Source: Escherichia coli
Lineage (GTDB): Bacteria > Pseudomonadota > Gammaproteobacteria > Enterobacterales > Enterobacteriaceae
Length of the DNA stretch: 64,000 bases
NCBI RefSeq assembly: GCF_011045215.1
Contig: NZ_CP049201.1
Reading direction: 5' to 3' (one strand)
The notes under the pieces were generated by a model. That model was not told the origin of the DNA. It did not search any database and saw nothing but the letters and a program-made list of their open reading frames with translations. Each line of letters starts with the position of its first letter. The first letter of the stretch is position 1. Of this stretch, positions 1 to 64,000 are shown piece after piece. The translations under genes and the position numbers were made by a program.

Positions 1-202
1 TAATCAGTAAAGGAATTTGCTGATCGCGGGCAATCTTACATGCCGCATCGATAGTCGGCATAACCGCATTGCCTGCAAGGATCACGCAATCGGCCTGATA
101 CGGCACCTCACCGGAGAAATCATCCTGCGCCAGCCACTGTCCGATAACATTTATGGCATCTATGGTTGCCGTCGAAAGCGTCGGAAACGGGGTATTGTTC
201 AT
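1..202 (-). CDS. ydcF: DUF218-family protein YdcF, 5' portion (gene continues beyond window start)
   Basis: Minus-strand ATG at 200-202 preceded by AAGGAGG-like RBS; translation MNNTPFPTLSTATIDAINVIGQWLAQDDFSGEVPYQADCVILAGNAVMP... matches recalled E. coli YdcF N-terminus; absent from ORF track because truncated. Confidence 0.8.
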   Translation of the reverse strand, partial: MNNTPFPTLSTATIDAINVIGQWLAQDDFSGEVPYQADCVILAGNAVMPTIDAACKIARDQQIPLLI

Positions 203-414
203 GGTTCCTCCTTATCGTTCCCTTAAGAATACTGCGTGAGATAATAGTGAGAAGCGGAGCACTCTGAAAGGAGGAAGTCGTATTTCCTTAACCGCCACTC
301 CGCAAGCCTGACATATCTTTTAAGGAAATGCTGTAGATAAACATTATTCATCTTGCAGCAGAGAATTGTATTTTTCTGAATTCCTGAATTTTTGCCCTTA
401 CCGTTTTAGAATTA

Positions 415-450
415 ATAAAAAACCCGGCGCTAAATGCTTACCGGGTTTTA
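415..450 (-). terminator. Intrinsic terminator downstream of hrpA
   Basis: Stem CCCGG...CCGGG with flanking A-run/T-run about 25 nt after hrpA stop. Confidence 0.5.
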
Positions 451-473
451 GATTTATCAGGCAAATAGCAGGG

Positions 474-3400
474 TTAACCGCTAATCTGCTCCATCGCCTG
501 CAAAATACGCTTATCTGAAATCGGATAAGGCGTACCAAGTTGTTGAGCGAAGTAACTAACGCGCAACTCTTCTATCATCCAACGGATCTCTTTCACGTCT
601 TCATCCTCGCGACGTGCGGGCGGCAGTTTGTTGATCCATTGCTGCCACGCCTGCTGGACGTTTTCGACTTTCAGCATCTGTGCACGGTCGCGATGTGGAT
701 CAACCGCCAGTTTTTCCAGCCGTTTTTCAATCGCCTGCAAATAACGCAGCGTGTCGCCCAGCCGTTTGAAGCCGTTACCAGTCACAAAACCGCGATACAC
801 CAGCCCGCCCATCTGCGCTTTAATGTCAGAAAGCCCCAGCGCCATCGTCATATCCACCCGCCCTTTCAGACGTTTGTTGATATTGAACACTGCCGTAAGA
901 ATTTGCTCGACCTGCTTCGCAATATCCACCACCGTGTCATTCAGTTCGGCGCGCACTTTTTCATGCAGCGCAGCAAAGCCTTCTTCCGTCCAGACCGGGC
1001 CACCATTGGCGTCGATCAGTTGATCCACACCGCAGGAGATACAGTCGTCTATCAACTCCAGCACTTTGCCATACGGGTTAAAGTACAGTCCAAGCTTGGC
1101 TTTGTTTGGTAACTTCTCATGTAAATACTTGATCGGCGAGGGAATATTCAGCAGCAGTAGACGGCGAAGACCGTTCCACATTGCCTGTTTTTGCTCCAGC
1201 GGGTTATCAAACAGTTTGATCGCCACACTGTCGCGCTCATCCACCAGCGCCGGCCACGCCTTCACTTTGTAGTTACCACGCTTCTGTTCGTAGCTTTCCG
1301 GCAACTGACCAAAACTCCAGATATGTAAGCCGCTCTGCTCGATACCGTCATCCGCCACCGCAGATAGCGTTTCCTGCACTTTGCCTTTCAGCGCATCTTT
1401 CAGATCTTGTAGCGAGCGTCCTTCTTTTAGCTTCTTGTTTTTGTCATCCACCACGCGGAAGGTAATTTTCAGGTGATCGGGCACCTGATCCCAGTGCCAG
1501 TCTTCGCGGTCAACGGTAACGCCGGTCATCCGCCGTAACTCGCGCTCAAGGCTGTCGAGCAACGGTAACTCCAGCGGTTTGACGCGGCCTAAAAACGCTT
1601 CAGCGTAGTTTGGCGCGGGCACAAAATTACGGCGTACCGGTTTCGGCAACGATTTAATCAGAGCAATCACCAGTTCGCGGCGCAGACCGGGGATCTGCCA
1701 TTCAAACCCGCTTTCCTCAACCTGGTTAAGTAACGGCAGCGGAATATGTACGGTCACACCGTCAGCATCCGCGCCGGGCTCAAACTGATAGCTCAAACGC
1801 AGCTTGAGATTGCCCTGATGCCAGAAGTTCGGGTAATCCAGCTTGCTGATCTTTTCCGCCCCTTCTTTGATCAACATGCTCTTTTCAAAGTTGAGCAAAT
1901 CAGGCGTTTCGCGGCTGACTTTTTTCCACCAGCTGTCGAAGTGACGAGCGGAGATTACATCGTGGCTGATGCGCTGGTCGTAGAACTCAAACAGCGTTTC
2001 GTCATCAACCAGAATATCGCGGCGACGTGATTTGTGTTCAAGCTCTTCCACTTCGGCCCGCAGTTTCAGGTTTTCACGGAAGAATGCGTGACGCGTCTGC
2101 CAGTCACCTTCCACCAACGCGTGGCGAATAAAGAGTTCACGACATAACGCCGGATCGATCTGGCTGTAGTTGACCTTGCGCGCGGCAACAATCGGCAAAC
2201 CATAAACAGTGACTTTTTCCGTTGCCATCACCGCGCCCTGCGCCCGTTCCCAGTGCGGTTCGCTGTAGGTACGTTTAATCAAATGCTGAGCGACAGGCTC
2301 CACCCATTCCGGGTCGATACGCGCAGCAATGCGCCCCCACAGGCGGCTGGTTTCTACCAGTTCCGCCACCATTACCCATTTCGGCGGTTTTTTGAATAAA
2401 CCAGAACCGGGGAAGATGGAGAAACGCGCGTTACGTGCGCCGGTATATTCTTGTTTATCGGCATCTTTCATGCCGATATGGGAAAGCAAACCCGTCAGCA
2501 ACGCAATGTGAATTTCGCGATATTCCGCCGGTTCGCTGTTCACCGGAATGCCGAGTTCTTTCACCACCTGGCGCAACTGGGTGTAGATATCCTGCCATTC
2601 GCGCACGCGCAGATAGTTGAGATAATCGGTACGACACAGGCGACGGAAGGCGTTAGAAGAAAGCGCCTTTTGCTGCTCGCCAAGATAATTCCACAGATTT
2701 ACAAACGCGAGGAAGTCGGATTCTTTGTCGTGGAAGCGACGATGTTTTTCGTCCGATGCCTGCTGTTTGTCCATCGGACGTTCGCGCGGATCCTGAATGG
2801 AGAGCGCGGACGTGATAATCATCGCCTCACGCACGCAGCCATGTTTTTGCGCTTCCAGCACCATACGCGCCAGACGAGGGTCGACAGGCAACTGCGAGAG
2901 CTGGCGACCGAGCGGCGTCAGTTTATAGGCGCTGGCCTGTTCATCAGTGGTGATCGCGCCCAGCTCTTCGAGCAGACGCACGCCATCCTGGATATTGCGT
3001 TTATCCGGTGCTTCGACAAACGGGAACGCAGCGATATCGCCCAGCCCCAGCGCGGTCATCTGCAAAATAACCGAGGCCAGGTTGGTACGCAGAATCTCCG
3101 GATCGGTAAACTCCGGGCGCGAGAGGAAATCGTCTTCGGAATAGAGACGAATACAGATCCCTTCGGACACACGACCACAGCGGCCTTTACGCTGATTGGC
3201 AGACGCCTGGGAAATCGGCTCAATCGGCAAACGCTGCACTTTGGTGCGATAGCTGTAGCGGCTGATACGCGCCGTACCGGGGTCGATAACGTATTTAATC
3301 CCCGGTACGGTCAGCGAGGTTTCCGCGACGTTGGTCGCCAGCACAATGCGTCGCCCGCTGTGCGACTGGAACACGCGGTTCTGTTCGCTATTCGAAAGCC

Positions 3401-4376
3401 GCGCATAAAGCGGCAAGATTTCGGTATGGCGTAAGTTCAGCTTGTTCAGCGCATCGGCGGTATCGCGAATTTCCCGCTCGCCGCTCATAAAGATCAGAAT
3501 GTCGCCGGGGCTTTCCTGGCTTAGTTCGTCTACGGCGTCAAAAATCGCCTGCAACTGATCGCGCTCGGTGTCATCGGCTTCTTCAACAATCGGGCGATAG
3601 CGCACTTCCACCGGATAGGTCCGACCGGAGACTTCAATAATCGGCGCATTATTAAAGTGGCGCGAAAAGCGTTCCGGGTCGATAGTCGCGGAAGTGATAA
3701 TGATTTTTAGGTCAGGACGCCGCGGCAGCAACTCTTTCAAATAGCCGAGCAAAAAATCGATATTCAGGCTGCGTTCGTGCGCTTCGTCAATAATGATAGT
3801 GTCGTACTGCATCAGCAGGCGGTCTTGCTGGATCTCCGCCAGCAGGATACCGTCGGTCATCAGCTTGACCATCGTGTTATCACTTACGTGATCGCTGAAA
3901 CGCACTTTGTAACCGATGCAACCGCCCGGCTCCGTTTTCAGCTCTTCCGCAATACGGTTCGCTACCGTTCTTGCCGCCAGGCGACGCGGCTGGGTATGGC
4001 CGATCAGCCCTTTAATCCCGCGCCCCAGCTCCATACAGATTTTCGGTAACTGAGTCGTTTTACCAGAACCCGTTTCCCCGGCGACGATCACCACCTGGTG
4101 ATCACGAATCGCTTCGAGAATGTCCTGTTTTTTCTGACTAACCGGTAAATTGTCAGGATAAGTAATTTCCGGTCGTGCCGCTTCACGCAGCAGGACTTTC
4201 CCTGCCGCCTGGTCAATCTCTTTCGCCATCTCCTGGAAAATGGCCTGTTGTGCATCAGGATTTTTAACCTTCTTCACGCCGTGCAGACGGCGAGAAAAAC
4301 GCAGTCTGTCACGCAGCATCAGCGAATCCAGCCGCTGCTGCAAGGCCGTAAAGGTCAATTTTTGTTGTTCTGTCAT
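474..4376 (-). CDS. hrpA: ATP-dependent RNA helicase HrpA (DEAH-box)
   Basis: 1300-aa ORF; Walker A GETGSGKTTQ, DEAH box (IIIDEAHERS), helicase C-terminal motifs; matches recalled E. coli HrpA. Confidence 0.95.
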   Translation of the reverse strand: MTEQQKLTFTALQQRLDSLMLRDRLRFSRRLHGVKKVKNPDAQQAIFQEMAKEIDQAAGKVLLREAARPEITYPDNLPVSQKKQDILEAIRDHQVVIVAGETGSGKTTQLPKICMELGRGIKGLIGHTQPRRLAARTVANRIAEELKTEPGGCIGYKVRFSDHVSDNTMVKLMTDGILLAEIQQDRLLMQYDTIIIDEAHERSLNIDFLLGYLKELLPRRPDLKIIITSATIDPERFSRHFNNAPIIEVSGRTYPVEVRYRPIVEEADDTERDQLQAIFDAVDELSQESPGDILIFMSGEREIRDTADALNKLNLRHTEILPLYARLSNSEQNRVFQSHSGRRIVLATNVAETSLTVPGIKYVIDPGTARISRYSYRTKVQRLPIEPISQASANQRKGRCGRVSEGICIRLYSEDDFLSRPEFTDPEILRTNLASVILQMTALGLGDIAAFPFVEAPDKRNIQDGVRLLEELGAITTDEQASAYKLTPLGRQLSQLPVDPRLARMVLEAQKHGCVREAMIITSALSIQDPRERPMDKQQASDEKHRRFHDKESDFLAFVNLWNYLGEQQKALSSNAFRRLCRTDYLNYLRVREWQDIYTQLRQVVKELGIPVNSEPAEYREIHIALLTGLLSHIGMKDADKQEYTGARNARFSIFPGSGLFKKPPKWVMVAELVETSRLWGRIAARIDPEWVEPVAQHLIKRTYSEPHWERAQGAVMATEKVTVYGLPIVAARKVNYSQIDPALCRELFIRHALVEGDWQTRHAFFRENLKLRAEVEELEHKSRRRDILVDDETLFEFYDQRISHDVISARHFDSWWKKVSRETPDLLNFEKSMLIKEGAEKISKLDYPNFWHQGNLKLRLSYQFEPGADADGVTVHIPLPLLNQVEESGFEWQIPGLRRELVIALIKSLPKPVRRNFVPAPNYAEAFLGRVKPLELPLLDSLERELRRMTGVTVDREDWHWDQVPDHLKITFRVVDDKNKKLKEGRSLQDLKDALKGKVQETLSAVADDGIEQSGLHIWSFGQLPESYEQKRGNYKVKAWPALVDERDSVAIKLFDNPLEQKQAMWNGLRRLLLLNIPSPIKYLHEKLPNKAKLGLYFNPYGKVLELIDDCISCGVDQLIDANGGPVWTEEGFAALHEKVRAELNDTVVDIAKQVEQILTAVFNINKRLKGRVDMTMALGLSDIKAQMGGLVYRGFVTGNGFKRLGDTLRYLQAIEKRLEKLAVDPHRDRAQMLKVENVQQAWQQWINKLPPARREDEDVKEIRWMIEELRVSYFAQQLGTPYPISDKRILQAMEQISG

Positions 4377-4567
4377 AACGTTAGTGGGCAGTAGTCTGCC
4401 TGATTAATTTTCTTTGAAATGATAGATATAGAGTACCACATCGCGGCTTTCTATGCGTTGTTCAATAAATTCGAACATAGGCTTCGATTTATTGCGCTAT
4501 CTCTGTGGCAGGATTGTGAATAAAGTGTCAACAAGCAACGGGGCATCGCCCATTCAAATATCTATAA

Positions 4568-5182
<615 letters not shown>

Positions 5183-5196
5183 CCGGACACGATCTT

Positions 5197-5223
5197 GATG
5201 TGGACTGTAGTTCAGTCCACATC
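5197..5223. terminator. Inverted repeat between convergent azoR and ynbD (terminator-like)
   Basis: GATGTGGACTG-tagtt-CAGTCCACATC perfect 11-bp stem; weak T-run so function uncertain. Confidence 0.4.
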
Positions 5224-5232
5224 TCAATCCAC

Positions 5233-8296
<3,064 letters not shown>

Positions 8297-8311
8297 TTTC
8301 TCTATTTTCCT

Positions 8312-9208
8312 TCAGTAACAGCAGTAGCGAATAAAATAAAAAAATACCGGAGCGGTGAAAATTAATGAGTCAATCCTGTCAAGGAGTCCGCCATGTCCTG
8401 GTAATAGTTTTCCGCTATCTTTAACACCCACATCTCGTTTGACGGCTGACATCACTGCATCGCCGCAAAAACCACTAATACCAATTAACAAACCCGCTAA
8501 TAATGCCTGTAATGTATTTAGCGGTGTCAGCAACGGTCCAATAATCAGTGACGCAATCATGGTGGTGATTACGCCCCCCACCAGACCTTCCAGCGTTTTT
8601 CCCGGGCTGACTCTGGGGACCACTTTTCTTCTGCCGCAGGATTTCCCCCATAAATACTGTGCAATATCGTTTGACTCTGTTAACGCCAAAAGAAATAACA
8701 CCAGTAACGCCCCGCCCTGGGTATTTGTGGTTGTCAACATTAATAACCAGGCGGCATGACTCAAGGCGAAAACGGTCATTATCCAGCCCCAAAAAATGGC
8801 GCTCACGGTATGCAGAAAACCGGAGGTATCACCTACTAAAACTCGCCAGGTGGTTAATATCAGAAACCCAGCCAAAGGTATAAATAACAGAAACAGCTCA
8901 AAGCAATTAAAACCGATAAGCAAATAGTTAAGAGGAATAACCCAATATAACCAACGCGGAAAATGTACGGATATAAGCGTACAATATTCTTTCAATGCCA
9001 GAAAACTTATCAGCGCAAAAAACGTCAACGTCATCCAGCGTGGACCTGAAATCACCAGTGAAAAACAAATGACGATACCCCACCAGGTACGAATACGTAG
9101 TGTAACTTCATCCCCTTTTCTCTCCGGTAACCGCCATACCCGAAAACGGTTTATCAGCGTTGCTAAAATTAACAACGCGAAAAGTGTTGCCAGAGATTTT
9201 TCCAGCAT
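8312..9208 (-). CDS. ynbB: CDP-diglyceride synthetase-like integral membrane protein YnbB
   Basis: 298-aa polytopic membrane protein, CdsA-like C-terminal region; synteny. Confidence 0.85.
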   Translation of the reverse strand: MLEKSLATLFALLILATLINRFRVWRLPERKGDEVTLRIRTWWGIVICFSLVISGPRWMTLTFFALISFLALKEYCTLISVHFPRWLYWVIPLNYLLIGFNCFELFLLFIPLAGFLILTTWRVLVGDTSGFLHTVSAIFWGWIMTVFALSHAAWLLMLTTTNTQGGALLVLFLLALTESNDIAQYLWGKSCGRRKVVPRVSPGKTLEGLVGGVITTMIASLIIGPLLTPLNTLQALLAGLLIGISGFCGDAVMSAVKRDVGVKDSGKLLPGHGGLLDRIDSLIFTAPVFFYFIRYCCY

Positions 9209-9813
9209 TATCTTTCAGCACTCATCAGGAGCACACTCCGACAACGATTAATCGCAGTCCAGAGAAGCAGAATTGAAGCAATGCTCCATAAAAGATTATT
9301 CCATTGCATCCACTGTGGATAAATGGCAACGGCCAGCCCCCACAACCCAAATATTAACGCGCGATCGCTTTTGCCAAAAGGACCGACATAACTACGAATA
9401 CCGTTAATCGTCTGCGCGAGTAAACCGCAAAACTCAGTCAATATGGTGCAAAATAACATGAGTATTACGAGTGATGCGTTACTTTCCGGTAAAAATAAAA
9501 ACGGTAAATAGAGCGCAATATCGGAAATAACATCGCCAGTTTCATTTAAAATCGCCCCCAGACGTGTTTGCTGATTGCACTCACGCGCCAACATGCCATC
9601 CAGCGCATTGAGTGCCATACGGATAAAAAGCACGATGGGCAATAGCAAAAAGAGGATGGGTTGTGCGACCAACATCAACAGCAATCCGGTAATAAGAGAA
9701 AGCGCCAGTGCAGCAAGAGTGATGTGATTCGCTGTAACATGGTGCTTATAAAGCCAAAACATCGTCGGCCTTAACAGCGACTGAAAGAGCGGTTTTATCT
9801 GGTAGAGCGTCAT
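9208..9813 (-). CDS. ynbA: CDP-alcohol phosphatidyltransferase-family protein YnbA
   Basis: Signature D-G-x2-A-R-x8-G-x3-D-x3-D visible (NALDGMLARECNQQTRLGAILNETGDVISDIALY); start taken at MTLYQIK. Confidence 0.88.
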   Translation of the reverse strand: MTLYQIKPLFQSLLRPTMFWLYKHHVTANHITLAALALSLITGLLLMLVAQPILFLLLPIVLFIRMALNALDGMLARECNQQTRLGAILNETGDVISDIALYLPFLFLPESNASLVILMLFCTILTEFCGLLAQTINGIRSYVGPFGKSDRALIFGLWGLAVAIYPQWMQWNNLLWSIASILLLWTAINRCRSVLLMSAER

Positions 9814-9983
9814 TATCAATCCTTGATAATTCGGTTTGCGCTATGGTGCATCAATTCCCCTGACGGAGATATCGCAACACGACGCTTCATTAAAAATTCA
9901 GAATATATCAAGGTATTGGGGACTCACTGTCAGGAATGATTATCCCCAATAAATCAAGTGGTTAAAAATTATTACACTGTTAT

Positions 9984-12290
9984 TCAATACAACTCATCAA
10001 GTTTTCTCATCGCTTGTTCCCGTATTGCGCGCGTCTTACCGTTAAGCGCCAGCTGGCGAACTAAATCCAGTTCAGGGTTAACAAGCTCTAACGCCAGCAA
10101 AGGATCACGTTTCAGCCTCGCCTTTAATACATCAACTGGAAAACGGGGATTATTCATCGCCACAATCCACCACTCGGGATCAATTTCTGCCGCCAGTACT
10201 GCAGGCGGTGTGTGGCGGTTGTTAAGTGCGCCGAACTTGAAAAATGTGAGATTGCTTTTCGCCAGTGTACTCCACCATATACGATCCGGTTGTTTTGCCA
10301 GTACATCCAGTTGTGCTAACGCATCGGGGTCTAGTGCATAATAAACACGTAACGCTTCGTTAACCTGCGCACGGGAACTGTTTTCCTGCCTCAGAAAAAA
10401 CTTCGCCCAAATATCATTGCGTGGCGTGTTTTGCTGTAATTCCTTGAGAACAACAGCGGGTAAATTATCCCAACTAATTAATGCACTCTCTAAAAAGTCC
10501 CAGTCGTCCGAACGTATCAGAGAGGTGGCATTTAATAGCATCTGGTCATCAACTTCACCGTAGCTGATAAGCTCAGACAAAATCATATCAGCGCTGGTTT
10601 CATATGCATCTGAATCTGCTTTGGGATTATTTTTCCGATGCGATAAAGCACGTTGCCAAATTTTTTGTTTCATCGACGTGCTCAGATACTGATTTTTCGC
10701 CAGATTACTCCACCCCTCAGGATCGTTGAAACGTGTCAATAACCGTTGTAAAGCAGCGTCAGAGTGAATTATTTGCATATCCCGACAGCAAAAGTAGGCA
10801 GGGGATTTTTTCTCCATCCTTTTAACAAAATTAAACTGTAAGTTATCTGGCAACGCTAAAAATAACGCACCTATTAGATCATCGTCATTCTCGAATTTTT
10901 GGTATAAATATACTGCTATTTTGTCACTCTCTTGTGGCGTCATCCGCAACAATTGACCATGGTGTTTCATCTCTGCCAGCTTTAACGCTAAGCTTGTGAC
11001 AACATCGTTTGATGAATCGTTCGCCAACTGCATTGCCTGATTGTAGGTGAGTTGTCCTCCAGCACCGACCTGACGAATAGAGGAATCATCACTGCGGATA
11101 TAGCCATCAATAATGGATTCGGGCAATAACCACGCATCTTTATAAAGCTCCTGAATGATCATATCCCAATCTCTTTTCGCCAGAGTCATGACGATATCCA
11201 GAGGGAGATTTTCACGTAGCGCAAGATTCAACGGACCGACACCATCAGGTAGATGACTCATTCGCGTCATTATTTCGACAGAGAGCGGTTCACGGTCGAG
11301 CACCCCCAGAACAACAGGCTGGTAACCCAATTGCTGATCGGTCAACTCCAGAATCTCATTGTCAGGCATATATCTCGCCATACTTTCAATCGTTTGTCCA
11401 TCATTGCTATTAATAAGTTGTTTGCGTAGGTTAGCTGAAATTCCTTTAAGCCTTGGGAGAGTTCGCATTATGGCAAGATCAAATGTCGCAATATCTCGTC
11501 CTTCAAATGCAGCAACGTTGCCTTCATCCAGCATTTGCAATTCCTGCACTAACTCAGGAGAAGGCTTAGGGCGAAACAGCGCTTCTTTTTTCATCTGATT
11601 ACAGACATTCCCTGCCATGCGAATATTGCTTCGCTTAAAAATTTCTTTCAGAGCATCTTCATCATTTATTAGACCCCAATAATATGCATCAGGATTTATT
11701 ATCATCAGCGCTTTTTTGACATTTTCAGTGTCATTTTTGTCACTCGCACGGACCATGAATTCACTATTTGTCGAAGACGCAACAACAGGTGCAATTATGT
11801 CATTGATAAATATCCCACGCGCATTAATACTCCCCTTAATCGTAGACGGATTATCGTAATATGAGTCGATAAATACCAGTCCACTTGCATTTATCGAACC
11901 GGTAATTAACAGTGGTGAATCCGTAACTATATTCGTTGCCGTCACGTTACCGAGAATAACCCATGGATTAGAAAGAGAGAAAGTGGAAATATTACCTTTG
12001 ACTGTCAAATTGCCAAGAACAATCAATTTTTGATTACTCTCTATATTACCTTCTACCACTAAATCGCCACGATGCACTTTCCAGTCCGATGCAGATAAAC
12101 CGAAGGGGACAAGATTCACGCTACTGTTGATAGCTTGTTCAACTTGTTGTTTATCTTCAGCGGTAGCCGCAGAAAAAAATGGTTCTATATCAACTGCATT
12201 TGCAACACATCGAAGTTCCGCCTGTACTGGAAGACTCAGCATAAACAGGGGAAGTAAACCTATCCAGCTGCAAATCCTGGGCTTAAACAT
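9984..12290 (-). CDS. ydbD: Secreted protein of unknown function YdbD
   Basis: About 768 aa with N-terminal signal peptide (MFKPRICSWIGLLPLFMLSLPVQA); synteny. Confidence 0.85.
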   Translation of the reverse strand: MFKPRICSWIGLLPLFMLSLPVQAELRCVANAVDIEPFFSAATAEDKQQVEQAINSSVNLVPFGLSASDWKVHRGDLVVEGNIESNQKLIVLGNLTVKGNISTFSLSNPWVILGNVTATNIVTDSPLLITGSINASGLVFIDSYYDNPSTIKGSINARGIFINDIIAPVVASSTNSEFMVRASDKNDTENVKKALMIINPDAYYWGLINDEDALKEIFKRSNIRMAGNVCNQMKKEALFRPKPSPELVQELQMLDEGNVAAFEGRDIATFDLAIMRTLPRLKGISANLRKQLINSNDGQTIESMARYMPDNEILELTDQQLGYQPVVLGVLDREPLSVEIMTRMSHLPDGVGPLNLALRENLPLDIVMTLAKRDWDMIIQELYKDAWLLPESIIDGYIRSDDSSIRQVGAGGQLTYNQAMQLANDSSNDVVTSLALKLAEMKHHGQLLRMTPQESDKIAVYLYQKFENDDDLIGALFLALPDNLQFNFVKRMEKKSPAYFCCRDMQIIHSDAALQRLLTRFNDPEGWSNLAKNQYLSTSMKQKIWQRALSHRKNNPKADSDAYETSADMILSELISYGEVDDQMLLNATSLIRSDDWDFLESALISWDNLPAVVLKELQQNTPRNDIWAKFFLRQENSSRAQVNEALRVYYALDPDALAQLDVLAKQPDRIWWSTLAKSNLTFFKFGALNNRHTPPAVLAAEIDPEWWIVAMNNPRFPVDVLKARLKRDPLLALELVNPELDLVRQLALNGKTRAIREQAMRKLDELY

Positions 12291-12353
12291 ATGCACTCCA
12301 TGCCATTAAAAAAGAAACAAAAGGGAAATGCATCTTTCCCTTTTGTATATTCG

Positions 12354-13214
12354 TTATTCTCGCGAAATACCATCCAACGTAGACAACACTTCCTCAGAAA
12401 GATGCAATTTTTCAGCAGCCATATTCTCCCGTAAATGCGCAACAGAAGACGTCCCTGGGATCAGCAAAATATTCGGTGAACGTTGTAACAGCCACGCCAG
12501 CGCCACCTGCATGGGTGTTGCACCCAGGCTCGCTGCAACATCGGAAAGCGTGGCGGATTGCAGCGGTGTAAAGCCCCCGAGCGGGAAGAACGGCACGTAG
12601 GCAATGCCATCGTGGGCCAAAGCATCAATCATTGCATCATCAGCACGGTGCGCGATGTTGTATTCGTTTTGCACACAGACAATTTCGGCAATCTTGCGCG
12701 CCTCTGCAACCTGCGTCGGTGTGACGTTGCTTAGGCCAATATGTTTTACCAGGCCTTGTTGTTGCATCTCTGCCAGCACGGTCAGGCTGGCTTCAATCGA
12801 TCCTTCCGCCGGGCCATGACCATCCCCCATCATCACGCGCAGGTTAACCACATCCAGTACGTCCAGGCCGAGATTACGTAGATTATCGTGTACCGCTTTT
12901 TGCAGCTCTGCCGGAGAAAATGCGGGCAACCAGGATGCGTCCTCTCCACGCCGCGCACCAATTTTAGTGACAATTGTCAGGTCGTCAGAGTAAGGATAAA
13001 GCGCTTCGCGGATAATCTGATTGGTGACGTGCGGACCATAAAAGTCGCTGGTATCAATGTGATTGACGCCCAATGCCAGCGCCTCACGCAGCACGGTTAT
13101 AGCGACGTGACGATCTCTTGGGGGGCCAAAAACCCCAGGACCTGCCAGTTGCATCGCGCCATAACCAAGACGGTTAACGGATTTTGTACCGAGAGTAAAT
13201 GTGTTGCTGCTCAT
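12354..13214 (-). CDS. ydbC: Aldo-keto reductase YdbC
   Basis: 286 aa; AKR-family features (GxxxxD, NHIDTSDFYG); synteny. Confidence 0.9.
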   Translation of the reverse strand: MSSNTFTLGTKSVNRLGYGAMQLAGPGVFGPPRDRHVAITVLREALALGVNHIDTSDFYGPHVTNQIIREALYPYSDDLTIVTKIGARRGEDASWLPAFSPAELQKAVHDNLRNLGLDVLDVVNLRVMMGDGHGPAEGSIEASLTVLAEMQQQGLVKHIGLSNVTPTQVAEARKIAEIVCVQNEYNIAHRADDAMIDALAHDGIAYVPFFPLGGFTPLQSATLSDVAASLGATPMQVALAWLLQRSPNILLIPGTSSVAHLRENMAAEKLHLSEEVLSTLDGISRE

Positions 13215-13368
13215 CGCACCCTGCCCTGTAATAAAACGGATTAAGAAAAATCAGTATAGAAATGAATAGAGATAAATAATGCGAGGGCGTAAACAAGATT
13301 ACTGGATGAGTTGCTCTATTGTCCTGAAAGACACCAAAACAAAACGCGTCAAGTACCGCATCCGGCAA

Positions 13369-13402
13369 TAAAAAACCGCAACCTGTATCAGCGTTGCGGT
13401 TT
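13369..13402 (-). terminator. Intrinsic terminator after paaY (end of paa cluster)
   Basis: A-run, CCGCAAC...GTTGCGG stem, T-run; symmetric so potentially bidirectional. Confidence 0.6.
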
Positions 13403-13444
13403 AGGTATCACCTGCTAAAAATTAGAACATTCAGCATCAGGACG

Positions 13445-14035
13445 TTACTGTTTCGGTCGCAGATCCTCATCAAATACCAGGCGCTTTCTGCCAGGTTCAA
13501 CTTCCCGCAATGGCTCGACTTGATGCAACGTCTGCTTACAGCGTGTCACCAGCACCTGATACTCATGCGTGCCCTGCTTTTTCCATGCCAGTTCTTGCTC
13601 ACTAAGTTCACGAATCGCTTTGGCCGGGCTGCCGACAATCAGGTAATTAGCAGGCATTTCTGCTTTGGCTTTCACAAATGCGGATGCGCCAACAATGCTG
13701 TTCTCGCCAATCACCGCACCGTCCATCACTACCGCGTTCATTCCCACTAATGCATTGCGGCGGATAATGCAGCCGTGAAGAATAGCGCTATGACCAATAT
13801 GTCCATCTTCTTCAACGACTGTATCCTGCTCGGGAAAACCGTGCATAACGCAATTATCCTGAATGTTCGCGCCATCTTTCACCACGATACGACCAAAATC
13901 GCCACGCAGGCTGGCATTGGGTCCAACGTAAACACCCTTGCCGAGAATAACATCGCCGATCAATACCGATGTCGGATGAACAAAACTCTCTTCTGGTACA
14001 ACCGGAGTCAGACCGTCTATCTGGTAAATTGGCAT
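13445..14035 (-). CDS. paaY: Hexapeptide-repeat (left-handed beta-helix) protein PaaY
   Basis: 196 aa; gamma-carbonic-anhydrase-like hexapeptide repeats; last gene of paa cluster. Confidence 0.92.
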
Positions 14036-14967
14036 AACGCCTCCTGTTCAATGTTCAAACCGCCAAAACGTTGAAAATACAGGCTACCCGGCGCAGGCAG
14101 TTCACCGACCGAGGTTTCACCTTTTTCACTAACGAACGCTAAAGCGGCAGGCGCTACGCGCTGATAAATGTTGATACACAGCTGACGCGCCGTATGCCCT
14201 GCCCAGTGTGCCGGAAGCAACTCCTCCGGCAACAATGGGTCTTTAAGGACGACACGGCGATAAAAATGGATCAGTAAAAGCTGAATATGAAATGCACGCT
14301 CCGGGGTTAACTCGTCTGCCGCCTCTTTTAACAGCGGCACCAGCGGGCGGAATGACTGAATAAAGGTTTCGTACATGGCATTTTGTTCAGTTAAATGCCA
14401 GCACTCTTCTACTCTGGCACGCAGTGCTGCACGAGAAAGCGCCAGTGGTATTTGCGCTTCAAAACAAATTACGTTATCCGCCACACCCGCTTCATGCAAA
14501 AGTGTCTGTACATCGGCCAGTTTTTGCGACGGCGATGCCATCAGGCTGGGTGCCAGTGCGCCAAAACCTTGCCAAATCAACTGCTTTTTGACATCAGCCA
14601 GCGTCGTTTTATCTAAACCTTCCGAGAGCAACAGGAGCCATTTACCATCCCATGCAGGTTGCTCTGCGCGATAGATTTTACTTTCTGCCCGTCGCGTCAG
14701 GCGCAAGCCTTTATCACTGAGGCTATAGAAACTGCGTCGCCCGATGCGGGAAACATCCAGCCAGCCTTCTTTATTAAGACGAAACAAAGCGGTGCGGACG
14801 AAACGCTCACCAAATCCCAGCCCTTCCAGCAAAGCCGCCAGACTACCCAGCCAGATTTCACCACCACGATGGGAAAGCGAATCACCATACAGAGAGGAGA
14901 TCAGTGATGTGCCACTGACAGGAACAGCGTTGACAGCATGTTGGATAAAAGTATCAAGTTTACTCAT
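14017..14967 (-). CDS. paaX: Phenylacetyl-CoA-responsive transcriptional repressor PaaX
   Basis: 316 aa; matches recalled PaaX; position upstream of paaY. Confidence 0.93.
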
Positions 14968-15029
14968 TCGATTCAGTCTGTTGTTATTGTTGTGATTTAT
15001 GAATCATAGCACAGGTCGTATCGACTTCT

Positions 15030-15057
15030 GGCCCTGGTGGTTTACCTCACCAGGGCC
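15030..15057. repeat. Perfect 10-bp inverted repeat in paaK-paaX intergenic region
   Basis: GGCCCTGGTG-gtttacct-CACCAGGGCC; no T-run; possible attenuator/REP-like structure. Confidence 0.5.
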
Positions 15058-15067
15058 ATACGACACG

Positions 15068-16381
15068 TCAGGCACCAACAATATTGCGCAGATCAAACAC
15101 CCGACACGCCTTGCCTTCTGAACGCGGGATACTGCCACAGTTAACGATCATCACATCGGTAGAAATCCCCACCATCGACTTAATCCGATGGCGCAGCTGG
15201 TGGCATACCTGGCAACGCTGCTCATGCGTCAATGTCAGGCTGCTTTCTTTCAGCTCTACTTTCACAGAAAGTGAATCAAGATGCCCTCGGCGGTTCACCT
15301 CCAGTTGGTAATGCGGCGATAAATGTTCGAATTTGACAATCTCTTCTTCCAGTTGTGACGGGAAGACATTCACACCGCGAATGATCAACATGTCATCGCT
15401 GCGTCCGCTGATGCGATCCATGCGGCGCATGGTTCGTGCCGTTCCTGGCAACAGTCGGGTTAAATCACGCGTGCGGTAACGAATGACCGGCAATGCTTCT
15501 TTGGTCAGCGTGGTGAATAACAGTTCGCCATGTTCGCCATCGGCAAGCGGTGTGCCGTCATGAGGATTAACAATTTCAGGATAGAAATGATCTTCCCAAA
15601 TAGTTGGGCCGTCGGTCGTTTCCAGACACTCCATCGCCACCCCCGGCCCCATCACTTCTGACAGGCCATAAATATCCAGTGCGGTGATCCCCAGACGCCG
15701 TTCAATCTCTTTACGCATGGCCTGTGTCCACGGCTCAGCACCAAACACTCCAACCCGCAGCGAGCAACCGCTGGCATCACCGCCCAACTGCCGCTCCAGC
15801 TCTTCAATCAGGTTAAGGCAATAAGATGGCGTAACCATGATCATATCTGGTTGAAAATCGCGGATCAGTTGCGCTTGTTTTTCTGTCTGCCCGCCAGACA
15901 TCGGGATCACCGTAGCGCCCAGACGTTCGGCACCATAGTGCGCGCCCAGCCCACCAGTAAACAGGCCGTAACCATAGGCAACATGAATTTTGTCTTTGGG
16001 CGTGCCACCTGCCGCACGCAAAGAACGCGCTACAATATTGGCCCAGTTATCAATATCGTTTTGCGTATAGCCGACAACTGTCGGTTTACCTGTGGTTCCC
16101 GAAGAAGCATGAATGCGCACCACTTGTTCCATCGGCACGGCAAAGGTGTCGAAAGGATAGTTGTCGCGCAGATCCTGTTTGGTGGTACAGGGAAATTTAC
16201 GCAGGTCTGAAAGTTCCCTGAAATCATCAGGATGTACGCCTGCTGCGTCGAATTTGCGCCGATACATCGGCACATTTTCATACGCGTGTTTGAGCGTCCA
16301 TTTCAGACGCTGTGTTTGCAACGCCTGTAACTCATCAACAGACGCGGTTTCAATCGGGTCAAGCTTTGTATTGGTTATCAT
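15068..16381 (-). CDS. paaK: Phenylacetate-CoA ligase PaaK
   Basis: Adenylate-forming enzyme; start placed at MITNTKLDPIE (437 aa) instead of the overlapping ORF-track start. Confidence 0.92.
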   Translation of the reverse strand: MITNTKLDPIETASVDELQALQTQRLKWTLKHAYENVPMYRRKFDAAGVHPDDFRELSDLRKFPCTTKQDLRDNYPFDTFAVPMEQVVRIHASSGTTGKPTVVGYTQNDIDNWANIVARSLRAAGGTPKDKIHVAYGYGLFTGGLGAHYGAERLGATVIPMSGGQTEKQAQLIRDFQPDMIMVTPSYCLNLIEELERQLGGDASGCSLRVGVFGAEPWTQAMRKEIERRLGITALDIYGLSEVMGPGVAMECLETTDGPTIWEDHFYPEIVNPHDGTPLADGEHGELLFTTLTKEALPVIRYRTRDLTRLLPGTARTMRRMDRISGRSDDMLIIRGVNVFPSQLEEEIVKFEHLSPHYQLEVNRRGHLDSLSVKVELKESSLTLTHEQRCQVCHQLRHRIKSMVGISTDVMIVNCGSIPRSEGKACRVFDLRNIVGA

Positions 16382-16407
16382 TGTAGGGTACTCGCAGGTT
16401 GATATGC

Positions 16408-17613
16408 TCAAACACGCTCCAGAATCATGGCGATGCCCTGACCGACACCGATGCACATGGTGCATAATGCGTAACGACCGTTACGCCGATGCAACTCATG
16501 GCTGGCAGCCAGTGCCAGGCGGGCACCACTCATTCCCAACGGATGGCCTAAGGCGATAGCGCCTCCGTTGGGGTTAACATGTGGGGCATCATCAGGCAGC
16601 CCCAATTCGCGTAGTACACCCAACGCCTGGGCCGCGAACGCTTCGTTCAGTTCAATCACGTCCATATCGTGAATACTCAGCCCCGCGCGTTCCAGCACCC
16701 GGCGAGTTGCAGGCACCGGACCAAGCCCCATCAGACGCGGTTCCACCCCGGCGGTTGCCATGGCTACGATACGCGCTCGCGGCGTCAGTCCATGCGCTGC
16801 TGCCATCTGTTCACTGGCAATAATCAACGCAGCGGCTCCGTCATTCACCCCGGAGGCATTGCCTGCGGTAATCACCCCATTGGCACGAAACGGTGCTTTC
16901 AGCCCACGTAACTGTTCCAGCGTCGTTTCCGGGCGCAGATGCTCATCATGTTGTATTTCTATTACAACACCTTTCTTGTTTTTCAACACAACCGGAACAA
17001 TCTCCTCAGCCAGAATGCCTGAGGATTGCGCTTTTGCCGTACGTTGCTGACTGCGTAGCGCAAAACTATCTTGATCTTCTCGCGAGATTTTTAACAGTTC
17101 AGCTACATTCTCTGCCGTTTCCGGCATGCTGTCAGTTCCAAATTGTTGAGCCATGAGCGGGTTCACAAATCGCCAGCCAATAGTGGTATCAAACATCTCA
17201 GCCTGACGAGAAAATGCACTGGTTGCCTTGCCCATAACAAACGGTGCCCGTGACATTGACTCCACGCCACCGGCGATCAGCAAATCGCCATCGCCCGCTT
17301 TAATCGCCCGTGCGGCGAACCCCAGTGCGTCCAGCCCGGAACCACACAAGCGGTTAATGGTTGTGCCGGAAACACTCTGCGGCAGCCCCGCCAGTAAAGT
17401 CGCCATCCGGGCTACGTTACGGTTATCTTCTCCCGCCTGATTAGCACAGCCGAGGATCACATCATCGATACATTCCGCATCGAGACGCGGGTTTCGCACC
17501 AGCAGTTCCCGCAAAGGGATAGCAGCCAGATCATCAGCCCGAACACCTGATAATGCCCCGCCGTAGCGACCAATTGGCGTACGAATTCCGTCACAAATAA
17601 AGGCTTCACGCAT
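16408..17613 (-). CDS. paaJ: 3-oxoadipyl-CoA / 3-oxo-5,6-dehydrosuberyl-CoA thiolase PaaJ
   Basis: 401 aa; thiolase signatures (catalytic Cys region CGSGLDA, NEAFAAQ, C-terminal [11 protein letters not shown]). Confidence 0.93.
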
Positions 17614-18035
17614 CAGGCTTCTCCTGTAATGGTGCCGCCGATGCGGTGAGATTTACCGCGAAACAGCGCAACCGTTTTTTGTTGTTGGTTAACAATTTCG
17701 ATGTCGTAAACACCGGTTTGCTTGCCCTGATGACGTACCTGCGCAGTAGCAGTTAAGGTGTCTCCGGCAAAGCCTGGACGCAAAAAATCAATCGTGCAGG
17801 CAGAAGCGACGGCTGCCAGCCCCTGGCTATTGCAGGCGTAGGCAAAGGCAGTATCAGCCAGTGAAAATAGCTGCCCGCCGTGGCAACTTTGATGACCATT
17901 AAGCATTTGTGCAGTGACGGTCATGGTCACTACAGCAAAGCCTTCATCCATTGAGGTAATGTCGATGCCAAGCGCTTTGGCGCAGGCATCGTTCTCATAC
18001 ATTGCATGGGCATTTTGCCAGGCCTTATGACTCAT
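17613..18035 (-). CDS. paaI: Hotdog-fold acyl-CoA thioesterase PaaI
   Basis: 140 aa from MSHKAWQNAH; ORF-track upstream extension overlaps paaH. Confidence 0.9.
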   Translation of the reverse strand: MSHKAWQNAHAMYENDACAKALGIDITSMDEGFAVVTMTVTAQMLNGHQSCHGGQLFSLADTAFAYACNSQGLAAVASACTIDFLRPGFAGDTLTATAQVRHQGKQTGVYDIEIVNQQQKTVALFRGKSHRIGGTITGEA

Positions 18036-19452
18036 AACCGCTCTCCAGAAGCGCCCGTTGGCGCAGCAATGAACATGGGCGATAGCGTTCTTCGCCATAG
18101 TGATGCTGTAGATTTTCCAGGAGCCTTAATATTCGCTGCCAGCCAAGTTGCGCTCCCCAGGCAAGTGGGCCATATGGATAATTCACCCCAAGACGCATGG
18201 CGGTATCGATATCCTGTTCAGAGGCCACGCCTTTTTGCAGCGCATCGAGGGCTTCATTGATGATCATTGCTACCGTTCGCCAAATCAGCATTCCTGGGTA
18301 ATCTGCAATTTGCAGCACTGTTTTGCCCTGCTGTTGCAGGTAATAAATGGCCTTGCGGGTCGCTGAGTCCGGGTTCACCGCTGCCGCAGCAATGGTCACC
18401 ACCTTGCCCGCCATTTTGTCGACCACTACCACCGGGCGTGCCAGTCGTATTGCCAGCGCCTGTGCCGTCTCGCCTTGTGTCTCAATCAATAAAACATCGT
18501 CAATTTCCGTGACACCGTCACTTTTCTTTTCTACTTTCATTGGGCTAAAACTGTCGCTTACCGCTTCCAGGCCAACAACTGCCTCACGTTCCGCGCGCCA
18601 GTCGTACACGCCCAGCCCACTTTTCTTGCCCAACCGTCCACCAATCACCAGTTCCTGTTGCACCAGCGAAGGTAAAAAACGACGCTCCTGCCAGAAAGCG
18701 TTAAACACCGAACAGGTGACAGCAAAATTGACGTCCTGACCAATCAGATCGGTTAATTCCAGCGGCCCCATCGGGAAACCAGCGCCATCGCGAAGCGCAG
18801 CGTCAATCACTTCTGGTGCAGCAACCTGCTCTTCCAGTGCCCGCCAGGCCTCGGAATAATAAGGACGCGCAACACGGTTAACGATAAATCCGGGGGTCGA
18901 ATGACAGCGCACTGGCTGCTTACCCCAACTCAATGTCAGTTCACACAACTGCTCGACAACTTCCGCTGCCGTTGCCAGCCCACTGACCACCTCCACCAAC
19001 TTCATCACCGGTGCCGGGTTAAAAAAATGCAGCCCCGCAACACGTTCAGGATTTTTTACCTCCGCAGCAATCGCGGTTATAGAGATTGACGAAGTGTTAG
19101 TGGTCAATAGCGTTTGTGGCGGGCAAACTTCCGCCAGCTGTGCAAAGAGCGCTTTTTTGACTTCCAGACGTTCAGACGCCGCTTCAATGACCAGGTCCGC
19201 AGCTGCCAGCGCGTGAATATCGGTCACTGGGATCAGGCGTTTCAATGTGCGTTCACAGGTTTCAGCAGTCAGTTTTCCCCGCGTCACGCGTGAATTTAGC
19301 CGCGCGTGTATCCCGTCGATTGCGCGGGTCAGCGCTTCAGCAGAAATGTCATACAGTAAAACCTGATGTCCATGACTGGCGGCAATTTCAGCAATGCCTG
19401 CCCCCATGGTGCCGCTCCCAATCACTGCCACAGTTTGCACATTTATCATCAT
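18025..19452 (-). CDS. paaH: 3-hydroxyadipyl-CoA dehydrogenase PaaH
   Basis: NAD-binding VAVIGSGTMGAGIA; start at MMINVQ (475 aa); ORF-track start overlaps paaG. Confidence 0.92.
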   Translation of the reverse strand: MMINVQTVAVIGSGTMGAGIAEIAASHGHQVLLYDISAEALTRAIDGIHARLNSRVTRGKLTAETCERTLKRLIPVTDIHALAAADLVIEAASERLEVKKALFAQLAEVCPPQTLLTTNTSSISITAIAAEVKNPERVAGLHFFNPAPVMKLVEVVSGLATAAEVVEQLCELTLSWGKQPVRCHSTPGFIVNRVARPYYSEAWRALEEQVAAPEVIDAALRDGAGFPMGPLELTDLIGQDVNFAVTCSVFNAFWQERRFLPSLVQQELVIGGRLGKKSGLGVYDWRAEREAVVGLEAVSDSFSPMKVEKKSDGVTEIDDVLLIETQGETAQALAIRLARPVVVVDKMAGKVVTIAAAAVNPDSATRKAIYYLQQQGKTVLQIADYPGMLIWRTVAMIINEALDALQKGVASEQDIDTAMRLGVNYPYGPLAWGAQLGWQRILRLLENLQHHYGEERYRPCSLLRQRALLESGYES

Positions 19453-19453
19453 G

Positions 19454-20242
19454 CTATTTCCCCGTGAACTGCGGTGAGCGTTTGGCCAGGAACGCACTGA
19501 CACCTTCACGATAATCTGCGCTCCGTCCGGCAAGTCGCTGATAGTCGCGTTCCAGATCCAGTTGCGTATCGAGCGTATTGGTTTCAGCGCTATTTATCGC
19601 TTGCTTGATAAGTCCAAGACCAAATGTCGGTTGTGTCGCCAGATGCCGCGCCAGCTGTTGCGCGGTATCTGCCAGCGTTTCATCATCAACAACCTGCCAG
19701 ATCATCCCCCATTCGTGCGCCTGTTCAGCACTCAGTTGATTCCCCAGCAGTGCCAGCCCCATGGCGCGCGCTCGCCCAGCAACGCGTGGCAGTAACCAGG
19801 TTCCACCGCAATCGGGTACTAAGCCTAACTTACTAAACGCCATGACGAATTTTGCTGAACGGGCAGCAATAACGATGTCGCATCCCAGTGCCAGTGTTGC
19901 GCCAGCCCCTGCCGCCACGCCATTGACTGCACAGATCACCGGTTTTGGCAGTTTTGCCAGGCGACGTACCAGCGGGTTATAGAAACGTTCTACTGACATA
20001 CCTAAATCCGGTGCGGGGCCAGTGGGATCAACGTTACGATCGTTAAGGTCCTGACCAGCACAAAATCCGCGCCCGGCACCTGTAATTAACAGGCAACGGA
20101 TAGTGTCGTCGCGCTCGGCCTGTTTCAGGCACTCTGCCAGTTGTGCGTGCATCTCATCATTAAAACTGTTCAGGCGTTCCGGGCGGTTGAGCGTTAGTGT
20201 CATCACGCCCTTTTCTACATGACTGAGGATGAATTCCATCAT
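19454..20242 (-). CDS. paaG: Crotonase-family 1,2-epoxyphenylacetyl-CoA isomerase PaaG
   Basis: 262 aa enoyl-CoA hydratase/isomerase fold; synteny. Confidence 0.92.
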   Translation of the reverse strand: MMEFILSHVEKGVMTLTLNRPERLNSFNDEMHAQLAECLKQAERDDTIRCLLITGAGRGFCAGQDLNDRNVDPTGPAPDLGMSVERFYNPLVRRLAKLPKPVICAVNGVAAGAGATLALGCDIVIAARSAKFVMAFSKLGLVPDCGGTWLLPRVAGRARAMGLALLGNQLSAEQAHEWGMIWQVVDDETLADTAQQLARHLATQPTFGLGLIKQAINSAETNTLDTQLDLERDYQRLAGRSADYREGVSAFLAKRSPQFTGK

Positions 20243-21009
20243 TAGCGTCCTTTAAAGTCGGGCGTGCGTTTTTGTAAGAAAGCGGAGATGCCTTCATGAC
20301 GATCTTCTGTTGCCGCCAGCAAGGTGAATAACTGTCGCTCCTGGGCAAGTCCGGCTTGCAAAGCCACTTCCTGCGACTGGCGCAGCGCTTGCTTTGCCGC
20401 TTGTAAGGCCAGCGGCGAGTGACGTGCCATTTTCGACGCCAGCTGTAAGGCGTATTCGAGGGTTAAATCGCTGGGGAAGACGTCGCTAACCAGCCCGGCC
20501 TGCTGTGCTTGCTGAGCGGTGATACTTTCTCCGCTCAGCACCATTTTGCTGGCTAACGATTTACCGACACTACGGATTAAACGTTGCGTTCCGCCTGCGC
20601 CAGGCATGATGCCGAGAGTGATTTCCGGCAACCCAAAACGCGCGTTCTCTCCGGCAACCACCACATCGCACAGCAATGCCAGTTCGCAACCCGCACCAAG
20701 CGCGTAACCGTTGACGGCTGCGATGAGTGGTTTGTTAAAGGCCTGCAATCGCGCCCATAGCTGCGGACGTGTATCGTTTAAGGTGGCCGCGAGATCTTTT
20801 TCCGCCATTTCGTTGAGATCGGCCCCGGCGGCAAAAAAGCGTGCATTACCGGTAATCACACAGACCGAAATACTGCTATCGGTAGCCGCAGCTTCCAGTT
20901 CATTTACCAGTTGCGTCAGCAGGGCATTATTTAGCGCATTACGTGCGGCGGGACGGTTAAGGGTCAGCAACAATACTCGTTGCTGACGGCTGACGATCAG
21001 TTCGCTCAT
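20242..21009 (-). CDS. paaF: Enoyl-CoA hydratase PaaF
   Basis: 255 aa crotonase fold; synteny. Confidence 0.92.
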   Translation of the reverse strand: MSELIVSRQQRVLLLTLNRPAARNALNNALLTQLVNELEAAATDSSISVCVITGNARFFAAGADLNEMAEKDLAATLNDTRPQLWARLQAFNKPLIAAVNGYALGAGCELALLCDVVVAGENARFGLPEITLGIMPGAGGTQRLIRSVGKSLASKMVLSGESITAQQAQQAGLVSDVFPSDLTLEYALQLASKMARHSPLALQAAKQALRQSQEVALQAGLAQERQLFTLLAATEDRHEGISAFLQKRTPDFKGR

Positions 21010-22076
21010 GCCATCCCCTTCGCGTCAAAGTCAACCACCACATCGCTGGTCAGCGGCAGTGCCTGGCAACTCAACACATAGCCTGCAGCCAGTTCATCCG
21101 GTTCCAGACTGTAATTGGTTTCCATCGCCACTTTGCCACGCAGCACTTTGCATTTGCAGGTCGCACAGACGCCGCCTTTGCAGGCATAGGGCAGATCAGC
21201 CCCCTGGCGCAATGCCGCATCGAGAATGCTTTCATCGTCGGCATTAAGCACGATTTCCCGATCCCGCCCATCCTGACGTACAGTCACTTTTTGTCCGTCA
21301 CTTTGCACGTTAACGCTACGTTTGACGCGCGTGCCAGGCGTATTAAACCGCTCCAGATGAATCGCTTTTTCTGGCATTCCCAGTGCTTTTAAGGCAGCTT
21401 CCGCGTCATCCATCATCGCCGCCGGACCACAAATAAACGCCTCATCATAAAGACGAAAATTAATGAGCGAGGCCCCAAGTGACTGTAATTTTTCACCATC
21501 AATACGCCCGTGAAGCAGATCGCTGTCGAGGGTTTCCTGACTGAAAATGCACAACAACTGTAAACGCTGAGGATATTTGTCTTTCAGGTCTGCCAGTGCC
21601 TGGCGAAACATCATGCTCTGGCTGGTACGGTTACCGTAGATCAGGGTGAACTGACTTTCAGGCTCGGTTTGTAAAGTGGTGGCGATAATCGCCAGCATTG
21701 GCGTAATACCTGATCCTGCTGCAATTGCCAGATAACGGCCCTGGCGTTCGGCCTGCGGCTGATAGCCGAAATGCCCCTGCGGCACCATGACTTCCAGCGT
21801 CATCCCCTGGCGGATGTGTTCGCGGGCATAGCGGGAGAAACGTCCGCCTTCAATAGCTTTCACCGCCACACTAATTTCGCCAGGCAGGTAGCTGCGGCAA
21901 ATGGAGTAACAACGGCGTAATTCTTCACCATCAAGGCTGGCTTTTAAGGTCAAATGTTGACCGGGGCGAAAGCGATACGCCTCCTGCAAAGGCTGGGGCA
22001 CCGCAAAGGTAATGGTCACCGCATCACGGGTTTCCGGCTCCACTTTTGCCACCGTTAAGGAATGAAACGTTGTCAT
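21006..22076 (-). CDS. paaE: Phenylacetyl-CoA epoxidase reductase subunit PaaE
   Basis: FNR-like domain plus C-terminal 2Fe-2S ferredoxin cysteines (CKGGVCATCKC); start at MTTFHSL (356 aa). Confidence 0.92.
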   Translation of the reverse strand: MTTFHSLTVAKVEPETRDAVTITFAVPQPLQEAYRFRPGQHLTLKASLDGEELRRCYSICRSYLPGEISVAVKAIEGGRFSRYAREHIRQGMTLEVMVPQGHFGYQPQAERQGRYLAIAAGSGITPMLAIIATTLQTEPESQFTLIYGNRTSQSMMFRQALADLKDKYPQRLQLLCIFSQETLDSDLLHGRIDGEKLQSLGASLINFRLYDEAFICGPAAMMDDAEAALKALGMPEKAIHLERFNTPGTRVKRSVNVQSDGQKVTVRQDGRDREIVLNADDESILDAALRQGADLPYACKGGVCATCKCKVLRGKVAMETNYSLEPDELAAGYVLSCQALPLTSDVVVDFDAKGMA

Positions 22077-22083
22077 GGCATCC

Positions 22084-22581
22084 TCAAATACATTTGAAAT
22101 AATCGAAAGGTTCGCGGCAACTATCGCAGCGATACAATGCTTTGCAGGCCGTGGAACCAAATTCACTGATAAGTGTGGTATGGACGCTGGCGCAACGCGG
22201 GCAACGTACTTCTGGCGGTAAATGGGCATGACAACTGTGTCCGGCGGGCGGGCTGATGCCATACTGTCGCAGACGCTCACGGGCATCGGGGGTCATCCAG
22301 TCGGTGGTCCATGCCGGGTCGAGTTGCAGCACAACCTGAACGGGGGTAAACCCGTTGGTTGTCATTGCCTCACGTATCGCGCCAATCAGATGTTCCGTTG
22401 CCGGACAACCGGAATATGTCGGCGTAAAGCCGATCACCCATCCTTCTCCCATCTGTGACACATTACTCACCATGCCTAAATCGGTAATGGTCAGCACCGG
22501 GATCTCCGGGTCCGGGATCTGGCTGAGTAGCGCCCATATCTCATGCACCTGCGGTGGTGCAATGGTGGCCAGACGTTGCAT
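22084..22581 (-). CDS. paaD: Phenylacetyl-CoA epoxidase subunit PaaD
   Basis: 165 aa from MQRLATIAPPQ; synteny. Confidence 0.9.
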   Translation of the reverse strand: MQRLATIAPPQVHEIWALLSQIPDPEIPVLTITDLGMVSNVSQMGEGWVIGFTPTYSGCPATEHLIGAIREAMTTNGFTPVQVVLQLDPAWTTDWMTPDARERLRQYGISPPAGHSCHAHLPPEVRCPRCASVHTTLISEFGSTACKALYRCDSCREPFDYFKCI

Positions 22582-22595
22582 ACCCATCTCCTCTG

Positions 22596-23342
22596 TTACC
22601 ACTGCTGACCGGGCAAGACACGCTGGAGATACTGCATTTCTGCCAGCATGGGTCCAAGGTGTTCGGTATGCAGTCCTTTTTTACCGCCAGTGCGATACGC
22701 CTGCTCTTGCGGCACGTTCAATGTGGCTTCGTTGATCCCGGCAAAAACTTCGGCCTCCCACGCTGCGCGTAAAGTGCGTGGATCAACCGCAATACCCTCT
22801 TCACTCAGTGCAATATCAATCTCGTCGGCATCGAACAGTTCGGCGGTAAAACGCCACAACTTGTTGATGGCCTGCTGCATCTTTTGCCCTGAAACGTCAG
22901 TACCATTGCCCAGTCGCTCCAGCCAGCCACGACTAAAACGCAGGTGATAACGCGCTTCTTTAATTGCTTTGGCAGAAATCGCTGCCAGTTGCGGATCACG
23001 GCTTTCCATCAGACGGGTAAAGAGCGCCACATGCCATGCATCGATGAAATACTGGCGTGCAATGGTGTCGGCAAAATTGCCGTTTGGCTGTTCAACCAAC
23101 AATAAGTTGCTGAACTGGCGCTCGTCTCGGGTGAAGGCCAGGGTATCTTCATCGCCTTCTCCCGCTAATTCAGCGGCATACGATAAGAAGTTGCGTGCCT
23201 GGCCTAATAAATCGAGGCCAATATTTGCCAGTGCGAGATCGATTTCCAGTTCCGGTGCATGACCGCACCACTCCCCCAACCGCTGGGAGAGCACCAGGCA
23301 GTTATCGCCCAGGCGCAAGGTGTAAGCCGTTAACTGATTCAT
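22596..23342 (-). CDS. paaC: Phenylacetyl-CoA epoxidase subunit PaaC
   Basis: 248 aa from MNQLTAYTLR; ferritin-like fold family; synteny. Confidence 0.9.
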   Translation of the reverse strand: MNQLTAYTLRLGDNCLVLSQRLGEWCGHAPELEIDLALANIGLDLLGQARNFLSYAAELAGEGDEDTLAFTRDERQFSNLLLVEQPNGNFADTIARQYFIDAWHVALFTRLMESRDPQLAAISAKAIKEARYHLRFSRGWLERLGNGTDVSGQKMQQAINKLWRFTAELFDADEIDIALSEEGIAVDPRTLRAAWEAEVFAGINEATLNVPQEQAYRTGGKKGLHTEHLGPMLAEMQYLQRVLPGQQW

Positions 23343-23350
23343 TTCCGACC

Positions 23351-23638
23351 TCACATGTGCTCAATGCCATCAGGGATGGAGTAAAACGTTGGATGGCGAT
23401 AGACCTTGCTTTCAGCCGGATCAAAAAATTCACCGCGTTCTTCCGGTTGCGAGGCAACAATTTCACTCGCCTTCACCACCCAAATTGAACATCCTTCACT
23501 ACGACGGGTGTAAGCATCACGGGCATTTTCCAGTGCCATCCGCTCATCGGCAGCATGTAAACTGCCAACATGGCGGTGTGATAAGCCCTGTTTGCCACGC
23601 ACGAAAACTTCGTATAACGGCCAGTAAACATTACTCAT
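23351..23638 (-). CDS. paaB: Phenylacetyl-CoA epoxidase subunit PaaB
   Basis: 95 aa; synteny. Confidence 0.92.
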   Translation of the reverse strand: MSNVYWPLYEVFVRGKQGLSHRHVGSLHAADERMALENARDAYTRRSEGCSIWVVKASEIVASQPEERGEFFDPAESKVYRHPTFYSIPDGIEHM

Positions 23639-23649
23639 TTTGAATCTCC

Positions 23650-24579
23650 TTATGCGACCTTACGGGCATGTTGTTTTTGTGCATGGGCCAGCGCAGCTTC
23701 CCGTACCCAGGTACCTTCTTCCCAGGCTTTACGTTTGGCCTCGAGCCTCTCCTGATTACAAATTCCGCGACCGTTAATTACTTCGTTAAACTCCTGCCAG
23801 TCGATCTCACCAAAGCGGTAGTGACCGCTTTCAGTATCAAAATGCAGATCCGGGTCAGGAACGGTCATACCGAGCATTTCAACCTGTGGAACGGTGTTAT
23901 CCACGAAACGCTGGCGGAGTTCGTCGTTGGTGAAACGTTTGATTTTCCAGGCGAGACTTCTGGCGCTGTTTGGCGAGTTATCATCGTTTGGCCCGAACAT
24001 CATTAAGGCTGGCCACCAGAAACGGTTAATGGCGTCTTGCAACATCTGCTTTTGAGCTTCGCTGCCCTGCGCCAGTGCCATGCAGGCTTCAAACCCCTGA
24101 CGCTGGTGAAAACTCTCTTCTTTGCAGATTTTCACCATTGCTCTGGCATACGGGCCATAAGAAGTGCGGCATAACGCCACCTGATTGACGATCGCTGCGC
24201 CATCCACCAGCCAGCCGATAACACCGATATCAGCCCAACTCAATGTCGGATAATTAAAGATGGAGGAATATTTCATCCGTCCGTCGAGCATTTTTTGGTA
24301 GATGTCTTCTCTGGCGCAGCCCAGTGTTTCGGCGGCGCTATAGAGATACAGGCCATGACCTGCTTCATCCTGCACTTTGGCTAACAGAATGGCTTTACGC
24401 CGCAAGGTTGGTGCGCGAGTGATCCAGTTACCTTCAGGCAACATACCAACAATCTCGGAGTGCGCATGCTGCCCAATCTGGCGGATCAATGTCTTTCGGT
24501 AAGCATCGGGCATCCAGTCCTGCGGCTCGATAGCCATTTCCTGGGCTATCCGTTGCTCAAAGCGTTCTTCTTGGGTCAC
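23650..24579 (-). CDS. paaA: Phenylacetyl-CoA epoxidase catalytic subunit PaaA
   Basis: 309 aa di-iron oxygenase family; matches recalled PaaA. Confidence 0.93.
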
Positions 24580-24620
24580 GTCATCACCTTTACGATTCCA
24601 GTTTTCGTGAATTAATTAAA

Positions 24621-24635
24621 AACACGAATCACGTT
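24621..24635 (-). promoter_or_regulatory. Candidate PaaX operator half-site in paaA promoter
   Basis: Minus-strand AACGTGATTCGTGTT contains TGATTCGYG core of the PaaX box as I recall it. Confidence 0.4.
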
Positions 24636-24805
24636 GTTTTATGAAAGTTACACAATGGTTAACTAAAATCACAAATTTTGTATGTTTGAACTGTGACGGA
24701 TTTCGCACCCTATTTTTATAACTCATTATTTATCAGTGTATTAATGCTTTTATTAGTTGATATACAGATCGCACAGTTAACATTTCGTTAAAATACGCCT
24801 TGCTT

Positions 24806-24820
24806 TTTATGATTCGTGAT
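24806..24820 (+). promoter_or_regulatory. Candidate PaaX operator in paaZ promoter
   Basis: TTTATGATTCGTGAT fits recalled PaaX consensus WWTRTGATTCGYGWT; about 45 nt upstream of paaZ ATG. Confidence 0.45.
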
Positions 24821-24863
24821 TTAACTATTAGTAACAGAAATGTGAAACATCTGGAGAGTAGCG

Positions 24864-26909
24864 ATGCAGCAGTTAGCCAGTTTCTTATCCGGTACCTGGC
24901 AGTCTGGCCGGGGCCGTAGCCGTTTGATTCATCACGCTATTAGCGGCGAGGCGTTATGGGAAGTGACCAGTGAAGGTCTTGATATGGCGGCTGCCCGCCT
25001 GTTTGCCATTGAAAAAGGTGCCCCAGCCCTTCGCGCTATGACCTTTATCGAACGTGCGGCGATGCTTAAAGCGGTCGCTAAACATCTGCTGAGTGAAAAA
25101 GAGCGTTTCTATGCTCTTTCTGCGCAAACAGGCGCAACGCTGGCAGACAGTTGGGTTGATATTGAAGGCGGTATTGGGACGTTATTTACTTACGCCAGCC
25201 TCGGTAGCCGGGAGCTGCCTGACGATACGCTGTGGCCGGAAGATGAATTGCTCCCCTTATCTAAAGAAGGTGGATTTGCCGCGCGCCATGTACTGACCTC
25301 AAAGTCAGGCGTGGCAGTGCATATTAACGCCTTTAACTTCCCCTGCTGGGGAATGCTGGAAAAGCTGGCACCAACGTGGCTGGGCGGAATGCCAGCCATC
25401 ATCAAACCAGCTACCGCGACGGCCCAACTGACTCAGGCGATGGTGAAATCAATTGTCGATAGTGGTCTTGTTCCCGAAGGCGCAATTAGTCTGATCTGCG
25501 GTAGTGCGGGTGATCTGTTGGATCATCTGGACAGCCAGGATGTGGTGACTTTCACGGGGTCTGCGACGACCGGACAGATGCTGCGAGTTCAGCCAAATAT
25601 CGTAGCCAAATCTATCCCCTTCACTATGGAAGCTGATTCCCTGAACTGCTGCGTACTGGGTGAAGATGTCACCCCGGATCAACCGGAGTTTGCGCTGTTT
25701 ATTCGTGAAGTTGTGCGTGAGATGACCACAAAAGCCGGGCAAAAATGTACGGCAATCCGGCGGATTATTGTGCCGCAAGTATTGGTTAATGCTGTCAGTG
25801 ACGCTCTGGTTGCGCGATTACAGAAAGTCGTGGTCGGTGATCCTGCGCAGGAAGACGTGAAAATGGGCGCACTGGTAAATGCAGAGCAGCGTGCCGATGT
25901 GCAGGAAAAAGTGAACACATTGCTGGCTGCAGGATGCGAGATTCGCCTCGGTGGTCAGGCGGATTTATCTGCTGCGGGTGCCTTCTTCCCGCCAACCTTA
26001 TTGTACTGTCCGCAGCCGGATGAAACACCGGCGGTACATGCAACAGAAGCCTTTGGCCCTGTCGCAACGCTAATGCCAGCACAAAACCAGCAACATGCTC
26101 TGCAACTGGCTTGTGCAGGCGGCGGTAGCCTTGCGGGAACGCTGGTGACGGCTGATCCGCAAATTGCGCGTCAGTTTATTGCCGACGCGGCACGTACGCA
26201 TGGGCGAATTCAGATCCTCAATGAAGAATCGGCAAAAGAATCCACCGGGCATGGCTCCCCACTGCCACAACTGGTACATGGTGGGCCTGGTCGCGCAGGA
26301 GGCGGTGAAGAATTAGGTGGTTTACGGGCGGTGAAACATTACATGCAGCGAACCGCTGTACAGGGTAGTCCGACGATGCTTGCCGCTATCAGTAAACAGT
26401 GGGTGCGTGGTGCGAAAGTCGAAGAAGATCGTATTCATCCGTTCCGCAAATATTTTGAGGAGCTGCAACCAGGCGACAGCCTGCTGACTCCCCGCCGCAC
26501 AATGACAGAGGCCGATATTGTTAACTTTGCTTGCCTCAGCGGCGATCATTTCTATGCACATATGGATAAGATTGCCGCTGCCGAATCTATTTTTGGCGAG
26601 CGAGTAGTACATGGGTATTTTGTGCTTTCTGCGGCTGCGGGTCTGTTTGTCGATGCCGGAGTTGGTCCGGTCATTGCTAACTATGGGCTGGAAAACTTGC
26701 GCTTTATCGAGCCAGTAAAACCAGGTGATACCATCCAGGTGCGTCTTACCTGTAAGCGCAAGACGCTGAAAAAACAGCGTAGCGCAGAAGAAAAACCAAC
26801 AGGTGTGGTGGAATGGGCGGTAGAGGTATTCAATCAGCATCAAACCCCGGTGGCGCTGTATTCAATTCTGACGCTGGTGGCCAGGCAGCACGGTGATTTT
26901 GTCGATTAA
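24864..26909 (+). CDS. paaZ: Bifunctional oxepin-CoA hydrolase / aldehyde dehydrogenase PaaZ
   Basis: 681 aa; N-terminal ALDH domain and C-terminal MaoC-like hydratase domain. Confidence 0.93.
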
Positions 26910-26921
26910 TCGGTGAATGAA

Positions 26922-26950
26922 GGGCAACGGCGAATAGTTGCCCTTTTATT
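26922..26950 (+). terminator. Intrinsic terminator after paaZ
   Basis: GGGCAAC...TTGCCC stem followed by TTTT. Confidence 0.6.
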
Positions 26951-27156
26951 TCACCAAATTTTGTGACGTTGTCACGTTATGCATGATGTGTATCTGTATT
27001 TTCAGGGCACCCACTGTATGAAAAGCTGGCACACCTGCCAAACAACCTGGCAGGTGCAGGCAATCCCCTTTACATCAGTACTGATAATGTGAACCTGACT
27101 AAACCGCCCACAGAGCGCGGTTGCTAACAAGAACACAACATCTGACGAGGTTAATA

Positions 27157-29430
27157 ATGAGAAGCCCCTCTCTGTATTCTGCCCGTAAAACAGCCCTGGC
27201 GTTGGCAGTCGCCTTAAGTTTCGCCTGGCAAGCGCCGGTATTTGCCCACGGTGGTGAAGCGCATATGGTGCCAATGGATGAAACGCTTAAAGAATTTGGT
27301 GCCGATGTGCAGTGGGACGACTACGCCCAGCTCTTTACCCTGATTAAAGATGGCGCGTACGTGAAAGTGAAGCCTGGTGCGCAAACAGCAATTGTTAATG
27401 GTCAGCCTCTGGCACTGCAAGTACCGGTAGTGATGAAAGACAATAAAGCCTGGGTTTCTGACACCTTTATTAACGATGTTTTCCAGTCCGGGCTGGATCA
27501 AACCTTTCAGGTAGAAAAGCGCCCTCACCCACTTAATGCGCTAACTGCGGACGAAATTAAACAGGCCGTTGAAATTGTTAAAGCTTCCGCGGACTTCAAA
27601 CCCAATACCCGTTTTACTGAGATCTCCCTGCTACCGCCAGATAAAGAAGCTGTCTGGGCGTTTGCGCTGGAAAACAAACCGGTTGACCAGCCACGCAAAG
27701 CCGACGTCATTATGCTCGACGGCAAACATATCATCGAAGCGGTGGTGGATCTGCAAAACAACAAACTGCTCTCCTGGCAACCCATTAAAGACGCCCACGG
27801 TATGGTGTTGCTGGATGATTTCGCCAGTGTGCAGAACATTATTAACAACAGTGAAGAATTTGCCGCTGCCGTGAAGAAGCGCGGTATTACTGATGCGAAG
27901 AAAGTGATTACCACGCCGCTGACCGTAGGTTATTTCGATGGTAAAGATGGCCTGAAACAAGATGCCCGGTTGCTCAAAGTCATCAGCTATCTTGATGTCG
28001 GTGATGGCAACTACTGGGCACATCCCATCGAAAACCTGGTGGCGGTCGTTGACTTAGAACAGAAAAAAATCGTTAAGATTGAAGAAGGTCCGGTAGTTCC
28101 GGTGCCAATGACCGCACGCCCATTTGATGGCCGTGACCGCGTTGCTCCGGCAGTTAAACCTATGCAAATCATTGAGCCTGAAGGTAAAAATTACACCATT
28201 ACTGGCGATATGATTCACTGGCGTAACTGGGATTTTCACCTCAGCATGAACTCTCGCGTCGGGCCGATGATCTCCACCGTGACTTATAACGACAATGGCA
28301 CCAAACGCAAAGTCATGTACGAAGGTTCTCTCGGCGGCATGATTGTGCCTTACGGTGATCCTGATATTGGCTGGTACTTTAAAGCGTATCTGGACTCTGG
28401 TGACTACGGTATGGGCACGCTAACCTCACCAATTGCTCGTGGTAAAGATGCACCGTCTAACGCAGTGCTCCTGAATGAAACCATCGCCGACTACACTGGC
28501 GTGCCGATGGAGATCCCTCGCGCTATCGCAGTATTTGAACGTTATGCCGGGCCGGAGTATAAGCATCAGGAAATGGGCCAGCCCAACGTCAGTACCGAAC
28601 GCCGGGAGTTGGTGGTGCGCTGGATCAGTACAGTGGGTAACTATGACTACATTTTTGACTGGATCTTCCATGAAAACGGCACTATTGGCATTGATGCCGG
28701 TGCTACGGGCATCGAAGCGGTGAAAGGTGTTAAAGCGAAAACCATGCACGATGAGACGGCGAAAGATGACACGCGCTACGGCACGCTTATCGATCACAAT
28801 ATCGTGGGTACTACGCACCAACATATTTATAATTTCCGCCTCGATCTGGATGTAGATGGCGAAAATAACAGCCTGATGGCGATGGACCCGGTGGTAAAAC
28901 CGAATACTACCGGTGGCCCACGCACCAGTACCATGCAAGTTAATCAGTACAACATTGGCAATGAACAGGATGCCGCACAGAAGTTTGATCCGGGCACGAT
29001 TCGTCTGTTGAGTAACCCGAACAAAGAGAATCGCATGGGCAATCCGGTTTCCTATCAAATTATTCCTTATGCAGGTGGTACTCACCCGGTAGCAAAAGGT
29101 GCCCAGTTCGCGCCGGACGAGTGGATCTATCATCGTTTAAGCTTTATGGACAAGCAGCTCTGGGTAACGCGTTATCATCCTGGCGAGCGTTTCCCGGAAG
29201 GCAAATATCCGAACCGTTCTACTCATGACACCGGTCTTGGACAATACAGTAAAGATAACGAGTCGCTGGACAACACCGACGCCGTTGTCTGGATGACCAC
29301 CGGCACCACACATGTGGCCCGCGCCGAAGAGTGGCCGATTATGCCGACCGAATGGGTACATACTCTGCTGAAACCATGGAACTTCTTTGACGAAACGCCA
29401 ACGCTAGGGGCGCTAAAGAAAGATAAGTGA
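27157..29430 (+). CDS. tynA: Periplasmic copper/topaquinone primary amine oxidase
   Basis: Signal peptide; TPQ precursor motif NYDY; copper-binding HQH; start at MRSPSLYSARK. Confidence 0.93.
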   Translation: MRSPSLYSARKTALALAVALSFAWQAPVFAHGGEAHMVPMDETLKEFGADVQWDDYAQLFTLIKDGAYVKVKPGAQTAIVNGQPLALQVPVVMKDNKAWVSDTFINDVFQSGLDQTFQVEKRPHPLNALTADEIKQAVEIVKASADFKPNTRFTEISLLPPDKEAVWAFALENKPVDQPRKADVIMLDGKHIIEAVVDLQNNKLLSWQPIKDAHGMVLLDDFASVQNIINNSEEFAAAVKKRGITDAKKVITTPLTVGYFDGKDGLKQDARLLKVISYLDVGDGNYWAHPIENLVAVVDLEQKKIVKIEEGPVVPVPMTARPFDGRDRVAPAVKPMQIIEPEGKNYTITGDMIHWRNWDFHLSMNSRVGPMISTVTYNDNGTKRKVMYEGSLGGMIVPYGDPDIGWYFKAYLDSGDYGMGTLTSPIARGKDAPSNAVLLNETIADYTGVPMEIPRAIAVFERYAGPEYKHQEMGQPNVSTERRELVVRWISTVGNYDYIFDWIFHENGTIGIDAGATGIEAVKGVKAKTMHDETAKDDTRYGTLIDHNIVGTTHQHIYNFRLDLDVDGENNSLMAMDPVVKPNTTGGPRTSTMQVNQYNIGNEQDAAQKFDPGTIRLLSNPNKENRMGNPVSYQIIPYAGGTHPVAKGAQFAPDEWIYHRLSFMDKQLWVTRYHPGERFPEGKYPNRSTHDTGLGQYSKDNESLDNTDAVVWMTTGTTHVARAEEWPIMPTEWVHTLLKPWNFFDETPTLGALKKDK

Positions 29431-29445
29431 TTGTTTCAGACTAAT

Positions 29446-29470
29446 AAAACGGCACCAGGTGCCGTTTTTT
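29446..29470. terminator. Bidirectional intrinsic terminator between convergent tynA and feaB
   Basis: AAAA-CGGCACC-a-GGTGCCG-TTTTTT. Confidence 0.7.
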
Positions 29471-29488
29471 ACTTATGAGCGAACCAGA

Positions 29489-30988
29489 TTAATACCGTAC
29501 ACACACCGACTTAGTTTCACACCAACCCTCCAGCCAGTCGGGGCCAAAATCACGGCCTGTTCCTGACTGCTTCATCCCACCAAACGGTAAGTTAGCGTCA
29601 ATTAAGGTATGACTGTTTACCCACACCGTCCCTGCCTGTAAGCGATCGCTATATTCCAGAGCCCGGGAGAGATTTTGCGTCCAGACACTGGCAGTTAAGC
29701 CATATTCCGTGTCGTTTGCCAGTTGTAACGCCTCTTCTCCATCCGCTACTCGCACCAGGTTAACCACCGGACCAAACACCTCTTCACGAGTTAGGCGCAA
29801 TTTAGCATCGGGATTAACCACCAGCGTTGGCGCAACATAATATCCCTCTCCGGCTGGTCCACTCGACCCGCGAATCAGTTCTGCTTGCTGTGCCTGCGCA
29901 TCGTCGAGGAATGAACGCACTTTGTCGCAGTGCGCACGAGAAACCAAAGGGTTAATCTGTGCAACAGTTGACATCCCCGGTCCCACTTGCAACGATTTTA
30001 CCGCCTGCTCAAATCCACTAACCAGCGTGTCAAACAACGGCGCTTCAATATAAATTCGCGAACTGGCGGCGCATACTTGCCCCTGATTCAGGAAGCTTCC
30101 GGTCATCAAGCCTTCAATAACCCATTGCGGATCAGCATCTTTTAATACAATTGCCGGGTTTTTACCGCCCAGTTCCAGCGTTACACGCGTTAAGCGATCA
30201 GCAGCAGTTCTGGCAATACCTTTTCCCGTCGCGGTTGAACCGGTAAAACTGATTTTCGCAACATGAGGATGTGACGTCAGGGCCGCGCCGCATACAGCAC
30301 CGGCCCCGGTGACGACATTAAAAACGCCATCAGGGATACCAGCCTCGCTGGCCAGTTCCGCCACGCGCAACATCGTCAGTGGCGTGGTTTCCGAAGGCTT
30401 AATCACGATTGAACAGCCTGCTGCCAGTGCTGGCATCACCTTCCACATGCCAATCATCAACGGGAAGTTCCATGGCACAATTCCCGCCACTACGCCAACC
30501 GGCTCTTTACGCGTCCAGGCCTGATAGCGCGCCCCCTGGGGTAAGGGAATCGACAAGTCCAGCGTTTTACCCGCGATTTTGGTCGTTAACCCGGCGGTAT
30601 AACGCATCCAGTTCAGCGTACAGCCCACTTCAAAAGCACGGGAAATGGCAATTGACTTGCCTTGCTCCAGGGTTTCCAGCTGCGCCAGCTCCTCACTGTG
30701 CTGCTCAACCAGATCGGCAAAACGTAGCAGGATACGTTCACGCTCTGCGGGTAATCGCCCGGCCCAGCGACGCGAGACAAAGGCTCGCCAGGCAGACATG
30801 ACCGCGTTATCTACATCCGCTTCGTTGGCATCAGCAGTTGACGAAATTTTTTGCCCGGTTGCCGGATTAAAGATCGCTAACCGTTTTTCACTTTGTGCGG
30901 GGCCAGGACGACCATCAATATAAAGACCGTGTTGACGATCGAGAAACTGTTGGACCTGGCTTAATACTGCTACATGCGGCTCTGTCAT
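29489..30988 (-). CDS. feaB: Phenylacetaldehyde dehydrogenase
   Basis: ALDH family: ELGGKNP, catalytic Cys in [10 protein letters not shown]; matches recalled FeaB. Confidence 0.93.
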
Positions 30989-31223
30989 CACTTTTCCTTA
31001 TTATTTACCCAGTGTGATTTCAGTGTACGCAGCGACAAGAAAAGTCACTTTTTTCGCTGTGACATTCGCTTTGTCAGCTGTGACAAGCTCCGCAAATCGT
31101 GACAATAACCGCTTATGTCTCTATGCCTGACAAGACTTATTTCCTATAGTCAGGCTCATTAGCTTCGTTTATTGCAACACAAATGCAACAATAAAAATAC
31201 ATTTCACAGAGCGAAAACGTGCC

Positions 31224-32129
31224 ATGAACCCCGCAGTGGATAATGAGTTTCAGCAATGGCTTTCCCAAATCAATCAGGTATGCGGAAATTTTACCGGACG
31301 CCTGCTGACTGAGCGTTACACGGGTGTACTGGAAACGCATTTTGCCAAAGGACTAAAGCTGAGCACCGTGACAACCAGCGGGGTGAATTTATCCCGCACC
31401 TGGCAGGAGGTAAAAGGCAGTGACGATGCCTGGTTTTACACTGTTTTTCAGCTTAGTGGTCAGGCGATAATGGAGCAGGATGAGCGTCAGGTGCAGATTA
31501 GCGCAGGCGATATTACGTTACTCGATGCCTCACGACCCTGTTCGCTTTACTGGCAGGAGTCTTCTAAACAGATTTCATTACTTTTGCCACGCACTCTGCT
31601 GGAACAATATTTTACCCATCAAAAACCTGTCTGCGCAGAAAGACTGGACGCTGACTTACCCATGGCGCAACTCAGTCATCGCCTGTTACAGGAGAGCATG
31701 AATAACCCGGCACTTTCTGAAACAGAAAGTGAAGCTGCGCTACAGGCGATGGTGTGTCTGCTGCGCCCGGTACTTCATCAGCGGGAATCTGTTCAACCTC
31801 GCCGTGAACGTCAGTTTCAAAAAGTGGTTACGTTGATAGACGATAATATTCGCGAAGAGATATTACGCCCGGAGTGGATAGCCGGAGAGACAGGTATGTC
31901 AGTACGTAGTTTGTACCGAATGTTTGCCGATAAAGGTTTGGTGGTCGCGCAATATATTCGTAACCGTCGTCTCGATTTTTGTGCTGATGCGATTCGCCAT
32001 GCCGCAGATGATGAAAAACTGGCAGGCATTGGCTTTCATTGGGGATTTTCCGACCAGAGTCATTTTTCAACGGTATTTAAGCAACGCTTTGGGATGACGC
32101 CAGGCGAGTATCGCCGTAAATTCCGCTAA
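31224..32129 (+). CDS. feaR: AraC-family activator of tynA/feaB
   Basis: 301 aa; C-terminal AraC-type HTH; divergent from feaB. Confidence 0.9.
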   Translation: MNPAVDNEFQQWLSQINQVCGNFTGRLLTERYTGVLETHFAKGLKLSTVTTSGVNLSRTWQEVKGSDDAWFYTVFQLSGQAIMEQDERQVQISAGDITLLDASRPCSLYWQESSKQISLLLPRTLLEQYFTHQKPVCAERLDADLPMAQLSHRLLQESMNNPALSETESEAALQAMVCLLRPVLHQRESVQPRRERQFQKVVTLIDDNIREEILRPEWIAGETGMSVRSLYRMFADKGLVVAQYIRNRRLDFCADAIRHAADDEKLAGIGFHWGFSDQSHFSTVFKQRFGMTPGEYRRKFR

Positions 32130-32300
32130 CTAATTCGCGTTGCATGTACTGCAACGCGAATTAGTTAAAACAGATATTTGACTATGCATTTTTCAGGGCG
32201 AAAGGCAATTTGACAGGAGTTTTTGAATATTCACCTTGTTTCAGGAAAATAGATCAATCGCTTTCTCCTGTAGCGTTATCCCGATATTGCGGTTTTGCTA

Positions 32301-32627
32301 TTAAAATTTTCGCACCCATTTACCGTTTATCCCTTGTACATATTCCCCCGGTTTGGCCCGAGCGACGAGCTTTTGCCCGGCGAGTTTCGCGATATCATCT
32401 ACAGACACATTATTTTGCTTTGCCAGTTGTTGGTAACTCGCTTTACGTTCGGCATTAATGTCGGTTACTAATTTCTCTGTTTCAGCATCCGTTTTCAGCG
32501 CAACCAGATAACCATAAAATGTTTCACCTACCCGCCCCTGAGTTCTGGCTTCATCCAGAGTCAATGCCATTACATTGCTGCTTACCAGCCCAACAAGAAA
32601 CGCACAAAGAAGTAATGTTTTCTTCAT
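32301..32627 (-). CDS. ydbL: Periplasmic DUF1318-family protein YdbL
   Basis: 108 aa from MKKTLLLCAFLVGLVSSNVMA (signal peptide); start shortened to avoid overlap with ynbE. Confidence 0.85.
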   Translation of the reverse strand: MKKTLLLCAFLVGLVSSNVMALTLDEARTQGRVGETFYGYLVALKTDAETEKLVTDINAERKASYQQLAKQNNVSVDDIAKLAGQKLVARAKPGEYVQGINGKWVRKF

Positions 32628-32634
32628 CATCGCC

Positions 32635-32820
32635 TCAGAAAAGATCGCTACGAGTTTCAAGCAGCTCTTCGACATCTTTGTCTGCCTTGATGATGATCTC
32701 ATGCTCAATTTTAACGTTCATATTGATAGTGATCGGTTCCTTAGGTGCAGCGACTTCAATGCGAGGCGTACAGCCAACCAGCATAAAAGATGACGTCAAC
32801 GCAGCCAGTAAAATTTTCAT
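32635..32820 (-). CDS. ynbE: Small lipoprotein YnbE
   Basis: 61 aa with lipobox LVGC. Confidence 0.85.
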   Translation of the reverse strand: MKILLAALTSSFMLVGCTPRIEVAAPKEPITINMNVKIEHEIIIKADKDVEELLETRSDLF

Positions 32821-35456
32821 TGTTTTTCCTCACACTCTTTTCCTTGCGGACAGTCATTTCCCGGCAGACGTGCGTTCTGCTCCAACCATGCCTGGAGATT
32901 ATCGCCAAAGCGTAAACTGCGCCACAGCGTAAAAATATTCTCTTCATGATGGTAATTAAGGTTTACCGTACCGCTTTTACCATCGACGCGACTGGTGCCC
33001 GAAATGTTGGCCTGCATGGTTAACACACCGAGATTATCTAAATTAATCCTTGTTGATGAGCGACTGATTTCCATATAACGCAACCAGTTGATGGCAGTTC
33101 CAGCGGTCATATTGTCTTTGGCCACCGCATCTGCAGTGTCTTTATCCAGACGCAGCGTCATCGGCCCCGCGTTTGCCAACCAGCCATCTTTGACAATCCA
33201 TTTTTCATTGTTCAGCCATAGTGGCAACGCCCCACTAAATGCCCCAGACATAGCAAACTGTTTCGGATTAACCGCGCTAACCAGTTCGCTGGATGAGAGA
33301 TTATTCAGCCGCAACAGCGCCGGGTCATGTTGCGGCATACGTAATTGTTTCATCAGCACGTTACCGCCTAACACATCGACGCTAACATCAGTCAACAGCA
33401 ATGGTTCTTCTTCAGTCCACGGATAACGCCCTTGCAAATCAGCCGTAATATTTTTCGCTGTCACCAGATTAATCACTTCGGCAATTCGCAACGTAACGGG
33501 GCCGCGAGTCCCCAGATGCCAGGCTCCATCGGCAAAACGGAAAGGCAGGACAAAATCGACACCGTTAACCTGATTATCTGGCATCCAGGCACTACCGCCT
33601 TTCAACACGCCGTGCCCTCCCGCGCGGAATCCTTGTTCAGGCGCAGCAGAAAATGCAACCTGAGCATACAGTTCACCATCGCGTAAGTTCATCTTCCAGT
33701 CGGGTGGCACCAGCGGCTGGAATACAGTCAGTGATTGTTTAGGCCACCAGGCGTTACCGCGCAGACGAATACCGTCCCAGCGACCATTTACCCGAACCGG
33801 GCCAATCTCACCAGCATGTAAATCGCCTTTAAAGAGGAAATACGTCGGATCGCGCCCATCGACGCTAAATTTTAAGGTTGATGGCGGTAACACACTGCCG
33901 CCAGTGAACAGCGTTTGCCCGGCGTCCAGTGACAGCGCGCCGCTGAAGGAGGGATGCTGTGCGTCACGTACCCAGGCGACGGGCTTGTCGAGAATTAATC
34001 GCGGCTTTTCTACCGTCATCGTACCGTATTGTAACTGGTCGAAACCGGTGGAGAGATCGGTCAGCGTAATCGTGCTGTCATGCCACTCACCTTTTCCTGC
34101 GACATCCCAGGTGGCATTCATCGGTGTAAAGCTCCCTTTTCCCCAGTAGCGCCACTGCCAGCGGCCAGCGTCAGGGAGAAAATCATTCGCCAGCCCATCC
34201 ATATGCAGCACGAAATCGCCCAGTTCATTTTCATGCGCCTGCAAAATGGCCTGCAAACGTCCGTCAACACCACGTTGGGTGACTTTTACACCCGCTAAAG
34301 GCCAGCGGATTTCATCGATGTCCAGCGAATCGATGACTCTTCCCTTTGAACGAAGTAACGCGCCTGGCTCAAAGGTCAGCGTTGGGTCAGACAGACTTCC
34401 ACTTAGCTGCGCAGGTAAACGGGCATATAAAATGAGGTCCGCCTGTTTCGCTTCACCGGTCAGCTGCAGAGGCAGCTGGCTGTTATCCATGCTTAATTTT
34501 CCTGGGCCAAAATTAAGCACCGCGTTGCCCTTACCCGCTTGCCCCTGGGTCAGCACACTCAGTCGTCCGCTGACCAGAGCGTTCTCAAGCCCTGCCTGCC
34601 AGTTGTCGACTTTGACACCCAGTCGGCCACTCAAAGGAAAACCTGCATACGGCCAGCTCCAGCGACCATCGCTTACGGTCAATTGTTGACGAGTAATTCG
34701 CCACGGCAAATCGAGCAACGGATCGCCGTTATCCCGTGCCAGCACGATCAATTGCCCGCTATTTTCCTGCCAGTCCAGCTCGGCATCCACCAGTGACGGT
34801 TCCTGCGGCAAGTTTAACGTCGCAGTAGCATGCCCACTTACAGGAAGTCCATCCGGCACGAGCGGCATAGTAAATTCCCCCACCAGTTTAACCGGCGGCT
34901 GATTTTCAAACGCGACGACATCCAGTTCGCTGACTGTAAGTTGTTGCCCTTTCAGCTGGCCTTGAAATTTAACTTTTTCGCCCTGATAACGCAGTTGCTG
35001 GATATCAGAGGTTAATGCGAGAGAGAGTTTTCCCTGCCATTCCTGCCAGGGAGAAAAAATCAGTTTATCGATATTGATCCAGGTGTTAGGCAGCATGGAC
35101 TGCCACTGCGCGAGGGTTTTTGGAGCAGCTGGCGATTGCTCCGTCTGCGGCAATTTCGCCAGACAAGCAGAATCAAGTTCTACCATGCCGACGTTCAATA
35201 ACCAGCGGCTGGGATGTGAAAGGCTGGCGTTGGTGATATGCGCAAGCTGACAATCTCCCACCAGATAACGGAGATCGGGAATGATTAAACCTTTACGCGT
35301 AATGCGTGGGCTTTCATCTAATGCAATACGTGTCCCGAGCGGTAGCCAGATGCCCGCCAGCGTGGGAACCCACAGCCCGAGCGTCATCAGCAGCGTCAAC
35401 GGCACAAGAATAATCAGTAATAACAGCGCGAGAACGGCTTTATATTTACCCAGCAT
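32817..35456 (-). CDS. ydbH: AsmA-like envelope protein YdbH
   Basis: 879 aa; N-terminal membrane anchor; forms operon with ynbE and ydbL (overlapping stops/starts). Confidence 0.9.
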   Translation of the reverse strand: MLGKYKAVLALLLLIILVPLTLLMTLGLWVPTLAGIWLPLGTRIALDESPRITRKGLIIPDLRYLVGDCQLAHITNASLSHPSRWLLNVGMVELDSACLAKLPQTEQSPAAPKTLAQWQSMLPNTWINIDKLIFSPWQEWQGKLSLALTSDIQQLRYQGEKVKFQGQLKGQQLTVSELDVVAFENQPPVKLVGEFTMPLVPDGLPVSGHATATLNLPQEPSLVDAELDWQENSGQLIVLARDNGDPLLDLPWRITRQQLTVSDGRWSWPYAGFPLSGRLGVKVDNWQAGLENALVSGRLSVLTQGQAGKGNAVLNFGPGKLSMDNSQLPLQLTGEAKQADLILYARLPAQLSGSLSDPTLTFEPGALLRSKGRVIDSLDIDEIRWPLAGVKVTQRGVDGRLQAILQAHENELGDFVLHMDGLANDFLPDAGRWQWRYWGKGSFTPMNATWDVAGKGEWHDSTITLTDLSTGFDQLQYGTMTVEKPRLILDKPVAWVRDAQHPSFSGALSLDAGQTLFTGGSVLPPSTLKFSVDGRDPTYFLFKGDLHAGEIGPVRVNGRWDGIRLRGNAWWPKQSLTVFQPLVPPDWKMNLRDGELYAQVAFSAAPEQGFRAGGHGVLKGGSAWMPDNQVNGVDFVLPFRFADGAWHLGTRGPVTLRIAEVINLVTAKNITADLQGRYPWTEEEPLLLTDVSVDVLGGNVLMKQLRMPQHDPALLRLNNLSSSELVSAVNPKQFAMSGAFSGALPLWLNNEKWIVKDGWLANAGPMTLRLDKDTADAVAKDNMTAGTAINWLRYMEISRSSTRINLDNLGVLTMQANISGTSRVDGKSGTVNLNYHHEENIFTLWRSLRFGDNLQAWLEQNARLPGNDCPQGKECEEKQ

Positions 35457-35663
35457 GGGTAGTTAATATCGTGATTTAGCGAAAAATTAAGCATTCAATA
35501 CGGGTATTGTGGCATGTTTAACCGTTCAGTTGAAGGTTGCGCCTACACTAAGCATAGTTGTTGATGAATTTTTCAATATCGCCATAGCTTTCAATTAAAT
35601 TTGAAATTTTGTAAAATATTTTTAGTAGCTTAAATGTGATTCAACATCACTGGAGAAAGTCTT

Positions 35664-36653
35664 ATGAAACTCGCCGTTTATAGCACAAAACAGTACGACA
35701 AGAAGTACCTGCAACAGGTGAACGAGTCCTTTGGCTTTGAGCTGGAATTTTTTGACTTTCTGCTGACGGAAAAAACCGCTAAAACTGCCAATGGCTGCGA
35801 AGCGGTATGTATTTTCGTAAACGATGACGGCAGCCGCCCGGTGCTGGAAGAGCTGAAAAAGCACGGCGTTAAATATATCGCCCTGCGCTGTGCCGGTTTC
35901 AATAACGTCGACCTTGACGCGGCAAAAGAACTGGGGCTGAAAGTAGTCCGTGTTCCAGCCTATGATCCAGAGGCCGTTGCTGAACACGCCATCGGTATGA
36001 TGATGACGCTGAACCGCCGTATTCACCGCGCGTATCAGCGTACCCGTGACGCTAACTTCTCTCTGGAAGGTCTGACCGGCTTTACTATGTATGGCAAAAC
36101 GGCAGGCGTTATCGGTACCGGTAAAATCGGTGTGGCGATGCTGCGCATTCTGAAAGGTTTTGGTATGCGTCTGCTGGCGTTCGATCCGTATCCAAGTGCA
36201 GCGGCGCTGGAACTCGGTGTGGAGTATGTCGATCTGCCAACCCTGTTCTCTGAATCAGACGTTATCTCTCTGCACTGCCCGCTGACACCGGAAAACTACC
36301 ATCTGTTGAACGAAGCCGCCTTCGATCAGATGAAAAATGGCGTGATGATCGTCAATACCAGTCGCGGTGCATTGATTGATTCACAGGCAGCAATTGAAGC
36401 GCTGAAAAATCAGAAAATTGGTTCGTTGGGTATGGACGTGTATGAGAACGAACGCGATCTGTTCTTTGAAGATAAATCCAACGACGTGATCCAGGATGAC
36501 GTATTCCGTCGCCTGTCTGCCTGCCACAACGTGCTGTTTACCGGGCACCAGGCATTCCTGACAGCAGAAGCTCTGACCAGTATTTCTCAGACTACGCTGC
36601 AAAACTTAAGCAATCTGGAAAAAGGTGAAACCTGCCCGAACGAACTGGTTTAA
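35664..36653 (+). CDS. ldhA: Fermentative D-lactate dehydrogenase
   Basis: 329 aa; NAD-binding GVIGTGKIG; 2-hydroxyacid dehydrogenase family. Confidence 0.95.
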   Translation: MKLAVYSTKQYDKKYLQQVNESFGFELEFFDFLLTEKTAKTANGCEAVCIFVNDDGSRPVLEELKKHGVKYIALRCAGFNNVDLDAAKELGLKVVRVPAYDPEAVAEHAIGMMMTLNRRIHRAYQRTRDANFSLEGLTGFTMYGKTAGVIGTGKIGVAMLRILKGFGMRLLAFDPYPSAAALELGVEYVDLPTLFSESDVISLHCPLTPENYHLLNEAAFDQMKNGVMIVNTSRGALIDSQAAIEALKNQKIGSLGMDVYENERDLFFEDKSNDVIQDDVFRRLSACHNVLFTGHQAFLTAEALTSISQTTLQNLSNLEKGETCPNELV

Positions 36654-36660
36654 TCTTGCC

Positions 36661-36683
36661 GCTCCCCTGCAATCCAGGGGAGC
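36661..36683 (+). terminator. Terminator-like hairpin after ldhA
   Basis: GCTCCCCTG-caatc-CAGGGGAGC perfect stem; weak T-run. Confidence 0.4.
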
Positions 36684-36763
36684 TGATTCAGATAATCCCC
36701 AATGACCTTTCATTCTCTATTCTTAAAATAGTCCTGAGTCAGAAACTGTAATTGAGAACCACA

Positions 36764-37186
36764 ATGAAGAAAGTAGCCGCGTTTGTTGCGCTAAGCCTGC
36801 TGATGGCGGGATGTGTAAGTAATGACAAAATTGCTGTTACGCCAGAACAGCTACAGCATCATCGCTTTGTGCTGGAAAGCGTAAACGGTAAGCCCGTGAC
36901 CAGCGATAAAAATCCGCCAGAAATCAGCTTTGGTGAAAAAATGATGATTTCCGGCAGCATGTGTAACCGCTTTAGCGGTGAAGGCAAACTGTCTAATGGT
37001 GAACTGACAGCCAAAGGGCTGGCAATGACCCGTATGATGTGCGCTAACCCGCAGCTTAATGAACTCGATAACACCATTAGCGAAATGCTGAAAGAAGGTG
37101 CACAAGTGGATCTGACCGCGAACCAGTTAACGCTGGCGACCGCGAAACAGACATTAACTTATAAGCTGGCGGATTTAATGAATTAA
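36764..37186 (+). CDS. hslJ: Heat-inducible lipoprotein HslJ
   Basis: Lipobox LMAGC; start at MKKVAAFVAL. Confidence 0.9.
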   Translation: MKKVAAFVALSLLMAGCVSNDKIAVTPEQLQHHRFVLESVNGKPVTSDKNPPEISFGEKMMISGSMCNRFSGEGKLSNGELTAKGLAMTRMMCANPQLNELDNTISEMLKEGAQVDLTANQLTLATAKQTLTYKLADLMN

Positions 37187-37449
37187 TAGCTGCCACAGCT
37201 CCCGGCGGCAAGTGACTGTTCGCTACAGCGTTTGCCGTTGGGTAATGCACACATCCCAATCGCCGTACCATCCAGTTGACGGGCAACAGAAAGCGAACCG
37301 CCGATCATTGCACAATTTGCTTCTCCACTACTCGACATTGACGCTTTTAAACCTGGCGCTACGTGCGCCGCAGTCGCCTGCTGAACAGGCTCACTACTAC
37401 ACGCCGACAACAATAAAGCGGCACACCCTACCCAAAACGCTGCTCGCAT
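37183..37449 (-). CDS. ydbJ: Small lipoprotein-like protein YdbJ
   Basis: 88 aa; signal/lipobox LLLSAC; 3' end overlaps hslJ by 4 nt (convergent). Confidence 0.8.
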   Translation of the reverse strand: MRAAFWVGCAALLLSACSSEPVQQATAAHVAPGLKASMSSSGEANCAMIGGSLSVARQLDGTAIGMCALPNGKRCSEQSLAAGSCGSY

Positions 37450-37722
37450 CTTTTCTTCCTCTGATCTTCAAGCCAAACGACACCGCCATAAATAATAGGC
37501 AGCACAGAGGGCGGCGTCGAGAGCTGTCCTGCGCGTTGCCCCGCATTTTTACTTTTTTATGGCTATTTTTTTGCCCTCTGTTTGATCAAAACATTCATTA
37601 CGCTGATGTGGGGGACACAAAAGCGAAAATGCAGAAGAAAGCCATTTGCTAAAATTGAAAGATTACTACTGGGCGCGCAGCAATTTCGTGCGCCCCTCAT
37701 TTGCGCAATGTAAGGGTGTCAT

Positions 37723-40700
37723 ATGATTACTATTGACGGTAATGGCGCGGTTGCTTCGGTCGCATTTCGCACCAGTGAAGTTATCGCCATCTACCCTATT
37801 ACCCCCAGTTCCACGATGGCAGAACAGGCTGATGCCTGGGCCGGAAACGGCTTAAAGAACGTTTGGGGAGACACACCACGCGTGGTTGAAATGCAGTCGG
37901 AAGCGGGTGCTATCGCTACCGTGCATGGCGCTTTGCAGACGGGTGCCCTTTCAACATCGTTTACATCATCGCAGGGTTTGCTGCTGATGATCCCGACGCT
38001 GTACAAACTGGCAGGCGAACTAACACCGTTTGTCCTGCATGTAGCGGCACGTACCGTTGCCACACATGCACTCTCTATTTTTGGCGATCATTCCGACGTC
38101 ATGGCGGTGCGCCAGACGGGTTGCGCGATGTTGTGTGCGGCAAACGTCCAGGAAGCGCAAGACTTTGCTCTCATTTCGCACATCGCGACGCTGAAAAGCC
38201 GCGTGCCATTTATTCATTTCTTTGATGGTTTCCGCACGTCCCACGAAATCAATAAAATTGTCCCGCTGGCCGATGACACGATTCTTGATCTCATGCCGCA
38301 GGCCGAAATTGATGCTCATCGCGCCCGGGCGCTCAACCCGGAACATCCGGTGATCCGCGGTACGTCCGCCAATCCTGACACTTATTTCCAGTCTCGCGAA
38401 GCCACCAACCCTTGGTACAACGCGGTCTATGACCATGTTGAACAGGCGATGAATGATTTCGCTGCTGCGACAGGTCGTCAGTATCAGCCGTTTGAGTATT
38501 ACGGGCATCCGCAAGCGGAACGGGTGATTATCCTGATGGGCTCTGCCATTGGCACCTGTGAAGAAGTGGTTGATGAATTGCTAACCCGTGGCGAAAAAGT
38601 CGGCGTGCTGAAAGTTCGCCTGTACCGCCCCTTCTCCGCTAAACATTTACTGCAAGCTCTGCCGGGATCCGTACGCAGCGTGGCGGTACTGGACAGAACC
38701 AAAGAAGCCGGTGCCCAGGCAGAACCGCTCTATCTGGATGTGATGACCGCACTGGCAGAAGCCTTTAATAATGGCGAGCGTGAAACCCTGCCCCGTGTCA
38801 TTGGTGGGCGCTATGGTCTTTCATCCAAAGAATTTGGTCCGGACTGTGTACTGGCGGTATTTGCCGAGCTCAACGCGGCTAAACCGAAAGCGCGCTTTAC
38901 GGTTGGTATTTACGATGATGTGACTAATCTGTCACTGCCGTTGCCGGAAAACACCCTGCCAAACTCGGCGAAACTGGAAGCCTTGTTTTATGGCCTTGGT
39001 AGTGATGGCAGCGTTTCCGCGACCAAAAACAATATCAAGATTATCGGTAATTCCACGCCGTGGTACGCACAGGGCTATTTTGTTTACGACTCCAAAAAGG
39101 CGGGCGGCCTGACGGTTTCTCACCTTCGAGTGAGCGAACAGCCGATTCGTTCCGCTTATCTCATTTCCCAGGCTGATTTTGTTGGCTGCCACCAGTTGCA
39201 GTTTATCGATAAATATCAGATGGCTGAGCGTTTAAAACCTGGCGGCATTTTCCTGCTCAACACACCGTACAGCGCAGATGAAGTGTGGTCGCGCTTGCCG
39301 CAAGAAGTTCAGGCCGTGTTAAACCAGAAAAAAGCGCGCTTCTATGTGATTAACGCGGCGAAAATCGCCCGCGAATGTGGCCTGGCGGCCCGTATTAATA
39401 CCGTCATGCAGATGGCTTTTTTCCATCTGACGCAAATTCTGCCTGGCGATAGCGCCCTCGCAGAATTGCAGGGTGCGATTGCCAAAAGTTACAGTAGCAA
39501 AGGCCAGGATCTGGTGGAACGCAACTGGCAGGCTCTGGCGCTGGCGCGTGAATCCGTAGAAGAAGTTCCGTTGCAACCGGTAAATCCGCACAGCGCCAAT
39601 CGACCGCCAGTGGTTTCCGATGCCGCCCCTGATTTCGTGAAAACCGTAACCGCTGCGATGCTCGCCGGGCTTGGTGATGCCCTCCCCGTTTCGGCGCTGC
39701 CGCCAGACGGCACCTGGCCGATGGGCACTACGCGCTGGGAAAAACGCAATATCGCCGAAGAGATCCCCATCTGGAAAGAGGAACTCTGTACCCAATGTAA
39801 CCACTGTGTTGCCGCTTGCCCACACTCAGCTATTCGCGCAAAAGTGGTACCGCCTGAAGCGATGGAAAACGCCCCTGCCAGCCTGCATTCGCTGGATGTG
39901 AAATCGCGTGATATGCGCGGGCAGAAATATGTCTTGCAGGTGGCTCCGGAAGATTGCACCGGTTGTAACCTGTGCGTCGAAGTTTGCCCGGCGAAAGACC
40001 GTCAGAATCCAGAGATTAAAGCCATCAATATGATGTCGCGCCTGGAACATGTCGAAGAAGAGAAAATCAATTACGATTTCTTCCTCAACCTCCCAGAAAT
40101 CGACCGTAGTAAACTCGAACGTATTGATATTCGTACATCACAGCTGATTACACCGCTGTTTGAATATTCAGGTGCTTGCTCCGGTTGTGGCGAGACGCCG
40201 TATATTAAATTGCTGACTCAGCTCTATGGTGACCGGATGTTGATCGCTAACGCCACCGGCTGTTCTTCAATTTATGGCGGTAACCTGCCCTCTACACCGT
40301 ATACTACCGATGCCAACGGTCGTGGTCCGGCCTGGGCGAACTCTCTGTTTGAAGATAATGCCGAATTTGGCCTGGGTTTCCGCCTGACGGTCGATCAACA
40401 CCGTGTACGCGTGCTGCGTCTGCTGGATCAATTTGCCGATAAAATCCCGGCGGAATTACTGACTGCGTTGAAATCAGACGCCACGCCAGAGGTTCGTCGT
40501 GAACAGGTTGCAGCTTTACGCCAGCAACTCAACGATGTTGCCGAAGCACATGAACTGCTGCGTGATGCAGATGCGCTGGTAGAAAAATCAATCTGGCTGA
40601 TTGGTGGCGACGGCTGGGCTTACGATATCGGCTTTGGCGGTCTGGATCATGTATTGAGTTTGACAGAAAACGTCAACATTCTGGTGCTGGATACGCAATG

Positions 40701-41247
40701 CTATTCCAACACCGGTGGTCAGGCGTCGAAAGCGACACCGCTGGGTGCAGTAACTAAATTTGGCGAGCACGGCAAACGTAAAGCGCGTAAAGATCTTGGC
40801 GTCAGTATGATGATGTACGGTCATGTTTATGTGGCGCAGATTTCTCTCGGCGCGCAACTGAACCAGACGGTGAAAGCGATTCAGGAAGCGGAAGCGTATC
40901 CGGGACCATCGCTGATCATTGCTTATAGCCCGTGTGAAGAGCATGGTTACGATCTGGCACTCAGCCATGACCAGATGCGCCAACTCACAGCTACCGGCTT
41001 CTGGCCGCTATATCGCTTCGATCCGCGTCGTGCCGATGAAGGCAAACTGCCGCTGGCGCTGGATTCACGCCCGCCGTCAGAAGCACTGGAAGAAACGTTA
41101 CTTCACGAGCAACGTTTCCGTCGTCTGAATTCGCAGCAGCCAGAAGTGGCAGAACAGTTATGGAAAGATGCTGCAGCTGATTTGCAAAAACGCTATGACT
41201 TCCTGGCACAAATGGCCGGAAAAGCGGAAAAAAGCAACACCGATTAA
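37723..41247 (+). CDS. ydbK: Pyruvate:flavodoxin oxidoreductase (PFOR)
   Basis: 1174 aa; two 4Fe-4S ferredoxin motifs (CTQCNHCVAACP, CTGCNLCVEVCP); TPP-binding GDGWAYDIG. Confidence 0.95.
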   Translation: MITIDGNGAVASVAFRTSEVIAIYPITPSSTMAEQADAWAGNGLKNVWGDTPRVVEMQSEAGAIATVHGALQTGALSTSFTSSQGLLLMIPTLYKLAGELTPFVLHVAARTVATHALSIFGDHSDVMAVRQTGCAMLCAANVQEAQDFALISHIATLKSRVPFIHFFDGFRTSHEINKIVPLADDTILDLMPQAEIDAHRARALNPEHPVIRGTSANPDTYFQSREATNPWYNAVYDHVEQAMNDFAAATGRQYQPFEYYGHPQAERVIILMGSAIGTCEEVVDELLTRGEKVGVLKVRLYRPFSAKHLLQALPGSVRSVAVLDRTKEAGAQAEPLYLDVMTALAEAFNNGERETLPRVIGGRYGLSSKEFGPDCVLAVFAELNAAKPKARFTVGIYDDVTNLSLPLPENTLPNSAKLEALFYGLGSDGSVSATKNNIKIIGNSTPWYAQGYFVYDSKKAGGLTVSHLRVSEQPIRSAYLISQADFVGCHQLQFIDKYQMAERLKPGGIFLLNTPYSADEVWSRLPQEVQAVLNQKKARFYVINAAKIARECGLAARINTVMQMAFFHLTQILPGDSALAELQGAIAKSYSSKGQDLVERNWQALALARESVEEVPLQPVNPHSANRPPVVSDAAPDFVKTVTAAMLAGLGDALPVSALPPDGTWPMGTTRWEKRNIAEEIPIWKEELCTQCNHCVAACPHSAIRAKVVPPEAMENAPASLHSLDVKSRDMRGQKYVLQVAPEDCTGCNLCVEVCPAKDRQNPEIKAINMMSRLEHVEEEKINYDFFLNLPEIDRSKLERIDIRTSQLITPLFEYSGACSGCGETPYIKLLTQLYGDRMLIANATGCSSIYGGNLPSTPYTTDANGRGPAWANSLFEDNAEFGLGFRLTVDQHRVRVLRLLDQFADKIPAELLTALKSDATPEVRREQVAALRQQLNDVAEAHELLRDADALVEKSIWLIGGDGWAYDIGFGGLDHVLSLTENVNILVLDTQCYSNTGGQASKATPLGAVTKFGEHGKRKARKDLGVSMMMYGHVYVAQISLGAQLNQTVKAIQEAEAYPGPSLIIAYSPCEEHGYDLALSHDQMRQLTATGFWPLYRFDPRRADEGKLPLALDSRPPSEALEETLLHEQRFRRLNSQQPEVAEQLWKDAAADLQKRYDFLAQMAGKAEKSNTD

Positions 41248-41275
41248 ATGCTCTGTATAAGGATTATCCAATTCT

Positions 41276-41313
41276 AAAAAAAAGCCCGGACGACTGTTCG
41301 GGCTTGTCTTTTT
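41276..41313. terminator. Bidirectional intrinsic terminator shared by ydbK and micC
   Basis: A-run / GCCCG...CGGGC stem / T-run; serves convergent transcripts. Confidence 0.75.
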
Positions 41314-41385
41314 ATATGTTGGAAAATCAGTGGCAATGCAATGGCCCAACAGAAAATAAAATCTGTGACAATAAAGGCATATAAC
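41277..41385 (-). ncRNA. micC: MicC sRNA (Hfq-dependent repressor of ompC)
   Basis: Minus-strand sequence GTTATATGCCTTTATTGTCACAGATTTTATTTTCTGTTGGGCCATTGC...CCGGGCTTTTTTT matches recalled MicC; lies between ydbK and ompN as in K-12. Confidence 0.85.
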
Positions 41386-41612
41386 CCGCGCAGAATAACG
41401 TATAGAAAATTAAAAGTATAATTTTTATTTTGTATGTATTATCTTCGATACATTCACCAGACTTATTATCATTTCAGAGGAATTATTTGATTAAGGTTTT
41501 ACTTAAGGCGTAACAAATGATATTTATCGGCTAACTGAACTTCTCCTTTAGGATGTTTTCACTCCCCGAAATGGGGATCAAAGGCAAATAAAATAACTAA
41601 AGGATTTATTCA

Positions 41613-42746
41613 ATGAAAAGCAAAGTACTGGCACTTTTAATTCCTGCCCTGCTCGCCGCAGGTGCTGCACATGCAGCCGAAGTTTATAATAAAGACGGCA
41701 ACAAATTAGATCTGTATGGCAAAGTTGATGGCCTGCATTATTTTTCTGATAATTCAGCGAAAGATGGCGACCAGAGCTATGCGCGTCTGGGTTTTAAAGG
41801 CGAAACCCAAATTAACGATCAACTTACTGGCTACGGTCAATGGGAATACAATATTCAGGCAAACAACACTGAATCTTCAAAAAACCAGTCATGGACCCGT
41901 CTGGCATTTGCCGGACTGAAATTTGCAGATTACGGTTCTTTCGATTACGGACGTAATTATGGCGTAATGTACGACATCGAAGGCTGGACCGATATGCTGC
42001 CTGAATTTGGCGGTGACTCTTATACCAATGCAGACAACTTTATGACTGGTCGTGCCAATGGCGTCGCGACTTATCGTAATACTGATTTCTTCGGTCTGGT
42101 AAATGGTCTGAACTTCGCGGTGCAGTATCAAGGTAACAACGAAGGTGCCAGTAATGGTCAGGAAGGCACCAACAACGGACGTGATGTTCGCCATGAAAAC
42201 GGTGACGGCTGGGGTCTTTCCACAACATATGATTTAGGCATGGGCTTTAGCGCTGGTGCGGCATACACCTCTTCTGACCGCACCAATGACCAGGTTAACC
42301 ATACTGCGGCGGGTGGTGATAAAGCAGACGCGTGGACTGCTGGGCTAAAATACGATGCTAACAATATTTACCTGGCAACCATGTATTCAGAAACGCGTAA
42401 TATGACCCCGTTTGGCGACAGCGATTATGCAGTTGCGAACAAAACCCAGAACTTTGAAGTCACTGCACAGTACCAGTTTGATTTTGGTCTGCGTCCGGCA
42501 GTCTCTTTCCTGATGTCTAAAGGCCGTGACCTGCACGCTGCCGGTGGTGCAGACAACCCGGCAGGTGTTGATGATAAAGATCTGGTTAAATACGCCGATG
42601 TTGGCGCGACTTACTATTTCAATAAAAACATGTCCACCTATGTTGACTATAAAATCAACCTGTTGGATGAAGATGACAGTTTCTACGCTGCCAACGGCAT
42701 CTCTACCGATGATATTGTCGCTTTAGGTCTGGTTTATCAGTTCTAA
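41613..42746 (+). CDS. ompN: Outer membrane porin OmpN
   Basis: 377 aa; signal peptide [21 protein letters not shown]; porin C-terminal YQF. Confidence 0.93.
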
Positions 42747-42754
42747 ATCCTCCT

Positions 42755-42780
42755 GCCCGCTGTTATGGCGGGCTTTTTCT
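42755..42780 (+). terminator. Intrinsic terminator after ompN
   Basis: GCCCGC-tgttatg-GCGGGC followed by TTTTT. Confidence 0.7.
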
Positions 42781-42805
42781 GCTTATTCTTCCTCCTTTGA
42801 TCTAA

Positions 42806-43321
<516 letters not shown>

Positions 43322-43328
43322 CACTAAC

Positions 43329-43353
43329 GCCCGCACATTGCTGCGGGCTTTTT
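43329..43353 (+). terminator. Intrinsic terminator after uspF
   Basis: GCCCGCA-cattgc-TGCGGGC followed by TTTTT. Confidence 0.7.
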
Positions 43354-43496
43354 GATTCATTTCGCAAATGTGCTGACATTTTCCCCTCTAATCCGTACCA
43401 TACACGCCACAGTTTTTATATCAGATTTCTTATGCTGGGCGTTCCGGCATGACGCATACTCTTCTGATGCCATATAACGAATTGAGTCGCTTTTAA

Positions 43497-43550
43497 ATGT
43501 CGCAAAATCAAGAAATTAGCAAGAAAGAACAATACAATCTGAACAAGTAA
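43497..43550 (+). pseudogene. ttcC: ttcA 5' fragment (ttcC-like), prophage attachment-site duplication
   Basis: ATG...TAA encodes MSQNQEISKKEQYNLNK, near-identical to recalled TtcA N-terminus (MQENQQITKKEQYNLNK...), then stops. Confidence 0.7.
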
Positions 43551-43652
43551 GGGCAAAAATCACAACCATCTGATGCATAATAGTTTTATTTATTTTTCAA
43601 TGCGTTAATCATTATCAGCAACAACAATAAGCTACGATAATCCACTCTTTTG

Positions 43653-43698
43653 TTGCCCCATTTTTGCCCCTTTTACAGCATTTTGCCCCATTTTTGCC
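43653..43698 (+). repeat. Two exact 16-bp direct repeats TTGCCCCATTTTTGCC spaced 30 bp apart
   Basis: Copies at 43653-43668 and 43683-43698, in non-coding DNA at the prophage end. Confidence 0.8.
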
Positions 43699-43782
43699 AC
43701 CGAAAAAATTCCAAAACTTCTCAACCTCAGCACGTTCTTGAATATGGCATATGACAATTTCCTTTACGATTTATATGCTGTT

Positions 43783-43825
43783 ATAAAAATCCCCAGTTGT
43801 CAGCAACAACTGGGGATTTACTTTT
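43783..43825. terminator. Bidirectional intrinsic terminator downstream of the HTH-peptidase gene
   Basis: Perfect 10-bp stem CCCCAGTTGT-cagca-ACAACTGGGG flanked by A-rich and T-rich runs. Confidence 0.7.
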
Positions 43826-43873
43826 CAGGCCCAAAAGACGTTCACTACGACTCTAGATGTGAGCATTTACGGG

Positions 43874-44980
43874 TCATACTAGTCGGAGCGAAGCCCTTGA
43901 TGGTGTTCTTTTGTTATTTCCGCCACTAATTGCCGCAACTCCATAAAGCAAACTACTCAATTCATCGAGAGGTACGTTAAGCTCATTACTCAAGTGAGCC
44001 AGATAAATGCCGTCTCCAGCCAGAGCAGTCATCATTTTTTCTATAACGAGTGATCTTTCGCGCTCAATTCCCCCCGGCTCACCGGTTCGATACCCCTTTG
44101 CCGTCGCATCACGCATCAAACTATTATACTGCCATTCCGTCAGCATATTTAGATTGCGCATTCTGACAATCAGGGCCATAGCCGAAACTTTCCAGAGTGA
44201 TTTCAATTGCACAATTTTATCAAACGTCGGGACCACCATCTTAACGGCCATCACGTTTTCCTGAGGCATTAGAAATGCAGAAGCAAAAGCATCCGCTTCA
44301 CGCTCAGCATCCTGCCCTTTGACTTCCCCTTGACGATGAAGTACTAGGTGAGCCAATTCATGTGCGGCATCAAAACGGCTGCGTTCACCTGACTTGCGTG
44401 TGTTAAGAAAGATATAAGGAACATCATCTTTCCAGAACGAAAAAGCATCAATACTCGCTGTTTCCTCTGAAAGCCAGAACACCTTAACTCCAAATTTCTC
44501 AAGTAGATGAACAACATTGGTGATACTCTTCTTACCAATCCCCCAAGCCTCGCGTATCGCTTGGGCAGCGACCTCAGGCTCACTTCCACGGAGATTCGGC
44601 AATTGAGGCGAAGGAAGAGTAAAGCGAGCATTAAAATAATCGCTAAGCATAACCCCTAAAGCACCTGCACCAATTGCCGCATGCTGGTCAGCAGCTTTTG
44701 TTGTGCGTAATGAACGAAATGAAACAGTCAATGGATCAATTGTTTCAACATCATCGCCAAAGAAAAAAGCCTCTGGATAATTTAAAGCACTAGCGTATGC
44801 GCGTACCGTCTCTGCCGTGGGTGCATAAAGACAATAATCTTTTTCGTATTCAATTACGATACGACTAGATAACCCGGTTCGCCTCGCCAGTTCTGCCAAG
44901 GTCAGTTTGCGTCTGATCCGCGCTAGCTTTAGTCGAGACGGATTAAAAAGACGTTTGACATCATCAACAGTGTTACTCAT
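43874..44980 (-). CDS. XRE-type HTH + ImmA/IrrE-family zinc metallopeptidase fusion protein
   Basis: N-terminal HTH (LARIRRKLTLAELARRTGLSSRIVIEYE); HEXXH motif with downstream Glu/LMP (AAHELAHLVLH...EREADAFASAFLMP); ATGA start/stop overlap with upstream gene. Confidence 0.8.
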   Translation of the reverse strand: MSNTVDDVKRLFNPSRLKLARIRRKLTLAELARRTGLSSRIVIEYEKDYCLYAPTAETVRAYASALNYPEAFFFGDDVETIDPLTVSFRSLRTTKAADQHAAIGAGALGVMLSDYFNARFTLPSPQLPNLRGSEPEVAAQAIREAWGIGKKSITNVVHLLEKFGVKVFWLSEETASIDAFSFWKDDVPYIFLNTRKSGERSRFDAAHELAHLVLHRQGEVKGQDAEREADAFASAFLMPQENVMAVKMVVPTFDKIVQLKSLWKVSAMALIVRMRNLNMLTEWQYNSLMRDATAKGYRTGEPGGIERERSLVIEKMMTALAGDGIYLAHLSNELNVPLDELSSLLYGVAAISGGNNKRTPSRASLRLV

Positions 44981-45648
44981 TTGCTTTCAACTGAAATTGA
45001 TATGTCATCATCAAAATCCTGTTCAGGGAAAATATCCGCACCTTCAAATTGCAGAGGAGCTAAAATAATTCGCTCACTCCACGCGCTTACTCTGGCAAAT
45101 CCGTCCTGATTCACCATCCCTACCGGATACGACACCTCACAGCGAATTTCTTTATTTGCCGCATCATAATAATACAGAACGATATAAGTTCGGGTGCTAT
45201 CTATCGGCGTGATCTCAGCTTTGCCTGAATGTAAGGTATCTGCTTGGAACATATCGAATGTACCCGGATTGTTGTGAACAATCGAGCGAGTTGCCTCTCC
45301 CTTTGCATTTTTGGTTTTAGGCAATCCATCAGGACGCCCGGTATGTCCGTCACCTGAGGTAATAATCAGATTAACCCCTTTGCTTGAATTAACGACCATT
45401 TCCATGCGATTGACTACTTCAGAAGACCAGCCGTTACCCTTACCAATCAGAATACGGCGAAGCGCGGCAACCATCTCACTCCAAAAGCGGAATCCAGCAT
45501 CCACTTTAGGGTGGAGCTTACTGGATTTGCGTCGCTCGTATAAAGCAGACATTAACGCATCGCGAATATCATTTTCTGTAAAGCCCAGTTTACTAAGTAC
45601 AAAATCCGAATCAATTCCTGTATGCAGAACACAATGAGGCATATTCAT
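44977..45648 (-). CDS. Hypothetical protein, partner of the HTH-peptidase gene
   Basis: ORF with GGGAG RBS before MNMPHCVLH...; stop overlaps next start (ATGA); no family recognised by eye. Confidence 0.6.
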   Translation of the reverse strand: MNMPHCVLHTGIDSDFVLSKLGFTENDIRDALMSALYERRKSSKLHPKVDAGFRFWSEMVAALRRILIGKGNGWSSEVVNRMEMVVNSSKGVNLIITSGDGHTGRPDGLPKTKNAKGEATRSIVHNNPGTFDMFQADTLHSGKAEITPIDSTRTYIVLYYYDAANKEIRCEVSYPVGMVNQDGFARVSAWSERIILAPLQFEGADIFPEQDFDDDISISVESK

Positions 45649-45884
45649 GAAAGTTTCTCCCATCACTTTTACTTCATGATTTTATCATAAAATTTATGCA
45701 AAAATCAAGAAGTGACACCCTGCAAGCGATTGTAGACTTTCTCTTGTTTTCTTACGTTCCTGCTCTCCAATTGCGCAATTGATTTCTTCAACAATATGAG
45801 AGTACACATCATAAACCTCCGACTGCAGCCAGCAACCGGAGCCTCATTCTTCAGATACCAGAACAACTCACTGCGACCTATTCG

Positions 45885-46448
45885 TTACTCAACATTAAAT
45901 GCTCGTATCGCATCTAAATCCTCCAGACTACTCAACTCCTCCTTCATCTCCCGCTGACGCTGATAAATCTCGTCATTGCGATCGACCTGCGCCTGAACCA
46001 TTGCAGTAAGTAGCTCATCCAGTTGTTGCATTGACAACTTTACCTGCTGATTTTCCGCATCACCCCATACCATGTTTTTCCGTGCCGTGACTGATTTTGC
46101 TGATATCACCACCGGGTAAAGACGGGCCATCGAATCCGGTCCCCCGTTCCAGCTATGACCGTTCCATTCAAAAATGAATGGCTGCGCCTCCTGCTCTGTA
46201 CGCCATGCTTCAATTTCCCGGCGTTTGGCTGCTTTTGCTGCTTCCAGCATCTCTGGCGTGACGGTGAACGGCGTTATTTCTCCCCACTTGCCGCTTTGCA
46301 GTTCCTGCCAGACTCGCTGCCCTGTCTCTGCTGTATCCGTGGCAGTTGCCGTATACGGAACCGGTTCATCCATGCCATCAAACAACACCCCGCAGTCAAT
46401 CGCGCCATTTTCAAGATAACGCGCATTTTCGATGCGTTTTATTTCCAT
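45885..46448 (-). CDS. Putative tail fibre assembly/chaperone protein (second module)
   Basis: Immediately downstream of second fibre gene with short overlap; size typical of Tfa; start placed at MEIKRIEN; weak sequence support. Confidence 0.5.
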   Translation of the reverse strand: MEIKRIENARYLENGAIDCGVLFDGMDEPVPYTATATDTAETGQRVWQELQSGKWGEITPFTVTPEMLEAAKAAKRREIEAWRTEQEAQPFIFEWNGHSWNGGPDSMARLYPVVISAKSVTARKNMVWGDAENQQVKLSMQQLDELLTAMVQAQVDRNDEIYQRQREMKEELSSLEDLDAIRAFNVE

Positions 46449-46455
46449 AAAACAC

Positions 46456-47880
46456 CTACGCAATACGTATGAACAAACCAATCATGACACTGGCTGACCC
46501 GGCAGACCCGAGTTCATCGCCTGACAGTGCACGATATGACCCCGGCATACCACCACCAGAACCCCGCACATATACGGAAACGCTGCCGTTATATCCAACC
46601 CCGCTACCGGTCGTGCCGTGACACATAAATTCAACCGCGCTCAGACGTGACCCCGGATAGCTGTACCCGCGTTTTATCCGGCGGTCGGTGTCTGCGTCTC
46701 CCTCACCGTTACAGGCCGCCAGTACAAGACTGCCTGTACCGTACCAGCCGTCCGTGGTACCGGGAGCAATACCGGACAGAAGAGAGATAATGTCCTGTGA
46801 GGTCATCTTCAGATTTTCCCAGCCAGTCAGATAACCATTACCTGTTGTCCAGTAGCGGCTGTAATAAACATCGCCATTAATACCGTAGAAAATAATGGCC
46901 TTTGCTGTATATCGCGGCTCCGGTGGATTATTGCGTGCCTCAACCCACCGGATTCTGACCACCCCGTTAAACAACACACCTCCGGATATGATTTTACTGC
47001 CACCCTCAACAAAATATTCACCCGGCGTCGCATTCCTTACCCATGCCAGAAAATCATCCTCTGTGTTAAAACGGATACGCTCTGCGGGCAAAAAAATATG
47101 CCCAAAACCAAATGCGCCAGGTGTCGCCAGACGACCTTCAGTCCGGTCACGAATGTCGCTCTGTGGCATCATTGTGGCAGCGCTTTTCAGTCCAAGATTA
47201 TCACGGGATTCCTGCTGAGCCTCTTCACCTTCATCAGCCAGCTCTGACAGGCGATTCGCCGTTTTCAGTGTCGCAGATAACGCAGTATCAATATCTGCTC
47301 TGGCCTGCTCTGCACCGGATGCGGCCTGTTTAGCAGCTTCAGCGTCCTTTTTTACCTCTGCGGCGGCATTCTCAACCTGCGAGGCCAGATTTTCGGCCTG
47401 TTGTTTACCCTCCGCAACAGCGTCGGCGTTCTGCTGAACACCTTCCGCCAGTTTTTTTACCTCTTCTTTTGCCCGGGCGGCAGCATCTGCATGTTGCCCT
47501 GCCTGTCGTTCGCTTTCTGTTGCGGTTTCGGCACCCTGCTGCGCCTGCGCCACCATTTCCTCAAATCGTTTCACCACGTCGGGTTTGAGGTCGCCTTCAT
47601 CCAGGGCAGTCAGAAAATCGTTCAGCGTGCCGGGCTTTGAGTCGTCGTATACAGCAATATCGCCAACACAGTACTCGTCGCGCCAGCCCTGTTTCAGATA
47701 TACGCAATATTTTCCGGTCTGCGCCTCAAAACAGTACTCGCCACAGTTTCCTGTCACCACGTCGGCAACTGTGCGCATCACCACCTCTGAGGTGTTTACC
47801 CGGGATTTCAGAATAATGTGGCATCCGGACATGGAGATACCTGCGCCATCAATCAGCGCACCTGATATCACTACAGACAT
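46456..47880 (-). CDS. Tail fibre protein 2 with lambda Stf-like N-terminal domain and divergent C-terminal domain
   Basis: N-terminus MSVVISGALIDGAG...VYDDSKPGTLNDFL resembles recalled side-tail-fibre N-terminal domain; Ala/Glu/Lys-rich coiled coil; Gly-rich C-terminus. Confidence 0.65.
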   Translation of the reverse strand: MSVVISGALIDGAGISMSGCHIILKSRVNTSEVVMRTVADVVTGNCGEYCFEAQTGKYCVYLKQGWRDEYCVGDIAVYDDSKPGTLNDFLTALDEGDLKPDVVKRFEEMVAQAQQGAETATESERQAGQHADAAARAKEEVKKLAEGVQQNADAVAEGKQQAENLASQVENAAAEVKKDAEAAKQAASGAEQARADIDTALSATLKTANRLSELADEGEEAQQESRDNLGLKSAATMMPQSDIRDRTEGRLATPGAFGFGHIFLPAERIRFNTEDDFLAWVRNATPGEYFVEGGSKIISGGVLFNGVVRIRWVEARNNPPEPRYTAKAIIFYGINGDVYYSRYWTTGNGYLTGWENLKMTSQDIISLLSGIAPGTTDGWYGTGSLVLAACNGEGDADTDRRIKRGYSYPGSRLSAVEFMCHGTTGSGVGYNGSVSVYVRGSGGGMPGSYRALSGDELGSAGSASVMIGLFIRIA

Positions 47881-47903
47881 AGTTTTTCTCGCGATAAATT
47901 AAA

Positions 47904-48449
47904 TCAGGAAGAGGCTTCCGGAGAGACGGGCCATTCAATGGCGTTATATGAGGCTTTATCAGTGACGGTGCTGAAATCCATCGCCTGCAGCGATTTCGCG
48001 TAAATGCGGTACGCTTTCAGCTTTTCCCTGTCTTCGTCGCTGATTAATCCCAGCAGCAGGTCTTTTTCCCATTCGCTGGTCATGATGCTGGCCTGTTGTA
48101 ACAGGGCATCGCGTTCATCTTCTGCTTTAAGTTTGTAGTCGAAAACAAATTCATCATTGCGGTAAAACCAGTAACCAGGCACGGTAATACGGCGATTAGC
48201 GGTAATATCAGGAACTTCAATAACACTGGCGTTACGGGGTTCAATACCTGTCACATCCTTACCGACCCACACCACGCGTCCGTCTCCGGTGTAAACCATT
48301 TTTATGGTGTCACTGGCAAAGTTCTTCTGTTCTTCATACCAGTTTTTGCCGTCTTCCGAAAAAAGCCAGGTGACATCATACTGTTTTGTCAGCTGATATT
48401 GTTCCGCGGTTTTCGGATTACCCGCAGTAATATTTTTTAAATGCAACAT
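47904..48449 (-). CDS. Tail fibre assembly protein (Tfa/gpG-like)
   Basis: 181 aa; C-terminal region (KLKAYRIYAKSL...IEWPVSP) resembles recalled Tfa proteins; directly follows fibre gene. Confidence 0.7.
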   Translation of the reverse strand: MLHLKNITAGNPKTAEQYQLTKQYDVTWLFSEDGKNWYEEQKNFASDTIKMVYTGDGRVVWVGKDVTGIEPRNASVIEVPDITANRRITVPGYWFYRNDEFVFDYKLKAEDERDALLQQASIMTSEWEKDLLLGLISDEDREKLKAYRIYAKSLQAMDFSTVTDKASYNAIEWPVSPEASS

Positions 48450-48451
48450 TG

Positions 48452-50005
48452 TTAAACACTCGCCACGTTATACCAGGTGCCGTTAATCAGTTTCTGAAGC
48501 GGTCGGTAATACACGCCGCCGATGTTATCTGCTGAATTTTTTCCGGTATCCTGCACATTAATACCGGATAATCCGTGGCCTGAAGGTGAGCGAAATGTCC
48601 AGGATTTTTCGTTACCTCCCGGGTTATAAAACATTTCGGAGCCATAACGCACATCCTGCACGCCGCCATTTCGCTGCTGGTAACGGGCATCGAAATTTCC
48701 ATAGTTTGATGGAACCATCTGTCCGTTTACAGCGAATGTGATACTGCCATCGGTATTTCTCTGGCTGTAGAAATGCCAGCCGGAATCATCACCAAGCTCT
48801 GCAACTACAGGTCGGGATGAATTACCCCATAAATTAAACGTTGCATTTTTCGTGGAGTTGTTGGCGCTGGATAACGTGAATTTTTTAGCATTTCCGGCCT
48901 GAATATTTTTTAACGCTATCGCCACACCATTCTGGAAACGAAATACATGCTGTCCATTCGCATAAACATCCAGAATGCCGTCGCCGTTTTGTTTTATACC
49001 TGTATCGTTATCCCCGAAAGCAATTGAGTTTCCGCCCAGCGCGTTCTGAACGCCGATACCCAGCGCACCATTGACCTGCGAACCACCGCCAACAGACACT
49101 TTATGCGACATGGATATTTCACCAGTCCGCAGATTAATAGTGAACGGGCGAAGTGGACCAATATCGCCATTCTCGCCCTGACCTTCACTGGTAGGGATAA
49201 GGTGCAGGCACTCTTCCGAACGACGAAAAATAAGGCCAAAAGCGTCGTTGAAAATCCTCAGCGCATTAACACCACGGATTTTCAGCTCCCCGGTCATCAA
49301 ATCACCAGATTTTTTTACATATCGCAGATCAAAATCTGAATAGATATTGCTGGGGTTTATCACGCTGAAATAGCTTTTCTCGCTATCAAGAAGGCAAATC
49401 AAAGGAATACCCTTAATGATATCATTCGCTACCAGCTCGGACTTGTTCCCCTTATAAAGTGGGAACGTACCAAGAACCTTTCCGCCTAGTGTTAGTTGAA
49501 GTGTCGCCGCGTTGGTATTGTTCTGAACGGGGAAGACGATAATCGGGGTTCGTAGCGTCCAATCTGTACCCTCATTAACAAAAAACGTCGAGGGAAGTTC
49601 CAGCGCCAGTGTGTTTGCAGTGCCACCAGCAACACCCGCAATATAATGACCGCTCTGAAGCTGCGCTATCTGTACGAAATAGTTTTCCGATCCACGCGTG
49701 GCAAAGTTAGCCACTACGTCATTAAGGGACCAACCTTTCGCGGTTGTTCCTTCCTGCCCACGAATGACTTTCAGCACGTCACCGTTTACCGATACCAGGT
49801 GACAAATCTCAAATGCAGACTCTTTATTATCGGTAAGCGTAATTTTTGCATAGACGCGTTGCCCGTTCGATTTATTTTCAAAATCGGCAGAAAGCAATTT
49901 TGCAAATTTAGCTCCCGTGCCCGGCATCACCGGAATATCAGTCTGAATCGTCGTAATATCACCAGCCAGTGCTGAAACAACGTTATTGCCGAATCCAAGA
50001 ATCAT
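48452..50005 (-). CDS. Tail fibre protein 1 (P2 gpH / Mu S / Stf-type C-terminal module)
   Basis: 517 aa; segment VNALRIFNDAFGLIFRRSEECLHLIPTSEGQGENGDIGPLRPFTINLRTGEISMSH matches a module I recall from P2 H-type fibres. Confidence 0.8.
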   Translation of the reverse strand: MILGFGNNVVSALAGDITTIQTDIPVMPGTGAKFAKLLSADFENKSNGQRVYAKITLTDNKESAFEICHLVSVNGDVLKVIRGQEGTTAKGWSLNDVVANFATRGSENYFVQIAQLQSGHYIAGVAGGTANTLALELPSTFFVNEGTDWTLRTPIIVFPVQNNTNAATLQLTLGGKVLGTFPLYKGNKSELVANDIIKGIPLICLLDSEKSYFSVINPSNIYSDFDLRYVKKSGDLMTGELKIRGVNALRIFNDAFGLIFRRSEECLHLIPTSEGQGENGDIGPLRPFTINLRTGEISMSHKVSVGGGSQVNGALGIGVQNALGGNSIAFGDNDTGIKQNGDGILDVYANGQHVFRFQNGVAIALKNIQAGNAKKFTLSSANNSTKNATFNLWGNSSRPVVAELGDDSGWHFYSQRNTDGSITFAVNGQMVPSNYGNFDARYQQRNGGVQDVRYGSEMFYNPGGNEKSWTFRSPSGHGLSGINVQDTGKNSADNIGGVYYRPLQKLINGTWYNVASV

Positions 50006-50628
50006 TTTTGAATCACCGTTGTTGCATAGGAATAAATAAAAGGGAGTTTTACATATTTCTGGTCAATGGCATCTTTCAGAAAATAGCCTATACCATCACC
50101 ATATTCTGGTATCTGAATAGAAAAAACACTGTCCGATACAGTCACGCTCACATCAAAAGTGTGCTGCAACGGCGGGTCTATTCCGTTTTTTCCATGAATA
50201 AAGCGCGCCACACGGCGCTTTAACCAGTCAATGCAGAAATGCGAACCGTCAGCCTTGTAAAAATTCCACGTTAATATTCGTTTGAAATAATCATCCGGAA
50301 CATACGATGCCTGCCCCGGAACATAATTCCGCATTGCCGCATAAGGGATTGTATTGTATTCAATGGTATCGTATGCGCCGCGTGCAATAGCCTCCTCGGA
50401 AACCTGTAGTAAAGGCCTTTCAACGCCATAAATCCCGAGAGCAATCCAGTCCAGCAATTGCCCGGTTATTGATTCCGATGTCCAGCATGGCAATGCCAGA
50501 TTGTTGAGTGAATCGAGGTATTCCTGAGCAATTTCATTGTATGCATCAAAGAACGCAACAACATTCGGATCATCTCTGTACTGCACAAACGGATAAGCAG
50601 GGAGAATTTTTTCAGTCAGATATTGCAT
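50002..50628 (-). CDS. Baseplate protein (gpI-like, by position)
   Basis: Lies between J-like gene and fibre; start placed at MQYLTEKILP to limit overlap. Confidence 0.5.
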   Translation of the reverse strand: MQYLTEKILPAYPFVQYRDDPNVVAFFDAYNEIAQEYLDSLNNLALPCWTSESITGQLLDWIALGIYGVERPLLQVSEEAIARGAYDTIEYNTIPYAAMRNYVPGQASYVPDDYFKRILTWNFYKADGSHFCIDWLKRRVARFIHGKNGIDPPLQHTFDVSVTVSDSVFSIQIPEYGDGIGYFLKDAIDQKYVKLPFIYSYATTVIQK

Positions 50629-51838
50629 ACTTGTTAACTTGAACCTGTGATGCCACCGTCGAAAAATAGGAATAGGTATCGCCATAAACCAGGCTTGTGT
50701 CTTTTGCCGGAGGAACAATATGGCCATTAATGCCAATGCTCACACTGATTGTTGAGATCAACGTCGCATCAACCAACAATCTGACGGAACTGGTAAAAAT
50801 ATCCTGGATTCGCAGCAGATTTATCGGGTGTCCGACTTCAATAGAATTGATGTAATCAGCAACGTTTTGCTGCACAGCCATAGCAATACCCGCCGGATCA
50901 ACATAATCATCAGATACAGTGTTCCAGGTGATTAGCACCATGACGTTTTGTGATGACGGGATAACGAACGGCACCTGATAAACATCTGGCGAAACGGTTA
51001 TTGAAACCGTGCGTTTTTCCACTGCCGCACCAGATGGATTGCTAACATCGTTGGTCAGTTTCGAAATATCCGGTACAGATTTGTAAATAGCATAAGCCAC
51101 ATCATACGGATCACCGCCACCAACAACCGCAACCCATTTCCCCAGCGACGACTGCCGGAAAGAAATCAGGTTTTCTCGCACACCGCTTACTGATTTGAGC
51201 ATCGCTTTAAAGCAATCCGGTGTTCCCTGCACACCAAACATGCCGGACTCCATGACTTCGGCGCGGTAAGATGCCCACGTTTGCGCCTCCTGACCTGGCA
51301 TCCCTGCGGTAAGGTTCGTGCATTTTACAGGCTGATCTTTGGGTACCGATGTAATGACCTGCGTTACGGTTCCTTCCGGTACAGCCCATGAGCCTGACGT
51401 TGTGGCCACACAGTAGACTGGCTCAGTCTGCCCGCTTTCCGGCACCACCGTATCGCGGGAAACTGCATACTGGTAGTTGCCGTCACCGACAACAAATCCT
51501 TTAGGGATACCAAACCCCGGCAACGCCTCAAACACCACGTATACCGCCGTATTTGTACTTAATCCCTTCTGTGCTCCATAAATGTTTCCGAGTTGCATCA
51601 ATAACGGAATATTTGCGCCGTATGGGCTTACGGAGTTAATAAGGTCCACCCGCGCCTGGTCTATTAATGCCAGCGCCCCGACTGCCGTGCTGGCAAGGTC
51701 AGTAATAAGCCCCGCCGGAAGGTTGGCTGTATATCCAGGTACTTTTTCAGCAACTCTGATGATAAGATCTGCAAGCAAATCATTGGGTGGCGTAGGCTGC
51801 GCCCCCGCACTGGTCATAGTAATTGGTATTTCTGACAT
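50612..51838 (-). CDS. Baseplate wedge protein (gpJ/gp47-like, by position and size)
   Basis: 408 aa; GGAG RBS; order W - J - I - fibre typical of contractile-tail baseplate clusters. Confidence 0.55.
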   Translation of the reverse strand: MSEIPITMTSAGAQPTPPNDLLADLIIRVAEKVPGYTANLPAGLITDLASTAVGALALIDQARVDLINSVSPYGANIPLLMQLGNIYGAQKGLSTNTAVYVVFEALPGFGIPKGFVVGDGNYQYAVSRDTVVPESGQTEPVYCVATTSGSWAVPEGTVTQVITSVPKDQPVKCTNLTAGMPGQEAQTWASYRAEVMESGMFGVQGTPDCFKAMLKSVSGVRENLISFRQSSLGKWVAVVGGGDPYDVAYAIYKSVPDISKLTNDVSNPSGAAVEKRTVSITVSPDVYQVPFVIPSSQNVMVLITWNTVSDDYVDPAGIAMAVQQNVADYINSIEVGHPINLLRIQDIFTSSVRLLVDATLISTISVSIGINGHIVPPAKDTSLVYGDTYSYFSTVASQVQVNKYAISD

Positions 51839-51850
51839 ATTTACTCCATT

Positions 51851-51876
51851 AAAAAACCCGCTTTCGCGGGTTTTTT
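51851..51876. terminator. Intrinsic terminator immediately after the moron gene and 13 nt before the J-like gene
   Basis: AAAAAA-CCCGC-tttc-GCGGG-TTTTTT, perfectly symmetric. Confidence 0.75.
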
Positions 51877-51878
51877 AC

Positions 51879-53054
51879 TTATTCAACCTCTTCTAAACTG
51901 CTCACTCTGGACCCTCGGCGGAAATTATCATCATTTTTAACATACTCGTATGAATCCAGAATCAAACCAGATATGCGAAGTATATCTTCCGGATTAGTTA
52001 TATGTATCCTTTTACCATCCGTATCAAGTCGAGCTCGTCTTATTTCATTCAACTGAACTTCACTAAGCGAAATAGGTAAAGTTATAAATGAAGATTTTTT
52101 ATCATAAAATCTTAACAGCCATCTATTTGTTTTACCATTCAATAGTACACCGAAATATGACTCAGTATCTTTATATTCTATATTATCTTCTGTTTGTATG
52201 ATTTGTTTTACCCTTTCAAATAGCTCCAATTCTTTGGCTGTGGTTATTATGTTGGGGTTTTCTTCATCAACAATGGCGTTATTAACTTGTGTATCCGTTG
52301 CATCATTTTCTTTAGTTTGCTCTACCGGTTGTGTAGATAGCCCGGAAACCACCATTGCGCTAACAGCGCGCTCAACGGCCTGTTTAACTAATGGAGTCAC
52401 GAACTCAAGAAATCTCTGATTAAGTTGTCTCTCAATATTTGAACGACTAGCAACATATCGAACAAACTCCAGATCAACTTCACGAAGACTAGAACTGATT
52501 GTTTTAGTAAATGAATTCAAATAAACACTTTCTTCAGCCAGTGTCCGTAAAGCCTCTGGTTTGAATTTATCATAACGAAAACGAAATAATTGTGTAATAT
52601 CGGAGTGAGTTAGAGAATCCATTCTTAATTTTAAAAACGGCGTTGAATCCATTATGTTTTTTTGTTTCAAATCCGTAAAAAAACGCCATTCAACACCATT
52701 TGTAATGGCTGATATAGTAACTTCCGGTGTTGAATTAAAATATCTTGATAGCTGTGGGCAGTGATTATCAATTTGTTCTGAAAACGATTTCGCCTCAATG
52801 AACATCACAGGAACATCATGACAAAATAAAGCGTAATCAACCCGTTCATTAGCCTTAACCCCGGGGAAGTCAGCACTATACTCAGCTTTGACTTTTCTTG
52901 GATCATACGGAGTAAAACCAAGAATATCTAGTAATGGCATAATGAGTGCTTGTTTTGTCGTTTCTTCAGTTGTACAAAACACCCCCATTTTTGCAACATG
53001 CTCTGTGTGTATTTTTAACTTATTTGCAAAATTTTCCATGCTTGTCTCCTCCAT
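51879..53054 (-). CDS. Orphan HsdR-N-like PD-(D/E)xK nuclease-domain protein (AT-rich moron; candidate defence gene)
   Basis: N-terminal motifs ETTKQALIMPLLDILGF / RVDYALF / VMFIEAKS / QLSRYF / AITNGVEWRFF as in type I R-subunit N-domains; C-terminal ~270 aa unassigned; AT-rich; likely start at second ATG (53039) after GGAGGAG. Confidence 0.7.
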   Translation of the reverse strand: MEETSMENFANKLKIHTEHVAKMGVFCTTEETTKQALIMPLLDILGFTPYDPRKVKAEYSADFPGVKANERVDYALFCHDVPVMFIEAKSFSEQIDNHCPQLSRYFNSTPEVTISAITNGVEWRFFTDLKQKNIMDSTPFLKLRMDSLTHSDITQLFRFRYDKFKPEALRTLAEESVYLNSFTKTISSSLREVDLEFVRYVASRSNIERQLNQRFLEFVTPLVKQAVERAVSAMVVSGLSTQPVEQTKENDATDTQVNNAIVDEENPNIITTAKELELFERVKQIIQTEDNIEYKDTESYFGVLLNGKTNRWLLRFYDKKSSFITLPISLSEVQLNEIRRARLDTDGKRIHITNPEDILRISGLILDSYEYVKNDDNFRRGSRVSSLEEVE

Positions 53055-53188
53055 GGTAACAATATGTATTTTGCAAATCCGAAATAATATATGTCAATAT
53101 GCTCCAGCTTAGAAAATTACTCGCCCCCCTAAAATATCTCTCTACAGCACTCCAAACCAAGGTAAAAGTTTTATCATAAAACTGTGAT

Positions 53189-53536
53189 TCATACCGGCAC
53201 CTGCGTCCGGTAACTGGTCCCATTAAAAAACACAACATCGATGTTATAGGTGGGGTTATCTGCTCCATCTACCTTTGAAATTGCCAGTGATGCAAAATAC
53301 CCAGCAAACTGTTGCTGAACCATGTTCACATAGTAGTCTGGGTAAATCTGCTGCACGATGCACTGCTGCGCAGGAATACCGTAATTCGCGTAAAACGGCG
53401 ACTCCCCCAATCCCAGCTTTAACGTCTGAATGAGCGTCGTCAGCCAGCCGTAGGAGAAATCACCGTTGGCGTCAGATTCTACTGCAACCCATTTTTTGTT
53501 GCCGTTCGCGTCGGTGACGCGGCCCCATGTTCTCAT
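53189..53536 (-). CDS. Baseplate protein (gpW/gp25-like)
   Basis: 115 aa; LKLGLGESPFYANYGIP resembles the gp25/W-family core; position before J. Confidence 0.5.
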   Translation of the reverse strand: MRTWGRVTDANGNKKWVAVESDANGDFSYGWLTTLIQTLKLGLGESPFYANYGIPAQQCIVQQIYPDYYVNMVQQQFAGYFASLAISKVDGADNPTYNIDVVFFNGTSYRTQVPV

Positions 53537-53736
53537 CGTGCCCCCATCACTTTAACTAACTCTGTCAGTACTGGTGAAAAGGCAAATGCTAAAGCTACGA
53601 GTGCAGCGGTGTAATACATGCGTCGTAAGGTATTGCTTTTTGCCACTAATTTTAAGGCTTTCACAATCCAGTCTCCTCCGCTAAAATTAATCACGGAAGA
53701 CCTCCAAACATACGTAATCATCCCTTGCGTATTCAA
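53533..53736 (-). CDS. Small hypothetical protein with hydrophobic C-terminal segment
   Basis: 67-aa ORF overlapping W-like start by 4 nt; TAALVALAFAFSPVL stretch; coding status unverified. Confidence 0.35.
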   Translation of the reverse strand: MNTQGMITYVWRSSVINFSGGDWIVKALKLVAKSNTLRRMYYTAALVALAFAFSPVLTELVKVMGAR

Positions 53737-53747
53737 GGTGAGAAACA

Positions 53748-53786
53748 GAAAACCCCGACTGGGCCAACAGTCGGGTTTTTCGTTTT
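53748..53786. terminator. Intrinsic terminator-like hairpin between spike gene and downstream baseplate genes
   Basis: CCCGACTG-ggccaa-CAGTCGGG with flanking A/T runs on both strands. Confidence 0.55.
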
Positions 53787-53818
53787 ATGGTCAGAATTTA
53801 AAGTGAAATGAACCGGTA

Positions 53819-54532
53819 TTAACCAGGATTTGGTTTCTTCGACGTAATCGTGCTGCTGCCGCTTTGAACACCAGTCACATCGTGGCTGTGGCCGCTGACG
53901 CTCACGCCGTTGATAACTGCATCCATCTCGACATTAAGAGGACCAATCAGCGAAGCGGTTGTATCCTTCATCTGGGCTTTGTCCTGGACGATCGGTCCGT
54001 TGAGGTGAATTTTCCCGTTCAGGAAAATATCTTCGGCCTCGAGGTAAACAGCTTTCGACTTTTGCCTGATTTCTTCCAGAGCCACCATTACCGAGCTACT
54101 GCCGTCCTCTGTTTTGAGGATCGCGCCATCCGGACCGTACAAAACGATTTTTTGCGGATCTTCGTCGGACCACTCCTTGTTTGCCAGTGGCACGAAAAAC
54201 AGGGGAGTGAGCGACATCGAGTAAGAAAGCGTTGCCATACCGGTTCCCAATCCGGACACACCGCGCAGTGATACATCAGCGGCAATTGTTACTCCTCGAT
54301 CGCCCGGCTGTATCGGGTAACGGATATACGGGAATGTGGCGACAGGGATTGTTATCTGCGGGAAGTTGATCCCCTCCGGCAACATATCAAACTGAACTGT
54401 CACTATTTGCCCGCAGATATCGACAACATGGCAGGGCAATTCGCGGCCTTTAAGCTCGGCTTGTTGGTTACCAGAACTGGTCATCATCTCCGACAGTGTT
54501 CGGAGAAACGGTAATTTTTGAGCGTTTGACAT
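53819..54532 (-). CDS. Baseplate central spike protein (gpV/gp5-like)
   Basis: 237 aa; C-terminal HxH motif (VSGHSHDVTG) as in metal-binding spike tips; position after hub. Confidence 0.6.
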   Translation of the reverse strand: MSNAQKLPFLRTLSEMMTSSGNQQAELKGRELPCHVVDICGQIVTVQFDMLPEGINFPQITIPVATFPYIRYPIQPGDRGVTIAADVSLRGVSGLGTGMATLSYSMSLTPLFFVPLANKEWSDEDPQKIVLYGPDGAILKTEDGSSSVMVALEEIRQKSKAVYLEAEDIFLNGKIHLNGPIVQDKAQMKDTTASLIGPLNVEMDAVINGVSVSGHSHDVTGVQSGSSTITSKKPNPG

Positions 54533-55539
54533 TACACCCTCGCCCAGTTCTCAGCATATGCCTCAAATACCGTCACCCAGGCATCGCCATCGGCTGTCAG
54601 ATACGAACCAATGTGTCTGACTGATTTCACAAGAAATTTCCCGGTGAACGTGGTCGAATTTTTTGCGATAACGCTGGGTACCGTTGTATTAGCCATCACA
54701 ATCGACGCAGCGCCAGAATATAGCCCCTCCGGCAGTTTAACCACATCACCACATCTGATATCGCCTCTCATAGGGCATTTGAAACTGACGGTAAACGGCG
54801 CTATCCATGTCGGCTGCCCGACCAGTTCATGGGCATGAATTGTTTTTGGCTCACCCCACTTTGCCGATGCGTTATCGTAGATTCGTATTCTGTCGGAAAG
54901 AATACTGATGGCGATTCCGCTATACCTTTCATTACGCATCATCGCAATAGAGGCGTTTTTTACGACCATAGCCAGCGAACCAATCTCCGTATATTTGCCC
55001 GTCCACGGCTCTGGCAAAACCAGGTTGTCGCTGACTGTGCAATCAATAAGTTTATTGGGATATGCTTTTTGCAAAGCGCGGACTAAAACATCGCCCACCC
55101 TTTCCCCTGCTTCCCCCTGCCCCTCAATTGAAAAAGGTTTACCGTCATCGGTTTTGCGTATGCTTGGATTTATTACCAGGTTTAAAGTCTGGTTCGTGCC
55201 GATCCAGTTGGCATAGGCCAGATAAATTTCACCATAGATTACCTCCCCCTGTTGATCCTTATTTGCCAGTGGTAACCCCTGAACAAAGCCTGCTTTCATA
55301 CGTACCAGACAACCCTGCAAACTTACGCTTTGCTTCAGCATGTCAATTGGTAATCCATAGATCGTCAGCATCGTACCCGAACAGACTACATCCAGGCCGG
55401 TTACTTCAAAGTCAAATTCAACATGTAACCCACATCCTGGTGTTTCATTGGTATCAAAAGGTCCAATGGGTTTTCCATTGCTATCCACTGGCGGCTTGCC
55501 TGTTTTAGGATTAATAATTTCCAGTCGGTAATAACGCAT
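54532..55539 (-). CDS. Baseplate hub protein (gpD/gp27-like, by position)
   Basis: 335 aa immediately upstream of spike; tight coupling. Confidence 0.45.
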   Translation of the reverse strand: MRYYRLEIINPKTGKPPVDSNGKPIGPFDTNETPGCGLHVEFDFEVTGLDVVCSGTMLTIYGLPIDMLKQSVSLQGCLVRMKAGFVQGLPLANKDQQGEVIYGEIYLAYANWIGTNQTLNLVINPSIRKTDDGKPFSIEGQGEAGERVGDVLVRALQKAYPNKLIDCTVSDNLVLPEPWTGKYTEIGSLAMVVKNASIAMMRNERYSGIAISILSDRIRIYDNASAKWGEPKTIHAHELVGQPTWIAPFTVSFKCPMRGDIRCGDVVKLPEGLYSGAASIVMANTTVPSVIAKNSTTFTGKFLVKSVRHIGSYLTADGDAWVTVFEAYAENWARV

Positions 55540-55805
55540 TACGAAACCTCAAACTGATTCGTACTTTCGCGAAAAACAAGTTTCCCCGGTGAGCAAGGCA
55601 GCGCCAGATTGATGTCGTAACTGTCTGGTGACGCGATCAAAGGCATGTATACAATCACGTCGCCTGAACTGTCTTTCAGTTCCAGGTAGTAACGATTTGC
55701 ATACAGATTAAACGGAACGCGGGCGAATGTTTCATATTCTCCGATTCTGGCCGTGAACTGAAATGGTCCTCGCCCGTCAGGTTTGAAAGGAATTAACGTT
55801 GTCAT
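55539..55805 (-). CDS. Hypothetical tail protein
   Basis: 88-aa ORF tightly coupled between neighbours. Confidence 0.4.
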   Translation of the reverse strand: MTTLIPFKPDGRGPFQFTARIGEYETFARVPFNLYANRYYLELKDSSGDVIVYMPLIASPDSYDINLALPCSPGKLVFRESTNQFEVS

Positions 55806-56470
55806 AAGCCAAAACCAAACTCCTGCACGACCTGGTTCTTAATACCTGACCACGATAGCGCCCCGTCTGACGGCATCCCTTTATCAAATTTATCCAGAAC
55901 GCTCGCCAGCGTTTTTACCGTTTGTTCGACAGACGACAATGGTTGCTCAAACTCAATCTGCCAGGTGTGCTGAACCTGCTTGTTCTGCTCAGAGAAACCG
56001 GATGTATCGATAAACGACCGCATCAGACAGCGCGTGTAGATGAAAGATGGCGTCATTACGGTGTAACAACCGCCATACTGGTTATGCATATCGAGCGCCA
56101 TTTTCAGCGCCGTAAACGTCATCCCCTTAGTGGTGTAGCCACCGTCCTCCGTTGATACCGGACGGATCATCTGCATGACTACCCGGTTAGGCTTCCTGAC
56201 GGTCGCATTCGCTGCCGTTACCTGGTTATAGAAATTCAGGTTGCAAATATCCTGCTGGACCAGCGTTGTCCCGGCCATTGGCGTGAATGCCGCCATCGAG
56301 CGTGTATGAATCTCTCCATGCAGCAGACCGTTCGCGATACTTAGTCCTTCGGTCAGAACAGCAATCGGCATCACCCCGCCGGGAATTTTCGACGCTATGC
56401 CATCAACTAAAAGAATGGGCGAAACTTCAAACGCCAGTTTGAAAGCTTGTCCAAAGTAATTAAGTGACAT
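55802..56470 (-). CDS. Hypothetical tail protein following tape measure
   Basis: 222 aa; 4-nt gap to TMP stop. Confidence 0.45.
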   Translation of the reverse strand: MSLNYFGQAFKLAFEVSPILLVDGIASKIPGGVMPIAVLTEGLSIANGLLHGEIHTRSMAAFTPMAGTTLVQQDICNLNFYNQVTAANATVRKPNRVVMQMIRPVSTEDGGYTTKGMTFTALKMALDMHNQYGGCYTVMTPSFIYTRCLMRSFIDTSGFSEQNKQVQHTWQIEFEQPLSSVEQTVKTLASVLDKFDKGMPSDGALSWSGIKNQVVQEFGFGL

Positions 56471-56473
56471 CTT

Positions 56474-58447
56474 TTACCCCGGTATTTGTTGCGTTCCGGC
56501 GAGTTGTGCCAGTATGTCGGAACCCGGCGATTGTCGCACCTGAAGCTCAATTATTGCGCGGGCATTTTTGCCAGCACCCTGAAGGTTATCTCTGGCATTT
56601 CTTAGCTGATTCATAATACCAGGGTGTTGATCCAAAGCTCCCTGTATCTGAGGCAATAATTTAATTAAATATTTTACAGTCTCCATTCTCAAACTTAGAT
56701 TTCCATCTCTATCAATACGACCTCCGTTATATGCCGTAAGCATTTTTGCCACATCGCCTTTATAACGCCGGTTCAGATCATTTAAAAAGCGGCCAGCCGC
56801 AAGAGTGGATTTATTTGGGTCATAAACATCATCACCCACCAGACCATACTGTTTTGCGGTGCTATCCCAGAATTGCCACAACCCCTTAGCGAATCTACCT
56901 TTTTCATCTGGAGTTCCTCTTGCCAGAGGATTCCACGAAGATTCAACCTCCGCGATAGCTGACATCATATTTTTAGGAAGTCGATAAGTATTATTGGCTT
57001 GCTCTACAAAGTTCTGAATATTTCTCTTTAAATCATTAGGCATACGGTAATTTTTATATACATCATCCTGTTTATAAAACTCACCCGTATACTGATTTGT
57101 CATCGGGTTTGCTCCCGGCAACGCACCACCGAGATATTTATTCCCAAATGCCGCAAGAACTGGATCTGCCTGTTCAGCACCAACTCCGGTTCCGGGGAGA
57201 TATTTATCTTCCCCACCGATCCATTTGATAGCTGACCATATTGCTTTTGCAATCCGGCTCACCGCCAGAGAAAAATCGTCAAGATCATTTTTAAATTGTT
57301 CGCTATTCAGCCACTTACCAAGTTTCTCCAGCCCTTCGCCAGCCTCAGTGAGAATTTTCTGAAAATTTCCACCATTCAGAAAACCTTCAATATTGGATGT
57401 CAGCCCATCAGATGCACCTGTGATTAGTGGGTTATATCTGGCGAGAGCTGCATACCAGGAATTTGATATTCTGTTTCCATTTACCATCAGGTTACTCACC
57501 GTATCCTGATAACCTGACTGCATAGCTGGCGTGAGGTAAGCACCGAGCAACCTGGTATTTGATGCAAATTTCTCGTTCAGTTGGGGGATCTTGTCCAGAT
57601 TCGCTTCCACCTGGTTAGTTGTCGCGACATCAACAAATCCAAGCCCTTGTCCGTTGAGAATCCCCTGAGTAAGTCCTGAACCTTTATATTGCTTAACGAG
57701 AGATGCAAGCGCGCTCATAAGTTTGGGCAGATTCTTTGCTGCACCATCTCGAGGATCAATTCCAAGACTGACCAGACCAGCATAGTTTGGATCATTCGGA
57801 TTTTTCTGTGCGTTCGCCAGATGCTGAACCAGTTCTTCTGTGCCAGAAAAATATGGCGAATAGGTGGCACGTGCGGCCTGCATCTGTGCGGTTTCCATAC
57901 CCAGCCCCTGAGCCACGCTGTATTGCGCTGCAACCTTGCTCGCCATATATCCGTACCCGAAAGCACCGACCGAACCAAGCGCCGCAATTTTGCTCCCCCA
58001 GGATACAGTCGTTTTAAACAGCGTTTTCAGTCGTGAATTGGTCGTTTTAAGCGTTGAATTGATCTGCTTGTAAGTTTTCAGCGTCCCCTGAGCGTTTTTA
58101 CCCAGACTACTGAGATACTTATCAAACATCGTTTCGCCGCGACCTTTATAGTTGCTCACCAGCGAATCAGGTGTTTTTCCGCTACCGACAAAGCTCCCTT
58201 TTTCATCCCTTAAACGTCCATCGGTGGGCGCAGGTGAAGATGGTTTCCTGGGAGCCTGATTGGCTTCTCCGCCCGAGGTTGCCTGCTGCGTGCCACCTCC
58301 TAGACCTGTATTTGAAGGTATTTTAAGCGGCGTCCCCGCAGGGCCAATCATCAGCCCATTGCGATACTTTTCAAATATCGCCTCAAGTCGCTTAAGGTGT
58401 TCTTCATTAACGTCCAGTGTCAGAACTGGCATCTGATTACCTGACAT
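56474..58447 (-). CDS. Tail tape measure protein with lytic transglycosylase-like domain
   Basis: 657 aa, Gly/Ala-rich; SLT-like motif AIAEVESSWNPLA...GLWQFWDSTA; follows frameshift chaperone. Confidence 0.75.
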   Translation of the reverse strand: MSGNQMPVLTLDVNEEHLKRLEAIFEKYRNGLMIGPAGTPLKIPSNTGLGGGTQQATSGGEANQAPRKPSSPAPTDGRLRDEKGSFVGSGKTPDSLVSNYKGRGETMFDKYLSSLGKNAQGTLKTYKQINSTLKTTNSRLKTLFKTTVSWGSKIAALGSVGAFGYGYMASKVAAQYSVAQGLGMETAQMQAARATYSPYFSGTEELVQHLANAQKNPNDPNYAGLVSLGIDPRDGAAKNLPKLMSALASLVKQYKGSGLTQGILNGQGLGFVDVATTNQVEANLDKIPQLNEKFASNTRLLGAYLTPAMQSGYQDTVSNLMVNGNRISNSWYAALARYNPLITGASDGLTSNIEGFLNGGNFQKILTEAGEGLEKLGKWLNSEQFKNDLDDFSLAVSRIAKAIWSAIKWIGGEDKYLPGTGVGAEQADPVLAAFGNKYLGGALPGANPMTNQYTGEFYKQDDVYKNYRMPNDLKRNIQNFVEQANNTYRLPKNMMSAIAEVESSWNPLARGTPDEKGRFAKGLWQFWDSTAKQYGLVGDDVYDPNKSTLAAGRFLNDLNRRYKGDVAKMLTAYNGGRIDRDGNLSLRMETVKYLIKLLPQIQGALDQHPGIMNQLRNARDNLQGAGKNARAIIELQVRQSPGSDILAQLAGTQQIPG

Positions 58448-59128
58448 TCAATACCCCTCCCGGCGTCGTGCATTTACGCAGCTCACGAAACTGAGCTGCT
58501 GTTTTTACATTCAGACCGGAATTTGCCCAGATGTCGCTGAATCCGTCTCCGGCTGAGTAGTCGAGGATGTCGCTGATAACGTGCTCGCCGTCGCGCCAGA
58601 ACTGGCGACAGGCTTCAATGTCGGCAATGAAGCAATCCATTCCGTAAGACTCAAGGATGAAGTGCGACTGTTCCACATTCCACTGACTACCAGCATCATC
58701 TGTTCCGTCTGCTCCGGTGTGTTTATCGACGAGACGCATGTAAAAAAAACGAGTTCACCTGCCACATCATCAAATTCAACGATGCCGCGCTCTAGCGCCA
58801 TATCAAGCGGGATCGTGTCGTAGCCTTTCCCTTCGACTGGGTAAACCAGATTCGCAAGACGAATGATTTCATTCACGAGCGTATTGCGAACGCCCTTTTC
58901 GCCATCCCAGATATTCATATCTGAGGAGATCCGTTCCAGCATAAGGCAGGCGATACGCGGCCCCGAAACGACGCCAAGACCTTCTGAAAAAATGGCAGAA
59001 AAGGTTTTACTCAGAATAAAGAAATGCTCTTTAAACACCTCTTTGCTGATCGGCGTGGCATGGATCCAGCCGTTCCCCTTTTCTGTCCGGACAGGAATAA
59101 TCAGATTCAAATTTCGCGCGATTTTCAT
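58437..59128 (-). CDS. Tail assembly chaperone, 0-frame product 59128..58511 and -1 frameshift fusion extending to 58437
   Basis: Slippery T-tract (minus 58749-58742) in overlap of two frames; second frame ends 8 nt inside TMP start; classic chaperone arrangement between tube and TMP. Confidence 0.65.
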
Positions 59129-59568
59129 ACCAGATCCCACATTTCAGAGTTGATGTAATACGTACCGGTAATGGTGATGGCTACACCAGGCTCGCCCCCG
59201 GCGAAGGTCATATCCTGCACGTTGGTGATCGCCGTGTTATAGATATCGAAGTCACCGAATACCGTGCTGTCGCTATACACTTTTGCGTCGCCGATCGTGG
59301 CGTTCTTTTCCCATTGAGCCTTGAATTGTTTCCCCAGCGCCTGGCTACGCAGCAGATGAACACGCGCCTGTAAAATCATGTATGGCTGCGGCGACTGCAC
59401 GGCTCCCGTCATGGCGGGTAAAAACTCCGTGATATTGCCCTGAAAGGACAATTCGACGCCTTCTTTTGCCAGAAATGAGGCGGACACATTCAGTTCGGAA
59501 TGAGAGGTGAATTTAACGCTGGCGCGAACCCGGTTAAGGGTGCCAACGGGGATCATTGGATTAGGCAC
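59125..59568 (-). CDS. Tail tube protein (by position/size)
   Basis: 147 aa between sheath-sized gene and chaperone; ATGA overlap with chaperone start. Confidence 0.55.
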   Translation of the reverse strand: MPNPMIPVGTLNRVRASVKFTSHSELNVSASFLAKEGVELSFQGNITEFLPAMTGAVQSPQPYMILQARVHLLRSQALGKQFKAQWEKNATIGDAKVYSDSTVFGDFDIYNTAITNVQDMTFAGGEPGVAITITGTYYINSEMWDLV

Positions 59569-59579
59569 GGTTCAGTCCC

Positions 59580-60917
59580 TCACGAAAGCTGCATTGTCAC
59601 ATTGATGTTAAAAATGATTTCGACAAATCCGCGCATCGGCGTATAGGAGGCCGAAAGGCCCGCATAACGCCCGATACCGTAATCATTCGGATTCGTGTTG
59701 ATATACTGGCGGAAAGGCACTGCATCTACGACAGGCTGGCCGTTGACCAGGCCGTAAGATACGCCCGTATTGAACACCGCCTGTGCGACCTGCTGCAGAC
59801 GGTCGATCCCGTCCTGGTTGTAGTAAAGCGGGTTAATTGGGTTATTGCAGCCGTTGATCACCGCGTTGGCGAGCTGCATATCGACGTTAATCTGCACCCA
59901 ATCCACGGAATACCAGTACGTCATATCGTTACCGTCACTGGTAACGCCTTTCACCAGGATCGTGTTGGAGATTCCACCCTCAGCACCCGTTTCGATGTAG
60001 TTAATATTCTGCTTCGTCATCGTGGCCAGAATGGAATTTTTGCCCTTGTGGGCGTTTACCGCCTGTAAATAGCGAAATGCCATCGGCGGCACCTTGTTGA
60101 TTTCTGAAGGTGATGCGGAAACATAGTTCCACATTACGGCTGCTGCCGCGTTTGTCGCCGGGTACGTATCATCCGCCGTTGCAATAACCGACTTAATACC
60201 GGCATAAGGCGAAACGTAATTCGTGTCGTCCGGCGTTTTCGTCAGCACGAAGAAATACTGCATCGCTTCGTTGGCGGTGTGGAGTTTTGCCAGACTGATA
60301 AACTCTGCGTCACCATCCCACGGCTGCGGCACCAGATACGCATAAAAACGCAGGAGCGGATCTTCCATATAAGCTTTCAGTGCAGCGATTTCCTTACTGA
60401 CTCCGCCTTTCTGTACTCCCAACTCCAGCAGGTAAATCCCCACTGAATTTCCCTGGGCAAAAAACGTGTTTACTGCCGTCACCAGATTTTCACTGCCAGC
60501 AATGGAAAACTGACCCAGTGTCACTGGCGAACCGGAAAGCTGAGAATCAGCTATTGTCCAGGTCAGTGTTTTTTCATCCGCGACGGTAGCAGTATATTCG
60601 CCGTTCCACGCGTCGGGAGAGCAACCGGAAACGACAATCTTTACCTCAGAACTGTTTTCGCGCCGGATATTACTCCCTTCCGGAAGCGTCATCGTAACAG
60701 TGACGTTTGTCGCAGATTTTCCTGCGGCTGCTGCCGACAGTGCTGCAATCGGATTTTTAACCAGATCGTTGATATCCTGATTACGGGTGAGTAATACGGG
60801 TTTCCCAGGCTCATGAGTCGTGGAGCCAAACGAGAGAACCGCGGACATCTGCTGCAAATTCGAGGGAATGGCCCCGATGGTCTGGGACACATTCACCGTG
60901 ACGATATTAAATCCCAT
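59580..60917 (-). CDS. Tail sheath protein (by position/size)
   Basis: 445 aa immediately upstream of tube. Confidence 0.55.
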   Translation of the reverse strand: MGFNIVTVNVSQTIGAIPSNLQQMSAVLSFGSTTHEPGKPVLLTRNQDINDLVKNPIAALSAAAAGKSATNVTVTMTLPEGSNIRRENSSEVKIVVSGCSPDAWNGEYTATVADEKTLTWTIADSQLSGSPVTLGQFSIAGSENLVTAVNTFFAQGNSVGIYLLELGVQKGGVSKEIAALKAYMEDPLLRFYAYLVPQPWDGDAEFISLAKLHTANEAMQYFFVLTKTPDDTNYVSPYAGIKSVIATADDTYPATNAAAAVMWNYVSASPSEINKVPPMAFRYLQAVNAHKGKNSILATMTKQNINYIETGAEGGISNTILVKGVTSDGNDMTYWYSVDWVQINVDMQLANAVINGCNNPINPLYYNQDGIDRLQQVAQAVFNTGVSYGLVNGQPVVDAVPFRQYINTNPNDYGIGRYAGLSASYTPMRGFVEIIFNINVTMQLS

Positions 60918-61861
60918 TATTTAACCTCATATTTACAAATAACTTTTTCAATCAACTGCCGGGATATTTTCCGGGCGGTGCTCTGGTAGTAATTCACGTC
61001 AAAATCGACAATCTTTTTCTTCGCCAGAGCGTTGATTTCAACCTGTCCCGACTTTGCGTCCTGAACCACCGGAATATTGGTTACACCAAACTTTTCCTCC
61101 TCCAGCGCCCTGTTCACCACCGAGTCGACAAGATCCAGCGCCATTTTGTTGCTGAATCCGTAAAGCGTCAGGCGAACCGAATCCTGGACTAGCTGGAACC
61201 GCTCACCGCCGAAAACAACGGGAGCCACCTGCAACGGAATACTGTTGCGAACATCCACCGCGATATACGGAGGGCGAAGGTTCTGCGGTACCAGGTAAGA
61301 CGGATACACGGTCGCGGCATCTTTCATTTGCAGCCAGATCGGGATGCTGTTGGAGATGATCTGCTCGTCGCTGATATCCTCCTCGCAGTCGATAATCTGA
61401 GAACGCATGGTTGGTAAAATCGCCATGCCGCGATAATGAAAAATACCAGACTGCTGATAACGGCTCTCCATTCGTGAAAAAGCGAACTGGACGCCTCCGT
61501 ACTCACCGAGATAGATCGCATCGGGATTTTCCACATTAAAATCATCAACCTGCTGAACAGGCGTGAAAATAATGTTGTTCACATCCTTCGAGACAGACTC
61601 GTCCTGAATCGCAATAACCTGACGATGCAGGCTGCCTTTGATTTTCAGACGAGTTGGTGACTCAATATTCAGGCGACACAGTTCATCGCAACTGATGATT
61701 TCCGCATTAACCCAATAGACAAAGCCATCCAGCGGCAGAACCTGCCGGACATAGAGCCTGAACGTGATTTCCTGGTCTGACGAGATGGTTTCAACTGCGG
61801 ATTTAAGAACGGACGAGAGCTGCGAACTGTGCTGTTCGGCTAATTCCTCAAGACTCGGCAT
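60917..61861 (-). CDS. Hypothetical head-tail joining / tail completion protein
   Basis: 314-aa ORF between head-side genes and sheath. Confidence 0.4.
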   Translation of the reverse strand: MPSLEELAEQHSSQLSSVLKSAVETISSDQEITFRLYVRQVLPLDGFVYWVNAEIISCDELCRLNIESPTRLKIKGSLHRQVIAIQDESVSKDVNNIIFTPVQQVDDFNVENPDAIYLGEYGGVQFAFSRMESRYQQSGIFHYRGMAILPTMRSQIIDCEEDISDEQIISNSIPIWLQMKDAATVYPSYLVPQNLRPPYIAVDVRNSIPLQVAPVVFGGERFQLVQDSVRLTLYGFSNKMALDLVDSVVNRALEEEKFGVTNIPVVQDAKSGQVEINALAKKKIVDFDVNYYQSTARKISRQLIEKVICKYEVK

Positions 61862-62303
61862 TATTATCTATCCACGCTATAAAGCTGCCCTTAAACAGGC
61901 CGCCGTCTATGAATGACGGACGCCGCTCTCCGGTATACTTGTCCTTAAGCCTGGAGTTAACGCCCAGTAGCGCGGCCTGAGTTGGCACAGGGTTTCCGTT
62001 AATCGTCATCCCGGCCATTTCTTCAGTTTCAAGAAAAATATGGAAAATCTTCCCGGTCCCTTCCAGAAAATGCTCGCCAGGTAGCGGAGCCTTATACTTG
62101 AAGTGATTGACCAACTGGTACGCCAGTTCAGTACCTGCCTCCTGGATAATCTCGTCCTTATGCATTTCCCAGAAGTGCGTAAAAATTTCGTATCGCTCCT
62201 CGAGGTCACAGGCTACGTCAAACGTGGTTTTTCCCGGTTCGTCGCCGTAGTCATACGGCTGGTCGATAACCCCAAAACAAAGTTTCATGGCGTGTAACCC
62301 CAT
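61848..62303 (-). CDS. Hypothetical head-tail connector protein
   Basis: 151-aa coupled ORF. Confidence 0.4.
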   Translation of the reverse strand: MGLHAMKLCFGVIDQPYDYGDEPGKTTFDVACDLEERYEIFTHFWEMHKDEIIQEAGTELAYQLVNHFKYKAPLPGEHFLEGTGKIFHIFLETEEMAGMTINGNPVPTQAALLGVNSRLKDKYTGERRPSFIDGGLFKGSFIAWIDNNAES

Positions 62304-62725
62304 ACCGTGCCCATCTGCATCAGCACCGCAACAACCTGTCGCCCATACGGATCCTGTAACATCTGCAAATCCAGCAAAGACAGATTACTCAGCGCGTCGC
62401 TGATGGTGATCGAACCCGATGTCCCCTGGTCTGCTGCCGCGCTGACAAGCCCGGTAGCCAGTTTCCCCAGGTTGAGTTTTTTTCTCAGGTCGGCAAACCA
62501 CGAGCCGGGAGCGAAATTCAGGAGAAATGAGGCAGCAGCGTTATAAACCGTTCGCACATAGATGATGGATAAACGCTCCAGCCCCTGATCGTGAGGGATT
62601 AGCTCCATCGCAGACTGAAAGCAACATTCCAGCGTCGGATCATCGTCAGCAATAGCGTGAACCGGTACTTTCATGTCTTCACGAACGAAGCGAATAAACC
62701 CCTCCAGTGACGGACGCAGGGTCAT
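62285..62725 (-). CDS. Hypothetical head-tail connector protein
   Basis: 146-aa coupled ORF. Confidence 0.4.
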   Translation of the reverse strand: MTLRPSLEGFIRFVREDMKVPVHAIADDDPTLECCFQSAMELIPHDQGLERLSIIYVRTVYNAAASFLLNFAPGSWFADLRKKLNLGKLATGLVSAAADQGTSGSITISDALSNLSLLDLQMLQDPYGRQVVAVLMQMGTVWGYTP

Positions 62726-63222
62726 TATTTTTTAACCTTAATATTTCGCTTTGTGCTGGGCGGATTTTCCTGTTCGGTGTTAACCGCTTCCCCGGTGATT
62801 TCCATCTCAATACCGCCCGGTTGAGGTTTTTCGCCACTCTGAATCACCGCCTGATCCACTGCGTTATTCAGCGATACAGCGCTGGCTGCGAGAATTTCTT
62901 CTGACAGGGATTCCAGATTTTCCGTTTTCTGCTCCGCGCAATCCTCAATGCGACCGACGCTCACAGGTTTATCGATGGAATAGCAGATACCGGAAAAATT
63001 CTTGTCCACCTTGTCACAACGCTGGAATCCGTAAGGCTCATGCTGTCGGATGATGTGGTCGATAATATCGGACTGATTTTCGATCATATGCTGACGTCCG
63101 GACGGAATTGTCACACCGAACGACTGCGTTTTTTCGGGGAGTTTGTAGTTGAACGTGTGCGGCTGACGTGAGCAGTTAGCGATGTAGAGCTTCATAAATT
63201 TTCCCACAAAAAAGGGGAGCAT
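62725..63222 (-). CDS. Hypothetical structural protein
   Basis: 165-aa ORF; alternative start MKLYIANCS about 27 nt downstream. Confidence 0.35.
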   Translation of the reverse strand: MLPFFVGKFMKLYIANCSRQPHTFNYKLPEKTQSFGVTIPSGRQHMIENQSDIIDHIIRQHEPYGFQRCDKVDKNFSGICYSIDKPVSVGRIEDCAEQKTENLESLSEEILAASAVSLNNAVDQAVIQSGEKPQPGGIEMEITGEAVNTEQENPPSTKRNIKVKK

Positions 63223-63251
63223 TTAGCTCCCCGCATTATCAGATTGAACGT

Positions 63252-64000
63252 TTATGCGTATTTGGCAGACAACAGAGTGATCCCCTCAGGGCGGAAGTTC
63301 CAGCCCGGCGTCGCGCGCATGGTATACAACGTGGTCAGGCCGCCATCCGGCATAGGGGACGGAATTTCCGTCGGCGCTGCCATATCACAGAACATCACGT
63401 TGACGGCCTGCTGGTTAGGGACCAGCGTGGAGAAAATATTGGTGTTAATGTTGTGACGCGCTTCCGGAACCTCAATCGTCGGGTTCGTAACGATGATCAG
63501 GTCATTACCACCAGCGCCTTTACCGATCAGCGTGTCGTCCTGGCAGAAAATGATGTCGTCGCCTGCCGCCTTATCGGCGACGTCTTTAACCATCGTTCCC
63601 ACCGTTCCGGTACCACCACCAGGACGCTGGTAACTGGTCAGCTCAACAATTCCTGTCCACTCCAGCGCCTTCATGAATCGCTGTGGGCTCAGAATAACAG
63701 TCGTTAATGGCTGCCCCAGCAGCAACATGCGGGTTTTCTGGTCAGCAATCAGGCCAAGCATAAATTTAGCCATCTCGCCGGAATCCCAGGTGGTATATGA
63801 ATCATTCCCTTTGCTGTCGTTGCCCAGATTCAGCGTCACTGCGTTCGGGGAGTTGGTGATCCCCTCGTTATTAGCTGCATTCACGCCATACAGCAGCATA
63901 TTACGCAACATTTGAGCGTGTCCCTGACGGTTAGCCAGGCGCAAGCCTTCAATCAGAGAATAGCCCCAGCGATCTGCTGCATCAGTATCGAGATAGCTGT
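63252..64000 (-). CDS. Putative major capsid protein, 3' portion (open to window end)
   Basis: Reading frame stays open upstream to position 64000; position upstream of connector/tail genes; identity by position only. Confidence 0.4.
   Translation of the reverse strand, partial: SYLDTDAADRWGYSLIEGLRLANRQGHAQMLRNMLLYGVNAANNEGITNSPNAVTLNLGNDSKGNDSYTTWDSGEMAKFMLGLIADQKTRMLLLGQPLTTVILSPQRFMKALEWTGIVELTSYQRPGGGTGTVGTMVKDVADKAAGDDIIFCQDDTLIGKGAGGNDLIIVTNPTIEVPEARHNINTNIFSTLVPNQQAVNVMFCDMAAPTEIPSPMPDGGLTTLYTMRATPGWNFRPEGITLLSAKYA

What the first reader, a model, noticed from the sequence alone, without database searches (positions are those of the whole stretch)
53533..53819. Terminator hairpin and small membrane-like ORF inside the baseplate operon
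A GC-rich hairpin with A/T runs on both sides (53748-53786) lies between the spike gene and the next genes, only ~12 nt before a 67-aa ORF with a hydrophobic C-terminal segment. Together with the terminator at 51851-51876 this brackets a ~1.9-kb block (small ORF, W-like gene, moron). Either late transcription uses antitermination/read-through, or the block has partly independent expression.
Basis: seen in the sequence. Interest (0 to 1): 0.4.

Follow-up and report, generated by a model that had tools for sequence, protein, structure and literature searches.

The report
Terminator-led small membrane protein cassette
A strong two-way transcription stop signal and a 53-residue membrane-protein gene inside this E. 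coli prophage's baseplate operon are one mobile unit that recurs at many different junctions in the late operons of lambda-like phages (Shiga-toxin phages included), pointing to an undescribed, tightly silenced, late-acting small peptide.

Summary
A conserved, covarying GC hairpin with an A-run and a U-run (core 53754-53775) lies 43 nt after the spike gene on the minus strand. A genuine small single-pass membrane-protein gene follows it.

Its stop overlaps the start of the gpW-like gene (ATGA).

The two features are not an operon terminator plus a chance ORF. They form one cassette:
- More distant relatives of this tail module have the spike stop abutting the gpW start, with neither feature.
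- Homologues of the peptide sit at 10 or more other late-operon junctions (endolysin-Rz in H-19B and Stx phages, lambda M-L, before J, before the tape measure). They are almost always preceded, 23-59 nt upstream, by the same kind of hairpin.
- Every complete carrier examined is a lambdoid phage with a Q antiterminator. That explains read-through.

A conserved promoter-like motif on the opposite strand (TTCACA-16-TAAAAT, 53660-53687) and frozen synonymous sites in the first 12-21 codons suggest a ~95-nt cis-antisense RNA ending at the hairpin (type I toxin-antitoxin-like). This is inferred, not shown.

The second terminator (51851-51876) belongs to a separate, classical moron. Function is unknown, and no known family matches.

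The parts
53742..53787 (.). Bidirectional intrinsic-terminator-like hairpin. A-run, then core stem 53754-53761 / 53768-53775 with loop 53762-53767, then U-run, read on either strand.
   Evidence: Extended 43-nt helix -19.7 kcal/mol. Covariation in 6 of 12 pairs across 22 variants.
53533..53694 (-). Small single-pass membrane-protein gene, 53 aa: MINFSGGDWIVKALKLVAKSNTLRRMYYTAALVALAFAFSPVLTELVKVMGAR. GTG start; the stop TGA overlaps the ATG of the next gene (ATGA).
   Evidence: The N-terminal NFSGGDWIV is conserved at protein level in distant homologues. Synonymous changes accumulate in the 3' half. 99 homologues, all annotated 'hypothetical'.
53701..53705 (-). Shine-Dalgarno GGAGG, 6 nt upstream of GTG 53694.
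   Evidence: Sequence. GGAGGTCTTCCGTG is invariant in A-type relatives.
53662..53679 (-). Internal SD GGAGGAG (53679-53673) plus internal GTG (53664-53662), the start of a possible 43-aa short form.
   Evidence: PGAP annotates this 43-aa form, WP_001434759.1. ORFs at non-first positions in arrays, and a deletion variant (L109), start at the equivalent internal start.
53660..53687 (+). Antisense sigma-70 promoter-like site: TTCACA (53660-53665), 16 nt, TAAAAT (53682-53687). It lies inside codons 3-12 of the small ORF.
   Evidence: 10/12 match. One match in the window against 0.02 expected. Conserved in A-type relatives, including the most distant ones. Transcription not shown.
53693..53787 (+). 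Predicted ~95-nt cis-antisense RNA. It would start opposite the ORF start codon, cover the SD and leader, and end at the hairpin's plus-strand U-run. Hypothetical.
   Evidence: Inferred from the promoter-like site and the terminator. Folds at -31.6 kcal/mol, z = -3.9. No Rfam match.
53723..53738 (-). Weak leader mini-hairpin CCUUG-AAUACG-CAAGG between terminator and SD.
   Evidence: Recurs in different sequence in relatives, but leader folds are not better than shuffles.
53819..54532 (-). Upstream neighbour: baseplate spike (gpV-like). Its stop is 43 nt before the hairpin.
   Evidence: weak TIGR01644 phage_P2_V. PGAP calls it 'phage baseplate protein'.
53189..53536 (-). Downstream neighbour: gpW-position baseplate gene (phrog_7986), translationally coupled to the small ORF.
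51851..53097 (-). A separate, classical moron. Promoter-like TTGACA-18-CAAAAT (53097-53068); HSDR_N-domain 'type I restriction endonuclease'-like gene (51879-53039/53054, GC 0.36); terminator AAAAAACCCGC-GAAA-GCGGGUUUUUU (51876-51851), 13 nt before the SD of baseplate J.

Best explanation
The hairpin and the small ORF are two halves of one mobile, terminator-headed cassette. It has been inserted between the spike and gpW-like genes of a Rac-type lambdoid prophage.

Shown:
- The hairpin is a conserved, covarying, bidirectional intrinsic-terminator-like element.
- The ORF is a real gene for a ~53-aa single-pass membrane protein.
- The two co-occur at many unrelated late-operon junctions.
- There is no room for a sense promoter between them.
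- Every complete carrier examined has a Q antiterminator at the head of a single-strand late operon.

Inferred, sense direction: the ORF can only be transcribed through its own upstream terminator. The peptide is therefore made only by Q-modified, terminator-resistant RNA polymerase late in lytic growth, and stray transcription in the lysogen stops at the hairpin.

Inferred, antisense direction: the same hairpin most likely terminates a ~95-nt cis-antisense RNA. Its promoter would lie in codons 3-12 of the ORF, and its 5' end opposite the start codon. That RNA would cover the SD and start codon and keep the peptide untranslated in lysogens. This is a type I toxin-antitoxin-like geometry, like SymE/SymR.

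The peptide itself is proposed to be a membrane-perturbing late accessory factor (lysis timing or exclusion). Its function is unknown.
For: Insertion:
- 24 more distant relatives of this tail module have the spike stop 0-17 nt from the gpW start, with neither hairpin nor ORF. The E. coli clade has a 196-838-nt slot holding the hairpin plus 1-4 small TM ORFs.

Linkage:
- 38 of 39 unique cassette heads carry the A-run/GC-stem/U-run hairpin 23-59 nt upstream of the start.
- So do all further heads fetched from other contexts, including the four most distant homologues.
- The junctions include spike-gpW in three baseplate lineages, endolysin-Rz or lipoprotein in at least five lysis-cassette types (H-19B, SPN3UB, phiSTEC1589), lambda gpM-gpL, before gpJ, chaperone-TMP, and the operon end.

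Structure and coding:
- Hairpin covariation: 6 of 12 pairs.
- Coding: the B-type protein is identical across many synonymous variants, and the N-terminus is conserved in distant members.

Transcription context:
- No sense promoter found.
- Q is present in Rac-SA53, EC11, SEN34, SPN3UB, the Sakai Sp15 prophage and L091.
- A second strong terminator lies 13 nt before J's SD, so read-through is needed anyway.

Antisense RNA:
- TTCACA-16-TAAAAT, 10/12.
- The -10-like TAnnnT sits at ORF nt 5-13 in the A, B (TGcTAAAAT) and two C-type heads, against a 1.2% background.
- Residues there vary (D/N/H, F/L/I, S/N) while the nucleotides AT-xTT-A stay fixed.
- Synonymous diversity is about 0 in codons 1-12 (A-type) or 1-21 (B-type), against 0.5-0.8 further 3'.
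- In some variants only the antisense-direction U-run is good (L090, L178, L179).
- Precedent: convergent sRNAs at moron sites of EHEC lambdoid prophages (PMC4104026).
Against: - No transcript, protein or toxicity data exist.
- The antisense -35 (the reverse complement of TGTGAA) coincides with the internal GTG start and its SD. A dual-start (long/short isoform) arrangement, plus ordinary constraints on translation-initiation regions, could explain the frozen synonymous sites and much of the motif.
- B-type heads lack a usable -35 and rely on an extended -10.
- Many loci are near-identical prophages, so the independent observations are fewer than the counts suggest.
- One variant (L109) has lost the hairpin and the first six codons, and one (L016) has the hairpin replaced. 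The hairpin is therefore not indispensable.
- The hairpin motif as such is a generic terminator shape: only 5 of 123 arbitrary viral matches adjoin the family.
- There is no similarity to any known toxin, holin, Sie or sRNA family.
Confidence: 0.5

Rival explanations
1. Q-gated late accessory gene without any antisense RNA. The hairpin is only an upstream insulator. The nucleotide-level constraint on the ORF's 5' end reflects two translation starts (53-aa and 43-aa isoforms, holin/antiholin-style) and their initiation regions. The peptide modulates lysis or the membrane late in infection.
For: - There is a strong internal SD GGAGGAG plus GTG 53664.
- The equivalent in B-type is GGGAG plus ATG at codon 14.
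- ORFs at non-first array positions, and deletion variant L109, use the internal start.
- PGAP calls the 43-aa form.
- The cassette recurs between endolysin and Rz.
- The constrained region (nt 1-36 in A-type, 1-63 in B-type) equals the span of two initiation regions.
Against: - It does not explain why the 5' A-run (the antisense-direction U-run) is kept even where the sense U-run has decayed.
- It does not explain why residues at codons 2-5 change while the AT-xTT-A nucleotides do not.
- In A-type, synonymous freedom resumes immediately after the internal GTG.
- No holin family matches.
Confidence: 0.25
2. An ordinary moron expressed from the repressed prophage: a small inner-membrane protein that gives the lysogen superinfection exclusion, like HK97 gp15.
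For: - It is an insertion absent from related phages.
- It is a small TM protein in a tail operon. One homologue (L308) sits exactly at the HK97 gp15 position, between tail chaperone T and the tape measure (PMC3594210).
- The slot is hypervariable, with 1-4 different TM ORFs, which suggests an arms race.
- GC is slightly lower (0.43 against 0.50-0.51).
Against: - The defining moron features fail. There is no sense promoter, and the leader is too short to hold one (23-59 nt).
- The terminator is upstream, not downstream.
- The stop overlaps the next late gene's start.
- The cassette is always co-oriented with the late operon.
- No YebO/gp15 similarity.
Confidence: 0.1
3. One reading: the hairpin is an operon-internal terminator or attenuator that belongs to the spike gene and sets transcript stoichiometry or bounds a 1.9-kb sub-operon. 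The small ORF is incidental.
For: - The hairpin directly follows the spike stop.
- A second terminator lies 1.9 kb downstream.
- In relatives with an opposite-strand ant moron after gpW, no scan-level terminator lies between ant and this position (the bulged hairpin itself falls below the scan's criteria), so the hairpin is the first terminator that transcript would meet.
Against: - The hairpin is absent from relatives lacking the ORF.
- It follows the ORF family to lysis cassettes and lambda-type tails, where the upstream gene is unrelated.
- The second terminator belongs to an independent moron, and the two slots vary independently.
Confidence: 0.05
4. A decaying or selfish remnant: the cassette spreads by recombination at permissive junctions, and the peptide has no function for phage or host.
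For: - The family is narrow: 43 clusters at 50% identity among 1.84 billion representatives.
- L006 has a frameshift in an A-run, and there are deletion and IS variants.
- The window's exact type is complete in only 18 of 5,426 complete E. coli genomes.
Against: - Strong purifying selection on the protein, with many synonymous and few non-synonymous changes.
- Strong SDs.
- Translational coupling.
- A conserved architecture across Escherichia, Salmonella, Yersinia, Citrobacter, Enterobacter, Klebsiella and Providencia.
Confidence: 0.05

Closest known systems
Morons of lambdoid phages (e.g. HK97 gene 15; Juhala et al. 2000; Cumby et al. 2012, PMC3594210)
   Same: - Extra DNA inserted between conserved late genes and absent from relatives.
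- Tolerated because late transcription is Q-antiterminated.
- The product is a small inner-membrane protein.
- One homologue occupies the very junction of HK97 gp15.
   Different: - A moron is an independent unit with its own promoter upstream and terminator downstream, for expression from the repressed prophage. Here there is no sense promoter.
- Here the terminator is upstream.
- Here the ORF is translationally coupled to the next late gene.
- No sequence similarity to gp15/YebO.
- The neighbouring HSDR_N gene (51851-53097) is the textbook moron, by contrast.
Type I toxin-antitoxin modules with a 5'-overlapping cis-antisense RNA (SymE/SymR geometry; Hok/Sok; own knowledge. hokW-sokW in prophage Sp5, PMC8621323)
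   Same: - A small hydrophobic peptide under 60 aa.
- A predicted antisense RNA whose promoter lies in the first codons and which covers the SD and start codon.
- A location in lambdoid prophages.
- Tandem arrays of related small TM ORFs.
   Different: - The antisense RNA is only predicted.
- The toxin has no promoter of its own and rides on the late operon through a terminator.
- No similarity to Hok, Ldr, Ibs, TisB, ShoB, Zor or DinQ, or to their RNAs in Pfam or Rfam.
- Toxicity is untested.
Convergent sRNA pairs and 'anti-sRNAs' (AsxR, AgvB) at moron sites downstream of PR' in EHEC lambdoid prophages (Tree et al. 2014, PMC4104026)
   Same: - Short RNAs encoded antisense to the Q-dependent late operon.
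- They end at Rho-independent terminators.
- They lie at conserved positions in lambdoid prophages.
   Different: - A different location: those lie between the moron CDS and the next ORF near PR'.
- No sequence or Rfam relationship.
- Those RNAs act in trans on core sRNAs and are not paired with a small TM ORF.
PHROG phrog_6632 (and phrog_4906), small phage proteins of unknown function
   Same: - The B-type relatives of the window's peptide (e.g. Rac-SA53 rac58, SEN34_23) match phrog_6632 at 1e-14 to 1e-28.
- The second TM type (Sakai ECs_5741) matches phrog_4906.
   Different: - The window's A-type peptide matches no PHROG.
- Its link to B-type rests on intermediates such as L046/P0001 and a joint profile.
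- Neither PHROG has a known function or a described upstream terminator.

Membership tests
Rho-independent (intrinsic) terminator | GC-rich stem-loop | tested here: met
   8-bp core with 6 GC pairs and a 6-nt loop. It extends to about 18 pairs with A-U pairs.
Rho-independent (intrinsic) terminator | U-tract immediately 3' of the stem | tested here: met
   Minus strand GUUUUCUGUUUCU; plus strand UUUUUCGUUUU. Both are listed by the scan.
Rho-independent (intrinsic) terminator | Structure maintained by compensatory change among homologues | tested here: met
   6 of 12 pairs have double compensatory changes in 22 variants.
Rho-independent (intrinsic) terminator | RNA 3' ends at the U-tract in vivo, and their suppression by Q | not testable with these tools
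   Needs Term-seq or reporter assays.
Moron (independent transcription unit in a phage late operon) | Extra DNA absent from otherwise related phages | tested here: met
   24 relatives have the spike stop 0-17 nt from the gpW start.
Moron (independent transcription unit in a phage late operon) | Own promoter upstream of the gene | tested here: not met
   No sense-strand promoter-like site in the window or in four relatives. The leader after the hairpin is only 23-59 nt.
Moron (independent transcription unit in a phage late operon) | Own terminator downstream of the gene | tested here: not met
   The terminator is upstream. The ORF stop overlaps the next gene's ATG.
Moron (independent transcription unit in a phage late operon) | Deviant base composition | tested here: inconclusive
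   GC is 0.43 for the ORF and leader, against 0.50-0.51 for the flanking genes. The true moron next door is 0.36.
Moron (independent transcription unit in a phage late operon) | Expression from the repressed prophage | not testable with these tools
   No transcript data.
Type I toxin-antitoxin system | Small (under 60 aa) hydrophobic, membrane-targeted peptide | tested here: met
   53 aa, one TM-length segment, basic N-terminal half.
Type I toxin-antitoxin system | Antisense RNA gene overlapping the toxin mRNA | tested here: inconclusive
   There is a promoter-like site (10/12, 0.02 expected), a plus-strand terminator, frozen synonymous sites, and a -10 conserved in position across head types. 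The same nucleotides also encode an internal SD and start.
Type I toxin-antitoxin system | Toxicity of the peptide and neutralisation by the RNA | not testable with these tools
   Requires expression experiments.
Type I toxin-antitoxin system | Similarity to a described toxin or antitoxin family | tested here: not met
   No Pfam, NCBIfam or PADLOC hit for the peptide, and no Rfam hit at the locus.
HK97 gp15 / YebO superinfection-exclusion proteins | Sequence similarity to the YebO family | tested here: not met
   No Pfam family at E<=1 for nine family members, apart from chance-level hits.
HK97 gp15 / YebO superinfection-exclusion proteins | Exclusion of incoming phage when expressed from the prophage | not testable with these tools
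   Requires plating assays.
Holin / antiholin | Match to a holin family | tested here: not met
   No holin Pfam or PHROG hit.
Holin / antiholin | Location in the lysis cassette | tested here: inconclusive
   Not in this window (baseplate). Homologues repeatedly lie between endolysin and Rz, downstream of separate holin genes.
Holin / antiholin | Dual-start motif giving two isoforms | tested here: inconclusive
   Two SD/start pairs lie 10 codons apart. Usage is unknown.
phrog_6632 | Significant match to the PHROG profile | tested here: not met
   The window peptide matches 0 families. B-type relatives match at 1e-14 to 1e-28. The relationship is only seen through a joint profile.

The most novel reading that the evidence does not exclude
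The cassette is a previously undescribed, self-silencing late-gene module of lambdoid phages. It comprises a membrane-active peptide, a cis-antisense RNA promoted from within the peptide's first codons, and one bidirectional terminator that serves two roles: it ends the antisense RNA, and it makes sense-strand expression conditional on Q antitermination. In effect this is a new type I toxin-antitoxin family. It is wired to the lytic switch, it hops between late-operon junctions, and it is present in Shiga-toxin phages (for example the unannotated R-Rz gap of H-19B).
Probability: 0.4. Interest if true: 0.7.

Novelty: new variant of a known kind. Interest (0 to 1): 0.58.

Why it matters
If the reading is right, several things follow.

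- Lambdoid phages, including medically important Stx phages, carry a widespread, almost entirely unannotated class of small membrane peptides. Their expression would be locked to Q antitermination by a terminator placed in front of the gene rather than behind it. This inverts moron logic: "never in the lysogen, only in the lytic cycle".
- It gives a concrete, cheap test bed for how toxic late functions are insulated in prophages.
- It adds a candidate new antisense-RNA/peptide pair to the type I TA repertoire.
- It flags genes that may affect lysis timing or exclusion, and therefore toxin and phage release.
- It is also a practical annotation lesson. The gene is missed or mis-started by pipelines: it is absent in several PGAP annotations, called at 43 aa where annotated, and left blank in H-19B and SPN3UB.

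Tried and rejected
- **Rfam.** I scanned the window at 51000-55000 (E<=10) and 11 related loci (E<=0.1). Nothing matched at the cassette.
- **Protein libraries.** Pfam, NCBIfam, PADLOC and PHROGs gave nothing for the window peptide.
- **The 67-aa TTG start.** Rejected. It lies in the U-tract and is out of frame or stopped in A'-type relatives.
- **The plus-strand 62-aa ORF (53618-53806).** Rejected. It runs through the hairpin and the variable leader.
- **A sense promoter between hairpin and ORF.** TTGAAT-18-TATGTT scores only 8/12, its spacing is not conserved (18 against 19 nt), and it cannot fit in B-type heads, whose leader is 28 nt.
- **The leader mini-hairpin as a conserved SD-occluding structure.** Folds are no better than shuffles.
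- **Mapping onto published EHEC Hfq-bound sRNAs.** In Sakai Sp15 the first ORF and hairpin are replaced by an ant insertion, so the data set is uninformative here.
- **The hairpin as a specific RNA family.** The motif AAAACCCCG-N8-18-CGGGGTTTT is a generic terminator shape. Only 5 of 123 arbitrary viral matches adjoin the family.
- **PDB sequence search for the Q-position protein.** It gave only E = 0.28 to Q21. Pfam settled the question instead.
- **Literature.** Searches for a described gene between R and Rz, or for a late-operon type I TA of this kind, found none.
- **The search for related loci with the mixed A/B alignment.** It failed because the alignment had no conserved stretch. The B-only alignment worked.
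Full report
**Setting.** The tail genes lie on the minus strand. In order they are:
- a tape-measure/lytic-transglycosylase gene (56474-58447);
- two small genes;
- a baseplate hub (54532-55539, phrog_196);
- a spike (53819-54532);
- the finding itself;
- a gpW-position gene (53189-53536, phrog_7986);
- an HSDR_N-domain 'type I restriction endonuclease'-like gene (51879-53054);
- baseplate J (50612-51838);
- a gpI-position gene, then fibres.

The region is 99.6-99.8% identical to prophages in bovine and environmental E. coli, and about 94% identical in the conserved parts to phage Rac-SA53. Rac-SA53 and the EC11 prophage are complete Rac-type lambdoid prophages at ttcA. In both, a Q-position gene is followed by lysis, head and tail genes on one strand. 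That Q-position protein (DUF1133) also passes Pfam's Phage_antitermQ cut-off.

- The hairpin has an 8-bp core (53754-53761 / 53768-53775), a 6-nt loop, an A-run on one side and a U-run on the other.
- It is the best terminator-like site on both strands in a 12-kb scan.
- It folds better than all but 1 of 200 shuffles.
- The ORF frame exists and ends in a TM-length hydrophobic segment.
- The start is wrong. TTG 53736 lies in the U-tract and is not conserved in frame. GTG 53694 has a GGAGG SD 6 nt upstream.
- The residues between the two candidate starts (NFSGGDWIV) are conserved as protein in homologues down to about 40% identity. The product is therefore most likely 53 aa.
- An internal SD and GTG (53679-53662) could also give the 43-aa form that PGAP annotates.
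- The stop overlaps the gpW-like start (ATGA).

**Comparative anatomy of the slot.** I fetched 80 loci encoding the gpW-like protein.
- In the 24 more distant ones (60-85% identity), the spike stop is 0-17 nt from the gpW start. They have no hairpin and no small ORF.
- In the E. coli clade the gap is 196-838 nt (longer where a larger gene has been added, as in L037, L041, L054 and L057). It always begins with the hairpin, followed by one to four small single-TM ORFs of several types (A, A', A'', B, B', C).
- The hairpin is therefore part of an insertion, not of the ancestral operon.
- The gpW-J slot is a second, independent hot spot. It holds the HSDR_N gene here, and ant, LprI-like or other genes, often on the opposite strand, elsewhere.
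- In the window that second insertion is a textbook moron. It has a promoter-like TTGACA-18-CAAAAT (53097-53068), a low-GC gene (0.36), and a strong terminator (51876-51851, z = -3.75) only 13 nt before J's SD.

**The hairpin travels with the ORF.**
- A profile of the A- and B-type peptides finds 99 proteins. All are 'hypothetical', and all come from Enterobacterales.
- An exhaustive HMM search finds only 43 clusters at 50% identity among 1.84 billion representatives.
- B-type members are phrog_6632, of unknown function. The window's A-type matches nothing.
- Their genomic places are strikingly diverse:
  - spike-gpW in two further baseplate lineages (SEN34; L094);
  - endolysin-Rz or endolysin-lipoprotein in at least five different lysis cassettes, including the unannotated R-Rz gaps of H-19B, SPN3UB and phiSTEC1589-Stx1c;
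  - lambda-type gpM-gpL;
  - just before gpJ;
  - tail chaperone-tape measure, which is the HK97 gp15 position;
  - after the tail-fibre assembly gene;
  - next to an immI-like Arc/ant region.
- The upstream neighbour is co-oriented with the cassette in essentially all loci.
- 38 of 39 unique cassette heads have an A-run/GC-stem/U-run hairpin 23-59 nt upstream of the start. The exception is an IS-like replacement.
- All additional heads fetched from other contexts have one too, including the four most distant homologues.
- Across 22 variants the stem covaries: 6 of 12 pairs show double changes.
- The converse does not hold. The motif is a generic terminator shape.
- Within arrays, only the first ORF has the hairpin.

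**How it is likely expressed.**
- No sense-strand promoter-like site lies between hairpin and ORF, and the leader is too short to hold one. Any mRNA for the peptide must therefore be transcribed through the terminator.
- Every complete carrier examined has a Q-type antiterminator at the head of the late operon: Rac-SA53, EC11, SEN34 (Antiterm, 1e-50), SPN3UB and L091. Sakai Sp15, whose cassette is disrupted by an ant insertion, has Q too.
- It is established knowledge that Q-modified polymerase reads through intrinsic terminators across lambdoid late operons.
- The inference is that the peptide is made only during Q-driven late transcription, and that the hairpin blocks stray transcription in the lysogen.
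- This inverts the moron design (own promoter, downstream terminator, prophage expression; PMC3594210).

**A probable antisense partner.** Three observations point to a plus-strand RNA.
1. The A-run, which is the U-run for the opposite strand, is conserved. In L090, L178 and L179 only the antisense-direction U-run is good.
2. A promoter-like site, TTCACA-16-TAAAAT (10/12), lies at 53660-53687. There is one match in the window against 0.02 expected.
   - It is conserved in the A-type heads examined, including in distant homologues whose ORFs are otherwise diverged; the -35 or the -10 is weaker in a few (L175, L177, L178, L179).
   - B-type heads have an extended -10 (TGcTAAAAT) at the same place.
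   - Two unrelated C-type heads have TAGAAT or TGtTATTCT there. The background for such a hexamer at that offset is 1.2%.
   - The residues encoded over the -10 vary (D/N/H, F/L/I, S/N) while the nucleotides AT-xTT-A do not.
3. Synonymous diversity is about 0 in codons 1-12 (A-type) or 1-21 (B-type), and 0.5-0.8 further 3'.

The predicted RNA (about 53693-53787) would start opposite the start codon, cover the SD, and end at the hairpin. It folds with z = -3.9. From my own knowledge, this is the geometry of SymE/SymR. It also has a precedent in the convergent sRNAs at moron sites of EHEC prophages (PMC4104026).

The caveat is serious. The -35 is the reverse complement of the internal GTG start region, so a dual-start arrangement and ordinary initiation-region constraints explain much of the same signal. 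No transcript data were available.

**Function.**
- The peptide has a basic, amphipathic N-terminal half, one TM segment and a short tail.
- Purifying selection is clear. The B-type protein is identical across many synonymous variants.
- Copy number varies from 0 to 4. The cassette is absent from related phages and has been exchanged between tail and lysis junctions. All of this argues against a structural baseplate role and for an accessory role.
- Its recurrent place between endolysin and Rz, together with its gated expression, suggests a membrane-active late function (lysis timing or exclusion). This is a guess.

**Verdict.** It is best filed as a new variant of moron or type I TA logic.

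Noticed in passing
window 51851-53097 (minus strand): A textbook moron between the gpW-like gene and baseplate J. It has a promoter-like TTGACA-18-CAAAAT, an HSDR_N-domain 'type I restriction endonuclease'-like gene (phrog_4225, GC 0.36; no PADLOC hit), and a strong bidirectional terminator 13 nt before J's SD. The true start is probably ATG 53039 (SD GGAGGAG), as PGAP has it, not 53054.
   Followed up: partly
L001, L002, L027-L032 and other relatives: gpW-J slot (equivalent to window ~51840-53190): The gpW-J junction is a second hypervariable cargo slot. It carries ant/AntA-AntB antirepressors, an LprI-family lysozyme-inhibitor-like gene or hypothetical genes, often on the opposite strand and converging on gpW. 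In Rac-SA53 the ant CDS overlaps the 3' end of gpW by 25 nt, and no terminator is detected before the cassette hairpin.
   Followed up: partly
L028 3907-3991 (minus strand): A match above the gathering score to Rfam sRNA-Xcc1 (RF02221, 69.7 bits, E = 1e-10), inside the gpW-J cargo slot of a relative. This RNA family is usually associated with integrons and mobile elements.
   Followed up: no
L173 2483-2632 (P13374 ORF53); L184 24749-24895 (Sakai ECs_5741); L091 2638-2772: A second, unrelated small TM family (phrog_4906, ~44-49 aa, e.g. MISDKLITLVKSLCVLVGISFLVMLVAIFF...). It sits immediately upstream of Rz in many Stx phages, often after an inserted ant gene, and often as the second ORF of the cassette.
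   Followed up: partly
L181 (H-19B, record 17392-17690); L183 (SPN3UB, record 45300-45698); L174 2501-2899: Well-known phage records leave the 300-400-nt gap between endolysin R and Rz unannotated. That gap holds the hairpin plus a B-type small TM ORF.
   Followed up: yes
L006 ~2875 (equivalent to window ~53640): One close relative has an extra A in the run GCAAAAAGC, which frameshifts the small ORF. This is either a pseudogene or a homopolymer sequencing error.
   Followed up: no
L007, L008, L011 against window 53745-53787: Near-identical prophages differ at the base of the hairpin by symmetric changes (AAAACCCG... / AAACCCCG... / AACCCCCG... / ACCCCCCG... with matching changes on the 3' arm). 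A-U pairs are replaced by C-G pairs on both arms. This is an unusual pattern for such closely related sequences.
   Followed up: no
L109 ~2500; L016 ~2330-2380: Two natural 'mutants' of the cassette head. L109 has lost the hairpin, the leader and the first six codons, leaving the 32-aa core directly after the spike stop. L016 has the hairpin replaced by the 3' end of a 532-aa ORF, a likely insertion element.
   Followed up: partly
L002 (PP818812.1): A record named Actinobacillus phage vB_Apl-pPE4 is ~94% identical over the conserved baseplate genes to this E. coli Rac-type prophage and has the same gene order as Rac-SA53. The stated host looks doubtful.
   Followed up: no
L003 8733-10611 (E. 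coli NWU_3): In the closest genome match the prophage is rearranged. The hub gene is truncated and abuts an HTH gene and the DUF1133/Q region, so about 20 kb of head, tail and lysis genes are deleted.
   Followed up: no
L184 ~24895-24960 (Sakai Sp15, minus strand): The 3' end of the ant gene between endolysin and Rz reads ...ATGCTGATTGATTTTGTC.... This retains the cassette ORF's first codons (TTGATTGATTTT), as if ant had been inserted into, or recombined with, a former cassette head.
   Followed up: no

Follow-up and report, generated by a model that had tools for sequence, protein, structure and literature searches.

A probable central spike of the gp138/gpV class, with a C-terminal HxH apex, in an Escherichia coli prophage

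We analyzed a window of 64,000 nt of E. coli DNA (contig NZ_CP049201.1), in which a gene for a 237-aa protein lies within a string of tail and baseplate genes on the minus strand (Table 1). Read along that strand, the string consists of a sheath-sized gene, a tube-sized gene, a tape-measure-like gene, two genes for proteins that belong to phage-specific families (222 aa and 88 aa), the hub gene and then the spike gene. Downstream of the spike gene follow genes for a 115-aa protein, an HSDR_N endonuclease-like protein, baseplate J and a 244-aa protein, and lastly two fibre/assembly-protein pairs. The series of tape measure, hub, spike, wedge, J and fibres agrees with the order of gp42–gp49 in phage Mu, and it is by synteny with Mu that we infer the sheath assignment. 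The spike is thus encoded beside the hub in a contractile-tail baseplate module. The sequence-only reading had placed it after a hub-sized gene, which is correct because the upstream 335-aa gene matches PHROG 196, 'baseplate hub'. When compared with the PDB, the hub protein sequence gave no match, and the 115-aa protein gave only a chance-level match (E = 0.4) to an unrelated transporter subunit.

Table 1. Features of the prophage tail region and its surroundings (positions in the window)
Feature	Position	Strand	Remarks
Porin gene	41613..42746	+	Classical Gram-negative porin; Porin_1 E = 1e-145
Rosmer-type pair	43874..45666	-	Two overlapping genes, PADLOC match
Fibre genes	45885..50005		
Baseplate J/gp47-like wedge protein	50612..51838	-	Pfam Baseplate_J E = 7.1e-8; PHROG 6 E = 1.2e-37
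HSDR_N protein, 391 aa	51879..53054	-	HSDR_N E = 5.6e-14; PHROG 4225 'endonuclease' E = 1e-148
Putative TTG-start ORF, 67 aa	53533..53736	-	Between hairpin and 115-aa gene
Terminator-like hairpin	53754..53775		8-bp stem, 6 G-C pairs; T-runs on both strands; 44 nt past spike stop
Central spike (membrane-puncturing) protein gene, gp138/gpV class (probable)	53819..54532	-	237 aa
Spike aa 206–237: Apex domain with HxH	53822..53917	-	Sub-threshold PF18946 match at aa 209–228; aligned with HTH of gp138
Spike aa ~121–205: β-helical shaft, trimerisation region	53918..54172	-	Aligns with gp138 fragment 3PQH
Spike aa 1–120: N-terminal helix (aa 3–27) and five-stranded OB-fold	54173..54532	-	Includes nearly invariant loop, aa 86–108
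Spike loop, aa 86–108	54217..54277		
Baseplate hub gene, 335 aa	54532..55539	-	PHROG 196, E = 4.7e-43; precedes the spike gene as gp44 precedes gp45 in Mu
Tape-measure-sized tail protein, 657 aa, with SLT lytic transglycosylase domain	56474..58447	-	Pfam SLT at aa 481–578, E = 1.2e-20
Tube-sized gene	59125..59568	-	After sheath-sized gene
Sheath-sized tail protein, 445 aa (assignment by synteny)	59580..60917	-	Size, position upstream of tape measure; weak sub-threshold DUF3383

The region belongs to an E. coli prophage akin to phage Rac-SA53, in which the counterpart of the 657-aa tail protein is annotated as a lytic transglycosylase. An 8.5-kb region around the spike gene matched 106 of 5,426 complete E. 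coli genomes (∼2%), with near-identical proteins that are annotated 'phage baseplate protein'. A terminator scan picked out the hairpin past the spike stop, which sits amid the run of tail and baseplate genes and resembles a bidirectional terminator (folding energy as RNA –22.5 kcal/mol, z = –3.1). The prophage copy in E. coli C7 has this hairpin, and Rac-SA53 lacks it. The putative 67-aa ORF beyond the hairpin encodes a product with a hydrophobic C-terminal half; at this site a 45-aa gene (rac58) is annotated in Rac-SA53, and strain C7 has no annotated gene there in RefSeq.

The 391-aa HSDR_N gene separates the 115-aa baseplate gene from that for baseplate J, and its product carries the N-terminal domain of type I restriction-enzyme R subunits; PADLOC found no defence-system match for this neighbour. 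At the corresponding site, downstream of the next baseplate gene, Rac-SA53 instead has an antirepressor gene and two genes of unknown function, on the opposite strand. That different genes occupy the same spot points to a hotspot for cargo ('moron') genes within the baseplate operon. At the fibre-side end of the prophage, the two overlapping genes of the Rosmer-type pair encode a 229-aa protein matching RmrT (E = 1.3e-59) and a 368-aa protein matching RmrA (E = 5.6e-143), the latter with HTH_3 and Peptidase_M78 domains. Judged from these matches, the pair is probably a prophage-carried anti-phage defence or toxin–antitoxin module. The porin gene, ∼1.1 kb from the RmrA gene, appears to lie in the host chromosome just past the prophage end.

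The spike ORF starts with an ATG at 54532..54530 whose first base is also the last base of the hub gene's TAA (GTGTAATG; TAATG), and a Shine–Dalgarno element, GAGG, is found 5 nt upstream of this ATG. The stop/start overlap and the GAGG suggest that the hub and spike genes are translationally coupled. The product contains four histidines, at positions 35, 176, 215 and 217, and its sole HxH is H215-S-H217, located 20 residues from the C-terminus (codons at 53890..53888 for H215 and 53884..53882 for H217). The C-terminus, including His215-Ser-His217, reads ...VSGHSHDVTGVQSGSSTITSKKPNPG; over a longer span it reads ...INGVSVSGHSHDVTGVQSGSSTITSKKPNPG, and the final residues are ...DAVINGVSVSGHSHDVTGVQSGSSTITSKKPNPG. 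A C-terminal HxH in a 237-aa ORF had been claimed in the sequence-only reading. Motif and ORF are both confirmed; the minus strand, which had been left unstated, has to be added.

To describe the domains of the protein, we used structure models and family alignments. A database search gave 182 relatives of the spike, 68 of which, with 48–95% identity, made up the conservation alignment. An OB-fold domain is present at the N-terminus, as in the class of Apex-bearing spikes, and should dock onto the hub. For the shaft, a profile search against the C-terminal fragment of phi92 gp138 (3PQH) gave E = 6.8e-6. The Pfam model of a β-helical trimerisation domain, PF21930, was matched by 41 of the 68 homologues and the Pfam Apex model by 24 (E ≤ 0.1; best 5.9e-5). 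In an AF2 monomer model, pLDDT was 86–93 in the C-terminal ∼100 residues (aa 140–220) and just 44–73 in the N-terminal half. We also modeled aa 118–237 as a linked trimer (three copies joined by 40-residue Gly/Ser linkers, with a 16-sequence alignment made likewise). Mean pLDDT was 32.7, too low for the model to be used, so that the six-histidine geometry was not reproduced.

One stretch of the N-terminal domain stands apart. The loop VSLRGVSGLGTGMATLSYSMSLT, aa 86–108, is among the best-conserved parts of the family, yet its AlphaFold pLDDT is below 50. Its nearly invariant consensus, S-L-R-G-x-S-G-L-G-x-G-x-A over aa 88–100, includes S88 and G96, which are invariant, and L89, R90, G91, S93, G94, L95, G98 and A100, each conserved in at least 90%. 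This loop may form the interface with the hub or the tape measure and be ordered only in the assembly.

The spike fold predicted by the sequence-only reading was recovered in structure searches. In a Foldseek comparison with the PDB, ranks 1–22 were taken exclusively by central spikes or puncturing proteins from contractile systems, among them phage SN Orf41, E217 gp43, Pa193 gp44, the R2 pyocin spike, phi92 gp138, Mu gp45 and P2 gpV. Sequence searches of the PDB agreed. With the single sequence (phmmer), phi92 gp138 ranked first (E = 8.4e-5 to 1.1e-4), and with the family profile the match to gp138 reached E = 1.4e-7, pairing spike aa 67–236 with gp138 74–246. Similarity to gp138 was significant across both the OB-fold and the β-helix/Apex parts. 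In the profile alignment, spike GVSVSGHSHDVTGVQSGSSTITSKKPNPG sits on gp138 GIGLHTHTHPVRGVETGGSTVTSDKPNGG, which places HxH on HxH within an apex tail common to both proteins. Fainter profile matches were seen to phage SN gp41, E217 gp43, Pa193 gp44 and the R2 pyocin spike (4RU3, 8EON_F, 9B45_g and 4S37).

Curated models placed the protein less well. The Pfam Apex model PF18946 ('GpV Apex motif') scored 14.2 bits at aa 209–228 (E = 0.047), short of its gathering threshold of 20.8 bits, and NCBIfam TIGR01644 (phage_P2_V) scored 18 bits at aa 126–227 (E = 0.0017), short of the curated cut-off of 46.75 bits. A PHROG search returned no functional family, the sole match being phrog_1847 (E = 0.0064), of unknown function, and PADLOC matched the spike to no defence system. 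When the family profile was aligned with single sequences by hhalign, neither P2 gpV (probability 3%) nor Mu gp45 (0.8%) was significant; despite the low probability, the short local alignments were sensible, with HSH on HIH of Mu. By sequence, then, the spike belongs with phi92 gp138, to which it is closer than to P2 gpV, and is not a member of the P2 V family, though by analogy it may well work like gpV.

The sequence-only reading had called the protein 'gpV/gp5-type'. The homology to spikes of the gp138/gpV class stands, and the gp5 part does not: the label is loose because T4 gp5 is without HxH and has a separate PAAR protein, gp5.4, instead (bioRxiv 10.1101/2023.02.25.529910). The HxH cage belongs to the class of gpV, gp138, Mu gp45 and pyocin spikes (R-pyocin PA0616), not to gp5. 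A protein of the T4 gp5 or VgrG type would have a blunt β-helix with no metal cage of its own, capped by PAAR and perhaps carrying a lysozyme or effector domain. We consider this very improbable here. At 237 aa the protein is far below the size of gp5 or VgrG, and its hub is encoded by a separate gene. We found in it no gp27 domain and no lysozyme or effector domain, and a muralytic SLT domain resides in the tape-measure-like protein. Moreover, the protein ends in an HxH Apex of its own, and such an Apex takes the place of a PAAR cap (bioRxiv 10.1101/2023.02.25.529910).

How much does the HxH motif itself say? An Apex can be recognised by its C-terminal HxH; in it, according to work on P2, the three copies of HxH form an octahedral cage around Fe (bioRxiv 10.1101/2023.02.25.529910). 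We shuffled the spike protein 100,000 times; HxH occurred anywhere in 5.0% of cases, and in 0.7% it fell among the last 35 residues. The motif alone is therefore only mildly unlikely and is weak evidence. Its significance comes from its conservation in homologues. H215 and H217 are invariant in all 68 aligned sequences, in which invariant positions total only 21. The residue between them is S, G, D, N, P, E, T, K, I, A or Q, and this free choice at the middle position, flanked by invariant histidines, reads as the signature of a true H-any-H motif. In both sequence and profile searches, HSH of the spike aligned onto HTH of the solved phi92 gp138.

HxH cages are also known from phage tail fibres and tailspikes (bioRxiv 10.1101/2023.02.25.529910), so the motif by itself is not diagnostic. 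The protein could on these grounds be a fibre- or tailspike-like trimer in which HxH merely keeps the chains in register, rather than the central puncturing device, and ORF6 of phiv142-3, a 'tail fibre', has been reported with an HxH region like that of gp138 (PMC7724020). Yet the gene lies between hub and wedge genes and outside the fibre genes, the protein has an N-terminal OB-fold, and its top structural and sequence matches are all central spikes, with no fibres among them. We therefore regard a fibre as scarcely credible. The 'iron acquisition' lead offered by phiv142-3 ORF6 was rejected: the protein is described as a tail-fibre protein and has only 24% coverage to gp138 (PMC7724020). Phage phiv142-3 was absent among the 19 phage records that matched the spike.

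It is equally hard to credit that the gene has decayed in a cryptic prophage, keeping the motif but making no functional spike: this is a chromosomal prophage copy, and the window ends inside the prophage, so that completeness cannot be judged, but the ORF is full length (237 aa, as in most homologues) with every invariant family position kept, the surrounding tail module is intact and translationally coupled, and two viable phages, Rac-SA53 and vB_Apl-pPE4, have modules almost identical to it.

The spike assignment of the sequence-only reading is thus borne out by homology to gp138, by the alignment of HxH on HxH, by the invariance of H215 and H217 and by the Mu-like gene order. We are highly confident that this is the gene for the central spike in the baseplate of an E. 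coli prophage with a contractile tail and Mu-like organization, with a mechanism read from homology. By analogy to solved relatives, trimerisation, the identity of the metal and a piercing role can be proposed. Three copies of the protein would form one needle, as expected from homology to P2 gpV, phi92 gp138 and Mu gp45. The N-terminal helix and OB-fold (aa 1 to ∼120) would rest on the trimeric hub and close off the end of the tail tube. Residues ∼121–205 of the three chains would wind into a rigid, intertwined, triple-stranded β-helix, and residues ∼206–237 would form a conical Apex, to which each of the three chains would contribute H215 and H217 for an octahedral cage of six histidines enclosing a buried metal. 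In solved relatives this metal is Fe.

When the sheath contracts, it would force the spike across the outer membrane in the manner of a mechanical drill bit; the spike would then be shed. Work on P2 describes the spike as a mechanical drill bit and finds its Apex dispensable in laboratory infections (bioRxiv 10.1101/2023.02.25.529910). Once the spike is lost, the tube would open, the SLT domain of the tape-measure-like protein could act on peptidoglycan, and DNA could exit. Because the spike is without an enzymatic domain, it is probably this SLT domain that cleaves peptidoglycan; given its presence in a tape-measure-sized protein, cell-wall cutting appears to travel with the tape measure and not with the spike.

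Much of this is not new. The spike is a routine part of a common prophage and has been annotated before, and the biology of the iron-loaded histidine cage and the drill-bit spike has been published since 2012. We also considered whether this widespread family of enterobacterial prophage spikes is a distinct subfamily, whose loop docks the hub or tape measure, or binds cargo, in a way unseen in solved spikes. The scores below the Apex and TIGR01644 cut-offs, the lack of a functional PHROG and the unplaced loop at aa 88–100 could be read in this way, and we think it unlikely. More speculatively, an Fe-loaded prophage spike might affect the iron physiology of the host; an effect on host iron has been claimed for a different HxH tail protein (PMC7724020). 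The practical consequence is one of annotation. A subfamily that falls under the Apex and TIGR01644 thresholds is one in which automated pipelines miss the spike assignment despite clear homology to a solved spike, and the 'phage baseplate protein' and neighboring 'hypothetical proteins' can be relabelled as a gp138-like central spike with an HxH Apex and a separately encoded hub. Beyond annotation, the importance is small.

Among known proteins, those of the same family in the strict sense are bppV of Rac-SA53 (ALP46885.1, 'putative baseplate protein') and RefSeq WP_000063620.1, which are 94.5–95% identical to the spike over their full length, with few substitutions and the same neighbours. 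A protein of vB_Apl-pPE4 is ∼95% identical. More distant phages share only parts of the protein. The 'puncturing protein' of Pantoea phage PdC23 (L005, 2501..3217) has the N-terminal ∼150 residues, the OB-fold part, in common with the spike and a different apex, still with SHVH. In the Erwinia jumbo phage PhiEaH1, a protein of 326 aa (L006, 1739..2719) has the C-terminal 78 residues in common, at 50% identity, with GHDH. From these two cases, spike domains appear to be exchanged between phages while HxH persists.

The closest solved relative by sequence is phi92 gp138 (PDB 3PQI and 3PQH; chain t, entry listed as 21vq). The two proteins are similar in size (237 versus 247 aa) and homologous over spike aa 67–237, with the same domain order of OB-fold, β-helix and Apex and with HxH equally far from the C-terminus. 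They have in common the tail H-x-H-x-V-x-G-V-x-x-G-x-S-T-x-T-S-x-K-P-N. However, identity is just ∼20%, and the first ∼66 residues of the spike are unaligned. The phages differ too: phi92 is a large lytic myovirus, whereas the spike described here comes from a temperate prophage of ∼50 kb with Mu-like order of tail genes. P2 gpV (PDB 3QR8) is the archetype of the Fe-loaded HxH Apex (H197/H199), yet it has no significant sequence similarity to the spike. Its apex is HTHKHPGDSGGTTG, in place of which the spike has a gp138-like tail, and in P2 gene V is the first gene of a separate operon, remote from hub gene D, whereas the spike gene adjoins its hub. Finally, the Mu central spike gp45 (PDB 3VTO; 9KI1 chain V) is shorter, at 197 aa, with a P2-type apex sequence and similarity that is not significant.

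What the first reader, a model, noticed from the sequence alone, without database searches (positions are those of the whole stretch)
58437..59140. Programmed -1 frameshift tail-assembly chaperone on a T-tract
Between tube and tape measure genes, the 0-frame ORF (59128-58511) and an overlapping -1 frame ORF (to 58437) share a run of eight T on the coding strand (58749-58742), giving a T-TTT-TTT slippery heptamer; the -1 frame has a stop just upstream of the slip site, and its end overlaps the tape-measure start. This is the conserved chaperone/chaperone-fusion arrangement of tailed phages and supports that the cluster is a bona fide tail module. The 0-frame product has an unusual Ser/Thr-rich tail.
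Basis: partly seen in the sequence, partly recalled or inferred. Interest (0 to 1): 0.45.

Follow-up and report, generated by a model that had tools for sequence, protein, structure and literature searches.

The report
Frameshifted phage tail assembly chaperone
An E. coli prophage gene between the tail tube and tape-measure genes almost certainly makes two proteins from one start by a ribosome slipping back one base on a run of T's; this is the well-known tailed-phage chaperone trick, here in an unannotated protein family and with an unusually long stretch read in both frames.

Summary
A 205-codon ORF (59128-58511, minus strand) carries T8 at 58749-58742, giving an in-phase T_TTT_TTT heptamer. 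The -1 frame runs from there to 58437, 11 nt past the tape-measure ATG.

It is not a homopolymer error. Of 71 close relatives, 68 have the same T8. Of 42 distant relatives (30-57% protein identity), 38 keep the in-phase heptamer, and the wobble base of the preceding codon stays T across Val, Ile, Thr, Ala and Cys. All relatives keep a -1 ORF of about 100 codons encoding a conserved domain. Fourteen of the 42 have no start codon for that domain, so it can only be made as a fusion.

Substitution patterns and AlphaFold models show both frames are coding across a 231-nt overlap. Each frame's folded segment lies over the other's disordered segment. No downstream RNA structure is present, as in lambda and P2. 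Neither product matches any Pfam, NCBIfam or PDB chaperone, so the chaperone role rests on gene order and architecture.

This is a new, unannotated member of a known kind, of modest interest. The unusual features are the slip site 77 codons before the stop and a conserved Ser/Thr-rich tail.

The parts
58511..59128 (-). 0-frame ORF ('G' form): 205 aa, 22.3 kDa. Predicted folded for residues 1-170, with a disordered Ser/Thr-rich tail at 171-205.
   Evidence: ORF list and sequence. phrog_11810, E 6e-84, function unknown. pN/pS 0.20 upstream of the slip. AF2 pLDDT 89.7. 636 clusters at 50% identity.
58742..58749 (-). T8 run. The slippery heptamer T_TTT_TTT occupies 58748-58742, with 0-frame codons GTT TTT TTT.
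   Evidence: Conserved in 68/71 close loci and in phase in 38/42 distant loci.
58437..58742 (-). -1 frame extension ('T' part): 101 codons plus TAA, read from the re-read last T (TAC at 58742-58740). It comprises a linker and then a helical domain.
   Evidence: phrog_14324, E 5e-62. pN/pS 0.40 and 0.33 in the -1 frame. Conserved core ELYG..F.AD.D..R..WRDG...EGF...FRQR. AF2 pLDDT about 90 for residues 152-220.
58437..59128 (-). Predicted frameshift fusion ('GT' form): 230 aa, 25.7 kDa. It joins residues 1-129 from frame 0 to 101 residues from frame -1, with junction ...VFF|YMRL...
   Evidence: Contiguous single-ORF homologues of the whole fusion exist: P0139, P0140, P0143, P0144.
58511..58741 (-). 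Dual-coding overlap: 231 nt (76 sense codons plus the stop in frame 0) read in both frames.
   Evidence: Third-position diversity collapses from entropy 1.10 to 0.39-0.58. The frame-specific signal switches from frame 0 (proximal) to frame -1 (distal). Indels in the overlap are multiples of three.
59125..59568 (-). Upstream gene, presumed tail tube protein (147 aa).
   Evidence: Lies directly after the sheath gene. phrog_6566, function unknown. No Pfam, PDB or NCBIfam match. Identity inferred from gene order only.
59580..60917 (-). Tail sheath gene (445 aa).
   Evidence: phrog_205 'tail sheath', E 2e-53. Weak DUF3383 match.
56474..58447 (-). Tape-measure-position gene (657 aa) with a C-terminal lytic transglycosylase domain. 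GGAGG at 58460-58456 serves its ATG at 58447.
   Evidence: Pfam SLT, E 1e-20, residues 481-578. phrog_7694. Sequence read directly.

Best explanation
[quoted passage not shown] The prophage resembles Rac-SA53, and the window is 100% identical to strain C5 over the 801 nt compared.

All ribosomes start at ATG 59128. Most read straight through to 58511 and make a 205-aa protein. That protein has a compact domain (residues 1-170) and a disordered Ser/Thr-rich tail ending in a conserved C-terminal motif.

A minority slip back one base while the two tRNA-Phe occupy TTT TTT in T_TTT_TTT (58748-58742). They then read TAC ATG CGT... in the -1 frame to 58437. The result is a 230-aa protein that keeps residues 1-129 and replaces the rest with a linker and a roughly 70-residue helical domain.

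By analogy with lambda G/GT and P2 E/E+E', the shared N-terminal part would coat the tape-measure protein. The -1-encoded domain would recruit tube subunits. Slip efficiency would fix the ratio of the two proteins, and neither would end up in the virion.

Shown here: the anatomy, its conservation, coding in both frames, the lack of an independent start, and the lack of a stimulatory RNA structure.

Inferred: that the shift is ribosomal, its efficiency, and the chaperone function.
For: 1. Geometry is verified.
2. The slip site is conserved. T8 is identical in 12/12 and 68/71 close copies. One variant, L066, has T_TTT_TTC, which is still X_XXY_YYZ.
3. In 42 unique distant loci the codons at the site are GTT/ATT/ACT/GCT/TGT TTT TTT in 38. 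Both Phe codons are always TTT. The preceding wobble base is T whatever the amino acid. So the exact in-phase heptamer is conserved, and T7 is enough.
4. The -1 ORF of 95-122 codons is present in all relatives. It ends at or within a few nt of the next gene's start.
5. Selection: pN/pS in the -1 frame is 0.40 in the distal overlap and 0.33 beyond the 0-frame stop. Non-coding frames upstream give 1.7-2.0.
6. The T part cannot be an independent gene. ATG at codon 2 is present in only 5/42 relatives, and 14/42 have no ATG/GTG/TTG before the conserved core.
7. Rare homologues encode N+T as one ORF with the same ...FFY... junction.
8. AF2 folds the fusion at pLDDT 88.4 and pTM 0.84, as two domains joined by a disordered linker at 138-150.
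9. Synteny is sheath, tube, this gene, SLT-carrying tape measure, then baseplate hub.
10. No downstream structure is needed in lambda or P2 either, and P2 also slips on a T run, TTTTTTG (PMC3091744). U_UUU_UUU is a weak slip site in E. coli (PMC5009743), which fits a low-abundance fusion.
Against: - No protein or RNA data exist, so the fusion product has not been seen.
- There is no sequence or fold similarity to any known chaperone family. Pfam, NCBIfam and PDB sequence searches found nothing. Foldseek against PDB gave a best E of 0.48. BFVD hits to named chaperones have E >= 0.29.
- The slip site is 231 nt from the 0-frame stop. Annotated chaperone frameshifts average 26-36 nt (PMC10885494).
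- A homopolymer is also a substrate for RNA-polymerase slippage, which would give an identical protein.
- A few relatives carry T9, or a T6 run with a one-base register change. In these the fusion is the 0 frame.
- The tube assignment rests on gene order alone.
Confidence: 0.75

Rival explanations
1. Transcriptional slippage. RNA polymerase occasionally inserts one extra U while copying the T8 run. Those mRNAs then encode the same 230-aa fusion in a single frame, and the ribosome never shifts.
For: The site is a pure homopolymer of 8 in the window and in most close relatives. Rare genomic T9 variants encode the fusion directly while keeping the other tail ORF open, which shows the run length is labile. 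No ribosome-stalling structure lies downstream. The protein product would be identical, so the sequence alone cannot fully separate the two mechanisms.
Against: What is conserved is the in-phase heptamer, not the run length. Nineteen of 42 distant lineages have exactly T7, two have T6, and L066 has T7C. Productive bacterial RNA-polymerase slippage is usually reported for runs of about 9 or more (my own knowledge, not tested here). If run length were the selected feature, T9 to T11 should be common, yet T9 is seen in only about 3 of roughly 115 loci.
Confidence: 0.15
2. Two separate genes. The -1 ORF is translated independently from its own ATG at 58739 as a 100-aa protein, as some gene callers and phrog_14324 treat it.
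For: An ATG sits two codons after the run in the E. coli group. A few databases hold 97-aa 'proteins' starting there, such as P0121 from Yersinia similis.
Against: That ATG is not conserved; codon 2 is CTG, TGT, GGT, GCT and others in 37/42 distant relatives. Fourteen of 42 have no start codon before the conserved core. No Shine-Dalgarno sequence sits at a proper distance, since the upstream bases are the T run. The first 20 or so -1 residues are a variable linker. Single-ORF homologues join N and T.
Confidence: 0.04
3. Artefact or decay. The true gene is a single ORF with T9 or T7, and T8 is a sequencing error or an inactivating mutation in a dead prophage.
For: Homopolymers are error-prone. 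L041, L083 and L084 carry T9 and read as one ORF.
Against: T8 or T7 in the split configuration is found in more than 95% of about 115 independent loci. These include complete RefSeq genomes and cultured phages: Rac-SA53, vB_Kpn_Chronis and PdC23. No full fused ORF exists among close relatives in a database of 5.8 billion clusters. The 0-frame tail is itself conserved and partly folded, which a frameshift error would not produce.
Confidence: 0.02

Closest known systems
Phage lambda G/GT tail assembly chaperones (Levin 1993; Xu, Hendrix and Duda 2004, 2013, 2014, as summarised in PMC5009743)
   Same: Both have two products from one start made by a -1 shift at an X_XXY_YYZ heptamer. The gene lies between the tail tube and tape-measure genes. 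The -1 ORF has no start of its own and ends at the tape-measure gene. No downstream stimulatory structure is present. The arrangement is conserved while the sequences diverge.
   Different: Lambda slips on G_GGA_AAG a few codons before the G stop, so GT is essentially G plus T. Here the slip is on T_TTT_TTT, 77 codons before the stop, so the fusion lacks the last 76 residues of the short form, about 40 of them folded. There is no detectable sequence or fold similarity. The tail here is contractile. Function and product ratio are untested.
Phage P2 E / E+E' (Christie et al. 2002, via PMC3091744)
   Same: Both belong to contractile-tailed phages. Both slip by -1 on a T run (TTTTTTG in P2) with no downstream hairpin. 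In both, the gene lies immediately upstream of the tape-measure gene.
   Different: P2 E is 91 aa and E+E' is 142 aa, with only a short overlap. There is no sequence similarity and no Pfam GpE match. The last base of the heptamer is T here rather than G.
Annotated tail-assembly-chaperone frameshifts of actinobacteriophages (SEA-PHAGES set used to train PRFect, PMC10885494)
   Same: The same recoding class and the same genomic position.
   Different: The mean distance from slip site to 0-frame stop is 26 nt there, and 36 nt in the Xu set. Here it is 231 nt, and 159-261 nt across this family.

Membership tests
Frameshifted tail assembly chaperone pair (lambda G/GT type, Xu et al. 2004) | Two overlapping ORFs located between the major tail (tube) gene and the tape-measure gene | tested here: met
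   The order is sheath (phrog_205), a 147-aa gene, this gene, then a 657-aa SLT-carrying gene and the baseplate hub. The same order holds in relatives. The tube identity is positional only.
Frameshifted tail assembly chaperone pair (lambda G/GT type, Xu et al. 2004) | A slippery heptamer X_XXY_YYZ, in phase with the upstream ORF, inside the region where both frames are open | tested here: met
   T_TTT_TTT at 58748-58742 is the only such heptamer in the overlap. It is conserved in 68/71 close and 38/42 distant loci.
Frameshifted tail assembly chaperone pair (lambda G/GT type, Xu et al. 2004) | The downstream ORF has no initiation signal of its own and is expressed only as an extension | tested here: met
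   The ATG is not conserved (5/42). Fourteen of 42 have no start codon before the conserved core.
Frameshifted tail assembly chaperone pair (lambda G/GT type, Xu et al. 2004) | The arrangement is conserved among relatives even where sequence has diverged | tested here: met
   The family has 636 clusters at 50% identity.
Frameshifted tail assembly chaperone pair (lambda G/GT type, Xu et al. 2004) | [quoted passage not shown] | tested here: not met
   The slip is 77 codons (231 nt) before the stop, with a family range of 53-87 codons. Published means are 26-36 nt (PMC10885494).
Frameshifted tail assembly chaperone pair (lambda G/GT type, Xu et al. 2004) | Both proteins are made at a fixed ratio of a few per cent fusion, are required for tail assembly and are absent from virions. 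The shared part binds the tape measure, and the extension binds the tube protein. | not testable with these tools
   This needs protein detection, genetics and binding assays.
Known chaperone sequence or fold families (Pfam Phage_TAC_*, Phage_P2_GpE; solved structures) | Significant profile or structural similarity | tested here: not met
   [not shown]
Transcriptional-slippage recoding sites | A homopolymer long enough for RNA-polymerase realignment, with the run length rather than the codon phase being what is conserved | tested here: inconclusive
   The run is T8 here, but T7 in 19 and T6 in 2 of the 42 distant loci. The heptamer phase and the wobble T are the conserved features. RNA was not examined.

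The most novel reading that the evidence does not exclude
The pair may not be nested (short form plus extension). It may instead be two isoforms with alternative, separately functional C-terminal modules, encoded in a family-wide dual-coding overlap of 160-260 nt.

The short form would end in a folded sub-domain followed by a Ser/Thr-rich tether carrying a conserved S-[VIL]-P-x C-terminal motif. The long form would swap all of this for a linker and the T domain. Each frame's folded segment lies over the other's disordered segment.

In addition, the labile T run (T8 against rare T9) could let DNA-level or transcriptional slippage, and not only the ribosome, set or flip the isoform ratio.
Probability: 0.3. 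Interest if true: 0.5.

Novelty: new member of a known kind. Interest (0 to 1): 0.3.

Why it matters
The finding confirms that this cluster is a genuine contractile-tail module. It also assigns a role to two 'unknown function' families: phrog_11810 and phrog_14324. These families cover at least 636 clusters at 50% identity. They occur in about 2% of complete E. coli genomes and in cultured Klebsiella, Pantoea and Shewanella phages.

None of the records examined annotates the frameshift, so the 230-aa product is missing from all of them.

The family is also a clean natural example of long dual coding in which order and disorder alternate between frames. It is an outlier that current frameshift predictors, trained on slip sites close to the stop, would probably miss.

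It does not change what is understood about how tail chaperones work.

Tried and rejected
- Downstream stimulatory RNA. The 121-nt fold is less stable than shuffles (z = +2.09). A 14-sequence consensus fold gives -3.9 kcal/mol with no covariation. Rejected.
- Upstream Shine-Dalgarno-like stimulator. AGGTGA lies 5 nt before the run in the window, but it becomes GGCGA or is absent in relatives. It is not conserved. Rejected.
- Other slip sites. No other in-frame X_XXY_YYZ heptamer lies in the overlap.
- +1 or -2 shift. The +1 frame closes after 9 codons.
- Rfam. Nothing in the region.
- Literature. A search for Rac-SA53, Chronis and PdC23 found no report of this frameshift.
- Locus scan with the 80-sequence alignment. 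It was too diverse to search with, so a 9-sequence alignment was used instead.
- Selection on the distal Ser/Thr tail. The pN/pS test could not separate selection on the tail from hitch-hiking on the -1 frame (0.89 in the tail against 0.90 in a non-coding control). Evidence for the tail's function comes instead from family-wide conservation of its length class, stop position and C-terminal motif.
Full report
**Observation**

On the minus strand a 205-codon ORF starts at ATG 59128. This ATG overlaps the stop of the preceding 147-aa gene as ATGA. The ORF ends at 58511.

Codons 127-129 are GTT TTT TTT. This gives a run of eight T at 58749-58742 and, in phase, the heptamer T_TTT_TTT at 58748-58742.

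The -1 frame has a TGA 3 nt upstream of the run and is then open for 101 codons, to TAA 58439-58437. The next gene's ATG is at 58447, preceded by GGAGG. The +1 frame closes after 9 codons.

A T8 run alone is not remarkable: the window has two against about eight expected from shuffles. The other run is the terminator of the MicC sRNA.

**Context**

Over the 801 nt compared, the window is 100% identical to a prophage of E. coli strain C5. The region is 98.7% identical to phage Rac-SA53, and relatives occur in 91 of 5,426 complete E. coli genomes.

Upstream lie a tail sheath gene (phrog_205, E 2e-53) and a 147-aa gene in the tube position. Downstream lie a 657-aa protein with a C-terminal SLT transglycosylase domain, in the tape-measure position, and a baseplate hub (phrog_196).

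The two ORFs match phrog_11810 and phrog_14324, both listed as 'unknown function'. RefSeq and GenBank annotate only the 0-frame ORF, as hypothetical.

**Not an error: the slip site is conserved**

- All 12 copies fetched from E. coli genomes and phages (82-100% DNA identity) have exactly T8. The same 80-codon 0-frame continuation (counted from GTT to the stop) and a 102-105-codon -1 continuation follow it.
- Of 71 IMG/VR relatives (67-100% identity in the N-terminal domain), 68 have T8. One has T_TTT_TTC, which is still a canonical heptamer. Two have T9.
- In 42 unique distant relatives (0-frame proteins 30-57% identical), the codons at this site are GTT, ATT, ACT, GCT or TGT followed by TTT TTT in 38 cases.

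So both Phe codons are always TTT. The wobble base of the preceding codon is T whether that codon specifies Val, Ile, Thr, Ala or Cys. The conserved object is therefore the in-phase heptamer. T7 is enough, and 19 lineages have exactly that.

A protein search with the -1 part found only 15 clusters and no full fused ORF among close relatives. The 0-frame protein has hundreds of clusters of 205 aa. Indels seen in the overlap are -5 and +3 codons.

**Both frames are coding**

Upstream of the slip, frame 0 has pN/pS 0.20 while the other two frames give 1.7-2.0. Third-position entropy there is 1.10.

| Segment | Frame 0 pN/pS | Frame -1 pN/pS | Frame +1 pN/pS |
|---|---|---|---|
| Upstream of slip | 0.20 | 1.96 | 1.71 |
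| First 40 overlap codons | 0.65 | 0.79 | 1.43 |
| Last 36 overlap codons | 0.89 | 0.40 | 1.11 |
| Beyond the 0-frame stop | 0.90 | 0.33 | 2.71 |

The -1 product has a strongly conserved core in all relatives: ELYG[IV]RxF[LF]AD[IV]DRxRE[FY]WRDG...EGF...EFRQR.

The 0-frame continuation is also conserved across the family. Its consensus is LW..Q.TSL..TE...SLPTST, then a Ser/Thr-rich linker with 32% S+T against 11% in the N-terminal 120 residues. In 56 of 80 diverse members the penultimate residue is Pro, within a C-terminal S-[VIL]-P-x consensus.

The 0-frame stop sits at the same position in 24 haplotypes, as TGA, TAA or TAG.

**Structure predictions agree with the selection data**

The 205-aa form folds with pLDDT 95-98 through residue 170. 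This includes a post-slip helix, strand and helix at 138-167. It is disordered from 171 to 205.

The 230-aa fusion folds as N domain 1-137, a disordered linker around 138-150, and a helical domain 152-220, with pLDDT 88.4 and pTM 0.84.

So in the overlap, the folded part of one frame lies over the disordered part of the other.

**The T part is not an independent gene**

The ATG two codons after the run in the E. coli group is absent in 37 of 42 distant relatives. Fourteen of the 42 have no ATG, GTG or TTG before the conserved core.

Conversely, a few distant homologues encode N+T as one ORF with the same ...FFY... junction, in the same sheath, tube, X, tape-measure synteny.

The three whose DNA could be read have T9 (L083, L084) or a T6 run with a one-base register change (L085). 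All three still keep the 'G-tail' ORF open in the +1 frame. I read these as rare run-length mutants or assembly errors at a hot spot. They also show that the fusion is a real protein.

**Mechanism**

No stimulatory structure follows the site. The downstream fold has z = +2.09 against shuffles. The consensus fold is -3.9 kcal/mol with no covariation. An SD-like AGGTGA upstream is not conserved.

This matches lambda G/GT and P2 E/E+E', which need only the slippery sequence. P2 also uses a T run, TTTTTTG (PMC3091744). U_UUU_UUU is a comparatively weak shifter in E. coli (PMC5009743), which is consistent with a low-abundance fusion.

Ribosomal -1 slippage is favoured over RNA-polymerase slippage because the phase and heptamer are conserved rather than the run length. 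The two mechanisms give the same protein, however, and only RNA data can settle the question.

**Comparison with known systems**

The recoding logic and genomic position meet the defining features of the frameshifted tail assembly chaperone pair (Xu et al. 2004, reviewed in PMC5009743). Two features do not match.

1. The slip site is 231 nt from the 0-frame stop, and 159-261 nt across the family. Annotated sets average 26-36 nt (PMC10885494). The long form therefore lacks 76 residues of the short form instead of containing nearly all of it.
2. There is no detectable similarity to any chaperone family or solved structure. BFVD gives only weak hits (E >= 0.03), some of them to proteins named tail assembly chaperone.

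The chaperone function is therefore an inference from synteny and architecture.

**Verdict**

This is an unannotated but canonical kind of phage recoding in a previously uncharacterised protein family. Its distinctive features are an unusually long, genuinely dual-coding overlap and a conserved Ser/Thr-rich tail. Interest is modest.

Noticed in passing
L041:3379-3387; L083:4398-4406; L084 gene offset 385; L085 gene offset 376: Rare relatives carry T9, or a T6 run with a one-base register change. In these the N+T fusion is a single ORF, yet the alternative 'G-tail' reading frame stays open and conserved in the +1 frame. This is either a mutational or assembly hot spot, or a hint that run length can flip which isoform is the default.
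   Followed up: partly
window 41268-41388 (minus): MicC sRNA (Rfam RF00121, 125 bits). Its terminator holds the only other T8 run in the window (41276-41283).
   Followed up: yes
L009:1-1018 and L010:1-1018 (E. coli ETEC1749, STEC346): The chaperone gene is directly preceded by the DUF2213 head gene. The intervening roughly 6 kb (capsid to tube) present in strain C5 is missing, so these are degraded prophages that keep the chaperone and tape-measure genes.
   Followed up: partly
L002 (PP818812.1): 'Actinobacillus phage vB_Apl-pPE4' is 89.5% identical in DNA to this E. coli prophage across the region, with the same gene order. The stated host looks surprising.
   Followed up: no
window 58511-58525 (C-terminus of the 0-frame product); alignment A2: The 0-frame proteins of the family have Pro at the penultimate position in 56/80, within a C-terminal S-[VIL]-P-x consensus that follows a variable Ser/Thr-rich linker. 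The stop position is kept with TGA, TAA or TAG. This looks like a tethered C-terminal docking motif.
   Followed up: partly
[not shown]
   Followed up: no
L168:10778-12214 (E. coli C5, outside the window): RefSeq names the gene in the portal position, directly after the terminase, 'anti-CBASS protein Acb1 family protein'. This is possibly a naming artefact.
   Followed up: no
L166:4131-4207 (Klebsiella phage vB_Kpn_Chronis): The annotated tape-measure start lies 76 nt inside the -1 ORF, so the start is probably called too early. In most relatives the -1 stop abuts or overlaps the tape-measure start, for example as TGATG.
   Followed up: partly
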